Part shown: positions 1-64,000 of the stretch, in pieces
Numbering within the stretch: position 1 is the first letter of the stretch
How the letters are laid out: every line of letters begins with the position of its first letter
Origin: Lama guanicoe
Taxonomy: Eukaryota
DNA: 64,000 bases
Direction: 5' to 3'
Assembly (NCBI GenBank): GCA_013239625.1
Contig: MU055269.1
Span: forward strand, 3,473,225 to 3,537,224
Notes under the pieces: model-generated
What the model saw: the letters and a program-made list of their open reading frames with translations, nothing else
Database searches by the model: none
Told to the model about the DNA's origin: nothing
Made by a program: the position numbers and the translations under genes

Positions 1-168
1 GAATTCATTGTTACATTAAAGGAATTCATTGTCGTATTAAAGGAATCGGTTGTACGTGGCGTCCAGGGAAGGCGGTGCCTCCGTGGGGCCCTGTGGTCAG
101 GGCGCAGGAGAGAGCCCCTGGCCACGGCCCTCCGCCGCCTCTCACACTGTCCCGGGTTCTCTCTGCAG

Positions 169-305
169 ACGTGGCCTTCATCACAACCGTGACCTTCGTG
201 TGGAAAGTGTCGGCGATCACGGTCGTCAGCTGTCTTCCGCTCTACACCCTCAAGTTCCTGCGGCGGAAGCTGTCCCCTCCCAGCTACTCCAAGCTCACCT
301 CCTAG
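169..305 (+). CDS. ATP9B: Final coding exon of P4-type ATPase (phospholipid flippase) ATP9B
   Basis: Acceptor ttctctctgcag ends at 168. The exon reads (D)[44 protein letters not shown] with TAG at 303-305, the characteristic ATP9A/B C-terminus (SPPSYSKL). ATP9B lies directly upstream of NFATC1 in mammals. Confidence 0.93.
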
Positions 306-540
306 GGCCGCGCTGCCCGCCCGGCTCAGTGGACGCTCGGGGTGCAGGGCCACTGAGTGGGTCGGGAGGGCGGCCTGGAGGAGCGGGCACCTGGACGACA
401 TGCCTTATCTGCTGGGCGCAGGTTTCCCTTCCTTCCTTCCTTCTTGTTTTCCAGAATTTAATTTCCAAATCGAAAATGAGCCCTCATTATTTCACCTTTA
501 CTGTAAAGCACTGATCTGACTCTGGTGTCCGGAGGAGTGA

Positions 541-546
541 ATTAAA
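541..546 (+). terminator. Probable ATP9B polyadenylation signal (ATTAAA)
   Basis: ATTAAA about 235 nt after the stop codon, preceded by an AT-rich UTR and followed by T-rich sequence (gttctttctttgatgt). Confidence 0.6.
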
Positions 547-689
547 GTTTGCTTAACACTCCGCAGTTCCCCGGGGTTCACGTTCTTTCTTTGATGTCAT
601 AACAGGGGAAGCCGTCCTGCGCAACTGGCATGAAACTCGAGGCTGTGAAGGCGGGTGTGCTGCTCCCGATGGGCGCTCTGTGCGCACAG

Positions 690-1110
690 GGCCTCGGGCG
701 GAGCCCAACACCTGTCCCCTTGGTGTTTGTCAAGTCGCCGAAGCCCCGGCCAGGTCCCGCCTGGACGCCGCCGCCCGGCGCCGCGCTGGCCTGCGGGCGA
801 AGCGCCTGGTCCTCCAGGCTGACCCGGCCTCCCCGGGCGGCGGCGTCCTTTGTTACATGGGCTCCCGGCCGGGGGCGGCGCTGCGACCTGGCCTGACCAG
901 CGAGGGTCTCCGCCCCAGGGCGGCTCCGGGATCCGGCCCTGCTCCCCTTCCCGCGCCGGCCCGCGCCCGCGACCGCCCCCGGCGGCTCCGGGCACCCTCC
1001 CGCGGCCGGTCCCCCGCTCCCCACAAGGCGGCGCTGTTCCCGCTCCTCGGAGCCGCCGGGTTTCTCCGCCTCCTGTGATGGCAGCCCCGCGGGTCGCTCG
1101 CTGGTCACTG
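690..1110. other. CpG island just downstream of the ATP9B 3' end
   Basis: Very high GC and dense CpG (e.g. gccgcccggcgccgcgctggcc), judged by eye. Confidence 0.6.
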
Positions 1111-3339
1111 GTCAGCCTGGACCTGGATTCACCGGAGCTGCTGATGCTCCGGCCCCGGGAGGGCAGCTGGAGGGACGTGAGGGCAGAGAGGTGACAGGTG
1201 AGGCCAGAAAGGCAGCAGGTGAAGGGGGCCCACGGGCTGTGCGCCCGAGTGCCCTGAGAGGAGGGAGAGCTAGCGCAGCGGGGCCTCCGCGGGAAGAAGG
1301 GCCCTCACGGAGGGTCTGGCTTCGTGGACGGCCGGTGGGCGGCGCTCACCTGCGGGGCTGGACTGGTGGTCAGGACACGCGTGGAGGCCCCTGGACGGGG
1401 TGTCTGGGGTCGGCAGGCCGGTGGGTTGGGCGCAGGTTCTCAGGAGCGGGAAGGGGTGCGAGCATTTGCGGGAGAGGTGAGTGCCCTTCGGCGGATGTCA
1501 CGTGAAGCCAGTCGCTGGCGGGCGGCGCGTTCCTGGGAGAGGGCGGTGGGTGGGCGGGTGGACATGCGAGTGGGTAGTGGGTGGGAGGCTCTTCTGTTCC
1601 CCTCCGCAGGTAGTCCCCTCTGTCCAGACCAGGGGCGCGTCCACACTCCTGGGCAGGGCCTGCTGCCCCCTACCCCGGGCCCCAGGCCCACAGCTCTGCC
1701 CCCTCATACCACGTCCCACCAGGGCTGGACCCCGAACGGGCGCGGAGCCCTCTGCCTCCCCCAGGCTCCGAATGTGCAAAATCCGCGAGGGGCCACCCTG
1801 GGCCCTGGGACGTGGCCACCTCCCTCAACCCCAGGGTGTGTCCACCCAGATGCGGCCACAGCCTACAGCAGTGACTGGCGGGTCACCTCTGCGCCCGGGG
1901 CTCTCGGGCCTCCCGCCCAGGATTGGTGGTTTTCTCCGTGGAAGGACATAGGTGGTACTGACCCCAGGGACGCGACCTCGGTCCGGCCTGCTCGGCCTGG
2001 CGGGGCTGGACCTCAGGGATCAGTGTCACGTGGGCCCCCAGTTTTCCAAGAGGCGCAAGACCTTCCAGAAGGTCTCACGACCCAAGATGACCCACCTGCA
2101 TGGCCTCGGTGTCCAGGCCCAGGAGCTCAGACCTATCCCCGTGCCCCCGAGTCCTTGTCCCCATCCCAGGACACCACCAGCCGCCTGACACCTCACAGAA
2201 CACTTGGCAGACAGTGGAGGAGGGAGGCTCCGGGAAGTTAAAGTAACTTCCCCAGATTTTCCCCACCTGGCCCATGGCTACATCCCCACCCCGTGGCTGG
2301 ACATGGACATGAGAGACGTGGGCGTGGGGGACGGGGGCACTGGAACACGGGTGACACAGCTGGTGGGGGGACGGGTCACCCTGGTGATGTCAGGCACCGG
2401 GTCAGGCTTTGTTTCCCCAGAGCCACCTCCTCTCCAAGGGGGCCACATACCCGCTCCCTGGCTTGGGGGCTGGCTGGGGAGACCATGGACAGCAGGGCAG
2501 GCCTGGCCTGTCCTCGACCGCAGGACCTCAGGCTCCGGCGGGAAGGGTCCTTCACCGACTCCACCCGGTTCCCCGGCTGGGACCCCACAGTCAAGGCCTG
2601 CAGCCACCAAGCCCCTCCACTCACCTCAACTCTGCCTGGGAAATGACCCTGTCCCCTAAACAGGCCGGACCTTGGGGTGCCGGGGAGGCCCCCCCAACCC
2701 GCCCCGCAGGTCCACACTTGTAGGGGAGACCTTCCTGCCTGTTCTGTTCTGAGTCTCATCTCGGGATAATTTCAGACCCAGGGAAGTTGGCCGTCACAAA
2801 GGAAGGACTGTGCCAGGCTCCCCAGCTTCTCATTAAGTCCTTATCCATTCCTCCCAGTGTGCCAGTCCCTCTGGGCCGGAAGGTCCCTGTGTCCCTGTGT
2901 CCTGACCGTGGGAAGCGCAGGTCGGGGTGTGTGTGCTGCCCCTCAGGTGCTGGCGCTTCCAGGCAAGACTGCGAGGGCCCAGGCCCCGCTGGGCAGCTGG
3001 CAACGATTTGTGTCCTTAGAAAGCAGGTCTGGCAGCTGCTCTCCTAAGACCCAGAATCTCCGGGCACCTTGGGCCCAGCGGGCACGTGAGTCCCTGACAG
3101 GGCGGCTCTGGGTAAGCAGGAAGCCAGAGGCCACTGGGAGCGGGTGTAATTTCAGGAGCTTCCAGAAGGCGGCGCTGGAAGCTAAGAAACGCGCCCGCAG
3201 CTGCGGCGGGACCAGGCTAACAGCGCGGCCCTTAGAAGCTGGCTGTCTCCCTGGGCGGGAACAGCCAAGTCCCAGAGAGTGTGACTCCCTGAGGGACCTG
3301 GGGGTTCTCGCCTTCGCCCGGAGGCGTTTGTACGCACGC

Positions 3340-3605
3340 GGCGTCTGCTCTGTCTGACTCGGCAGAAAGACAGATTCCCTCTCAGCCCCAGAGCCAGGAG
3401 TCAGAGACGACAGTGTCCGGGCCCCAGGGGAGGGGTGCTGGGGGCTCCCTGCGCGTCTGTGTCCAAATTCCCAGGTTCCATGAGGACAACGGGCACTGGC
3501 CACCCTCCAGGACGGCCTCATCTTAACTAATCCCATCTGCAGAGACTGTTTCCGAATCCCGAGATTCTGGGTGGATGTGAACGGGGGCTGGACACAGTGG
3601 GTGAC
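3340..3605. mobile_element. Degraded MaLR LTR (MLT1-type)
   Basis: gaggacaac...ggccaccctccaggacggcctcatcttaactaatcccatctgcagagactgtttcc resembles the MLT1 LTR motif GACCTCATCTTAACTAATTACATCTGCAA.GACCCTATTTCC. Boundaries are approximate. Confidence 0.7.
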
Positions 3606-4434
3606 GGCCGGACATCTTGCCCTGAAGGTAGAGAGACACTGTCAATCAAGCACCAAGACAGCTTTATGGGCTGCAGGATGTGCTGGCCTCAGCCAGGGAC
3701 CCCGTCCCAGAGCCTCCAACTCGGGGCAGCCACACAGGCCTCCAGAGGAAAACGGGGTCCCAGTGACAAGGGAAAGATGGACAGGCGGTGGACACCCAGC
3801 TGGTGTGCTTGGTGGGAACCTGCAGCCTTTTCATCAATGACTTCCCCTGGGCTGGTGGGTGAGCCCCTCAGCTGCAGACCACAGCACCACCACGACCACC
3901 ACCCTCACTGCCCTGGGACCCCCGGGGCATCCCCACCCCCATCGGGGCCACCGAGGCCTGCTCCAGCCTACCCCGAGCTCCCTGCCCAGCCTGACCGACT
4001 AGATCTGGAGGACACCTCTGTGAGGACCGAATGTGAGGGCCCAGTGATGTGGGTCATTAAGCAGAAATGATGAGACGGACAGAGGGACAGAGGAACAGGG
4101 AGACAGAGGGCCTGACCCTCTTGCCCAGGACGAGGCAGCTAGCTGCTGCTCCCTAGTGACTCCCTGTGCTGCTCCCTGAGCCTCCGAAGACGCAGCACTG
4201 ACCTTTGCCCTCGGGCCCCAGGAGGGCCTGTTCTCTTGGCCGGGCTGCGGGCACTGTGACTCCTCTGGAGTGGCACCTGGGACTTGAGCCGACCCCACCC
4301 AGGGCAGCGGCCTTGGGCCCCTGAGGCCGCTCCCCCTGCATCGGGCCCACGAGGTCACAAAGGTCTTGCCCAGGGCACGGAGCCTCCGGCAGAGTTCGTG
4401 AGACCCTCCCCAGAGCAACGGATGTCACCCCCAC

Positions 4435-4957
4435 CAGGGAGCACGAGTGGTTGCTCTCGGAGTTGCACAGAACCCCGGGTGGCCCCGGAAGCCCGGCTGC
4501 GGACGCATCGCCGAGAGCTCTGCACCCTGCTCGGTGCAGCCGAAAGGAGGACACCACCCCAACGCCCACCCCGGGCGAGCCGCTGAGGAAGGTGCGGGGC
4601 ACGCACGCAATGGAGCACGATTTGCCTTGAAGGGGAAGGAAGGGCTGCCCGGCCCCCGCCCTGGGTGAGCCTGGAGGACACTGTGCTCTGTGAGACCCGC
4701 CGTCCCAGGGGGCAAGCCCTGCCGGACGCCGCCCCACGAGGGGCAGCGCACCGTCAGAGAGTGACGGGCAGGGGCGGGGCTGGGGGTTAGTGTTTATTAG
4801 GAACAGAGTCTCGGTTTGGGAAGAAGAGAAGGTCCTGGAGACAGATGGTGGTGATGGTTGCACTATGTGGATGAGCTGGATCCAGTGAGCTGTCACTTAA
4901 AGACGTTGAGATGGTGAATTTCTGTTCTGCATGTTGATCACAATTTTCAAAAAAAAA
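4435..4957 (+). mobile_element. L1MB-type LINE-1 3' end with A-tail, heavily GC-shifted
   Basis: 4780-4957 (gtgtttattaggaacagagtctcggtttgggaagaagagaaggtcctggagacagatggtggtgatggttgcac...cacttaaagacgttgagatggtgaattt...cacaattttcaaaaaaaaa) matches the L1MB 3' terminus. The upstream part remains colinear with the L1M 3' UTR (caatggagcacgatttgccttgaaggggaaggaa; gggtgagcctggaggacactgtgctctgtgaga). Confidence 0.8.
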
Positions 4958-6604
4958 TTACGGTAAAGGCTCTCCTACTGCCTGGGCACCAGGGCCCAGT
5001 GGGGGAGCCTGGTGGGCTGTGCTGGGGTGTCGGCCCCTTGGCTCCGGGAGCCCACCTGCCCCGGCCCAGTGGTAGCCCCAGGCTCTCGGGTGTGGGTTTG
5101 AAACAACATCACCGCTGAGGATTCACATGCACTTACACTTTGGCGAGATGCCACTTCCTGTTTCCAAGAAGGAAAAAGGCTGAGCGGGCTTGTAAAGCGC
5201 TGCCTTCTGCTTGGACATCAAAGGGTCCGACACAGCCTCTCGATGAGTTAAGTGTGAATGAATCAGGGGCACATGGATTAAATTTCCCTTGAAATTCACT
5301 CCGGCTTAAAAATTAATGGAAAAAGTGCCTGGCAAAACTTGCTTATGGCTTTATTGAACCAAAAACACTTTAAAAATAGTTTGGGAAACGCAGCCGACCC
5401 GAGCCCTGGGTGGATTCCATCCCGATGCTGGGTCGGAGCCCGGGCCGGGCAGGGGGTGCCTGTGCGGTCCCCCGCAGGAAACCACACCGTGTGTGAGGGA
5501 AAAGTCATTTACCACAGACAGACAGACAACAGGCGCAAGGACAGCTGCCGCGTCAGGGCTGGGGGTGAGAACGCCTCGGATTTCTGCTTAATTAAGTGGA
5601 TTTAAGAGAACAGTCTCCATGTTACCATCAGAAACCATTGTTATTACTACTGTTAACTTCGCAAAAGGAAAGCATTGTGAGTTCACAGGTGCAAACTCCA
5701 CATCTTGCCAGAAACAAAAGGTGGAAGCGATTGTCCACCGGCCAGGTTGGCGGCCAGAGCAGCTGCTGTAGCGTCAGGAAAGGGCCTGAGCCCAGCTTTG
5801 CCCCGGGTGCCGAGCGGACGACACCTGGCCCTGCGCGGCCACACGGGGCGGCTGGGCGCGCGTCTCTCCTGCAGACCCCCGACCACCCAGGGCTGAAGGA
5901 GGCTGACGGGGGCCCCAGGGCAGGGGCTCCTGCAGGACCCCGGAGGATCAGGTGCAGGTGAGGACCTTGCTGGGCGCCGGGCTCGCCTGGGCCCCCACAG
6001 CCTCCTGACCGGACAGGCCGTGTTCACCTGCCGTCCTCGTCTCCTGGCACAGCTGCCGTGTGGTCGGGGACTCCCACAGCGGCCACAGAATCCCACCTTA
6101 AACCGGCTCCCCGGAAAGGGGCACTGTCTCCCCACCCACGTGAGGGGCTCTGGGCGGGCATTCAGGTGCCTCTGCGTCCTGGTAACCAAACAGTTCATGG
6201 ACCTGCCTCTGGATTCACTTTCCTCCTCAGCCCCAGTGGGTGTAGCTTCCCTTGGTGGGGGCCTTATCTCCCACGACCCCCGAAGCTTCAGAGAACACCA
6301 GACCTGGGCCCCAGGGGGGCGGCCTGTGACCCACATGGAGGAGTCCCTGGGCCATGTCATCTGATGGTGGTGCCTTGTTGGAGAAGAGGGGCCTGGGGTG
6401 GCACCATGGGGGCTGCCTGGAGGTGGACATCTTGGGGGGTCAGAGGTGCCCCCCAGGCTGTTGGCTGGGCTCCACAGCAGGTCCTTTGTGGGGAGAGCTC
6501 AGGGGGCACTTCCTGGGCCACAGGCACTGGGGGAAGGGGACAGTGTTGTGTGATGCGGCCGGGAGTCCTGGAAGGAAGGAAGGAAGGAAATGTCCCCTGG
6601 CATT

Positions 6605-6948
6605 TGTGTGGGCCACCGGGGCCACCACACAAAGTACCACACCCTGGGGGCCTTAAGCCAAGAGAAACGTATGGACGTGTCCCCTCGCAATCCCAGAAGC
6701 TCAGAATCGAGGTACCACAGGGCTGTGCTCCCTCTAAAAGCTGGAGGAGAGGGTCCTTCCTGCCTCTCCCGCCTTCTAGTGGCCCGTCTCTGTCCCCGTC
6801 ACCTCCTCTTCCTACGAGGACAGTGGCCACCCTAGTGACCTCCTGTTCACGAACCCCACCTGCAAAGACTCCGTTTCCACATGAGGTCACTCACAGGTGG
6901 CAGGTTACTCCAACACCTCTTTTGGGCAGACACAATTCACCCCATGAC
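6605..6948. mobile_element. MaLR LTR (MLT1C/D-like)
   Basis: acaaagtaccacaccctgggggccttaa...agggctgtgctccctctaaaagct...ggtccttcctgcctctc...cacctgcaaagactccgtttccacatgaggtcac...gacacaattcaccccatgaca reproduces a full MLT1 LTR motif series. Confidence 0.8.
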
Positions 6949-7169
6949 AGGACTGCTCTGAAATAATCGGGACATCTGTTGAGCAATTAGTAGGGGGTAG
7001 TCACTGAGGTGAGTGGGCGTCACCTCACTGACCCCTCACAGCCAGCCTTAGAGGAGGGCCCTTCACGGTGGGCTCCCAGGGTGCAGGGCGGGGCGGGAAT
7101 TCACACTCAGGCTGTTGAGATCCTCCCCGGCGTGGGACCACGAGGAACTCAGCTGACCTGATTCACAGT

Positions 7170-10100
7170 GAAACCTGAGGATAACTGAAAACAGCCATTG
7201 GAAGCCCCTGGAAGGGGTCCTAGGACAACATCAAATGAAACGTCCATTCAAGAAAATCTATGAAAATGTGTTAGAAATAGACAGTCTGGTATTTGAACCA
7301 AAACTCCCCCTGCCCCAGGCCTTCCCCAGCCCCCCACTCAGCGGGGAGGGGGCTCCACCCCAGAGGCTGCAGCCACGAACTAGGGGCTCCCTGCCCCCAG
7401 TGGGCTGAGTCCCAGGGGGCGCAGTTGAGAAAAGGGGCACCTTCTCCGCCCAGCCCCACCTCACGCAGGGGAGTGGAGGCACCTTGAGAACACTGGGAGC
7501 CCCGTCACCCTTGCCCGGGCTTCAGAGGGTGGTCCCGTGCCAGGAGTGGCAGCAGAGAGGACCTCAGACTGCTGCCCCGCCCCTGCAGAGCCTCAGCTGA
7601 GAATGGGGGTCACCAAGGACGGGCTTGCCACTGCCCCACCCCCAGGTCCACAGTCCTGGCACAGAGGTGTCGCCTGGGGGGCGGGGCGGGGGGAGCAGAC
7701 TGTAAAACAGATGCCCCCATCAATTCCCAGAGGAACTGACTTCATTTGCAACAGAAAGTGGAGAAGTTCAAACCCAAGGGTATCTCAAGAGCAGCGGAGG
7801 TTGCACTGAAGGAAAGGGAGGGGATGCAGGGACTGAGTGAAGAAGACACGGCCTGGGCTGTGGGCTGGCCAGCGCGCAGGGGAGGACTGACGCAGGTCAG
7901 CCAGAGGAGCCGTCCTGGGGTCAGAACGCACATCAGCACTGACCTCAGAAATGACGGTTCCACCCAAAGTCAGGTAAAGAAAGACCGGCCAGCACCACTG
8001 CCCCCTCCCGCGAGGAGCCTGAGCACCAAGCTGTGTCCCCTGAGGAACAGGAGCAGAGGCTGAACACTCGGAAGGGGAGTAGATGGCACTAAAATAATCC
8101 AGCCCCTTACTGAACAAATAAATAAGCAAATATTAACAAGAAGCCCCAGGTGGGGAGGGTACCAGGACCCACATTTGCTACAACACATCATCTAAAATGT
8201 CCGGTCTCCAACAAAAAATTACAAGGCATGCCAAGAAGCAGGAGAGCATGATCCAAACAGAAAAAAAAAAATCAGGCAATAGAAGCTGCCTGTGCAAATG
8301 AACAGATGCTGGCTTTAACAGAAAAAGGCTGCAACAAGTGTGCTCACAGAACTAAAGGAAAGCTTGACTGGAGAAGCAATGGGATGTGCGACAACAGCAT
8401 CCCATCAACTGAGACCGTCAGTGAAGAGACGGAAACCATAAAAGAGAACCAAATGGAAACTCTGGAGTCAAAGGTACAACAACTGATGGAAAAGACTCAC
8501 CAGAGGGTCTTCAGACTCACCTGAACAGCAGGTCTGACCTGGCGGAAGAAAGAGCTAGTGGGCTTGAAGACAGATCGGCGGAGATGGTGGAAGCTGAGGA
8601 CAGAGAAAACAGATGAGGACCCGGGGGACAGCGTCCAGCCCAGGGCGCCAGCCCACGGATGGGGACCGCCAGAGGGAAGCGGGAGCGAGGAAGGAAAAGG
8701 AAAAGTATCCAGAGATATAACGGCCAGAAACGTCACAAATTTACGGAAAAACCATCACCTACCTTCCCAGGAAGCTTGATTGATGATAAATGCGGAAAGA
8801 CCCGCCAACTGACACGTCACAGTGAAAACACTGAAAACAAAGACAAGGGGAAAATCTTGAAAGTAACTGAGAGGAAGCTGATGTGTTGCTCACAGGGGAC
8901 CCCACTGTGACGGACCCCCTAAGGCAGAGGCAGTGCAGGCCAGGAGGCAGCAGGAGATATACCCAAAGTGCTCAAAGGAAAAAAAACTGTCAACCAGGAA
9001 TCCTATACTCAGCAAAGCTATCTTTCAAAAGAAAGAAAGAAGGAAAGAAAATGGTGAAATGCCGATTTTCCAAGATAAACAAAAACTGAGAATTTGCTGC
9101 TGGTAGGCCCACCTTAAAAAGATAAAGGAATTCTTCAGGCTGAAAGCAAGTGGCCCTGGACAGAAACTGAATCCACATGAAGAAACAGAGTGCTGGTAAA
9201 GGTGACTATGTCATTTTATAAGGCAATACAAATGTACCTTTTCTTCTTTCTTCTCATAACTGATTTAAAAGGCAATTGTATAAAATAATATAGATCTAAT
9301 GCACTGTAGGGCCTGTAATTAGTGGAAATGAAATATACGTGCAATATTTGTGCCAATAACAGTATAAAGGAAGTGGGTGGAGCAGAGCTGGACGGGACTG
9401 AGGAAATGACTCCAGGTGGCAAAGGGGTCATGACTCCAGTGTGCCGCTGGGCTTGTAGTGTTACTAACTGTCGTTTCTCTAACATAAGACCGCTCGAAGG
9501 GGAAAGGGGATAAACCCACGTGGGACCGATGTTCATACGTATCACTGGAATTAAGCCAGTGTAAATCTGAAGCTGATTCTGATGTTAAAACGTATGTGAT
9601 AAACCCTGGGACAACTACTAAGGAAATAGCAACAACAACAACGAAAAGTAAAAAGTCATTAAAGGGTTCATAACGCTGCTTTAGGAAATACTCACTCAGC
9701 ATGAAAGAAAGCAATAAAGGAGGAACAGAGGAATAAAACAGACATGGGAAAACAGAAAACAAACAGTGACATGGGAGCAACAGAGCCAACCATGTCAACA
9801 ATGACACTGCGTGTGGACGCACTTACCAAGCTGACCAAAAGGCAGGGACTGTCAGCCTGGACAGAGAGCAGGCTACAGGAAGCACACTTGAGATTCAAAG
9901 TACAAACGGACTACAAGGGTGGAAAACATTATGCAAAGAACAAGTACTGGGAGCTGGAATTGCTGCGCTAATGTCAGACAAAACAGATTTTAACACAGAA
10001 CGTGCTATCAAAGATGAAGAGGGATATCTAATCATGATAACAGAGTCAGTCCTCCCGGAGGACACAGCAGTCACAAACATACGTGCGCCCCACAACAGAG

Positions 10101-10372
10101 CCCCAAGTACACGAAGCACAAGCTGATGGAAGGAAGGGAAAAACAGACGGCTCCACAGCCGTAGAGGGAGCCGCCAGCACTGCACTTTGAATAATGGATG
10201 TACCAACCAGACAGGAGACCAACAAGAAACCAGAAGACTGGAGCCCCAGCCAGGCCTCCTGGACATCCATGGGGCACGCCGCCCAACAGCAGCCGAACAG
10301 ACCTTCTTCTCAAGGTCACATGGAACGTTCTCCAGAGAGAATATCCTAGGCTGTGTTCCAGGCTATAAAGCA
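7170..10372 (+). mobile_element. Ancient L1M (L1MC/L1MD-like) 5' portion: 5' UTR, ORF1 remnant, inter-ORF region and ORF2 endonuclease remnant
   Basis: ORF1 C-terminal motif KKNCQPGILYSAKLSFK near 8980-9030 is followed by DKQKLR. ORF2 endonuclease-like remnants include TMTLRVDALTKLTKRQGLSAW..LQEAHLRFK (about 9800-9900), AGIAALMSDKTDF..KDEEGYLIMI..TNIRAPHNRAP (about 9950-10105) and DIHGARRPTAAEQTFFSRSHGTFSRENILG (about 10260-10350). All frames are broken, and the 5' boundary is approximate. Confidence 0.85.
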
Positions 10373-10600
10373 AATGCGAGCTGTCCAAGGCCACCACACG
10401 AGCAGGCAGTGGGAAGGGGCTGTGGCGGTGGGCAACGACCTCTCAGAGGGGTAAGGAGGACCCAGGCAGAGGGGGGACCGACTCAGGTGGGTAGCAGTAA
10501 CGGGTGGGTGGTGCTCCGGGGGAGGGGAAGGACGTCCGTTGCCATGCTGAGTATTGGGCCTGGATCCTGACGCCCTGGCCATGTGCTTAGGGGAGGGAAG

Positions 10601-10630
10601 TTGGTTGGTTGGTTGATTGATTGATTGATT
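10601..10630. repeat. (TTGG)n(TTGA)n compound tetranucleotide microsatellite
   Basis: ttggttggttggttgattgattgattgatt. Confidence 0.85.
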
Positions 10631-11799
10631 AACAATTACAGTTCTAGACCTGGTGGTGGAGCTTGGAATGGGTGGTCAGGTGAGTTTAGGCAGGAAGAGA
10701 AGGCCTCTGCAATGTTCCAGGTAAGAGGGAGTGGGTGACAGAGCTTTCACAGATAAAAGCCAAACGGCTAAATGCGTGGACCACTAAGGACACGCCAGAC
10801 TGAAAAGGAAAGCCTGAAGGTGCCGGCACAGGTGTACAGCTCCTCCCTCAACTCCAGCCACAGCCAGGAGATTTACTTGCACTGACTTTTTATAAAACCT
10901 CAGCTAAGTTTACTTCAAAGTAAATAACTTCTCCCCAAGTCTGATTTCTTAATGCCAATGTCCACACTCTGGCTAAATGCCAGTGTCCCCAGGCCTACCC
11001 CAGCACCTCTGTTCAGCCTGTGTGCTTCCTGCCCGCCGGTCACGAGGCGCCGCAGGAAGGACGCACACCTGTGCTTCAGTGGAGTCCGATGTGCAAAGTG
11101 CTTGTCAGTGGGAAAGTGTAAGTCGGCCTCCGCGTGGCTTGGCTGTGGGTCCGGCAAGAACACAGCATTTACATTCACCCCGCAGATGTCTGAGGCATTT
11201 CCATGAGCAAGAAATGGCACCTGGGGCGCGGCTGAGTAACAGGAAGAAAGGGTGGGCTGGGGAGCCGCACCTGCTGAGGACAGCCTGTGGCCCGAGTCTG
11301 CAGAAGGCGCCACAGGAGATGACTGGAAGCCCCAGGCCAGGCGGGCCAAGCCGGTCGCCCGCAGAGCGCCTAGGCCCGGGGACAGAGCGCCCGCCTCAGG
11401 GCAGCTCCAGCCGGGGCGAGCTTCCCAGGTCCTGCTGACCCGGCCCGGCCCGCCCACGGCTCAGAGGACCGCGTCGCCATAGCAGTTGTGCTTAAACACG
11501 AGAACACAGCCACACGACTGCCGAGTCTGGAGAAAATAATTGGGCAGGGCGGATGGATTCAAGTGTGCTCCAGGGGAAAGGACCCGGCATCCAAAGGGAC
11601 TTTGAAAATGGTAAGCTGCTTTGGGTGTATTTGCCCCAATAATCCACAGAAACAACAGTAATCTAAAAATAGTCTTGTTTTCTGTCCTAAGCTCCTTTTA
11701 ACTTCGTTAGTCATCACCAATTCTTAAAATAAAATCCGTGTAACGTCTCTCCTAGTAGCAGCTATAAACACACCTCGAAAGGAGGCCGGAGGACCCAGA

Positions 11800-12650
11800 G
11801 AGAAGGAAGAGGAGCGCGGGGGGCTGCGGCCGCGGGGATGGAGGCCGCTGGCCCCGCGGTGGCCACAGGACCGGCCCGAGGCGGACCCGGGGGCGCGCTG
11901 GCCGCGGAGCTGCGCCGCCGCCTCCGGAACTCCCTGCGCCCTGGCGCGCGGCCACCGTGGTCCCGGCAACGGCATTAAACAGAGGGAAACAGACGGGGAT
12001 TCCGTCACCCGGGCGGGGGAATAAGGCGCGCATTGAGAGCAGACAGGAAAAGAGCTTTTCTGGATGGAGTGAAAATTATTTATTGGAGGAGGAGGAGGAA
12101 GAGGAGGAGGAGATGGAGGAGTAGCGGCGGCCAACAGCCCCCAGCTCGGCCCCTCCACAGCCAACGGGCGCCCCCGGCCGAGGGGGTCCCGCGGGCTCTG
12201 GGTCGGGGGGCGGCCCCGCGCGTGCGAAAGCGCGAGAGGGGGGACGGGAGGGTGTGGGGGTCAGTATTTATTGTAATACAACTTTCCAGACCTCCCTTAG
12301 CAACCCCCCTACGACTCGGCCGCCTCGTCTTGGCCGGTCCTGAGGTGGGAGGGGGGCGGGCAGTGGGGCGGGAACTCTCCACGCAAAATCCTGGCACCCG
12401 GGTCTGCGGACGCCAGGATCCCAGCAGAAAGATCTTTTCAAAGGGAGGGGCGAGGGAGGGGCGTGGGCGGCGCAGCCCTGGCGCCCCCTGGCGGCCTCCA
12501 GCGCTGGGTGCGCCCCCACCCCCGCAGTCGGGCATCCTCGCGGGGTCCCCGGCCCCCAGCCACAGTATCCACTCTGGGTTCCCACTCCTTGCGCCTTGGG
12601 CACGAGGCGCGTGCCAGGCCCCGCTCTTGGTGTGGGAGCAGATCTATAGG
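11800..12650. promoter_or_regulatory. CpG island upstream of NFATC1 P1, containing a (GGA)n tract (about 12085-12120) and a CTCF motif
   Basis: Dense CpG and GC boxes; ggaggaggaggaggaagaggaggaggagatggagga. Confidence 0.7.
12480..12497 (-). promoter_or_regulatory. Near-consensus CTCF core motif
   Basis: The minus strand reads AGGCCGCCAGGGGGCGCC versus the consensus TGGCCACCAGGGGGCGC. Confidence 0.65.
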
Positions 12651-13439
12651 TAGTGGCACCTGAAAAGTGTCCTGACACCCACAAGACACCCGCAGGGGAG
12701 ACCTGTGCCTGAAACAACAGATTTCAGCCTTGTTGAGTCGAGGCCGCTGGGAGGAACCGATAAACGGCGGAGGTGACGTGGGCATCGCTCCCTCTGGGCC
12801 CCTTCCTATTATTTAATATCGCACCCCGAGGAGCCAGCGAAACCCACTGTTGGGTCAAATGTCTCACCCCCACCCCTTTCCCCGGGTCCCGAGCACCCAC
12901 CCGCGCGTCCTGCGGGCCTCCTGGTCCCCGCGGCAGACAAGTCTTTTGCTTTGGGTTTATTTTAAACCACATAGGGTGTCGTGCAATAGATTTATGATTT
13001 TATACACCATACATTTTAGCCGCCCTAACACTCCAGTCCCTTCCATCCAAGGCCAACACAAAAATATGGTCCTGTTTTGGCCACTGAACTGCGCCAAGGA
13101 AAAGCAGGAGAGTTTGAAAGCGTAAAGTGTAAAGTGAAACAGCCCGGCGTTGGAGCGGCTTCCCCGAGCACCAGCTTTCAGCTCTCAGACCAGCCCCCAC
13201 CCCTCATTGGTTAGAAACCCGAAAATCGCGCACCCCCAAAGGCCCCTGACCCCCTGGGGCGGGCCACTGGCCGGCGGCTGAAAGCCCGGGGTGGGGGTCG
13301 CGGTTCTCCACGCCCCCCCACCTCCCCACACACGCTAAGCCAGCCATGCAACAGGCAATCTGGGTCGTTCAGATATTTACAGAATAAAAATGACAATAAC
13401 TCCACGTCCCGGGACTGCCATGCAATCTGTTAGTAATTT

Positions 13440-13930
13440 AGCGGGATGGGAATTTCCTTTCTCCGGCCTGCCAGTGGAAGCGCTTTTCCAAATTTCCACA
13501 GCGGGGGAAGCCTGCGATTTTACATAATGACTTCAGCATGCAGGGCCCTCTCGGCACCCTCGTCGTCTCCTGGCCCTCCCCCTCGGCTCCCTCATTAAAG
13601 CAGAGCGTGATTCTCTCAGGACACCGCGTGGACCCAGGCATCCGGGCTGGTCCGGAGGCCGGGTGCGCCCAGTCGGCCCCGCGTGCGCCCCTGCTCGCCC
13701 AGTGAGCCCCAGCCCGCCCCCCTTGCGCCCTGCGGGCCGGGCGAGCGGCGCCCCGCGCAGGGAGGGGCGGGAGCTCGGCGACTGGTCCCCCGGGCTCAGC
13801 GCCGGCTCGGGCGGGCGGGGGCGTGATGTCACGGCAGGGAGGGGGCGCGGGAGCGGCCGGGCCGGCGGGGAGGAGGGGGAGGTATTTTCCAGCTTTAAAA
13901 AGGCAGGAGGCAGAGCGCGGCCCTGCGTCA
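13440..13930 (+). promoter_or_regulatory. NFATC1: NFATC1 P1 (inducible, auto-regulated) promoter
   Basis: Distal block: kB site GGGAATTTCC (13448-13457), tandem NFAT sites TTTTCCA/ATTTCCA (13484-13498) and CRE/AP-1-like TGACTTCA (13528-13535). Proximal block: GC boxes, CRE-like TGATGTCA (13824-13831), NFAT site TTTTCCA (13885-13891) and TATA-like TTTAAAAA (13894-13901). This matches the known P1 architecture and lies in a CpG island of about 13200-14700. Confidence 0.85.
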
Positions 13931-14263
13931 GAGCGAGACTTAGAGACTCCGAACTCGCCGGCACAGTCACCGCGCCGGGGCGGGCGGCCGGGCGCGGGGA
14001 CCCGGGCGCGGGCGCACACCTCCGAGCCCCCGCCACCCGCCACCCTGCTCGGGTCCCAGGGCCGCAGCCCGGCCCCGCCACGCGCGCACACGCCCCTCGT
14101 AACATTTCCCCGGGGTGCGCGGCGCTGAGCCCGGACCGACACGCGTCCGCAGGGGGCGAGGGCGCCTTCCTCCCGAGACGCGACCCCGGGCGGCGGCGCG
14201 GGGCGCCCGCGCCTCCCGCTCCTCCTCCTGCTCCTCCTGCTCCCCTCCGCCGCTGCCGCGTGG

Positions 14264-14390
14264 ATGCCAAGTACCAGTTTTCCAGTCCCTTCCAAGTTTC
14301 CACTCGGCCCTCCGGCTGCAGTCTGCGGGAGCGGAGAAACTTTGGGGCCCTCGCTGCCCGCCGGCGGCACCATGAAGTCCGCAGAGGAAG
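14264..14390 (+). CDS. NFATC1: NFATC1 alternative first exon (alpha peptide), coding part
   Basis: MPSTSFPVPSKFPLGPPAAVCGSGETLGPSLPAGGTMKSAEE; 127 nt, phase 1, donor GAAG|gtaagc at 14391. Confidence 0.97.
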
Positions 14391-17300
14391 GTAAGCTGGC
14401 GCGGCCGCAGCCCCTCACTGCGGCCCCCAGGCCCCCAGCCCCGCGCCCCCAGCCCCGCGCCCTCCGCGCCTGTCCGGTCTGCTCCTGGCCGGGTCCCGTC
14501 CCGGGGAGGGGCGAGCAGGCCGGGCCAGGGTCTGCGCGCAGGGAGGGGCGCGGGCGGCCCGGCGCGCGGCGGGCGCGCTGCACAGATTGGGAAGCGGTGT
14601 CCCCCTGGTGTTTCCCCAGAGCAGCCCTGATTTCGAGCGCGCCTTCTTGCCAATAGGTGTCTCCTCTTCTCTAGCGCTGAGTGCGCGCTCTTGGCCTTCG
14701 CTGGTGCAGCCTCGCGGCGGTAGAAACTCAGTTCAAATGCAGGCGGCTTGAGGACGGGGCGAGATTAGGGCCGTCAGAACTAGGAAGGAAAGACACTTTG
14801 GGAAGAAGTGAGGTTTCTTTGGGAAAGGAGTATGGCCCAGTTACTTCCCCAGTGGGGCAAGGTCACCCTGTGTCTTCGAAGACTGGCCATACAGCGAAGT
14901 GTGGGGGTTCTGCGCCCCTCCACGGGCTTAGTCAGTTGGGGGTTCTCTCCGAGAGCTGGGTCCCCGAACTGCCTCCAGCCAGAGCCGCTCCGGGCCGCGC
15001 CATCAGGCTGGGGGCCCGACCCGCAGGATTAAAAGCCATTGAAGGTACTGTTGCGCACAGCCCCTAATTCAAGCCATGTTGCAGACTTATAGGATTCATA
15101 ATCTTACACAATCATAAGACTTGAGAGTTCCAACTGTAGAAAATGTTTCAGGACATTTGGAAAAGGGACCGCCAAGTTTCAAGCTACTTGCTTAGAGTCA
15201 GGAAGATAGCTTAAGAGTCTGCCCCGAAACCTGGTGATGGCAAGGCGCTGGCCACCCTCGCGTGCAGCCTCAGGTCCACAGGTTCCCTCTCCCTCCCTTA
15301 AAAGAAGCACTCCTGGGACCCAAGCAGCCCACAGCTCCTACTGGTTGGTGTTCCTGCAGGTGTCTGAAAATAGCCTGGGAAAGGGTGACCAGCATCCTAG
15401 TTAGGGATGACGATGGCAAATACGTGGTAGAAACTGGGAGACACCTTTCCAAGTGCCTTATCAGTGCTGAAGTATTTTATTTAAATTATTTTAAGAAAAC
15501 TGCCAAGCCTGCCAATGCGTAGTGAGTGCTTTTGGTTTATAAGGGCAGACACCCTGCTGGGGAGTGCCAGAAACTCAATGCTGTTGCCTCCTGCATGGTT
15601 CTAATAAATGCAATGGCTACACTGCCATTTGCAAAGACAGCCAGCTTGGGGTAACGTCCCCATGTTCAGCAGACATGAGCTCAAGCCCACACACTCAATA
15701 CAGGAAGGCCGATGTGGTCAGGGTCCTGCTGTCTTAGGTTATTTCTACGTGTTGTGCATCACGGAAGGTTATCTTATGTTCCTTACATTTCACCCCAATT
15801 TAGAACATGGTTAAATGTAAACTTTGGGTAAAGTTTACAGGATGAGCTCTTACTATGAAAAGATTTTTTAAAAAAATTGTTGAGGTTTTGATTTGAAATC
15901 TTTGGACACGTATTTCAAAGTTTTCTCCACATATTCCTCTTATCATTGCTTTGAAAAATGTGGGTCTTTCAAAGGTTAGATTTCTTGAACAGTCGGTGGT
16001 CTGTCTGCAATAATCTTTTCTCTTACAAGAGGAGCAGGCATCTCTGGGGGTGCTGTTTACTGTTCATGTTTCCTACTTAAGGAAACACGTAAGGTGCCTC
16101 TGCTAAGACACAGCCCCCCGGTCCCAGGGATGCGCTTTGACTGAACACATATGTGTATTTTATAAGGACTGCAGAATTAGGCTTACCAGAATGTATGATC
16201 TAATCCTTCCCATCGACAGGCGCTGGACAGAGAGGCAGAGCCCTCCCTGCAGGTCCACGCCTGCCTGGCTGAGGGCTGGGGGACTGTATCTGGCCCTTCC
16301 CCGCAGGCCCGGCCAGGCCCTCGGTGCCCAGCGACACACTCGGCGATTCCCAGCACTGCCCTCCAGTTTAATGAGCATCTGGTTAGAGCTCATTAGGCGC
16401 TGTTGCTTCTGAAGGCCCCGCGCTTGTTTTTCCGCGTGGGGAAGGCAGAGAAATGCAGGCCTTGTAGGTACACCCACCCACCCGCTCAGAGGTTGCTCCA
16501 CACAGAATGCCCGGGGCTCTCCAGAACAGAACAAAGCCCGCCCTGTTCTCCCGCCACTTAACTCCGTGGCGTTGTTTCCTAACCCAGATTAGTGAGGGCC
16601 TGCTGCTCTGTCACACCCAGTGCTGGAGCTCTGTGCCCCGTGCACACCCTCCGCCTCTGAGAGGAAGCGCCAAGCTAAACATTTCCATCAAGACAGGAGT
16701 GTCTGCTGAATTGGCAAATAACTCCAAACCATTTACGAGATGAAAGGCACTAGGGGGGTGCTGGTAAGAGGAGCAGTTAAAAAACAGCCACCCTATCTGG
16801 TTACCTTGGTTGGGGATCTAAATCTGATGGTGGGGGGGGTCAACTCAGCCTCAGGATAAAGCCGTCCTGAGTCGTGAGCCTGAGGGGCTCAGGTGCCCCC
16901 GACGGGTAAACCCACATTTTCCTGGACAGAACAGTTCAGCAAAAAGTTTAACTGATGGTAAGGGCTGTTTTTGTGAGTAAGTTTTTGGTGAGAGTGAGAA
17001 GGTGGCTGAAGTTAAAAGAGAGAGAGAGAGAAAATGAAATGGTGCGGCTTCTGAACGGAAAACAGAACTTCCATTTGCCTGAAGGTCAGCAAGAAACGCA
17101 AACTGCAACAAAACAGCCCTCCAACATACATCTCAAAGTTAGAGCTATTATTAGAAACTAAATCAGGCCAAAGTGAACTATAGTTTATCACTGGAGAAAA
17201 GCAGGCATTTGAAAAGGGTCATGAGAGGGAAGTTTTTTGGGGGGGGTGGTCATGTGATTCGCAGGTTATCTGCTTCCGGAAAAAGCTATACCCCGGGGAC

Positions 17301-18645
17301 CAGCGGGCCCGCAGGGCAGAGAGGAGGACACGGTTTAATTCTGCAGAGTTGCAAAAATGGACACTTGTGTCACCCTCCTCCTTTCTGATTCCATTCCCCC
17401 TCCGCATGTGATCCCTAGCTTCTCAGTCCTCTGCCATCATTCTCGTGCTGTTCCAGACGCTGGTTTCGCAGGTGCCAAGCCCCCGGGGCAAGTCAGAATA
17501 AAGCAGAAGGGGAGAGAAGTCCCTCAGACGGGCCTAGCTTTGTGTACTGGCTCTGCGCGGACCCGCTGCTCTGCGCCCTGGCCTTGGGTGGAACCCGGCG
17601 CTCTTCCTGCCCTTGGTCAGTCTCTGGGCGCTTTGGAGGCGCTCACGGATGGTGGGCAGGCTGCTTGTGCGCGCAAAGGCGTCAGTACGTATTTCAGGAA
17701 GCTGAGGGACCCACGTGAACGGCTTTACAAAAAAGAAGGGTTGCCAGTTAGGGGCCAGCCTGCAAGTGAAAGGCCGCGCGTAAGCGTGGACAGCCGTGAG
17801 CAGCAGCGCCGCTCCACTGTGCAAAGGAGAGCGCGGCCCCAGTGCCTCCAAACCTCCCACCTCCCTGACTCCTTCGGGTGGCGTCTTCAGCTTCGAGGGC
17901 TGGAAAACCGTGTTCCCTGTGTGCGTTGCTCGGGTTAGGGGAGAAGCGTGCTCCTTCGAAAGCGAGCCCTGCTATCCAGGGGCTTCCACTCGGGGCCCAG
18001 GCTGCGGGGCTCCGGCAGGACGTGCGCGTCGTACACTCGCAGCAGCAGAGCCCGGCTGCTCCTCCCCCTGGAAGCGGCCCAGCAGCTGGAGGCCCCTCGG
18101 GGCGAGTTCAGCAGGCCGGCGGACGGCGTCCGCAGCTCTTTGAGACGCGGTCATTGAGCTTCGCGTCCCTCCGTCTTCGGGAGGCGCGAGCCAGGCCCGC
18201 TAGCCGGTCGGGGCGGCGCGCTCCACGCAGAGATCCGAGCCGCGCGAGCCGGCTGCCGGGCTGGCGGGCGGGGGTCCACGGCCCGCTCTCGTCCCCGCCC
18301 CCTGCCCCTCCCCGCCCGGCTGCGGCCGCACTGGCCCTCAGGCCCGGGGGCGGACGGAGGAGGCTGGACCCCGAGTCTCCCCACCTCCCGGGCGCACGTG
18401 TACGCCCCTCCCCCCGCGCGGACCCAGGGGACCTTCTGGGGTGTCGCTTGCGCGGGGGCGCGGACCCCTAGAGCTGCCCGGGGACCCCGGCGCGGGTGCG
18501 GGCGCCGGGAGCTGGGACACCAGTGAGAGGCGTGCGCTCCAGCTCGCTCGGAGAGTTTATTTAAAACTCGGAAGCCGGCGGCCGGCGAGCCCCTTCTTTA
18601 TGTAAACCCGGAAACAGCGGGGGGAGGGGCGCGGCGGGGGAGGGC

Positions 18646-18901
18646 NNNNNNNNNNNNNNNNNNNNNNNNNNNNNNNNNNNNNNNNNNNNNNNNNNNNNNN
18701 NNNNNNNNNNNNNNNNNNNNNNNNNNNNNNNNNNNNNNNNNNNNNNNNNNNNNNNNNNNNNNNNNNNNNNNNNNNNNNNNNNNNNNNNNNNNNNNNNNNN
18801 NNNNNNNNNNNNNNNNNNNNNNNNNNNNNNNNNNNNNNNNNNNNNNNNNNNNNNNNNNNNNNNNNNNNNNNNNNNNNNNNNNNNNNNNNNNNNNNNNNNN
18901 N
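18646..18901. other. Assembly gap (N run) in the P2 CpG island
   Basis: Run of N. Other gaps are at 21216-21348, 42562-42729 and 53240-53478. Confidence 0.99.
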
Positions 18902-19014
18902 CGACCCGGTCCCCGACCAGGACCCCTGACCTAGAACTCGGACACCGACCCTGGACCCCCGACCTCGTACCCGAACCCCGACCCTGACCCCCTGACCCCC
19001 GACCCTGACCCAAC

Positions 19015-19105
19015 ATGACGGGGCTGGAGGAGGACCAGGAATTCGACTTTGATTTCCTCTTCGAGTTTAACCAGAGCGACGAGGGCGCCGCCGCGGCCAC
19101 CGCAG
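19015..19105 (+). CDS. NFATC1: NFATC1 alternative first exon (beta peptide), coding part
   Basis: MTGLEEDQEFDFDFLFEFNQSDEGAAAATA; 91 nt, phase 1 (compatible with the next exon), donor GCAG|gtgggt at 19106. Confidence 0.96.
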
Positions 19106-20812
19106 GTGGGTCCGTGCGGGGCCCGGGCACGGGGGCCGGGGGCGCGGAGTCGGGCGGGCCGGATCCGGGTCCGGAGAGCCCGCCTCAGGGGCGCGCAGTG
19201 GCGCCCGCCCCTCTGCCCAAGGCGCCCCCCAGTCGCCTGTCCCCCCTCGGCTTCGCTCAGGGAGGGGCACCGAGGGGCCGGCGGAAAACAAATCAAGTTG
19301 AGGGGCAAGTGTAGAGAGGCCCCTTTCGGGGCGGTAGGGTCCCCTAGTGTGCTAGACTCGGGGCCTCACTCCAGTTGGGTCCCGAGCATGATCGGAGCGG
19401 GGAGCCTCCTGTTTGGGGCGGGGTGGCGCTCTCGCCAAGGGACGGAGTGTCCCCGATCCTGGACTTGAACGCAAGTGAGGCGGGGCCGAGACCCTCAGGT
19501 CTGCCCCCTTGCGCTCCCTGTGAGGTCAGCCGCCCTCTCCCTGTAAGTTAACAGCGGAACTAGCCTCGGACCACCAAGTGCGGGCCTTTTCTTTCTTTCG
19601 TTTTCTCTTCCCTGTCAAAAATAAGGCTTCCACTTACACAGCAGGTAAAAGAGCCCTCCAGCCCCCCAGGGCGCCCCCAGGGTGCTGGCTGTTAGGTAAG
19701 CCTAGGCCCTTGAGTATCAGACCCGCATTACAGGAAGACGGTCTGTGCGGGGGGCCGCCCTGAGTGGAAGTCACTACAGCCCCTCCTTGCAGCTGGGCTC
19801 TCCCCCACCTGTCTCTTCTGTCCTCTGTCGCCCTCCTTTCTGTGTCTGTCTTCAATATATTCCCTCTGTCCCTGCCCACGTGGCGGTGTGGTGGAGAAGC
19901 TGAGCCCAGCACACTTGGCACGGGCAGGCGCTGGTTTCTGCAATGACTGTATAATATTTTCCGTATCATTCACCGTCCCTCTTTTAAAAGTGCAACGTCC
20001 TGCTCATTTAAAAAAAAATAAATGTTCCAACCAGGCCGAGGCTGCCTGATCTTTCTTATCTGCCCTTTCTGAACGTCTTCTCTTTTCCTCCTCCTTGGCT
20101 CAGGGTCTTCAGGCCTCTGGAGTCAGTGGGAGCCAAGGCCCCTGAGGCTGGAGAGAGAGGTGGCTGCTTGAAAGAGACTTGGGGCCGGAAGTGGAGAAAC
20201 GGCCTGGAGGCGCCATGCCCCTGCTTGGGCGGCGGGGCGGCGGGGCTGCCCGTGGCAGGTCCTGGATGTTCCTGGGCTGCTTCTCTTCTGGTGTCCACCC
20301 CCCACCCCTTTCAGTCACTCAGTAAATACATTTAAGGAGAGGTGCTCTGTGGAGGTGGGGGCCACACTCCTGACCTCTTCATGGAGTGAAAGCCGCCCAG
20401 ACAGAGACTTCCACTGCGAGTTCTGTGTCCCCAGGGCTGTGCTGCGCTGGGAGGCCAGCCTGGTGCGTGCAGGGGTCCTGTGGTCATGGAGCTTTCTGAG
20501 TTGTGGAGGCCTCGTGGCCTCCCTGTGCCTCTTTGTGTGTTTGCTCCTGCGGACAGACAGGTGCCTTTTAAGCATCTCTGCCAACTGTGTGCCCCTCCCA
20601 TCTCAACCCCCCTGTTAAAGCCTCCTGTGGGAAGGCCCCGGGGCGCCAGCACCTGGGGCCCAGCATTCTCCAGCTTTGGGGGCGGGGAGGCCTTAGGCAG
20701 CTGGAGAGTGTTCTGGGCAGAGATGGAAAGGGCTCCTTCCTCTTGTCATAGTGTTAGAAAGAAGTTGATAGAAAACATGCCTTTTTATATATTTCTGTGA
20801 GAAACACATAAC

Positions 20813-21420
20813 TTTTTTCTTTTTTATTAAGACTTTTCAGAGCAGTTTTAGGTTCACAGCAGAACTGAGAGGAAGGGACAGGTTTTCCCAGGTGCCCTCT
20901 GCCCCGATGGGGGCACAGACTCCCTCCCTATTAGCACCCCCACCAGAGGTTGCGTTTGTACTGTTGTTGGACCTACACTGACACGTCATCACCACCCAGA
21001 GTCCTTAGGTTCACAGGGTTCACTCTGGGTGCTGAATGCTCTGTGGGTTTGGATGAATACATAGTGACTCGTATCCAGGATAATTGTCACCAGAGGAGTG
21101 TCACTGCCCTGAAAACCCTCTGTGCTCCACCTGGTCCTCCCTCCTGCGAAACCTTGGCACCACTGATCTGTTCACTGTGTCTGTATTTTTGTCTTTTCCA
21201 AAATGGCCTATAGTTNNNNNNNNNNNNNNNNNNNNNNNNNNNNNNNNNNNNNNNNNNNNNNNNNNNNNNNNNNNNNNNNNNNNNNNNNNNNNNNNNNNNN
21301 NNNNNNNNNNNNNNNNNNNNNNNNNNNNNNNNNNNNNNNNNNNNNNNNGAGTTTATTTACCCATTCAGTTCCCAAAGGACATCTTGGTTGCCTCCAAGTT
21401 TTGGTAATTGCGTGAATAAA
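20813..21420 (-). mobile_element. L1MC1/2-type LINE-1 3' end (contains an N-gap)
   Basis: A T-tail is followed by gacttttcagagcagttttaggttcacagcagaactgag...cacccccaccagag...gacctacactgacacgtcatcaccacccagagtcc...agggttcactctgggtg...cactgccctgaaaaccctctgtgctcc...caccactgatctg, the reverse complement of the L1MC1 3' UTR. Confidence 0.88.
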
Positions 21421-22920
21421 GTACTTTCTTCTTCTCATTAATTATTACAGAACATTGTGCTTGTTAGTTATTGGGTTACTGATCACATTGTATATTAGAT
21501 TATTAGAATGAATTCTCCAGCTCTGGATAGGTGACAGAAATGGCTTCACATTATTTCTGGAACCAGCCTGGATAGGAACAAATGAATGAATGACTAAATC
21601 TGAGATAGATTGTGAAGTGAGGTAACATAGAGCGTTACAGGTTGAACTAAAAATGGGCACTTTGTCAAAAGGACATGGCCAGCCTTGAGCACAGGGCCCC
21701 TGGTCTCTGTCGCGATTCTTCCTGAGCCCAGGGGGGGTGTCCTCTAAACTGTCACCCTGTCACTCACACCCCTTCATGCGCTGAGGCGTGTGGCACCCAG
21801 CGGTTCAAGGGGGCAACTGGGTCCTGGAGTTCCTTTTTGCTAGAGTGCTCAGCAGGTGCAAATAGACAGTCGGGAACCGTTTGTTGGGAGAAAGACAAGA
21901 GAACTTTTTAAATGATCTTCCCAGGGCTGGGCGGGGGTGTTTGCGCTCTGGAGGCCTCGGCGTCTTCCTGTCTCCGCGCCCCAGTCCTCTGGGGAGCGGC
22001 TGGGCAGAGGGCTTGCCTGTCTGGAGAGCGGGCAGAAGGCCTCCTGTTTCTCTCTGGGTCTCAGGAAATAGTGGCTCTGCTGACAGCCACGGCGGGCGTG
22101 GCCCCGCTTCCCGCCCCAGGCTCCTGTTTTCTAAGTTATTTTGGCCACGCTCTGCCCGACTGTCGCCGTGGCAACCCAGGAGGAAGCTGGCCGGCCCCTG
22201 GAGGCTCCCAGCACCGGGCCACCTCACGGCCTCCGCGAAGGCGGGTGGTTAGCTGCCTTCACTGCTCGAGAGTGGCGTTTCCCGGCTCACACGTGAAACG
22301 GACGTCTTCTGAGAAAGTGAAGGTGTGGAGGCGTTTCTGTTCTCCATTGCGTTCTCAGCGGTGGAGCTGTTGATGCCAGCCCGTCCAGCCCAGGAGGGCA
22401 CGCGGGCATGGCCTGCGATGCACCTGCTCTGGGGCGGAGAGGCCCGGGGACACCGGACACCGGAGTGGAGGCGCCCTGTCTTTAATATGAGCAGCCCCGC
22501 CACCCTCAACTTACCCCAAAGCCCCAGAGAGGTTTCCACCAGCGGTGGCTCTCTGTAGAGGAATTCTCTGTGTGTCTGTCAGGGGAAGACCACAGCTAGT
22601 AACGGACAGCTTGGATGCTTTTAATTCCTTAAAAATGGTGTGAGAAGGGGAAGATCTTAGCCGATGAGATTCGGCCATCGGGGGCCTGTGGGAGGAAGGA
22701 GGTGTGTGAGGGCAGGCCTGCTTGTTGGCCGCCCGGACGAGCCATTCTGTTTGCCTTTGTAAACCTTCTCCCTGGCAGGCGACTGGGTGACCGGTGCCCT
22801 CAAAGCTGTGTCTGTCTGTCACCCACGGGCCTGCCCCACCCCAGCCGCCCTCAGGCAGTGCCTCACGCCTGCTCAGTAAACAGCTCCCAGCAGAAAACGC
22901 CTGGCATGGAGCGTCTTTGG

Positions 22921-22958
22921 TGTTGTTTTGTTTTGTTTTGTTTTGTTTTGTTTTGTTT
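22921..22958. repeat. (TTTTG)n pentanucleotide microsatellite
   Basis: tgttgttttgttttgttttgttttgttttgttttgttt. Confidence 0.9.
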
Positions 22959-25900
22959 CCACTACCTGTGAAATTATAATCCTGCCGTTTCAGGCGCCGC
23001 CCCACAGCGAGGAGGTCTGGCCGGGCCTGGGAGGATGGGCTGGGAGGACGGGCTGGCGTCACAATTGCCCCAGGTCTATTTCTAGCTCCATGTCCTGCAC
23101 TTCAACCCCAGCAAATGCTACCAGGGATGTTCCTTAAAATGAAACACACGAGTTGCCGTGGCAGCCACCTCTCCGCATCTGTGGAAGGCGGCAGGGAGCG
23201 GGCAGGGACGTGGTGGCTCCCGCTGGAAAGCGGGTGTTGGACGGGGCGCCCGCCTGTGCAGAGAGTGCAGCAGCCACGGCACTGGCCTGGCTGCGCTGCG
23301 GCGGGGCCCTGATGTCGGTGGGGAGTTGTCTGAGGTGCAGTGGGCCTTAGGAGGGACACGGGTATACTTCTGTGGTTGCTCAGAAATAATACGATTGCCT
23401 GGTTCTGAAGACTGTTTCTCAGAGTTCTGTCGGGTCTGCTGAGGACTGAGTTTGCAGTGGGCGCTGGGCCAGCCTGGGAGCTGAATTCGCCGGCTGCCGG
23501 GCACCCCGCTCCCCACGCCAGTGTCCAGCTCTGCACCCCGAGCACCCTGCTCCGCGTACCTGTGGGAGGGGACGGGTGTTCGGACTGGAGGTGGCAGGAG
23601 GCAGTTCGTGTCTCGAGACACGAGCCACACTTCCCGAATTTCCATTCTATTAAGCCGTTTTGAATGCGCTCCCCCCAGCATTTGCTCAGCCTCCCGCTCT
23701 CTGTGCCGCCCGCCCTGGGAGTTAATGAGCCTCCTTGGCAGACAGCCAGGCTCCGAGGCAGCGGCAGAAGGTGGCGGTGATGGGAGCCGCGCTCTTCAGT
23801 GGCTCCTGACATGACATGAACCAGCCTGAACGTCTCAGGATTGTTAAGAAAGTTACTGGAAATATTTTCATTCCATGTAAATGTCATCCCTTTGAATAGC
23901 TAAATAATTCAGATTTGAATACGGTTTAGGTGGGTAATAAAGCCAAACAGAGTGGAAGCTGGGGGGCAGGCGGGAGAGAGGCCCCCAGGCGGGAGGGCAG
24001 GACCCGGGCTGCGGGGGCTTGGTCCCGGGCAAGCTGGGACCACTACCTGTGTGGGTCTTTGTTCTCAGAGGGAGGGCGTTGTCATCAGGCTGGCTGAGTG
24101 TCCGTAATGAAGTTCAGGCCTTCGAGGCTTTCGCTTTGGAATTTATTTAATTAAGGAAAACTCACGCTTAGGTGGGTCTTTTTTGTGTGTTAATAAAGGC
24201 TTTATTTTTTTTTTCTTTCCTTTGTTGGATCATGATTATCGGCAGTCTTTGGTTTACATAAAGTCCCCTCTTAGGGTGTTCTGGGAGTCAGCTGCCTGGC
24301 CCCCCCCACCGCAGTCTCCCCCCCTGGGCTGGGGGAGGGGCAGGCCTGCTCCTAGACCCCTTGCTCGACTCGGAACTCGAATGTCCAGCCAGCGCCACGG
24401 AACGTGGCTGAGCCCCGTGGGCAGGCGGTGGGGAGGCCCCAGGACTCGCTCTACCATTTGCTGGGATTTTCTTTGTTTTAATTCTCAGAATTACCTTCCT
24501 GCCAAAAAACAGTAGATCATAGATTTGCACGAAATTCTTCAGCTGGAGCAGGAGTTGTGGGGATCCGCCCACTAGACCCCTTGCAGGTCCGCACGGCCGC
24601 GGGGTGCTGGGGGCAGAGGCTGGGGGGCCTGTCCCAGCGCCACGTCTGGGTTTGTGGGGCACAGTTTGTACGCTTCTGTCAGCCTGTGCCAGGGCTGCCC
24701 TTCCAGAGTCGAGGGCTTGTCTCTAAAGTGAAATTCTTTCCTCACTGAACGCTGGATGGTCACATGGAGAAAAGGGTACCCAGCACGTGGCCACGTACCC
24801 AAGGGGGCAGGTCTGCGATCTCTTCCTGGGCATCCCTGATGCTGCCACCTCAGGACAGAGTGTCAGGAAGATAGCGGGGCTCATGGGATGTAGCAGTTGT
24901 CCCGGGAGCGCCTGTGAGAAGGGGTCCTTCGTCCACCCAGTTCCTTTCGGTGGCCGGGAGGTGCGTGTCCAGGCTGGGAAGGCTGCCGGTCCCTGTGGTG
25001 ACCAGGGGTGCAGGTGGCCTCTGCACTGGCAGAGTGGTGTCCATGTGCTGGCTGCAGACTGGCAGCCGGGATGGGACAGGTGCAGACCCCATACTCACCG
25101 AGGTGGAGCCAGAGACCCCAGAAAGGGGTAGAAACCGCCTAAAGAAAGACGGGCTCCAGACGATCTGGCACATGCGGGGCCGGGAGACCGTCGCCTGCAG
25201 TCACGTCGAGGCACGGTGCCGGGAGGAGGGGACACCTCTTTAATTTGGAACACGTCTGACATAGTAAAGCTGTTTGTCTACGTGTCATGACTGCAATTCG
25301 TGCCCTGAACGGACACAGATCAGTTTGTTAACACGTTGCCTGTTGATCGCGCTCACCGTCACAGTCGTGGTGCAGCAGTGGGGCACGCCGCCCACTCTCG
25401 CTCCTGCTGGACTGGTGACACCTGCCTTCCTACCCGAAGCCACACAGGGACTGTTTTCACCTGCACGGCCTGGGGACGCTGGTTCTGTTTTCTGTTTTTT
25501 TAACTAGCTGTTCTGGTTAGAACGGTCTGGACAGGGCCGGGCTGGTTGCGAGGAGAGGCCCTCTGGATGTGAGAGCCGGGACACGTGCTGTAAGGTGCCT
25601 GTGATGTGCTGCCGCCTGTGGCCAGAGGAGATGTCTGTCTGCAGAGCCGTCCGTGGACCCCTTCGGGAAGAGCAGTGCTTAGTCCCACAGTAACTGAGGG
25701 CACCACTGCAGCCCTGTGGGGCCGACCTTCCTGAGGCCCCGAGGCCCCTGTAGGGCTGACACCTCACAGGCCCCGGCCCGCCTGCTGCCCAGGTCCCTCT
25801 GGACAGCGCAGGCAGCCTCCTCTGTGGCCAGGCCTGGGTGTTTGTGGACAAGGGCCTCTGCACCCGCCCAGCACCCCACGCCCAGGCGGGCGGGGGCCTG

Positions 25901-27808
25901 GAGGCAGGGTGTCCGCACCTGTCCCAGGAGGTCACCGCAGGGGGGCGTCTCTCCCAGGGCCGCAGCCCAGCCTACAGCCCCAGGCCCCCTCTCCTGGGGA
26001 CCCTTGACCGTGTCCTCTGGGAAGTCCTGTTCCAAGGTTATTCACTTCTCATTTGATTTTCACAAAGATTGCAATTTCGTTTTTAACCCTCGATTGTGGT
26101 GTTTTTGGTGAAAGTCAGTAAGCCTCTGAGGGTGTTGGTGTGACTGGGGGGCGCAGCGGACAGAGGGGGCTGTGCCCGGCGTTGGGGTCTGGCCTGTGGA
26201 AGGGGAGACTGTCCTGTCCCCTGGGGTGGGGGGGGGGGTGGGGCGGTGCAAGGGCGCAGATGGGGCTGGGGAGCGAGGCTTGGGGGCAGCAGTTTTGTGG
26301 GCAGGTGTGTCCTTGGACCCCCGGAGCCCCCCTGTCCCAGCTCCCTCCTCCTGCCTGGGGCCTCTGATTCCCTCAGCTGCAGTTTGTTTTCTTGGCTCAG
26401 CTCAGTCTCTCCCCAGGGCTGTTTAGAATCCGGCACCGAGTTTGAGCATCTGGAAGTCTGGAGCTTTCTCTCCAAAAGGCAGCGCGCCTGACACCCCGGG
26501 GTGAAGGCAGGGCCTGGCTCTCCCTCCAGGATGTGCCCAGGGGAGTGGCGAGCAGTGCTTTCCTGGGAAGGGGGTTTAGCGTGTCAAAGGCAGAACTTCT
26601 TGGTAGCAAGGACTATAAAAGACTGGATTGCCAGAGAAGGTAGTTGAACCCCTGCTTCTGGAAGGAAGCGGTGGTGGAAACGGGCTCCCCTCACTGGGGC
26701 TGCTGGACCCACTTCTGTTAGTGAATACGGTGGGCGGAGCCTGCATTTGAGGCCCCTGATTTTCTGGGGTTTTCCCAGCCAGCACAGCAGGGGGGCAGCC
26801 CTGCCCTCGACCACAGTATCTCCCAGCGGCAGACTTAACCCAGGAGCGGGCTGTACGGTTTCCAGGGGGCGCTTCCATTATTCAGAGGCCTGGGGAGACT
26901 CACCTCTTGGTGCACGAAGATGAGGGGCCGAGATGTTACAAAAAGTCAGTTCAAATCGGAGGCCCAGAGTGTGGCTTTCCTGTTCAAAACTACTAATTAC
27001 ACTAGTAGTGATTTTTGGAAGTGTTTGGAGGTTGTAATTAATGCGTAATGACTTTAAACGTGACTGCACGTCGATGTTGCCAGCTGGGTTTTTTTAAGAA
27101 GAACTCTTAGGCCGTGAGTTACCATCGGCGTTTCTGTGAGAGACCCCGGTTTCTGTGTTTTCATCCAAAGGTGCTTTCTTTGTAGCTGGTGACTGGGGCA
27201 CCTGCATGTGACTAGTCTGTTAAAATGCCTTTAGATGTGCGCGTCCCAGCGTCTAAAAGCCAGCCACCCAGCCAGCCCTCCGCCAGTCCACCCACCAAAC
27301 CCTCCTCCGGCCCCCACCCTGTCTGCTCACTGAACAAACGGGGCACAGACTCCGTGTTGAGGTCCCGCGAGCCACACTAGGCTCACCCAGCAAAGGTCTC
27401 TGCCGGCCCAGAGCTTGGTTTCTGCGGGCGAAAGACGTGGTGGACGAGGAGACAGGCGTTCAGGAGGGAAAATCCAGTGAGGGGGGATGTAAGTGTTGGG
27501 TGGGGACTGGGATTTTGAGAGGGTGGCTGGGGGGCAGGTTTTGAGTAAAGAGCAGAAGAAAGTAAGGGGCCGACCAGTGGTGTGGCCTTGGGCAGGGGGA
27601 CGCGGGGGCAGAGGGAAGCTCTGGTGTGGAGAGTGGGGAGGGCCCAGGGAGGGGCTCGAGCTGCCTCCCGTTGGGGCAGCAGGAGCTGAGCGACCCCACA
27701 GGGCCCCTGCCCACAGGTAGCGGGGTGGGGCAGGTCCCCGATCCTGGGTTCCTAAGCCTGTGGTTTGTGTCTGGGGACCAGCTGCTCATCCCTCCCTTTT
27801 CCTTCCAG

Positions 27809-28907
27809 AGCATTACAGCTATGTCTCCTCCAACATCGCGCCTGGCCTGCCCCTCACTGTGGCCCACCCCTCGCTGCCAGCCCCATGCCACGACCTGCAG
27901 ACCTCGGCCCCGGGCGTCTCAGCCGCTGCGTCCGCGAGTCACCCCGCGGGGTACGGTGGAGCTGTGGACGGCGGGCCCTCAGGCTACTTTCTCGCTTCGG
28001 GCAACGTCAGGCCCAACGGGGCGCCGGCTCTGGAGAGCCCCCGCATTGAGATCACCTCGTACCTGGGGCTGCACCACAGCGGCAGCCAGTTTTTCCATGA
28101 CGTGGAGGTGGAGGACGTCCTGCCCAGCTCCAAGCGGCCCCCGTCCACGGCCACCCTGAACCTGCCCAGCCTGGAGGCCTACCGGGACCCCTCGTGCCTG
28201 AGCCCGGCCAGCAGCCTGTCCTCCCGCAGCTGCAACTCCGAGGCCTCGTCCTACGAGTCCAGCTTCTCCTACCCGTACGCGTCCCCTCAGACGTCCCCCT
28301 GGCAGTCCCCCTGCGTGTCCCCCAAGACCACAGACCCCGAGGAGGGCTTTCCCCGCGGCCTGGGGGCCTGCAGCCTGCTCGGGTCCCCACGGCACTCGCC
28401 CTCCACCTCGCCCCGCACCAGCATCACTGAGGAGAGCTGGCTGGGCACCCGCACGTCCAGGCCCCCGTCCCCCTGCAACAAGAGGAAGCACGGCCTCAAC
28501 GGCCGGCAGCTGTCCTGCTCCCCCCACCACTCGCCCACGCCGTCGCCGCACAGCTCGCCGCGGGTCAGCGTCACTGACGACACGTGGCTGGGCAACACCA
28601 CGCAGTACACGAGCTCAGCCATCGTGGCCGCCATCAACGCCCTGAGCACCGACGGCAGCCTGGACCTGGGCGACGGCGTCCCAGTCAAGGCCCGCAAGAC
28701 CGCCCTGGACCACTCTCCTTCGGTGGCGCTCAAGGTGGAGCCGGCCGGCGAGGACCTGGGCACCACGCCACCCACGTCCGACTTCCCGCCTGAGGAGTTC
28801 TCGTCCTTCCAGCACATCCGCAAGGGCGCCTTCTGCGACCAGTACCTGTCGGTGCCGCAGCACCCATACCCGTGGGCCCGGCCACGCTCGCCCACCTCCT
28901 ACGCCAG
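27809..28907 (+). CDS. NFATC1: NFATC1 large shared exon encoding the regulatory (NFAT homology) domain
   Basis: Acceptor ttttccttccag| at 27808; 1099 nt. Encodes calcineurin docking PRIEIT (28039-28056), serine-rich region SPASSLSSRSCNSEASSYES, three SP repeats, NLS KRK (28480-28488), LKVE SUMO motif and LxVP motif YLSVP (28843-28857). Donor AG|gtgagc. Confidence 0.98.
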
Positions 28908-31900
28908 GTGAGCCGGGCCGCGCCGCAGAGCCGGCTGTCAGGGCCTGGAGGCCGGCAGGGCCGGTTCCTCCTTGGGGGGTGCTCTCTGCTTCCGCCCGGG
29001 GTTTGCTGTCCGCCTTGGCGCCCGTGGCTTCCTCCTGCCGTGTCTGGTGTCTGAGTCTGACCTCCTTTCTGGAGGCACCCAGGCGTGTCGGGGCGGGCCC
29101 CCCTGAAGACCTCTCCTTCACCGATTCTCTGCTTTCTGAAGGCCGTCTCCATGTGAGGCCCTGTTCGGAGGTGCTGGGATCAGGGCTTCGGGGACAGGAG
29201 TCTGCCCATAACGGGTTTTCAGACACGTGCGAGGTTTCTGTTTTCGGTGGAGCCTGGCGCGTGTCTGTGGTTCTGCCCCCCCCCCACCCCTCTCCGCCTA
29301 ATTGCCGTCCTCGTCCTCGTCGGCACAGATGGGGCCTCGGCTCAGCGACTCCCCAGAGCCGCCAGCCCTGCCGCGTTTGGAACAACACAGCCTCCCCCCC
29401 CACCCCCCGGAGACGCCCGCCGCCTGGCTGTGAGCTCGGCACCTCCGAACCCTCATCTGGGGCTGTTGGGTTTTCTTCTAACGGCGTCGTGGCTGCTGGT
29501 GCTCCGCTGGGTCCACTTACTCAGCCTGGGGTTTTTATTTTTAACTAAACAGCTTTCCCAACAGGTGGCCGCTAATGCCCCCTGCAGAGCGCTTTCTGCT
29601 GCAGGGCTTCTGTCGGGCATAGCCTGCACGCCGCCCTCCGAGGCCTCTGTCGCGGGCCGGGCCGCCCCCGGGAGGAGGCGTGTGCCGGGCACCTGTGCTT
29701 CTGCCTGTGGTTTTGGGTATTTGAGGCTTAGCGCTCTGTTTTCCTGCTCCTCTTTGTTAGGGGGCATTCTGGGGGCGAGGCGGGGAGCAGGCCCTGCTGG
29801 TGTCCGGCGGTCGTGCCGGGAGCGAGGAGAGCGCGTCAGTAAGCCACTGACCGCAGAGCTCGCTCCCTCCCGCCCAGACCCTCTGTCCCCACGGCTAACC
29901 TGCACACGGTGGACTCAGAGCCACAGGTGGCCGATTTAATTCTCGGCCCCAAATGAGCTTAGCTAAGCCGTTCTAGAGATTTGTGGCAAAGAAAGAGCAT
30001 GAGAACTGACGGTTAATCAGCTGCTGAACACTCGCTTTCTGCCGCGTGTGTAGGCGTCAAGGGGCAGGGAGAAAGCAGGACTTACCGCTGACTCCTCCCT
30101 GGCTGGCATCAGGGTGCGTCCTCATTTCTGTTGCTTAAGAAGCTGGTGTATTCAAAGTTACTCTCAAAACAAACCTATCTATGAACCTGGATTTCATTCA
30201 TCAATGTGGGAATTAAAAAACCCACTTAGAGGCATTTAAAACGTGTGGGAGCTGTTTCTGCAAGCTGTACTTCTTCACAATTTTTATTTAAATAAAAAAG
30301 AATATTTGAAAGGTGACCTCAAGCACAGACTCACACGCAGTTCGTAACCTTCTGCATTTTCGTGACCACGAAGGTCCCCGTGGCTGATGAGGAGACTTGG
30401 GTGAACCTACGTCAGAGAGAGTGAGGTAGTGACTGCAGCCGCGGCGACGACTCTGGCCTGCGGGTTTGGGACGAGGGGGCGGAAGTTCAGGTGGACCCTG
30501 GCGTCTGCAGGGGCTGCCACGACAAACATGCGGACGCTCAGTCCCCACGCGTCTCGCGGAGCCACACTGCCTTTCTGTGTGGTTACAGGGGTGCCAGCCC
30601 GTGGCCACGCCTTAATTTGGTGGCTCCTGTGAAGACCCTGAATCCAAGCACGGTCGCCTTCTGAGGTCCCGGCTGGGGGCTCCGACCGGGGACCTTTGGC
30701 GGGGCCAGCTCAGCTTGTGACACCTGGTGCTGGGGTGGGTGGGACCCTGGTGCCTCCTTCTTCCAGGCCCCTGGCTGCCGGGAGCCTGCGGGAACGCGGG
30801 TGTTTCTGGCGAGGTGTCCTCTGCGCACCAGGCATCTTTACCCCGGGGTCTGGGCGATGGCCTTGGGGCCGAGACTCTGCCTCTTCCTGCCTTGGCTGCG
30901 AGCCCTGAGTGAGGGGTTCTGCCCGCAGCACTCCCGTGAGTTCAGGCAAACAGACCCCGTGGACGCACCACCCTTCCCCCTGGGGGTTGAAGTCAGCTTT
31001 TCCCACTATTTTGGTTCCACGCCAGAACACGTCTCCTGGTCCCCAGCGGCGGTACGTTTCCATGTGACCCCGTCCAGGTGCTCGGGGGGAGAGCGGGGTC
31101 GGCTGCTTGACCCACTGGGGCCGGTGACCGACTTCTTCCCACGGCGGCTGCTGCGCGTGCCCGAGACGGGGGGCCAGCCCAGGGGACGCCAGCGGGCGCT
31201 CGGGCCACACAGCTGAGGTGCGAGTGTGGGACGGCCTCTGGCATCTGGGGTGGAGAATTCATCGGGGCGAGTCCAGTCCCCTTGCCTGGGTGCGGCCCCG
31301 CCGCGCACGCTGCTAGCTCTGTCCTGAGGGGGAGGAACTTTCTCGTGAGACGTGTGCGGTGCTGGCCCCTCCCCAGGGGTCTCGGTGTTGTGGGACCGTT
31401 TCCCCTTGGGGGCCTTTCTGCCTGGATAGCGTGTGTGGCACGCCCCTCGGTGCAGAGCGGTCTGACAGACCCCCAGGCGTCACAGAACGATGCTGAGTTC
31501 TTGCCACAGAAGCTGTGCTTGTGAAAGCAGCAGCGGTGTTTGCACAGGAGTGAATCGTTTCAGAGTTTAGACTTATTTTGGGGCTTAAGAACGGTGTTCC
31601 TGCCCTTGGAGCTCAGGAGACGCTAGAGCCCCCAGATGAGGGTTTTGGGTTCTGCGTCGGAGTCCGGCCACAGCCTCTTCAGAACGGAGAGGGTCCTCTT
31701 CCCACTGTGCTCCAGGCTGCGGGTGAGAATGACTAATTCTGCCGGCGACAGTCACAGGCAGCGCCCACGGTCCCCTCGTCCGCACGGTGGGGGTGGCCGG
31801 AGGTGCTGAGAGTGGAGGGGCCCTGCCAGCAAGGCCGGGGACAGGAGAACCCTCGCCGGCGGGGTTGTTTCCGGGTGGTGGTTCTCAGATGGTGGCTTTT

Positions 31901-32590
31901 GGAGGACTTCACGCCGACCCAGAGGAGCTAAAGCTTAAGCGTCTGTGGAGCTGAACGCACTAGAGCGCCTGTCGGGGCGCTCGCGGTCCGTCCCGTGAAC
32001 TGGCTCGCGGGCAGTGTCAGCTTTCGAGGTTTCAGCATCGTTGGCGATCTGGGTCCAGCGTAATCTCTGAATCGTCTCTAAAGAGGCGAAGTCCATGAGG
32101 GTGTGGACTGAGAGGGAGCTGGGTTTGGAAGGCAGAGCGTCTCCAGAAGAGGCTTGTGACCCAACAGCGCGCGGCCGGACTAACTGCCCGCCGTGGCGCG
32201 CGCCCTTTTGAGGGAAGACGCAGGAAGCAGTAGCCTCCTGGGGGCGAGGGCGGCGCAGGGACGGGGGCGCCAGGTCCGCTTGGTTCAGGGACCCGAGGCC
32301 TGCACGTCCAAACCGCTTCTTCCAGGTCTTGGCTGCGGCTGATGATCTGAGTGACGTTCTCGACTCTTAGGCCGCACGTAAGCGTTGGCTCCAGAAGCCT
32401 GACGGAGCCGTCGCTGACCCCAGCTGCACTGCGTCCGCCCGTTTCAGGGTTTATCCCCGTTTGGAGTCAGATTGGGTAAAGCTGGAGGCTGGTGACCACC
32501 CCTAGCGCGTCACTCCTCCCCTGCGGCCCCGACCCTGGGCCGCCTGCGCTGGGGGCTGCAGGCAGGCCAGCCCCCGGCCCCCGCCTGCCA

Positions 32591-32995
32591 AGAGTCCAGC
32601 TCTACCCACTGTGAACAGGGCCTGAGCGGGTGGCCCGGAGGCTGAGCACAGGCCCTGCTAGTGCTCGGGTGGAGCAGAGACCTGCTGCGATTCCACAGGC
32701 TCCCCGCTAGCTGGCTTCTCTTTTAAAGCTCAGTCTCAGAGAGCTTCCTTTTGTGATGTCAAACAGAAAAGCAACCCCCCCCACCCCGGCACCGGGCGTG
32801 TCACTCGTGGGTTGCTTTTCTGTTTGACATCACAAAAGGAAGCTCTCTGAGACTGAGCTTTAAAAGAGAAGCCAGCTAGCGGGGAGCCTGTGGAATCGCA
32901 GCAGGTCTCTGCTCCACCCGAGCACTAGCAGGGCCTGTGCTCAGCCTCCGGGCCACCCGCTCAGGCCCTGTTCACAGTGGGTAGAGCTGGACTCT
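32591..32995. repeat. Perfect inverted repeat: 187-bp arms (32591-32777 and 32809-32995) with a 31-bp spacer
   Basis: Base-by-base comparison shows the right arm is the exact reverse complement of the left arm (agagtccagctctacc...aaacagaaaagcaaccc / gggttgcttttctgttt...ggtagagctggactct). Confidence 0.97.
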
Positions 32996-34544
32996 CGCCC
33001 GTGACCAGCTGCCCCGGAGCTGCCCCTCGTGGGCCTTTGCTCCCAGGAGCCCCGAACAGACTTCCCTCAAATTGGGGGGCGGGCCGTTGGGGGGCGCCAG
33101 GGGAGCCTGAAACCTTCCTACGACATACGTGTCCTGGGCCAGGTGCTGACATGCCGCCAGGGGAGGTGGGAACCCAGCAGACAGAGGTCTGACCTTGACC
33201 GCAGCCTCTCCCAGAGGCTCTTGCAGGTGGATTCCGTCCCCAGGGCAGCTGGGGCTCTGCGTTTCTGCTGGTGGGCCCCTCGCCGCAGGAGCACGTGGTC
33301 TTAGAGACTCAGACCCCCTGCAGCTCACGGAGCAGCCTCCCCCTGGTTCCCAGAGTCGCAGTTGACGCTGTGAAAGGTGCTTCGAGTCCCAGCTTCAGCT
33401 AAGATGTGGGTTTGAAGTGGAGGGAGCGGCGGGCAGGAGGCTCCTGCCCCGAGGTGCGGAGGACGTGGGCCCCTGTTTCTCTTTTTGATGTTATTCTGTG
33501 GATGTCTGTAATTATTGGCCACGAAGAAGAGAAAGAGAAACTCAGATCCTTTTGTGTTCCTGGAGCCGATAAAATAATTTGCATCTTGGTGGCTTTGCAC
33601 GCAGATTTTCACGTCGAGCCACTGAGATCTGAAATGCTGGCTGGTTGTGTGGGATAATCCAAATGCCAGAGAGTGGCAGCCCCGAGACGGGTCACGCCCG
33701 GCCTGGTCCTGCGCAGGCCCCTCTGTCCACCCCAGGGCATGTGGGGGCGGGGCTGCACGCAGGAGGCTCAGGCACCAGCCCGGGCCTTCCTGGGTCTCCG
33801 ACCTGGAGAGTTCCCAGACTGCTGAGCCTCGGCCGGGAGGAAGCGTCCAGCGGCGACACGCGCCAGTGACCACAGACAAAACAGAGCTGATTTCTGCTCA
33901 GACGTCTTCCTCTGGGGCAGGTGTGTTCCGAGCTCGTCTGGGGCCCCGCACACCTGCCACACACCTGGGCCGGCTGAGGCCAGGTAACGGTCCCGCCGGG
34001 GCTCACACACGTCATTGTGGTGGGGGGCCGGTGATCGTCCACGCTTAACACTAGACCTTCTGTGCAGGTTAGTGGGCCTTATTTGCCAATTGTTTCTTGG
34101 TTCTTGAGCAAAAACCTGTTCACGTCATGATGGGTTTGTTTCTTCAATGAATGGTTCTGAAACACCTTCTGGAAGCTGGGGTTTGACATGCAGCAGTAGC
34201 TGAGTTTCAGTGAAGAAAGCGACTTCAGTGTTGTTTTTCCCTGAGATTTCCCGTCTGAGTCCGTCTGTGCTCTGGGCACCCCGCCGCCCCGCTTGCCCCT
34301 CACGTGAGGGAGGTTTTTTGGAGAGGAGCCGTCTGGAGCTTGGTGCCCACACCCCTGGAGCCCAGAGCGCTGCATTAATTATGCTCCGACCTCCCGGTGC
34401 CTCGGAGGGTCCTCGGGGCCTCTGGAAATGCCTGCTTTTCTCTTGAGAGTCACCTCCCGCAGGTGAGTGTGGCCACCCGCAGGGCAGCCACACTGAGCCC
34501 GAAGCTCATTAGGGCCGTCTGGACGCAGGGACCGGGCACCGGGC

Positions 34545-34680
34545 CAGCGAGCCCACGGCTGTGGGAGACGGAGTGCGGGCATAAGTCCCATCTTACAGAC
34601 GGGGATGCTGAGGCATGTGGAAGTTCCTGGACGCACAATCAAAGAGCGGGGAGCCGTGAGGTCTAGTGACGCGTGCGTGG
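34545..34680 (-). mobile_element. MIR SINE fragment
   Basis: cccatcttacagacggggatgctgaggca resembles the MIR core CCCATTTTACAGATGAGGAAACTGAGGCA. Confidence 0.6.
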
Positions 34681-35534
34681 TCACTGCAGGGCTCCAAGGC
34701 CAGGAGGCCCCAGTGACAGCCGCCGGGGTGCGTCACAGGGGCCGGACACATGCCTGGAGGTGGCCCTGGGGTCTCACTGCTTTATCTTGAGCCAGGGGTT
34801 ACGAGGAGGGGGTGAGGCAGCGGAGACGCGTGTGTGGTGAGGGGGTACGGTGGTCACTCGCAGGCGGTGGCCAGAGACCACAGCGACGAGGGGGCAGCAC
34901 CCAGCCGGCTGCGCCTGTCGGGCACAGGATCTCCTCGGGCCCGAGGATGGGCTCTGCTGCGAACAGCGGGCGTCAGGATCTGAGCTGTTGCAGCGAGACC
35001 CTCCCTAGCTCCTGCGTTGCCCTGGTCCTCGGGAGCCACGTGCTGGCTCAGACATCTTCCTGTGGCTGACTTGAGAGCAACTGTATGTATTATGTCCTGA
35101 GCCACTGAAGTCTGTTTTAAACTTCGAATTTGGAAACCGAATGGCTACTATTTAAAGACTCTCTGGGCTTTTCTGTGGGCCCCATGTTAAAACTAAGCAG
35201 AGGAGGGGTGAGCTCTGGGGGTCGCCCGCCGACTCTCCTGGTGTTTCTGTGGTGGAAAGTACATCGGAATGTCGCCTTCGGGGCTAACTTGTGCCCCATC
35301 CTGCGTTACTCGGCGATTCTGAGTCTCTTCGTCTGTGAGCCATCCATGGCAGCCGGAGTGTTCTCGCCCTGAGCCTTCATCTCTGCCACGACTGACTGGC
35401 AGCAGGCTTCAGTGGCACCCGAGACAGCATTTGGGCCTGAAGTCACTGTCACAAACATGCTGGAATCTGCCCCCTGTAGTGTGAAGGTCAGAGGAGCAGC
35501 AGAGTTTTCCCATGGGGTTCCTCACCCAGGGGCC

Positions 35535-35835
35535 GATCCTTCATCCATCTGTTCTTTCTCCCTTCCTGCCTTGCCTCCTTCTTCCGTCCATCCGTCCATC
35601 CTCCCACTCATTCACCCACCCACCCATCATCCACCCATCATGCATCCATCATCCATCGTTTGTCCTTCCACCCGCCCATGAACCCATCGTCCATCCATCA
35701 TCCACCCACCCATCCATCCATCCATCCGTTTGTCCTTCCACCCATCCACCCACCCACTCATCGTCCATCCATCATCCATCTGTTTGTCCTTCCGCCCGCC
35801 CATTAACCCATCATCCATCCATCCCTCCCTCCCTC
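35535..35835. repeat. Degenerate (CCAT)n simple repeat with a higher-order unit
   Basis: Repeated ccatccatc/ccacccacc, with gtttgtccttcc recurring three times at about 60-70 nt spacing. Confidence 0.85.
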
Positions 35836-38800
35836 CCTCTGTCCCCTGGGTGTGTGTGACAGGCAGGGGCCCTTCCCAGCGCTCTTTGTCCTACTCCCAG
35901 AGATAAGCACGAGGGGACAGCAGTGTCCTCCCTCGTCCAGACAGTCCTGGGCCCTGGGGCGGAGGAACCGGCTGCGAGTGCAGGTCCCGACCTTGGGTCG
36001 GGGAGAGAAGCTCCCCCAAAGCAGCTGCCTGTCCGTCTCAGCTGGACCCCCGGACAGGCGCTCGTGCCGTCCCATGAGCTGGGCCCCGCTGAATCACGGG
36101 GACGCCTGGGGCCCTCAGACACGCCTTCGCCGTGTGTGTGGTCAGGGAGGTCTTAGGAGCGGGCCTGTCCTCCCGGGCGGCCCGCACCGCTGTGTGAGGG
36201 GAGCGCCGGGGTTCTGCCCTCGTGGAGGAGACCCCCAGAAAGCCATCCACTCCGGGGAGAGGGGCCGGGCCCCGTCTGCCCGGGTGCTGCCCGGCTCCCC
36301 CATCCCAGGTGCGGGGCGGCGGGAGCCGTCGGGAAGCCAGTCTGGGACGGCGCGGCCTGAGCAGCTTACGTGGAAGTGGAGTGGTTTTTTATGGAGGGGG
36401 TGCAGAGCAAGGATGACGGGGATTTTCCAGGGAGCTGGAAGGAAGTCTCTGCCTCCTTGGAGCTCTCCACGCTCTGCTGGTGGAGCCACTGAAAGCAATG
36501 AATTCTTTGGAAATTCCTGAGTCGCCATTATAAGAAAAAGAATCCCTCAATGGTGGCCTTGCCGGGCTTATTCTGAAAGTCTCAGGTTTGTGATCGAGTC
36601 TGAGTGGAATTCCTGACCAGAAGCAGGCCTGGCAGGACTCCCACAAGTGGGGAGCCTGAGCAGGTGGGCTCCCAGACCGCCCTCCCCTGCTGAGCACGCC
36701 CCAGCGCTTGACCCCATCTGGGCCCCAACCCCCAGGGACCAGTCAGGCCCCGACGGGGCCCCTGGAGGGTCCTGAGCCCCATGCTGTCAGCGGCGGACGG
36801 GCGGGTGCTCCGTCCGCATGGCACCCCGAGGGCGGGCGGTGGTCCCTCCTCTCGCCTCGCTGGCCTCCTTCTCTTGTGCTGCCCAGACGTCCCTCGTCCC
36901 GCTGTTTACCCAACCCAATGTCTCCGTAAAGCACCTCCCAGCCCCTGGGTGCGTTGGCGCCTCGCGCACGCAGCTCCTGCCCCTGGGCCCTGTCAGCACC
37001 ATCCTGAGTGACAGCGCAGTCGGGTGTGACAGCCTGAGACTCCCAGCCTCTCCAGGCACGAAGTCCTGCCTGCGGCCTCTCCCCTCAGCCCCACCTGTGC
37101 CGTCCAGACTCACCAGGAGTGAAAGGCTGGCTCTGAAGGAGTTTTCTAAAGGCCCATCCTGGACAGCAGCCAGCCCCTCCCTGAGAGGTGTTCCCTGGAG
37201 GGTGGGAGGGGCCCCCAGCACATGACACCTGGAGGGGTACCCGAGGTGGCACAACTGACAGCAGAGTGGGTGGCAGGAACCCACAGGCCCTTCAAACCCC
37301 ATGGGATTATCAGCCGAGAAACCCGGCTTTGCCCGGCGCACCCACCTGGCCTCTCCCCACGGCCCCTGGCCGCCCTGCAGAAGGGCCGGCCCCCTTGAGT
37401 GGGAGGAACCGTCTCCCCCAGGGCTTGGCCGGCGGTGTCAGGGGCCATGGCTGGAGCGTGGGCGGCCGCTGGGCGAGCTGGGTGGTCCTGGGCGCAGCCC
37501 CTGCTCCACGGGCATCTGGGGGCCCAGAGACCCTGCATAACAGCCCAGAACTGAGCTGACGGCCTTTTTTAAAATCAGAGGGAAAAAACAAAACAAAGCA
37601 AGTAACAGGAGGCCCTGGCTCCGACTCTGGGAGAACGTGTTCCTTTCAAACGTGGGTAACGTCCTTCCCCTGAAGCTCTGGTGTCTCTCCTTGGGCGGAT
37701 TCGAGGCCTGCCAAGTGCAGTCTGTAGCTTCAGTTGCGGTAGAGGCGTGAGAGTCCCAGAAGGGCACCGACCAGCTTTTTCCTAAGTGGTGAGTCCACAT
37801 GGGCCCAGCTCTCAGGAGGCGCAGAAGTGAAAGGGTTCTACCCAGACCGTCTGAACAGAGGTGCTGCCCCCCCCCAGCGCCTGTCCACGTGATGAGGGCT
37901 TCAGCCGGGGGTGGGGGCTGGTGGAGGCCCCGTGCGCGGCCGCCTGGGCGGTGGGGCTGGGGTGCATGTTGGTTCTCAGCGTGGGGTGAACACGGCCTTT
38001 CTGAGGAAGGAGGCTGGCGGAGGGGCCTCAGGCTGGGTGAAGAAGCCACTTTGCCGAAGTCACTGCCTCCGGTGCAGAACAGTCGCTGAGCTCCCAGGGC
38101 AAGGGCGGAAGGTGGGAAAATGGGTTATTTTGGGGGTTTACAGCTAATATCCTTCACCGTTTTTCAATGTAGGTAAGCAAAAAGAAAACTGGCTCCCCGG
38201 CAGCTCCCTGACCGGAGCGTCACGGGGACGGCCGTGGCACGCGTCCCTGGGGCTGCTCGTGAACATGGCTTTTGGGCTTTCACTCGTGTTACAGAAAACC
38301 AAACTTGTACAGAGTCCGAGACGAGTCACGAGTCCCCATGCTCACCCTTAACCTGGCCGATGAACTCGGGGTCAGCTGGCCTCACCCCGACCCACAGCCG
38401 GTTACTTTGCAGCAGAATCTCAGACCTCCCTCAATCTTATCCATCGACACTGTGTGCGTCTTCCAAAGATAGGCACTCGTTTAAGAAACTAGTTGTGACG
38501 CCAGTAGAGGCCACGCTAGGAAGCTAACAAGTGCCTTGAAATGACCCCTTAACCGAACAAGTGAGTGTTCGGATCCCCGATGCTGTGTTATTTTCTTGGC
38601 AGTTGTCGAGTTCCGGCCCCGTTCCTCTCGGTCATTCCGGTGCACGGTGTCTGCCTCCTGCGCACACAGCTGTAGGGGGCTCGGCGGTTCCCCGTGTCCC
38701 ATGGGGCACGCCTCTGTCCCAGGAGTTCCCTGCTTTTCCTCAGGCTGGTGGAGACCCCGGGCCTTGCTGGGATCTGGCTCCATGTTTAGGCAAGTGATGG

Positions 38801-39892
38801 GCGCACGTCCTTCCACCGCACCTGGTGGCGTCTCTGGTGTGTGGTGGTTGGCGAAATGGTTTAAACGAGATTTTCAGCTCCAAGTGGAGAGGCCTGGATT
38901 GCCTGGCCTGAGGCCTGCCCCGTTCACTGGCCATCGGGACTCACGGAGGGTGGTAGGGACTGAGACGAGGCTCTCCCGGGGCCCTGAGCCCTGCTGTTAA
39001 TTGAAGCTCGCTGCCAGGACCTTGGTTCTGAGTCGGCGTGAACGGTCTCCAGTCTCCGCGGTCGGCGGTGCCCTGAGCTGGGGCGCTCGGGCTGCACAGC
39101 TGGAGACTGTCACGCAGGCTGGTGTTCCTGGTGCCGGACTGGGGTCGGCATTGGTTGGAATCGGGAAGGGCGTAGGGGTTTCGTGCTGCAGAGGTCAGAG
39201 CTGCAGTCTGGCGAACACCCTACCCTCTCCGGTGCTGCTTCTGCACAGCTTCCGCTGCAGTGAGGAGGGCCGTTTATGAATCCCTGCGCACACGGGAAAG
39301 GCCAGGCTGGACGCACAGAGGCCAGGGGCAGCACTGAGCAGGCGTCCGCCGCAGCCGGTGGAGAGGAAGGGCTCCCGGGGGTCAGCGTGGGGCTGCTGGG
39401 CAGCAGGGTGGAAGGGCGTGGACGGGCCTGGAGACCCGAGCAGCTGAGCCGTCTCTGGTTTGGGAGCCCAGTGCGTGGGTGGTCTCCGGGCTGTGAGCTC
39501 AGCTTGAAAAAGTCCTTTACCCTTTTCTTGCATGAAGGAAACAGATTCAATAAGAAACAGAGGCTTTCTCGTGGGAAATGGAGGGGGAGCAGCTCTGGGG
39601 ACGGGGTGATTCAAACCGGGAGTTCTCCCCACGGAGGCCTCGCCCACGCTTGTGCCCAGGAGGCCTGTCTCGCTTCCTGGTCCTCACACAAGGCGAGCGC
39701 TCCCGGGGGCCCGGTGGGGGACCGTGGGGCCGGCGTCACCCTTCAGCCTTGGCCCGGGGTGGGCCGCGGGCACTTGGCCCTGCCTGCTCCCGCTGCTCCG
39801 CCGGGCGGGGATTCGGGCTCAGAGGCCTCCTCGTCTTTGGATGGGAGCAGCGGGAACGCAGTTTGGATCCTTATTACCAAGCATGCAAACGG

Positions 39893-40030
39893 TTTTAAAA
39901 ACCTCTTATTTGAAAGAATTCCAGAGTCACAGCAAGTTGCTCAGAGATCTGTGTCCCCTTCAGCCAGCGTCCCCAAAGCTGGCACATCCGTGATGGGCAC
40001 TGTCGGCGCCTGGCCCCTGACGTGTGTGCA
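39893..40030 (-). mobile_element. L1MC4/5-like LINE-1 3' fragment
   Basis: ttttaaaaacctcttatttgaaagaattccagagtcacagcaagttgc...tccccttcagccagcgtccccaaa resembles the reverse-complement L1MC4/5 3' terminus. Confidence 0.55.
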
Positions 40031-41642
40031 CACATGAGCGCGCGGCCCCGCGGGGAGGGAATTGGGGTGGAAGGCGGGTCGAGGGCCCCCTTTTGCTGTG
40101 GTATTCCGTCACCCCCATTTCACTGGCAGGAGAACCTCGTGAGGATTCGAGGAAAAGATGTGATTTTCCGTTGGCCCCAGGCTCTCGTCTGGAGCCGGCT
40201 GAGGGCTCCTGCAGGGTGCAGGCCCTGTGGCGCAGACCCCCAGAGGACGGCCCTGGGTCTTAGTCCTTGGATCTTGACCTGCTGCCCTGGGGAGGGAGCC
40301 TGTTCTAGGCTTTGCAGACAGAGTGTGGCCTCAGGCAGGTCTTCAGGCCTCCCCCAGACTCTGCGCTCCCACCCCAGCACATGTTGTTCCTGGCCTTGTT
40401 TCCTGAGTTGGTCCTTCACATGAGGCTTACACGCCCCACGCCCCATTCTTCATGAACCATTAGATTTTAGATACAGGCTTTTTACTTAGATCAACAGAAT
40501 GTATAAGACAGCACAGAATGAATATAGTGAGCTGGACTTTCTGACTGGAGACGGGTACCCCTCCGGGGACGGTGCTCTGAAGTGGGCAGACGGTCGGAGG
40601 GCCTGCAGCAGCCCCTGTAAGACTCTTATCCACCGGGACCTGTGCCCCCACCCCAAGCCAGCCCTGCCAGGCCGACCTCGTGCGGAAGCCCTTGGCTCAC
40701 GGGCCCCTTCCCCCGGCCCTGTGACGCCGACAACCTGCAGCTTCACCTGAGAACTGCCCCCATCGGCCACGGCCCAGGAAACCGATAAACGCATCTTGGA
40801 GCTTCCTGGATGAGGACGACTCCCCCCCACCCCCCGATGGCTGTGGGATGCACTCAGAAGCAACCTGGCATTTGGGATGGGGGGCTCCTGGCTCTGCCCG
40901 TGACTTGGCGTTTCTCTTGCCCGAGCAGACGCACGCTCAGCACACACACGTGTCTGCCCGGCTCTCGCTGGTCACGCGCTCCAGTTCTCCGAGGCGGTTC
41001 TCAGTGAGAACCAGCGGGCTGTGTCTCAGCACCGTGCTGACATGGACTCCGAATGGAAACAGCAGACGGGAAGGAGCTGGGAGGGTGGCGGCCAGTTCAG
41101 CTGTCCCCTGAGGGAACCTGGGTTTAGGTTGGCCATTGACTAGAGGATTTTCAAGTGAAAGTTCTCCCGGAATCGGCCAGTATGAGGAGGGGTTCCCCGG
41201 GTTGGAAGGCCTCCCACTCGGACAGCGATTAGTCCACTCCCAGTGGAGTGGACTCGGGCTGAGGGACACACAGGCCTCCTCCCTGCCTAGACCGAGGTGC
41301 CCTGAGGGGCCTGGCCATCCCGGCCTCCACTGGCTCTGACTGTTGGATTCTCAGGCCTGTGTCCATCGAATTTGCACGATTTCCAGTTAGGATTGTAAGT
41401 TTCTGGCTGCAGCAGCACCGATGAAGCCTCTTCTCGTGTTAGAGTCTTGGATTTTCCAGGTGAGGTCAAGGGCTCCCAGGCCCCTTCCCCCGGCCCTGTG
41501 ACGCTGCAGGAGCTCTGGTTGCAGGGCAGCGTGGGCGGGCCGGACCCCAGCTCCTGTGCGAACATGGGAGCCTTGCACAAGAATGTGTCTTTTGGGGGCT
41601 GACCTGTGCCTTTTCAACGGGCAGGACCCTGGAGCATGTTCT

Positions 41643-41767
41643 GCACGGCCTTTGGAGTCACAGAGACCTGGTTTCCTCATGTGTAGAATGAGGCCAGCAG
41701 TGCCCACCGCCAGTCCATGAGGGAAAACGAAGCTGGGGGCTCTGCGGGCGGGCCTAGCACACGTGCC
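41643..41767 (+). mobile_element. MIR SINE fragment
   Basis: cacggcctttggagtcacagagacctggtttcctcatgtgtagaatgag...cctagcacacgtgcc follows the MIR consensus order, with an internal deletion. Confidence 0.6.
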
Positions 41768-42360
41768 CCTCCCTCCCGCTCCCCTCACCAGCGCCAAAAT
41801 AACAGACCAGCTCCCAGACCCACCTCGGGCCCCACAGCCGCCCCCTCGTTTGCTGGCCTGGGGCTGCAGCTCCTTCCTGCCCTTGGTGGGTGCTCGACAC
41901 CTGTCACGCACGAATCATGGGGCTGAGGCTGGGGCGAGGTCCTGATACGGAGCCCGTCGCGTCCCCAACAGTCAAGTCCTGCCACCCAGCTGGGCCCTAG
42001 CTGGTGGGAAGCGATGATTAGAACCAGGCCTTCCTGTTCTTAGGCCGAGTGGGTACCACTGTGATTTTGAAAGACCTTTAATCTTACTGGGGAGGTTAAA
42101 TAATTTATCTGCCTATCGTGAAGGAAAGAAAGTACTTCCAGGTCTAGTGTGGAGGAGTCTCCACCTTATTCAGGAAAACACTTCCGGGTCTATTGTGGAA
42201 GTGTTTCCATCTTATTCAGGAGGCTCGTCATGAAGACCCGAAAGGCTCCGGGCACATGAGCCGTCAAAGACGTTTAGAGGGCTGTGTCAGGGTGCAGTCC
42301 TGCCTGATGAGGGTTTAGACGCCAGCGGTGCAAGGTGAACTGCCCGTGGCCCCGGGGTCA

Positions 42361-42800
42361 CAGGGTGGGGCACGGGGGACGGGACGTGGGGGATGGGGTG
42401 CAGGGGACGGGACGTGGGGGACAGGGCCCAGGGGATGGGGTGCAGGGGATGGGACATGGGGGACAGGGCACAGGGGACAGGGAGTGGGGGACAGGGCACA
42501 GAGGATGGGGTGCAGGGGACGGGACATTGGGGATGGGGTGGCAGGGGACAGGGCACAGGGGNNNNNNNNNNNNNNNNNNNNNNNNNNNNNNNNNNNNNNN
42601 NNNNNNNNNNNNNNNNNNNNNNNNNNNNNNNNNNNNNNNNNNNNNNNNNNNNNNNNNNNNNNNNNNNNNNNNNNNNNNNNNNNNNNNNNNNNNNNNNNNN
42701 NNNNNNNNNNNNNNNNNNNNNNNNNNNNNGGGGATGGGGTTGCAGGGGACAGGGCACAGGGGATGGGGTGCGGGGGATGGGGCGCAGGGGACGGGTGCGG
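42361..42800 (+). repeat. G-rich minisatellite (GGGGATGGGGTGCAGGGGAC.. / GGGGACAGGGCACA units), partly in an N-gap
   Basis: Repeated ggggatggggtgcagggga, gggacgtggggga and ggggacagggcaca modules on both sides of the 42562-42729 gap. Confidence 0.9.
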
Positions 42801-42828
42801 TGTCTAATGCTCTTCCATCCCCTTTCAG

Positions 42829-42988
42829 CCCAACTCTCCCGGCCCTCGACTGGCAGCTGCCGTCTCACTCAGGACCCTATGAGCTGAGGATTGAAGTGCA
42901 GCCCAAGTCTCACCACAGAGCCCATTATGAGACGGAGGGGAGCCGGGGGGCTGTGAAGGCGTCGGCCGGAGGACACCCCAGTGTGCAG
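42829..42988 (+). CDS. NFATC1: NFATC1 exon, start of the Rel-homology domain
   Basis: Acceptor cccctttcag|; 160 nt; (S)[53 protein letters not shown], including the DNA-recognition loop RAHYETEG; donor CAG|gtacca. Confidence 0.98.
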
Positions 42989-45900
42989 GTACCACTGCCT
43001 CTGACCCCGGGGCGAGTCCGCACTGCTTCAGTCCGGAGGCCACTTTGTGCCAACAGCCAACAGTGCTTTTCATTTTCTGTCTTTTTAAAGAAAACTGTCG
43101 TCACCCAAACAGTTTAGCTAAATATTTTACGCACAGTTAAGTCCTAGTTTTCTCCTCAACACGCACGATTGTAGATGGGAGCTCACGGCCCTCGTTTCCG
43201 CAGCTTACAGATCAGCTGTGAATCCGTGGGACTGCTTTGGGGGAGCAGGCGACGCCTCGACCATCTTGGGTGACGAGCATGGTCTGGTGGGGCCGGGGAC
43301 TCCCCGTGATGTTGCAGGGGTGACCGACGTAGGATCAGCCGGGCACTGGAGCTGGCGTGGGACCTGCCGTGAGGTGTCAGGGGAGAGGGTGCCTCGAGGC
43401 AGGGAGGTCACGCAGCCCTGCCTGTGCTGGGAGTCTCCTGCCGCATGTGGGAGAGGGTGGGCCCCATCAGTGTGACTCAGGGTGCTGCCCTGGGGGCAGT
43501 GGTTTTGCCTGCCTTCAGAGTCAGCCAGTCATGCCTCGTGTCCAGGCAGCCTCCGCCGTCCTGAACCTGTCACCTGTGCCAGCCCAGGAAATCACGAGAA
43601 CTCCCGGCTGGCTGTCCTGTGGCGTCTGTGCTTGGTCACCCGTGGCACTTAACCCACCCACCTCCCGTCGGGCCCTCTGCTGTGACTTGTGACAGTCCTG
43701 CTGGACACGAGCTTACTGTCTTGCCCCAGAGCGGCAGGCCGTACGGAGTTGTTGACAGAGAGTGTTCCTCCCCAGTCTCTGCTCCCCCTACAAGCCCGGA
43801 TCCCCAGCCCTGTTGTTCAGAGAATGGTGCCGGCTGGAAGGGAGGCAGTGGGGCCCCGCGCTTTTATTTTATTCCATTTAGATAAATGAAAATAAAGCTT
43901 ACGAGGGAAGGGGGGCGCGGAGACGATGGCCATGGGCCAAGGCAGCAGTCAGGGACGTGGAGTTTGCGGGGACGTGAGGGCAGTATTAGAGGCTGTGCCC
44001 TCCCCGCCAATTAGCACCCGTGGCAGCTGGTGGACGCGGGAGCGCGGGGGAGGCGCGTTGGCGTGGACGCGGCCCGCTTGGCCTGCGCTCGGCCGCCTCC
44101 CGGGTGACTTCTGCACTTAGCAGGGCTGCACAACCACAGTGTTTACCGCCCTTCCTGCTGCGGCTTTCACTGAACGAAATGCCTTGTGGCTGAGTGGGAA
44201 AGGCACTACCAAGGCGAGGAAACTGGCCAGTGAATAAGGAGAACGAAAATAACGCCGCGGGGGTGTGGTGGCCCAGTGCCCCCGGTGGCTGTAGATTACA
44301 TCGATGAGGGGAGCTAGTCCCAGAGGGAGGGGCTCGCACCGCAAGTTGCGCTTCTGCCTGGGGACGCGGAGGACCCCCGCCCTGACTGAGGGCCGTCCTC
44401 GGTGTGGGGCTGTGAGCGTGGGGCGCACGGGGCAGCTGCAGCGGGTTGCCCCCACTCCTCGGCCAGGAGCGCACCGAGCCCCTGCTCACAGGGCCCACGG
44501 CGCTGGGTGTCCGTGTCTCCCGTCCAGTGTCTGGGGCACAGCGTGGTGTCTGTCTCAGTGTAGACAACACAGAGAGAACTGAGTCGTTTGGAGGTACTGT
44601 GAAGCTTGAAACTATTTAAAACATCTTGAGGATGAATCCTCGAAAATAATTTCAAAGCAAACAACGGTAGACCGCAGAGGCTGGTTCTGGGTTTGAACAG
44701 CACGGATGCCCCCAGCCTGACGAAACGCACGAGGGGAAAGGATGGCAGCAGAGAGTGTCGGCCCGTCAGGGCTTCCGCTGCGAGCGGGGTCACTAAGGGA
44801 GAGTCTTCGGATCGCTCTGCGGCAAGTGTGAGGTCAGCAGTTAGAAAGGGGGCTTTTGGGTTTGTTTTCTTTTTCAGTTAGTGGACCACAGATTGGATAA
44901 AAATAGAATTTGCACATAATTATAAAACAAATGAAAATAGAAAAGTGTCTCTGCTGCCGTGAAAGCGTGGTAACCACAAAGTTTTATTCTGTGCTGTGAG
45001 TTATTTTCGCACATCCTCTGACCCTGCGGCTCCTCCCTTCCAGAGACGATCGCGCCTCCCGCAGCTTCAGCTCCCCACGCAGGGAAGCAGCCCCTCCCCG
45101 AGCTGCTCTGTGGTCAGCTGGTCAGAGGGAAGCCAGGTTTTGGTTCCGGGGCGTCCAGGCTGTCAGGTTCAGAACTGCGGTCACGTGGAGCGTCCAGCAG
45201 GCCCGGCGCTCGCGTGGGCTGAACCAGGGAGGACATCCAGACCTTCACAAGAGTCCGCCGCCAAGTCAGAGGCCGCGGTCTTCTGCAGGACGCGGCCCCC
45301 AGCTGTGCCCCAGGGAGGACTCGGTGCTCTTCTCGAGCATCTGAGTCATGGGGGGCAGCCCCACGCGCCCCCTCCTCTGAGTCTAGGAGACACAGCGAAA
45401 TTTGAAACCTTTCTAGGCAGAATCAGACTAAAATTTTAGATTAGGAAAGGACTTCTGTGTTCATGGGGTCCCCAGGCCCTTTCCTCGGCTCTCCGGAGTC
45501 ACCAGCAGCCCTGTGGGCGTTTCCGCGGGCTCTGTCTGAGGGGGGAAGCGGAGGGAGTCCTCGGGCCATGTGGGGTTTGCCTTTCCGGCGTTTCCACCAC
45601 CAACCAGAGGCTGTGACCCTGCAGCAGCCCCAGCGCCCCGGCCTCCCCTCAGGAGACAGAACTGCAGGTCGAGGCGGCCAAGGGCGTCGTTCACTCGGTG
45701 TTCCGTTTGCTCTCCTGGGTGTCCCCTTCTCCTGTCGTCACCGGGGCGGAGCTGCCCTCTGCCCTGCGCTCTGCCCGGCGTCCTGATGCCCGGTCCCCAT
45801 CCCGAGAGCAGAGCCCCTGTGAGCTCGGGGCGGGTCAACCTCCAGGAGGTGCTGGTTCCGGCCGCCCTGCAGGCCTGGATGGAGGGACCTGAGGGGTGTT

Positions 45901-48900
45901 AGTGATCTCTGACCCAGGGGTCAAAGAATTAAGCTCTGTTTACCAATGACCAGAATCTCTTGCTCGCGGGCTTCTGGGCCGTCACACCGCGGCTGGTGTG
46001 AATAATTGATAGGTTGCTGAAACGCGACCCTTGGTGGCAGCCTTGTCAGCTCCTGAACAGCTTCAGGTTAGTGACCTACGTTCCTGTCAGTTATCGGTGG
46101 GCAGCAGGTGCCCCTCGGGGAGACGTGGGGACCGGCCTCGCTCAGGCAGCAGGGCCTGGGGAGGGTCCCGGCCCCGGGCCCGGGCCCTGCCTCCCACGGG
46201 GGTCTCTCCTTGGGGTGCTGGCTCGGAGGCCCACCCTTGCCCCCGCAGACCGAGATAAATACTTTTCAGTCATTTAAGACGTTTGGGGGCTGAAGCCAAG
46301 GAAGGAACAGACCAGAAAACAGGCATTTTTTCAGGTCATGGGAATCAGCCAAGGGGGCTGTGATCATCGCCGCATCCCGTGGAGCCTCCCCCGGGCACGG
46401 AAGGGGCCACGAGAGGCAGGCTTCCCTCGGGTGTCTGAACACTCCGGGCAGACAGCAGCTCCTCCTCGTACCCGACGTCCACAGCCCCACTCCTCTCACC
46501 CAAAGCTTACTGCATGGCCCTTACTGGGTTTGTGCGAGGCGGGCATCTCTTCCTGCGGTGGAGACAGGACCAGTAACCTGGCAGCCGAGGCTTCGCAGGA
46601 CCAGAGCACGCGCTGCTGGAGGAGGTGGTGGTTTGATGGCAAACCCTCGGGCCCCCAGGAGCCGCCATCAGAGCGCAGGTCCGACCCCAAACCAGACCCT
46701 GGGCCGCCCTGCCCACTGCACGGACTGACCTTGCACGGGCTGCTGGGCCGTCCGTGTCCACCCGCGTCGGGAACCGCATGAGTCGTTGCAGAGGCACCGG
46801 CCGCCTTCACTGCTGCCCCCAGCACGGGGAGCCCAGGAGCACGTGCAGGGCGCCCTCAGCCCCAGAAACAGGTCATGAGGCCTGTGTTCCTCCGGAAGCG
46901 AAGCGCCGGGGCCTTGCGCGTGGGGCCACGCTGTGGTCACAACGGGTGCAGTGAAGCTGGGCGGTAGCAGCAATAACCGCCGGGAAGGCGGGGCCGTTGT
47001 TATGCCTGCTGACATGCGGCCAAGGCCCCTGCGCTCAGCTCGTGACGTCGGTTTTAAACACCGGGCTTAAAACTGAGGTCAGGGCAGTTTACGCTTTCCC
47101 CGCAGCCGATTCGTTCACTTGGGAATAAAGTCCGCTGAGCAGCTCAGCAGGGAAACCCTCTCAGAGCAACAGGCGGACAGCGTCGTCCGCCTGGAAGCCG
47201 CCCACCTCAGACGCTTTGGCCTCTGGGTTCCAGGCTGCAGACGTTGTAGAATAAAAGTCGCCTCAGACGCAGGACCTCTGGGGCTTGTCCTCGATCCTGC
47301 CACCTTCCACGTTGTCCCAAGAGGGTTTCCGGAGTGTCCAGCGCTGTCTGAGTAGAGCTGTTAGTGCTCCCGCAGGCATCCCAGCCGTCAGGACGGGGGT
47401 CGGAGATCGGAGGTCGGCGCGGTGAGCGGGCCTCCTGCTCCTGGACTGCACTCCCTGCCGGGGCGTGGGGTACGGGGCACGCCGTGGGGAAGGCGCTCCC
47501 GTGGGTGGTGGGGATGAAGATGGGATGGGGGCTGAAGATGCGGCGGACAGAGCTCATGCCACAGGGTCTCAGGTTAATCCAGTGTTAGAGAAATCTGAGT
47601 CAGAAAAGGTGAAGCCGGCTTTGAGCTGGGTTTTCCCTTCTGCGTGGTTCTGCAGAGCTGACATCTGGTAAACTCATAATTGCCCATTAAGCTGACTGTC
47701 ACACTGGGCACAAGGACTCCCTTGCTGGGCTCATCTGTGCGCCAACTCGAGACCCAGCTGAAAAGCGACTTGCCTCCGTTCACCGGCTCCTGTGTGGCTC
47801 TGCCTCCGTCCTGGGCTCTGCTGGAATCTCAGCGTTGACCAGACTTGGCCTCGGCCGTTCCTTCACCTGTCATCCTGCCGGAAGGTGCTGAGGCAGGCAG
47901 AGGAGCTAAAACATTTTCAGGTGTGGAGAACTCAGCAGGCCTTAGACCTTAAAAATGGAACAATACATTTCGTTTAGTGCAGGTTGAAGCAAAGAGGGGC
48001 CGTTGCCGTGACAGGTAATCCTATAAATCTTACTTTGACAGACACTGTAACGTGCCGGAGGCAGAAACCCATGCAGTGGAGCCTGTGAAGCATTTAAATC
48101 ACTTTTCTTAAAACGAACTTCATGTTTTAAATAATGGATGTTTATCTCCCAGGTTAAAGCTCTCATGTTCCCATTTTCACTGAAATGGCATATTTTCAAA
48201 AGGGTGCAGTTATGCCCACAACCCGCTGCGCTCCACGTGCCACTGCGGCCCCAGCGTAAGTCCTGTGGGAACTTTCCGTCGTCATTTTCAAGCAGTCTGT
48301 CCCCCGCCAGGCGGGTGCCGGCCTTGGGGCTGCCCCCGGCACCAGCCACGCGAGGGCAGCTCGTGGCCAGAGGCTCGCTGACGTGGTGTCGCGTTAAATG
48401 TCACAGAATGGAGACTGGGAGGAAAGCTTGTTTCTTCATCAGTCTCTGATTCTATTTTTACATTTCTTGTTATGAAACTGTAGGTTGAGTCCAGCATGGG
48501 CTACGGGGCTTTAGGAAGTTCGTTAAGTTGGCAAAAGGCTGGGCTCGCACAGCCCACAAGGAAAGAGAAGGCATGTGGGCCGGACGAGCGGGCCTCGGTT
48601 TTCCTGACCTTTCCTGTCTGTGTAGACACACGTGTTCGCACGGGAAAGAAACGTTTCAGTTCAAACAGGAGGCGCGCTTTGCTTCTGCAGAATTAAGCCG
48701 TGTTAGCAGGGGCCCCTCGGAGTGGGTGGCTTCTGGTGGGTTCTCCGTGGCGCTGGCTTTTGTCCACGTGGCAGACCAGGAGGACAGCGAGTGGACAGGT
48801 GGGTCCCCGAGCTCTCTGTGCGCCGCGGGCGCTGCAGGGTCGCTGCGCACAGACTCACGTCTCCACCGCAGCCCCCAGACCAGCTCCGTCCTCTGTGTGC

Positions 48901-50170
48901 GTCTCGTCCGCCCGTGCCGACACCCGAGGAGCAGGACGAAAGTGCAGCTATTTTCATAGGACGGAAAGAGGCTTGGAACTGTCACAGACAGAAAAAGATA
49001 AAAACAGGGTGCCTGACGCATGGCGCTCGTGCTGCAAGCCAGGAAATAAAACCCTCCCAACCGCAGAGCTCCAGAGCAGGTCTGGAGAGCGTGCAAGCGA
49101 GTGTGTGTCTACGGTGAGTGCACGTGTGTGCGTGTGCGTGTGCAGACAGCCCCCGGAGCCGGGGCCCCCCTCCACCCGCGCACACCCGTCCGGCTGGAGC
49201 TCCTCTCCTGCGCGAGTTCTCCTGGCGTCGTTCGCGGTAGCGGCCCCACTGTCTGTGACACACGGGGCTGTTCCACAGGTGTCTGTGCGGCAGAGAGCGC
49301 CCCTGGGACGCCCGCAGGCGCCGGCACTGCCAGGAGCCCCGGGCGGGGAGGCTCAGAGCCGCTGGACGTCCGTCACTTCCGGGGCTGCGGAGCTGGGGGT
49401 TGTCAGTCCTGGGCGGTGGCGTGTGGTCTTGTGTCTGTGATGGTGACATCGTGTGGGCTTGCCGGCAGGAGACGGGACCAGACTGAGAGACTCCAGGCCC
49501 CTCAGAACGCGGTGCTGCCGGGACTCCTTGTTGGGCCTGGCGCTTGGTGCTCGGTCCCAGCAGCCGCCTGATGCCCAAGCACATCCACCCCGGGGGGCCC
49601 AGGGGGCGGTGGGCCGGCCCTGGTGCCCAGCCCCCGGATGCGTGAGCCACCTGTCCTCGTGTGGGACGCTCTCATGAGTACTCAGAGTGTGTGTGACCTC
49701 ACCTCTCCACTAGCCGAGGCCGGAACAGCAGCCCAGCTCCCGTCAGCGAGGTCTGGATGGCCGGTTTACTGCTGGCTTGAGCCACACTCAGAGCAGCAGG
49801 CCGTCGCCTCTGTGGGTTAACAGATCCATAGGGCCCCACGCTTTAACCTGAAGTGTGACGTTCCAGGATTCTGTTGGAGAAGTTGGGTTGAGGATGTGTT
49901 GACACCGTGATGCAGGCACGCATGTGCCAGTGTGCACCACACGTGTACATGTTCCCACGTGGGCAGCCCACTGTTCAGAGCCCACACTGGGCAGAGACCC
50001 CAGAGCTTTGGGGCACGAGGCATCTCCAGGTGCTCGTTCCTGGGCCTGCGACATTAGGACCTGCGGTGGGGGCTCTCAGCGCCTGTACACCCTCCCTCCT
50101 GAACTGGCCCTGCCCCGGAAGTGTGGGCGGTCTGCGCAGGGCGCTCAGGGACTGTCCTCTTCTCCCCCAG

Positions 50171-50373
50171 CTGCACGGCTACGTGGACAGCGAGCCACTC
50201 ACCCTGCAGCTGTTCATTGGGACGGCGGACGACCGGCTGCTGAGGCCCCACGCCTTCTACCAGGTGCACCGCATCACCGGGAAGACCGTCTCCACCACCA
50301 GCCACGAGGCCATCATCTCCAACACCAAGGTCCTGGAAATCCCACTTCTGCCGGAGAATAACATGCGCGCAAT
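50171..50373 (+). CDS. NFATC1: NFATC1 exon, Rel-homology domain
   Basis: Acceptor ctcccccag|; 203 nt; [67 protein letters not shown](I); donor AT|gtaagc. Confidence 0.98.
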
Positions 50374-51009
50374 GTAAGCCATATGTCCGCGTGTCCGTGT
50401 GTCCTCGGGGGCCAGTGGGAGCTGGGTGGGCCCCGCACGCCTGCACCTCCCCCGACGTTTCCACAGCTGGGCCCTGGGTGCCCTTGGCTTAGCACCTGAG
50501 GAAACTGCACGAATATTTATGACAGCAGGTTTGTTTGTTTCGGGGTTTCAGCCACTGTGCATGGTGCCGCCTGAATATCTCAGCTGTGGGCGCTCCCCCG
50601 TGTCTGAGCACAGTGCCCGTGACAGCTGGAGGAGTGGCTAACCTGCAGTCACTGAGAGACTAGAGAGGGAGCAGTATGTTTGGGACGTGCTTTCGCTGAG
50701 AGGGTCTCTGCCGCTGCTGCATGACCAGCCTGGCAGCTCACTTGTTTACCGGTGAATCGACTTGAGGGTCAGTTACCCCCTCGTGTCCGGCGGAGCCTGA
50801 GGGCGTGGCTTCGTTAACTGAGCAGCCCTGCCGTGCACGCCCCTCCCGTGTCGTGGGCGCAGCAGAGAAGGAGCCAGTCTGCCCACAGGACTGGCCTTCT
50901 GCATGGGCTTCGGGGGCGGGGGACAGATCCTGAGCACAGTACGTGGATAAGCAAGTTCAGGCAGCCAGTCATTCCCCCAGGGGGTCGGTGGAGCGCCTGG
51001 GCCCCCGTG

Positions 51010-51220
51010 CATGGCAGGGGTCTCTGGGGGGGCGGCGCTGGGCTGAGAGCGGAATGTGCAGGGAGGCAGCTCGTGCAAAGGCCCTGAGGCAGGAGTGAGG
51101 GGGTGTCCTCAGGCAGGAGGAGCCCAGGGTGGCCAGGCTGTCCTGGGGGAGAGAAGGTGTGGGCGGTGAGGCCAGCGGACCGCGTTCTGTAGGGCCTCAT
51201 GTGGGATTTGACAGTTACTT
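51010..51220 (-). mobile_element. L2 LINE fragment
   Basis: ggcagctcgtgcaaaggccctgaggcagga...gggtggccaggctg...ggtgaggccag...tgtagggcct resembles the L2 motif series GTGCAAAGGCCCTGAGG...TGTAGGGCCTTG. Confidence 0.6.
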
Positions 51221-51914
51221 GTAACTGTTATACTCTCTAAGTTGGAAACAAAGGGAAAGGTTTCTCTCCATGCCCCTCTTCACGGACTTGGGGGAAATCA
51301 CTCTGAATCCTTGGGTTTGCTTTTGGGACTGCGGAGTCAGCTTCCCGGGCCAGGATGCGGTCAGGTGGGTCAGGAGAACCTGCCGGTTTCCGCACTTCAG
51401 TGACTGCGTTTTCTCCACCAAGACCCTCCCGCCGGGAGCAGCCCCTGCCCCGCGCTCCGGAGGCGGGGCTGCGTGCTGGGATGCCGCCCCGGCCTGCTGG
51501 GGCAGCGTTTGTGTGGCCTCTTAGCTTCTGACGGGGAACGGGCTGCTTCCATCTGACTGTTGTTCTGGTGCTGAGTGGAACTGTCAGGTTAAACAGAATT
51601 AAACGAGGTCGTGTGAAGCCCTAGAAATTTCGTGATCTTGACCCAAGGGAACGTTGCCAAAATCTTGAGTGAAAGAGGTTTTGGGAGCCGCCTGGAGGGC
51701 CCCAGCGGCCCTGTTGGTGATGTCCACGTGGGTCTAGCCAGAGCCCTGAGCGTGCGGGCAGCTCTCTCCAGACATGCTCAGACCGGATCAGGGCGCGAGG
51801 TCCTGGCTGGTCCCACCAAGCCCTTCAGTGAGCGGTCGTCCGGGACGGGCGGGGGTTCGGGCAGAGGGAGCGGCTCGGGGGTTGAGGAAAAGCGTGGACT
51901 CTCATTTTGGGCAG

Positions 51915-52087
51915 CATCGACTGTGCTGGGATTCTGAAGCTCCGGAACTCAGACATCGAGCTGCGCAAAGGGGAGACGGACATCGGGAGGAAGAACACCA
52001 GGGTGAGGCTGGTCTTCCGTGTCCACATCCCGCAGCCCAGCGGCCGGACACTGTCCCTGCAGGTCGCCTCCAACCCCATCGAGTGCT
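51915..52087 (+). CDS. NFATC1: NFATC1 exon, Rel-homology domain
   Basis: Acceptor ttttgggcag|; 173 nt; [57 protein letters not shown]; donor T|gtgagt. Confidence 0.98.
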
Positions 52088-53871
52088 GTGAGTAGCCGCC
52101 CCGCCCTGCCTCCCTTGTGACTCCAGGCCAGTCCGACCGGTCGTGCCCTTTCCAGGAACAGCTTTCTTGCTATGTGCGCAACCCTGTGAACTGTGCTTGT
52201 CCCACCAAACATGGTCGTGGACGGTATCTGTTCCTTCCTGCACTGGTGCAGGGCCTCCCCCACCCCAGCACCTGCTGGAGGGAATCGAGGAAAGGAAGTT
52301 TGTTCCCAGACAGTGAGCCCTGTGTGTTGATCGCATTTGAGTTAATCTCCCCCCGTCTCAGGAGACTTGAGAAAGTGGCGTTTGCGTTGTGGTCTGTCGG
52401 GTTGGGCGGTCCTGAATTTGCCGGCTGGCGCAGAGCTCGGCCCTCCATCCCCTGTGTGGACCTGCCCAGGTGGCTCTGGGCCTCTGGCCTTGGGCTTACC
52501 GCTGGGCTCGTCTGGGTGGTCGGACGGCCAAGAAGTGAGGTCTGCCCCCTTCCGTGTTAGCAACGTGGGTGGCTGGTGCCACCCTGGGCAGAGACCCGTG
52601 GCCCCGCTGCAGCCCCTGCTTCCCGACCTGGGAACCTGACTGTCCCCTGGCCACTGCCCCTGGAAATGCCCTTCCGTCTTCTCTGAAGGTCCCCTCCAGG
52701 GTGTGGCTGTCTCAGGAGCTCTGTCCCTATGGCTCACCCGTCTCAGCGGGAGGGTCCTGCTTTGGTCTCTGTGCCTCTGACCTGAGGGCCCGTTGGACCT
52801 CGGTGACCGGGCCCTTCCTGCCCCACAGCCGCTCCTCTGCGATGGTGGCCTTTGCCTCACTGCCCCGCCTCCCCCGCTCCTGCTGGACCCTCACTTGCAG
52901 ACTCCAGATGCCCGTCCCAGGCCATGGGGCCTGCAGCAGTGGCCTCATCTCTGCTGTGTGATCTCCTCCTTCCTCCAGCTCATGGGTCCCTTGGTCATGG
53001 GGTGACCATGTGAGGGCCCCCGGCACGTAGCCAGCCCACAGAAACACCGTCCTCACCACCTGCTTCCGTGCAGACTTCTGGTTGCTGCCTGCATCTGTGT
53101 CCTCTGCCTGTCCTGCCTCTCGCAACAGCCCGGGTTCTCGGAGCCTGTGTGTCTGCTGCCCCCCCACCCCCGGCCCTGAGACACATCCATCCTTGGACGG
53201 GCCCCCCACATCCCAACCTGCTCTCTGGGATCAGCCTCANNNNNNNNNNNNNNNNNNNNNNNNNNNNNNNNNNNNNNNNNNNNNNNNNNNNNNNNNNNNN
53301 NNNNNNNNNNNNNNNNNNNNNNNNNNNNNNNNNNNNNNNNNNNNNNNNNNNNNNNNNNNNNNNNNNNNNNNNNNNNNNNNNNNNNNNNNNNNNNNNNNNN
53401 NNNNNNNNNNNNNNNNNNNNNNNNNNNNNNNNNNNNNNNNNNNNNNNNNNNNNNNNNNNNNNNNNNNNNNNNNNNNNNCCCCCCCCCCGGCCAACACCTG
53501 GCCCCACCCCCCTCCTCCGCCAGCACCCGGGGGAGGGCACTCCCCGTTGCTTCCAAAGACAGCAGCCCGTTCCCCCAGTGCAGGGGTCCAGGTGGGGAGT
53601 TGGCTGTGAGTCTCCGCGGCGGGCTCTGTCCTCACGGGCTCCCGCGGCTTCCCCGGGCCCTCCACGGGGCCCACCCTCGAGCGGAGGCTCACACACAGGC
53701 TCACACGTGTGTGCACACGCACCTCGGGAGACCTGCGAGTCAGACGTGTGGCTTCCCTTGGGCGTCGCCCCTCCCGGGGCACGTCGCCACACTTCCGTTC
53801 CGGGTGCAAGTGACTGTCGGGGTGGTCGGCGGTGCGGGCCGGCTCACACGCACGTTCCTGTCCCCACACAG

Positions 53872-54012
53872 CCCAGCGGTCAGCCCAGGAGCTGCCCCTC
53901 GTGGAGAAGCAGAGCGCGGCCAGCTGCCCTGTCCTCGGTGGGAAGAGGATGGTCCTGTCCGGCCACAATTTTCTGCAAGACTCCAAGGTCATTTTCGTGG
54001 AGAAGGCACCAG
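53872..54012 (+). CDS. NFATC1: NFATC1 exon, start of the IPT/TIG subdomain
   Basis: Acceptor tccccacacag|; 141 nt; (S)[46 protein letters not shown]; donor G|gtattt. Confidence 0.97.
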
Positions 54013-57000
54013 GTATTTTCCTTAAAAAACCAACCGGGTCCGCTTTGGGCGCTGGGGGAGCCGGCTGGTGGTGTGGGCACAGGTGGGCCGTGTGACGCTC
54101 AGGGTCCATCGTGGGTGCTGTGCAGGGTCCTCGGGTCCATCACGCGGTGCCGGGGGTTAAAGGGCCTGTAGGTGTGGGGCCTCCAGGAGGCCACTGTATG
54201 TGGCGGGGCAGCCCCGGGTCTGCCCGACCGGGCGGGCACCTCCGCCGTGGGTCCCGGGCCAGGTCCTGCTGCCAGGCCTCCCCGTGTGGATGGCAGTTCC
54301 CATTTCTCAGAATCACAGGCTGTCGGGGACAGGCGTCCAGACACAGAGTGGCCACGGTAGCCGCAGGGGTCCCTGCAAGATCTCACCCTCTGGACGAGCA
54401 CCCCCACCCCAGACACACAGGCGGATGCTGTTGTTCTTTGTGTGACTGGTGGTCTCCGGGGTCCCAGCTGCTCTGAGCGTGTGCGTGTGCACTCTGCGTG
54501 TGTGCTCGGAAGAGGGGGCTGTAGGTCTGAGGGGCCTTTTTCTCTGGTGTCTGGGGCCCCAGAGCGATAAGCCTCGGGTCGGCTGCAGGATGGATGCAGC
54601 GGGAGCACCGCTCCTGCCCGGTGGACGCCTGGCCTGTGCCACGTGGGTAGCAAGTGCGGGAGAGTGTGGGCCCCACTTCTCTCTCAAACTCTGGAGTCTG
54701 TTTTCGGGGCTGATTCCGTGCAGGGAGCTGGCCTCCGCCCACACAAGGGTGCAGCTGCCCCCCAGGCTGGGGAGGGGCCGCATCTGGTAGCTTGTTTCTT
54801 GTCTTCACTTTCCTGGTTTCTCGGGAGCGTCAGGGCTGGACTCGTGCTGGTCGCTGAAAAGCGCGGAGGCACTCAGCCCCCATAATGGGGTCTTGATTTT
54901 GTACAGTTTGCAAGAAACTTAAGCACTTCAATCAAAATGGGCTTAAAGGTCCTTCACGAGTAACCTGGTCGGCCTGTGCAATTGTGCATATGATTGGAAA
55001 GTACACTTCAGATGATGGCTGGACCCCGACTGAGTGTGAGGTTAAGGGGGTATTTGTTACTGCAACGCCCTTCTTTGGAGGACGTGAATTTTGAAATAAT
55101 TTAACCTTTTGTGCATTAAACGTGTGTCCACCTGCATGGCGGGGAGGGAGGAAGGCCCGGCGTCCTCACCGCGCACTGGGGCGTCACAGAGCCGGCGGGC
55201 TGCCCTTGCTGACTCACAGAGGAGATGCTGAGCGGCTTTCTGTGCTGTTTCTGAGACCAGTCAGCACCTCGGGCCCAGGACAGGGCTCAGCTGGTGTGGT
55301 CTGGTCATGGGGCCTTCACTGTGGCCTCGCGGGCGCCACGGGCAGGTCAGCCACTCGCCTGCAGGTGCAGGTGGGACTTGCCCTCGTCCTCCCCGGGGCC
55401 CTGGCCACACGCAGGCTGTGTGCCGCCGTCTGGGCCTGTCGTCCGCTCACCCTCTCCTGCAGTGGAGCCGCGTCTGGGGGGCAGAAGGTGAGAAACCAGC
55501 GAGCGGGTGGTGACCAGACGCCCTGCAAACACGTGCACCGAGACGAGCGAGACGTAACCCCCCAGCCAGGCCTCTGGGCGTCCTGAGACCCCACGCTCGC
55601 GTTTAACGAGGCCACATGCGCCCTTGAACATGCTCTGTGTGAGTCCCGTGAGCGGAGACGGGGGAGCGGAGGCCCCGCCTCCTTCCTGTCCGTAGATTCT
55701 CGGCAGAGCTCACACACCTGACACCTTGACGGCCTGTCGCTGCCGCTGGGCTTCCCCTGGTGGGTTTTCAGAGAAACCGCTATGGACAGTTTGGATTAAA
55801 AGCACAGCTGTGCTCTGGGCATCCGACGGGGCCGTCCGACCCGCTTCGCAGCGCGGCCAGCGGGTGAGCGGTGAGCTCTTGTCTCAGGGCTGCTGGCCTG
55901 GGCAGACATCGCCCCATGGACAGGCCTTGGAGCCGCTGCAGGAAGAATGGGGCCTCTCTGACCGCCGCCACATCCGACACCCCTCCACCGCCCTGGGCAG
56001 CGGGCAGAGCTTTTATGAGCTTCTTGGTGTGGTTCCTCCTGACTAGAGGACTGGCCGTCACCTGCGTCCCCCTCACGGTGACTGAGCAGGGACCCCGGCC
56101 ACGAGGGCGGCCCCAGGAAATGGGAGCAGGCCCCCCCGACGTCGGCCGGTCCCCCAGGGGTCAGCCGAGGCCGAGGGGAATGTCCCGAGGAGCAGCTCTC
56201 GGCTCGGCTGCGTGAGGGACGGGCATCCCCAGACGTCCGGTGGTTTTTCTCAGGTCTCTCTGTGTCCAGCAAGAGGCCCCAGCGTTGAAGTAGCCGTTCC
56301 TTCATGGACTCTTGTCGACGGTTGCGGCTTCTGTGTCAGACGTTGTCTCCAGGTGGATTCTGTGTGCGTGGAGACCGGTCATGCCCTCACCAGAGGGTCG
56401 TGTGCCCAGAGTGTCGGTCACCCCGCCTCCCACTGAAGACCTGTGGGTCTCCCCTCAGATCTGTGAGTGAGGGACACATTTGCACGTGCATGTGAATGTC
56501 TGACCCAGCCTGACACACACACGGCAACACCAAGAAAGCGGCTACGTGGGCACCAGCTCACTCTTCTGGAGACGGGAGAGGAGAACATCACCAAGTCCGT
56601 GACGCTGGCGCGGGAAGTCGCTCTGTCCTTCAGTCTCCTCACCTGTCCTGCGCAGCTCTTGGAACCTGTGTGAAGCCTGTTTTGGCTTTTCTGCTGCACA
56701 ACAAGTCCCACCAGAACTTGGAGGCTGCGGCCTGCAGCACTTCGTCTGCCGACAGTGGTGGGTGGCTGGGCTCGGCCTCTGGCCATCCCGTGAGCTGGCA
56801 GGTCAGCTGGGGCCGGATGGCGGCCTTCTGCCCGTGTGCAGACCTCCCCCAGCTCTCCTCGGCAAGGTGACGGCATCCTGCGTGGGTGCTAGGCCTCCGC
56901 CTCGGGTGCTGGTCTCTAAAGGGTTCCTGGAAATCCCCCGGAGTGGACGCTGCGGCTGGTGTGTGCCTCACACCCAAGGGCTGTGACTTGGTCCTGAGAC

Positions 57001-60000
57001 GCGCTGTTCAGACTTTCCTGGCGCTGACCTGGGAAGGGGGGTGGGGGGTGCAACAAGCGTCCACATGGACAGCTGTCGTCACCCCACCACGCCCGCCATC
57101 TGGGCAGCTGACCTCCGCAGGTGGTGTCCTAGGGTAGCCCTGGGCTGAGACCCCTCTGTGAGGGGCTCCCAGGGGGGCGGCAGGGCACACCCACAGCGGG
57201 CTGGCTGCGTGGGCACCAGAGCCGCTGGTCCCCGGTAGCCCCCGCCTGGGACTTACCCTGGACGGGCCGTCGGGGAGAGGGCACTGACCCCAGTGAGCAG
57301 AGAGCGGCGGCTGGGTCCCTCTGTCCTAAGAAGGCTTTCCCTCACTTTCTGGCCTTGGAGCTGAGTGATCAGCCCACAAGTCTAAGCTAAACGACACTTC
57401 GGACCGTCTGGGAGGAGACCGGGCTACCCCGGCGCCCGTCTGCGGGGATGTGCAGGTGGGCGGGACCCTGGCAGGTGAAGCAGGTGCTGCTGGGGTCAGC
57501 AGGGCCCCGGCCTGCCCTTCTCCTTCGGCCCCAGACTCTGCCTTCACTGATGTCCAGGAAGCACCCTGGCCCCTGTGAGGGACTGCCCGGCTTCAGGGAC
57601 TTGCACTCCCTGTGGGCTCTCCTTGTGGGTCCAGGCTGGCCTCTGAGGTCAGCGTTCAGGAGCCTGGTGCGGGGACGGGCGCTCATCTTGGCCTTGGTGC
57701 CCTCCCTGCCCCTCCTGGGCCCGGGCTGCCCTCTCCCTGTGGGATATGCAGGCCCAGTGTCCTGCCCACGAGAGGGCTGTCACTGTAGCTCCCTCCCTCG
57801 GTTTGCCCCAAACCCGCCCACCGTGCATGTGTCCTCCCCAAGGGCCGTGCAGAAGGTGGGCTGGGGCAGGCAGCCTGGACAGGGGGCGCCAGGCTCAGGA
57901 GGCCCCCGCTTCCACGTGGTGGTGCCCACGCAGTCCTGTCGGGCGATTCATTTTCATTTTTCGAGTCGGCTTTCCAGAGGTGTAAGTCGCTGACCTCACG
58001 TGCCGCCCGTTCAAAGCTTGGAGGCTCCGGTGCGTCCAGAGCTGTCGTGCGTGCCCCAGGGCGTCTCCTTGCCCCGAGAGGAACCTGACCCGTTAGTGTC
58101 GCCCACGCCGCAGCTTGGCAGCATAGCCTGCTCTGTCCGCTCTGCTCGTCGGCTGGGAGCCTGCGTGCCCGTGCCCGGCTCCCTCCGCCCGTAGGTGTCA
58201 GGTCTGTCCACGCGGAGCGTCAGGGCGTCGCCCCTCCGAGGGCTGGTAGCCGCCCCACCCCTGCCCCGCGTGGACAGAGCACATCCTGTTTATCTGTTCA
58301 GAGTGGATGGACACCGGCGTCATGTGTGATGCTGCAGTGACTGCCGTGTGCACACGTGTGTTCCTCCCCTGGGCGCACACCTGGCACCCGTGTCTCCTGG
58401 GCCCTGGGGTCTCCACCTCCACCCTGGGAGCCTCGGCAGGCAGATAGCTTGCCTTGCCCTAGAGGCGCGTCTCCTGGTCCGTGTGGCTCAGAGGGTCCTG
58501 CGTGGGGTGGGGTTGATGAGGGAGGAGTGGATGGGAGATGCCGCCTGACACCTGCCCTGGCCCTCCCCAGGTCACCCCTGGTGGGTCTCCACCTGCTCAC
58601 ACCTCCTGTGGCTCCCGGGGTCCAGCCTGCAGGCCAGGAGCAGACGCAGCAGGGACCCTGCCTCGTGGGGCCAGGGGAGCAGACGTCTGGCCTCAGACGC
58701 TGGGGCTCTTCCTGAAGGAGGCCCTGCTGCGTCTCAGTCCTCCCGTCCGGCCCGTCAAAGCCTCGCCGTCAGTGCGGCAGGAGGGTCTCAGGAAGGGGAG
58801 CCCGCTCGGCCCCCTGCCGCACCCGCGGAGTGAGAGCAAGGACCCGCGGCCCAGAGCCGCTCCGCCCGCGGCCTCGGCCCGCGGAGGAAGCCTCCTGGCG
58901 GGTGTGGCGGGGAAGCCTTTCCGATGACTCACGCGGCAGGGAATTCCCTGATGACTTGGAATATTTTTACTTCTGGGCTTGTGCACAGTTTCCTACTGAG
59001 AAGCCCAGTGAGCGCCTGATAAGGAGGCACACAAAGGCCTGTTTGGGGCTGGCCTTCCTGTCCTGTCCCTTCCCGGGGAGGCCGGGCTGCCCTGGGCGGG
59101 TGTCACAGGACGGGCGCCGGAGGCTGGAGCTGGGGGGGTGGGCCTGTAGTCCCAGAGCAGGCGACGATCAGCACCTCTCCCTGCTGGGGCCCTGCCCCGT
59201 CCCTGGACAAGGCCACGTGTGCGTTCCCGACCGTAGAGAGACGCTAGCCTTTAAGAGTCAGGCTCCGTTTAGGGTCCCTGAGGCCCGCCCTCTGCCTGGA
59301 ATCCACCCTGGAATAAAGAGGCCAGGGAAGCTGGGGCCAGAGCCCCCACGCCAGGGTGGGCGGGAATGCAGGGAGCGGGGGCTCTGGGCACCTGGGGCTG
59401 AAGAGCCGGCCTGAGGGGCTTCGCTCTCGGTTGGTCTAGGGCCGGAAGGATCTGCGCCTTCCGGAGCCGTGAGGACCCGGGAGCTGGCGCAGCCGGCAAG
59501 GCCTGGCCCGCTCGCGGACATGGTGCATAGTGGGATCATGTGGCCTGCTGGCCCCTGGGCAGGCACCCCAGGACGGCATTCCACAGGCCCAGGACGCCCT
59601 GGAGGGGAAGGACCCTGTCCCCCGGGGGGCATGTCCTCAGCACGCACGCCCCGCCGCCCCCTCCACGACTGCATTTCCCTTCGTTTTCGCTCCATGGGTG
59701 AACCTGCCAGGCGCTCCCGGGAGGCCAGTCCAGTCTCCGGCCCCTCCTGGAGGATGGGCAGTGGTGGACACTGGGTGCTGCTGGGTGTCCCTGGCCCCTC
59801 GTGGGCCTCCGTCTCCCCTCTCCTGGGCAGGTGCTGCCCTCCCCCATTCTGGCCAGGGAGGCCTGGACGCTGTGGAGAATTCCGTCGTGGGCTGTGAGCT
59901 GTGGCTCTGCCAGCCTCTGTCGACAGGCAGAGAAAAAGCAGCTGTGTGGTTTTGCCCCCAAACTTCAGGTTTTAACACTTAAGCTGCTCAGTGGGGGAGG

Positions 60001-61452
60001 GACAGAGATCGGCTCTGTCATCCGAAAACGTGCTGTTTCTAAAAGGCATCAGGGAGGGGAGAGAGGTCGTTACAGGCGGAGTCGCTCTGATTTCCTCAGA
60101 CACGTGGCGGGGGAGGCGGGGCATCAGCACATCCGGGCGGGTCTAGGCCGCGGGCGCGTCACAGTGGCCCCGGGGGCCCTGGGGTCCGTGGGCACCGGGG
60201 CCGGAGTCAGGGTGTTCTTTCCCCCGGGCCCCGAGCTCACAGGGGAAAGTTCGCCGCTTTGTAGACCTCGCGATGCCTTCGAGAGCAGCGGGCTGTTCTG
60301 TGGGTTTCCTGTTGTTTTTCCCAGCGGAGAGGTGGTGCAGTCTCTGGGCCGTGGGGCCCTGCTTGCCGTGGAGTGGGTCCATCTGGCAGATAACTCGCGC
60401 GGGGACCTCGGGCGTCCCGAGAGGCCGGTGTGGTCCTGGCGCCTCAGCCTCCCCGTGACTCATGCTTCCTCCCCGCTCCGCCCTCCAGCCCAGCCAGCAC
60501 CGCCAGGGAGAAAAAGGAGATCTTGTCTAATTTATTTATGATTTAGGGTTTGTAACACACGTAGATCTCTTCTTTGCAAACAGAGGATCAGGACACTAAA
60601 CGTATCCATAGCTATAGTGACTCGTGTGGGGAGCTGACTTCGCAAAAGATGGAGAGGAAAGAGGCCTCCGTCGGAGACTGACGTCTGTTCATTCAAAATA
60701 ACGGCCAAAACCAGTCCCCCGACAGCGTGCCTGCCAGAGGGTTTTCCAGACTCTGGAACGCGCTCCCTCCGTCCCAGTGAGCGTGGGTTCCTGACCTCGC
60801 CCCCTCCAGGGCCCGAGACAGTGTGCCCTTTCTTTCACTGGAGGCTTTTCATTTTTTCAAAAATGCAAACGGCCACTGGGGTAAAGTTAAAAATACCTTG
60901 TGTTTTGCATTGGTGGATCCTGATGTGGCAAGGAGCAGACACAGGAGGCGTTTTCTTCCCCACCCCCGGCAATTCCCTGAGCAGAGGCAGGGCCCGTGGC
61001 CCTCGCTGCATCAAACAGCTCTGCGCCCGGAGTGCGTCGTGCGCACTGTGGGCCGGAGCCGCTGGGGCCGGAGCCCGACCCAGACCCGGCCCACGTCCCA
61101 GCACGGCGCCCCTCTTGCTGGGGTTACCCGTGTTCCTCCAAGTGTGGACACCCTTCCGCGGCTGCGCTGGGTAGGGGGCTTCTGCAGAGCAGGGCTCTGT
61201 GGGCCCCTCCAGGCACCCTGCTCTCACGTTCTGGATTTGAGCTTCTCCCGACTGGCTCTGGCGTCCACTCTCCCTGCTCAGCATGCACAGCAGCCCACCT
61301 GTGCCAGCAGGCGGCCCCCACGGCCAACCAGGCAGGGGAGCCTCTCACCAGAGGCTCCTGCGTGTGAGTCCTGTGTGCCTGCGTCCGGGTTGTAATTTCA
61401 GGTGGTGGCCATCAGGACGTGAGTAACGGACTCTCCCTCCCCTTCCTTGCAG

Positions 61453-61508
61453 ACGGGCACCACATCTGGGAAATGGAGGCGAAGACTGATGGAGACCTCT
61501 GCAAGCCG
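61453..61508 (+). CDS. NFATC1: NFATC1 short exon, IPT/TIG subdomain (not in the ORF track)
   Basis: Acceptor ccttccttgcag|; 56 nt; (D)GHHIWEMEAKTDGDLCKP; donor CCG|gtgagt; phase continues the frame. The next exon (NSLVVEIPP...) was not found, so the gene extends beyond the window. Confidence 0.96.
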
Positions 61509-61899
61509 GTGAGTGCGGCCCTGGGGTGAGGGGGGAGACGTGGGGCCCGGGGCCTCCTGACCACAGTGGCGGCCTCCTGGCCCCAGATACCTGGCTTCTC
61601 GTTTGTTGAAATGAACCGACTATAAAAATAACGGAGTAGGGGGTAGAAACGATGGAGGAACAGTTCCTGAAACGAGCGCTCTCAGGATGGAAGGTGAGGT
61701 GAGGTCTTGGACATGAGTGACCATGGAGGACAGGGCGCCATGTGGGTGGCAGGCCTCTTGCCAGGGGGCGCGGGGGCACTCGCACGCCCGGGGCTGCTGT
61801 CGCCATAAGCTGCCTTTGTTACCAGGGCCCCCCCACTGGCCGCTGCCCCCTGGGGGACGCTGTGTGAGCCCGTGGGTGCCTCCGGGGCCGCCGGCGTCC

Positions 61900-62344
61900 G
61901 GGGCCGTGACGCCTTGTTTGTCCTCAGAGGGCGGCCAGGCCCCGGGCCCCAGTGGGGTCTCACCTGCCAGCCAGGGTGCCTGCGGGGCCTGCGCCCCCCC
62001 TCGTGTGGGGCCGCCGCGCTGGCTCGGGGCCGTCCTGACGCTGGCCCCACGGCTCCCTTGGCTGTCCACACGCAGGAGCCTAAGGGTGACCGCTGTCCGG
62101 GGCTGCTGGTGGAGGGGGCTCTGTCTGAAGTTCCGTGGCGGCTCCACCTCCCTCTGACGGCGGTTCGCAGGGTTGCTGTCCTCCAGCCCCTCGGTTTCTG
62201 TCTGTCTTTAAATCTGAAGCAGGTCCCCGCACACAGCGGAGAGCTGCGTCTTGTTTTTACCCACTGACACGCTGTCCTAGTCGGGGTGGGTAGACCGTTG
62301 GTGTTTAACGTGATCAGTGATGTGTGTGGGCTGGTGTCCACCAT
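61900..62344 (-). mobile_element. L1M ORF2 5' (endonuclease N-terminus) remnant
   Basis: Minus-strand translation from 62344, MVDTSPHTSLITLNTNGLPTP...WVK...CFRFKDRQKPRGW, resembles L1 ORF2p ITLNVNGLN.P...W.K...HF.FKD...KGW. The left boundary is uncertain. Confidence 0.75.
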
Positions 62345-63324
62345 GGAGTGTGTGCCCTTCTTGGTCCCAGAGAAGCAGCAGGAGTCTTCAGGTAACGTGA
62401 TGCCCTGCAGCTAGCAGGTGATTTTTTGAGAAAATTCAAGTTTCTTCCAAGCTCTCTAGCTCATTCCCCCGAATGCTGTTAGAGACGTGCAGACAGTCCT
62501 CCTGAAAGTGCAGGAAATGTGGGCTTTGCTGGAGGGGTCTGGGTGGTCAACCTCTGCCCTGGGCCGGCCCCTCCCTCCACACAGGTGGCTCCGGGAGGAG
62601 GCAGCACCTTTTAGCTGTGACTTAGGCATCCTCTTCCAAGCTCTGGTCCATTTAGCAGGGGCCTTACAGAAGTGTCAGAGGGGCAGATTCTTCCCTGACT
62701 CCAGGAGTGAAAACTGTGTCCACACCCTGCTGCCCTCATGGGCGCTGGGCCTGCCGCCTCACGCGCGCACTGCTTCCTGCCTTCCCATGAGGAAGGGCCG
62801 CTGGCTAGGGCAGCTCGGCCTCCACGCCAGACTCCTGGCCCAAACAGGCCGTTAGCTGCAGAGCCAGCCTTCAGGTTTGCCAGGACAGGTGCCACCTCCC
62901 CTCTCCCCGCTGCTCCTGCCCTACTGGTCACCGCGAAATGTGGGCCCACAGCCCCCGGTTCCAGCTCCAGCGTGGGCCCGAGTCCTCTCCACTCCCCAGG
63001 GCCCGTGTGGCCGCCCCCTTCTCCCTGGGCAGGAAGAGAGGCCGCAGAAGTGGTGCATCTCTTGGTATCAAAATAATTCCACCAAGTTTGCATGTTCAGA
63101 TTTTCCATCAAGTTTTTTTTCCACTTTGAACAGTGGGTATTTTAAAGGGAGCCAAACAGTTGACAGTTTTATGTTCTAAACGAGTGGGGAACAGGTGAAC
63201 GGTGGTGGCCTGTAAGTTCACACTTCAGTGTAAGTTTACTCAGCTTACTCTTTTCTTAACTCTTCACTTTCACTGAACTTACACTTTCACTTTAAGTTCA
63301 TCTCTCTTGTCTCTTAAATGACGT

Positions 63325-63760
63325 CTATTTTATACTTTTTGAATTATAAAAGAATGTCATATTCATTGTGGAAACTTGGAAAATATAACAAAGGTGTCCT
63401 GGAAAAAGGACACCGCCTGGTGTAATTCCACCACCGTCAGCGCTCGGGCACGTTTCCTGCCCTTCTCTTCCTGTTGTGGGTGTGTGTCGCGAGCTCCTGT
63501 GCACACTCACACACACATACGTGGACACTGTAGCATGCGTATTTTTAAAGCCAAGCGGGGTTGCGCTGTGTGGACGGTTTGTACACCGTCATGAGCAGGA
63601 GGCAGTGGATTTTCCGCACCAGCTCGCGTGGATGCACCGAGCGCCCTGCTAACCCTCAGCCTCCCGTCAGGACAGATCTTACCTTACGGCGCATCCCAGC
63701 ACCAGCGCCCCCACGGGACGGCGGTTTGTCACGTAATTTCATCATCTGCCTATTTAGAGG
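63325..63760 (-). mobile_element. L1ME-type LINE-1 3' fragment
   Basis: aattataaaagaatgtcatattcattgtggaaacttggaaaatata...taattccaccacc resembles the reverse-complement L1ME3/4 3' terminus. Confidence 0.6.
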
Positions 63761-64000
63761 ACTGAAGTATGTCCGTCTGAGCCCACATCAAACTAAGAGC
63801 TCACAGAACCTGGAAGTGCCGCCTGCCTGGGTCGCCCACCCACCCGGGTCACGGGCTTGCCCGGGTCGCCCGCCAAGACACTCCCTGCAGCCACCTTGTG
63901 ACCCCGAGTCACGTCCCATTTTACTTCTGACCTCAGCTCAGGCAGCGCTCCTCCCTGTCTCACCTCACTTCTGTGTCGAGCCGTCGTTGGGTGTCAGCTG

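What the first reader, a model, noticed from the sequence alone, without database searches (positions are those of the whole stretch)
32591..32995. Perfect 187-bp palindrome (31-bp loop) in NFATC1 intron: candidate long intronic dsRNA hairpin or cruciform
Seen: two arms of unique, non-transposon-looking sequence are exact reverse complements over 187 bp, separated by cccccaccccggcaccgggcgtgtcactcgt. I found no target-site duplication at the outer edges. Every transposon fossil nearby is strongly diverged, so zero mismatches implies a very recent inverted duplication, ongoing arm-to-arm conversion, or a technical chimera. Established: long perfect intramolecular duplexes in pre-mRNA are substrates for ADAR editing, can yield Dicer-dependent endo-siRNAs and can alter splicing. 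Short-spacer palindromes also extrude cruciforms and are fragile. Inference: each arm carries an ETS-like AGGAAG and TGATGTCA (the same octamer as the proximal P1 CRE-like site), so the event would also double a possible enhancer module in the intron separating the regulatory-domain exon from the DNA-binding exons. The draft, gapped assembly makes an artefact a real alternative.
Basis: partly seen in the sequence, partly recalled or inferred. Interest (0 to 1): 0.75.

Follow-up and report, generated by a model that had tools for sequence, protein, structure and literature searches.

The report
Fold-back assembly artefact in NFATC1 intron
The perfect 187-bp palindrome is really written in this draft camelid assembly, but three independent animals have only one arm and 19 GC-rich letters where the second arm sits, so it is most likely a fold-back error at a hard-to-sequence spot and not a biological hairpin.

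Summary
Arms 32591-32777 and 32809-32995 are 100% complementary over 187 nt with a 31-nt spacer, and this is the only inverted repeat of 40 nt or more in the 64-kb window. The gene context also holds: the palindrome lies about 3.7 kb into the NFATC1 intron between the regulatory-domain exon and the first Rel-homology exon.

The second arm is private to this assembly. I laid contigs from three independent DNA runs (three organism labels, three studies). In each, one 9-12 kb contig runs straight through, skips 32590-32769 and carries 19 G/C-rich letters there. Those letters occur nowhere in the window. So the right arm, the spacer and 32770-32777 (one half of a natural inverted repeat of up to 8 nt) are genuine. 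The left arm replaces real sequence.

The left junction lies in the top 1% of the window for GC (85%), the kind of DNA that flanks three of this assembly's four N runs. It is blunt, has an orphan base and no target-site duplication. Small differences cluster beside it.

Best reading is a snap-back or fold-back chimera built into the assembly (about 0.75). A real, private template-switch inverted duplication in the assembled animal is not excluded (about 0.2), because that animal's own reads were not seen. The dsRNA, cruciform and enhancer-doubling ideas have no support as camelid biology.

The parts
32590..32769 (.). 180 letters present only in this assembly: an orphan 'a' at 32590 plus the exact reverse complement of 32817-32995. 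This is most of the 'left arm' and is probably a false fill.
   Evidence: Contigs of runs X1, X2 and X5 skip 32590-32769 and hold 19 other letters there (tables 5, 5c, 8). Those 19 letters are absent from the whole window even with 2 mismatches allowed.
32770..32777 (.). Inner end of the left arm (agcaaccc). It is genuine sequence and forms one half of a natural short inverted repeat, the likely turning point of the fold-back.
   Evidence: The run contigs resume at 32770. It is complementary to 32809-32816. The boundary is good to a few letters only, because table 8 lists one more differing letter per piece than table 3 does.
32778..32808 (.). 31-nt spacer. It is genuine unique sequence, C-run rich, and not palindromic.
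   Evidence: It is covered without change by all three run contigs. 32770-32808 is 74% GC with C8 and C4 runs.
32809..32995 (.). Right arm: the genuine single-copy intronic sequence, 58% GC, with 5 CpG. It carries one AGGAAG and one TGACATCA.
   Evidence: It is covered without change by all three run contigs. Composition is and motif positions.
32530..32589 (.). Left flank up to the junction. It is 85% GC, in the top 1% of 60-nt windows, with small differences from other animals clustered at 32551-32552 (2 letters extra in a G run) and 32558 (G against T).
   Evidence: Composition is. The differences are shared by X1, X2 and X5 (tables 3 and 4).
27809..28907 (+). NFATC1 regulatory-domain exon (approximate ends). 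It carries SPRIEIT, serine-rich and SP-repeat motifs and a KRK motif.
   Evidence: Translation is and AG/GT boundaries. There is no Pfam or PDB hit. The name rests on motifs known for NFAT proteins (my own knowledge) and on the neighbouring exon.
42829..42988 (+). First Rel-homology (DNA-binding) exon of NFATC1.
   Evidence: Pfam RHD_DNA_bind at 3e-06, above the cut-off. The best solved structures are human NFATC1 1nfa and 1a66 at 3e-27.

Best explanation
The left arm is a technical fold-back built into this draft assembly, not part of the animals' genome.

The real sequence reads: left flank to about 32589, then about 19 almost pure G/C letters, then 32770 onward (spacer and the single 'right arm').

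Inferred mechanism:
- The true stretch is a run of C/G tracts of about 120 nt, which sequencing covers poorly.
- A DNA strand broken at about 32770 snapped back on the natural short inverted repeat (32770-32777 pairs with 32809-16).
- A polymerase filled it in as far as the fragment's other end at 32995. This gives one 405-nt perfectly palindromic molecule, the size of a library fragment.
- With few or no true reads across the G/C tract, the assembler or gap-closer used this chimera.
- It then abutted the chimera to the left contig at 32589/32590. That explains the blunt junction, the orphan base and the poor-quality letters beside it.

Shown: absence of the arm in three independent samples, replacement of 19 letters, composition, and junction anatomy. 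Inferred: the in-vitro origin and the assembly step.
For: -: in X1 (organism A, study P1), X2 (B, P2) and X5 (D, P4), a single contig of 12.6, 11.1 and 9.2 kb spans 31600-34000. Each skips 32590-32769 and has the same 19 letters between the two sides.
- those letters are not in the window.
- 32770-32777 is retained and pairs with 32809-32816, so a natural short inverted repeat sits exactly at the turning point. This is the signature described for library-preparation chimeras at natural inverted repeats (PMC10908179). Fold-back reads are a documented artefact class (PMC12870357).
- the left flank is 85% GC (0.95% of 60-nt windows reach this). Three of the four N runs in the window are flanked by similar G/C-run DNA, so this assembly fails at such sequence.
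- the 180-nt fill lies within the size range of the window's N runs (133-256).
-, tables 3 and 4: a 2-letter G-run length difference and a substitution lie within 40 nt of the junction.
- the outer junction has no microhomology and no duplication.
- none of the 14 DNA holders exceeds 0.91 of the words. None holds the window's exact form, which would give about 1.0.
- High error rates at gap-closing sites are reported in PMC9575681 (abstract).
Against: - The reads of the assembled animal itself were not seen.
- The window differs from all three runs at two CpG sites (32222 and 32239, where the window has the deaminated letter). Its haplotype was therefore not among those laid.
- A replication template switch in vivo would leave the same sequence signature: an inverted copy of nearby DNA, a short inverted repeat at the return point, a small deletion and nearby point changes.
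- Contigs drop rare variants, so a low-frequency palindromic allele in the three samples is not excluded.
- Palindrome-only words are just 2.2% of the stretch, so word shares cannot test the arm itself.
- I do not know how the assembly was made.
- 582 other windows of this genome have no note of a similar long perfect palindrome, so this is not an obvious systematic artefact.
Confidence: 0.75

Rival explanations
1. The palindrome is a real but private or rare inverted duplication in the assembled animal, made in one step by a replication template switch (four-point TSM, or FoSTeS/MMBIR-like). The nascent strand left its template at about 32589 and copied the opposite strand from 32995 back to about 32817. 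It then returned by the inverted repeat of up to 8 nt to 32770-32778, losing 19 letters. If so, NFATC1 pre-mRNA of that animal would carry a 187-bp perfect hairpin.
For: The one-arm form is shared by three organism labels, so it is the older state and the palindrome is derived. The inserted piece is an exact reverse complement of DNA 40-225 nt away and replaces a short segment, with microhomology at the return point. That is the pattern of template-switch mutations, which create perfect hairpins in one event and are enriched in introns (PMC5453318; PMC10710096). The G/C-tract site could stall a replication fork. The window's haplotype differs from the runs by two natural-looking CpG transitions, so it was not sampled.
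Against: The assembly is gapped, and three of its four gaps in this window sit at G/C-run sequence like this one. The outer junction is blunt with an orphan base. Letters that look low in quality, including a G-run length difference, sit beside it. The total length of 405 nt equals one library fragment. The palindrome is absent from 3 of 3 samples. No independent molecule supports it. The template-switch screen I read sets only a lower length limit (14 bp), so 180 nt has no documented precedent among the papers checked here.
Confidence: 0.2
2. The palindrome is a fixed, functional feature of this camelid's NFATC1 intron: a long dsRNA hairpin for ADAR or Dicer, a cruciform, or a doubled enhancer module.
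For: The window's sequence folds perfectly. Sub-threshold matches to miRNA precursor models, best 51.9 bits against a cut-off of 98, reflect only the hairpin shape. TGATGTCA occurs 5 times in the window against 1.0 expected.
Against: The left arm is missing in three independent samples of three organism labels. No Rfam family reaches its gathering score. The RNA run that was laid gave no contig here. Two of the five TGATGTCA matches are the two palindrome copies themselves.
Confidence: 0.03
3. The arms are the terminal inverted repeats of a MITE or other foldback transposon.
For: There are long perfect inverted arms with a short spacer.
Against: There is no target-site duplication. There is no other copy of the arm in 64 kb. 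The 'empty' form in other animals keeps one arm and the spacer and has 19 different letters, which is not an excision or empty-site pattern.
Confidence: 0.02

Closest known systems
Snap-back or fold-back chimeric molecules from library preparation and sequencing (PDSM model, Chen et al. 2024, PMC10908179; foldback reads, Heinz, Meyerson & Li 2026, PMC12870357)
   Same: One part of the molecule is the exact inverted complement of the adjacent part. The turn sits at a short inverted repeat that exists naturally in the genome. The whole molecule is of fragment size (405 nt).
   Different: Those papers describe single reads that cause false variant calls. Here the chimera would have been fixed into a published consensus assembly, which needs the true reads to be missing at that spot. 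I have not seen the reads.
Mis-filled gaps in draft assemblies (gap-closing errors; PMC9575681 abstract)
   Same: False sequence sits between two correct contigs at a place of extreme GC. Its length (180 nt) resembles the N runs left elsewhere in the window. Low-quality letters lie next to the join.
   Different: The assembly method is unknown to me, and no N remains at the site.
Template-switch mutations (Loytynoja & Goldman 2017, PMC5453318; Monttinen et al. 2023, PMC10710096)
   Same: They share the four-point geometry: leave, copy the opposite strand nearby, return. They replace a short ancestral segment and create a perfect hairpin in an intron in one step.
   Different: There is no evidence that the event happened in a cell. 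I found no 180-nt event in the passages I read.
Long palindromes of mammalian genomes (PATRRs, transgene palindromes). From my own knowledge, not tested.
   Same: Long near-perfect arms with a short or absent spacer, and potential for hairpin or cruciform formation.
   Different: PATRRs are AT-rich and are polymorphic but recurrent loci. These arms are 58% GC, and the second arm is not seen in other animals.

Membership tests
Fold-back (snap-back) chimera fixed in an assembly | The inverted copy is an exact complement of directly adjacent sequence | tested here: met
   187/187 complementary.
Fold-back (snap-back) chimera fixed in an assembly | A short natural inverted repeat lies at the turning point | tested here: met
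   32770-32777 and 32809-32816 are both kept in the independent contigs. The length is up to 8 nt, and the boundary is good to a few letters.
Fold-back (snap-back) chimera fixed in an assembly | The extra arm is absent from independent samples, and real sequence is displaced | tested here: met
   3 of 3 run contigs hold 19 other letters instead. Those letters are absent from the window.
Fold-back (snap-back) chimera fixed in an assembly | The assembled individual's own reads do not support the junctions at allelic depth | not testable with these tools
   The single read-laying run was used on other samples.
Template-switch mutation (four-point model) | The derived segment is the reverse complement of nearby sequence and replaces an ancestral segment | tested here: met
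   The ancestral state is taken from three other organism labels.
Template-switch mutation (four-point model) | The event exists in genomic DNA of a carrier | not testable with these tools
   There are no reads of the assembled animal, and no carrier among the runs laid.
MITE / foldback transposon | Target-site duplication at the outer ends | tested here: not met
   The outer neighbours are TGCCAA and CGCCCG, with no repeat.
MITE / foldback transposon | The empty site lacks the whole element, and other copies exist | tested here: not met
   Other animals keep one arm and the spacer. No further copy occurs in 64 kb. The genome-wide copy number was not testable.
miRNA or other Rfam hairpin RNA | The score reaches the family's gathering threshold | tested here: not met
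   Best are mir-605 at 51.9 bits against 98 and mir-515 at 40.1 against 68. These are generic hairpin matches.
NFATC1 gene (context) | A Rel-homology exon closest to NFATC1, and an NFAT regulatory exon upstream on the same strand | tested here: met
   Pfam RHD_DNA_bind at 3e-06. PDB 1nfa and 1a66 human NFATC1 at 3e-27, ahead of NFATC2. The regulatory exon has SPRIEIT and SP repeats. Its naming by motifs rests on my own knowledge.

The most novel reading that the evidence does not exclude
The palindrome is real in the assembled animal: a single template-switch event at a G/C-tract (possible G-quadruplex) site copied 180 nt of the opposite strand. That would create, in one step, a 187-bp perfect hairpin inside the NFATC1 pre-mRNA. 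It would be a far larger de novo hairpin than anything I found in the template-switch passages read here, and a natural test case for ADAR or Dicer action and for palindrome stability in a mammal.
Probability: 0.2. Interest if true: 0.4.

Novelty: not a real feature. Interest (0 to 1): 0.1.

Why it matters
The main value is as a warning. A striking, statistically overwhelming structure in a draft assembly disappears when independent samples are consulted. Any annotation, enhancer call or hairpin or miRNA prediction at this NFATC1 intron in this assembly would be misled. About 19 real letters are also missing from the assembly here. The anatomy makes a reusable signature for screening draft genomes for fold-back errors: a natural short inverted repeat at the turn, fragment-sized total length, a blunt outer join, and an extreme-GC site. 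If the 20% alternative were true, this would be an unusually long one-step template-switch hairpin in an expressed intron. That would be of moderate interest for work on hairpin birth and palindrome stability.

Tried and rejected
- Rfam at a permissive threshold over 30000-36000 gave only sub-threshold miRNA-shaped matches, which any perfect hairpin would produce.
- The MITE/TIR idea was rejected: no duplication, no other copies, and the wrong 'empty site'.
- A metagenome scan with a genuine 28-mer from the spacer and right arm, meant to fetch further independent copies, gave 0 hits. I skipped the second scan because the collection evidently holds no copy of this locus.
- I tried look-up of encoding contigs on a nearby ORF to fetch more camelid contigs.
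- The protein-atlas search was tried for the regulatory exon. It was closed for new sequences.
- Pfam and PDB searches on the regulatory exon gave no hits. The exon was named from its motifs and its neighbour.
- Word shares of the 14 DNA holders cannot test the arm. The expected share for the one-arm form is 0.94 +/- 0.016 and the observed range is 0.87-0.91, but palindrome-only words are just 2.2% of the stretch.
- Earlier notes of this scan gave nothing at this place and no other long perfect palindrome of this kind in the genome.
- The RNA run X16 laid no contig, so nothing can be said on transcription.
- The X5 'loose end' at 31609 is only a one-letter difference near the start of the laid stretch.
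- Exons were searched one by one, and the spliced (joined) model was not built or searched. N runs were left untouched.

Full report
**Observation**

Arms 32591-32777 and 32809-32995 are 187 nt long and 100% complementary, with 31 nt between them (exactness re-checked by script). No other inverted repeat of 40 nt or more within 3 kb exists in the 64-kb window.

As single-stranded DNA the stretch folds at -288.9 kcal/mol against -88.3 +/- 4.3 for shuffles. Pairing stops sharply: 'a' at 32590 faces 'c' at 32996. No target-site duplication flanks the arms. The four N runs of the window lie about 10 kb or more away. I did not touch or fill them.

**Gene context**

- A 396-codon open frame at 27721-28908 (+) carries SPRIEIT, a serine-rich stretch, three SP repeats and a KRK motif. 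From my own knowledge these are hallmarks of an NFAT regulatory domain. Pfam and the PDB have nothing for it.
- Downstream on the same strand an exon at about 42829-42988 matches Pfam RHD_DNA_bind (3e-06, above the cut-off).
- Among solved structures this exon is closest to human NFATC1 (1nfa and 1a66, about 3e-27), ahead of NFATC2.
- AG/GT boundaries put the regulatory exon at about 27809-28907.
- The exons were searched one at a time. The joined, spliced model was not built or searched.

**Independent samples**

The look-up of sequencing runs listed 14 DNA runs, from four coded organism labels and six studies, that hold 0.87-0.91 of the sampled words of 31600-34000. I laid three of them from three labels and three studies (X1, X2, X5), plus one RNA run (X16).

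In each DNA run a single contig (12.6, 11.1 and 9.2 kb) covers the whole stretch. Each skips 32590-32769 and has the same 19 letters, CCGCCGGCCCCCAGCCCCC, between the two sides. These letters occur nowhere in the window, even with two mismatches allowed. The one-arm form therefore cannot come from collapsing the palindrome, because the reads of those animals contain sequence that this assembly lacks.

The genuine parts are the left flank to about 32589, the eight letters 32770-32777, the 31-nt spacer and the right arm. The 180 letters 32590-32769 (an orphan 'a' plus the reverse complement of 32817-32995) are private to this assembly and displace 19 real letters. The boundaries are good to a few letters only. 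Table 8 counts one more differing letter in a piece than table 3 lists, presumably next to a joint.

**Anatomy of the event**

- *The turn.* 32770-32777 (agcaaccc) pairs with 32809-32816 (gggttgct). Both are genuine, so a natural short inverted repeat sits exactly where the copy turns back.
- *Composition.* The last 60 nt of the left flank are 85% GC, a value reached by only 0.95% of 60-nt windows here. The 19 missing letters are 18/19 G/C. 32770-32808 is 74% GC with C8 and C4 runs. The true sequence is thus a run of C tracts of about 120 nt (G tracts on the other strand).
- *Gaps elsewhere.* Three of the four N runs in the window are flanked by the same kind of DNA (68-76% GC with G or C runs). 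One of them sits inside a 14-nt G-rich minisatellite. This assembly breaks at such sequence.
- *Size.* The false piece is 180 nt. The N runs are 133-256 nt.
- *Nearby differences.* Within 40 nt left of the junction the window differs from all three runs by two extra letters in a G run (32551) and by G against T at 32558.
- *Outer junction.* It has no microhomology.
- *Total length.* The whole palindrome is 405 nt, which is the size of one sequencing-library fragment.

**Most likely mechanism (inferred)**

1. A strand whose 3' end lay at about 32770 folded back on the natural inverted repeat.
2. A polymerase extended it to the other end of the fragment at 32995, giving one perfectly palindromic 405-nt molecule.
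3. Chimeric reads of this kind, turning at natural inverted repeats, are described for sonicated and enzymatically cut libraries (PMC10908179). Fold-back reads are a known artefact class in long-read data (PMC12870357).
4. True reads across the G/C tract were scarce, so the assembler or gap-closer followed the chimera.
5. Once inside the inverted copy, every ordinary read of the right arm supports the extension, which explains the perfect identity.
6. The fill was then abutted to the left contig. Gap-closing sites are known for high error rates (PMC9575681, abstract).

**The rival that remains**

A replication template switch in vivo would write the same sequence. It would leave the template at about 32589, copy the opposite strand from 32995 back to about 32817, and return through the short inverted repeat, losing 19 letters. 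Such events create perfect hairpins in one step and are found in introns (PMC5453318; PMC10710096).

I cannot exclude it, for these reasons:
- I did not see the assembled animal's own reads.
- The window differs from all three runs at 32222 and 32239. At both sites the runs have CpG and the window has the deaminated letter. These look like natural changes and show that the window's haplotype was not among the runs laid.
- Word shares do not help. The one-arm form predicts 0.94 +/- 0.016, and words that exist only in the two-arm form are 2.2% of the stretch. The shares show only that none of the 14 holders has the window's exact form.
- Contigs also drop rare variants.

I weigh this against the site's composition, the low-quality letters at the join, the blunt join with an orphan base, the fragment-sized total and the absence in 3 of 3 samples. 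That gives about 0.75 for the artefact and 0.2 for a real private variant.

**Other readings**

- *Fixed functional hairpin, cruciform or doubled enhancer.* This is contradicted. Rfam gives only sub-threshold miRNA-shaped matches. Two of the five TGATGTCA matches in the window are the two palindrome copies themselves.
- *MITE.* This is excluded by the lack of a duplication, the lack of other copies and the wrong empty-site pattern.

**Earlier notes of this scan**

Nothing was recorded at this place. Other follow-up notes call the genome an 'alpaca/llama-type' camelid draft and report private stop codons and possible GC-rich assembly errors elsewhere. These are unchecked leads. They fit a draft of modest quality but are not evidence here. 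No other long perfect palindrome of this kind is on record in 582 windows.

**Limits**

- A metagenome scan found no further copy of the locus.
- No vertebrate genome collection was available for orthologue alignment.
- The RNA run laid no contig.

**Verdict**

The structure is most likely not real biology. Novelty: not a real feature. Interest is low.

Noticed in passing
window 42326-42807: A 14-nt G-rich minisatellite (13 or more copies) is interrupted by the N run 42562-42729. It ends about 20 nt before the acceptor of the first Rel-homology exon of NFATC1 (about 42829). It is a possible G-quadruplex array right at a splice acceptor.
   Followed up: partly
window 18646-18901, 42562-42729, 53240-53478 (and 21216-21348): Three of the four N runs are flanked by 68-76% GC DNA with G or C runs. 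The fourth lies in AT-richer DNA. In this window the gaps mostly mark G/C-tract sequence.
   Followed up: partly
window 32222 and 32239: The window has A and T where contigs of three other samples have G and C. Both sites are CpG in the others, so the window carries two deaminated CpGs 17 nt apart. This looks like natural haplotype or lineage divergence, not error.
   Followed up: partly
window 592, 2385, 13824, 32754, 32825: TGATGTCA occurs 5 times against 1.0 expected by shuffling. Two of these are the palindrome copies, one of which is probably spurious. The site at 13824 lies in a GC-rich region with long open frames on both strands (13.4-14.7 kb), probably a CpG island or promoter.
   Followed up: no
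window 31600-34000: Three RNA runs labelled 'reproductive system metagenome' hold 9-12% of the sampled words of this intronic stretch, but the one laid (X16) gave no contig. Which part they hold, and whether it is RNA or carried-over DNA, is unknown.
   Followed up: partly
window ~31608: The contig of run X5 differs by one letter here. The 'loose end' reported at 31609 is the window's own sequence 31578-31607 shifted by that letter, not a rearrangement.
   Followed up: yes
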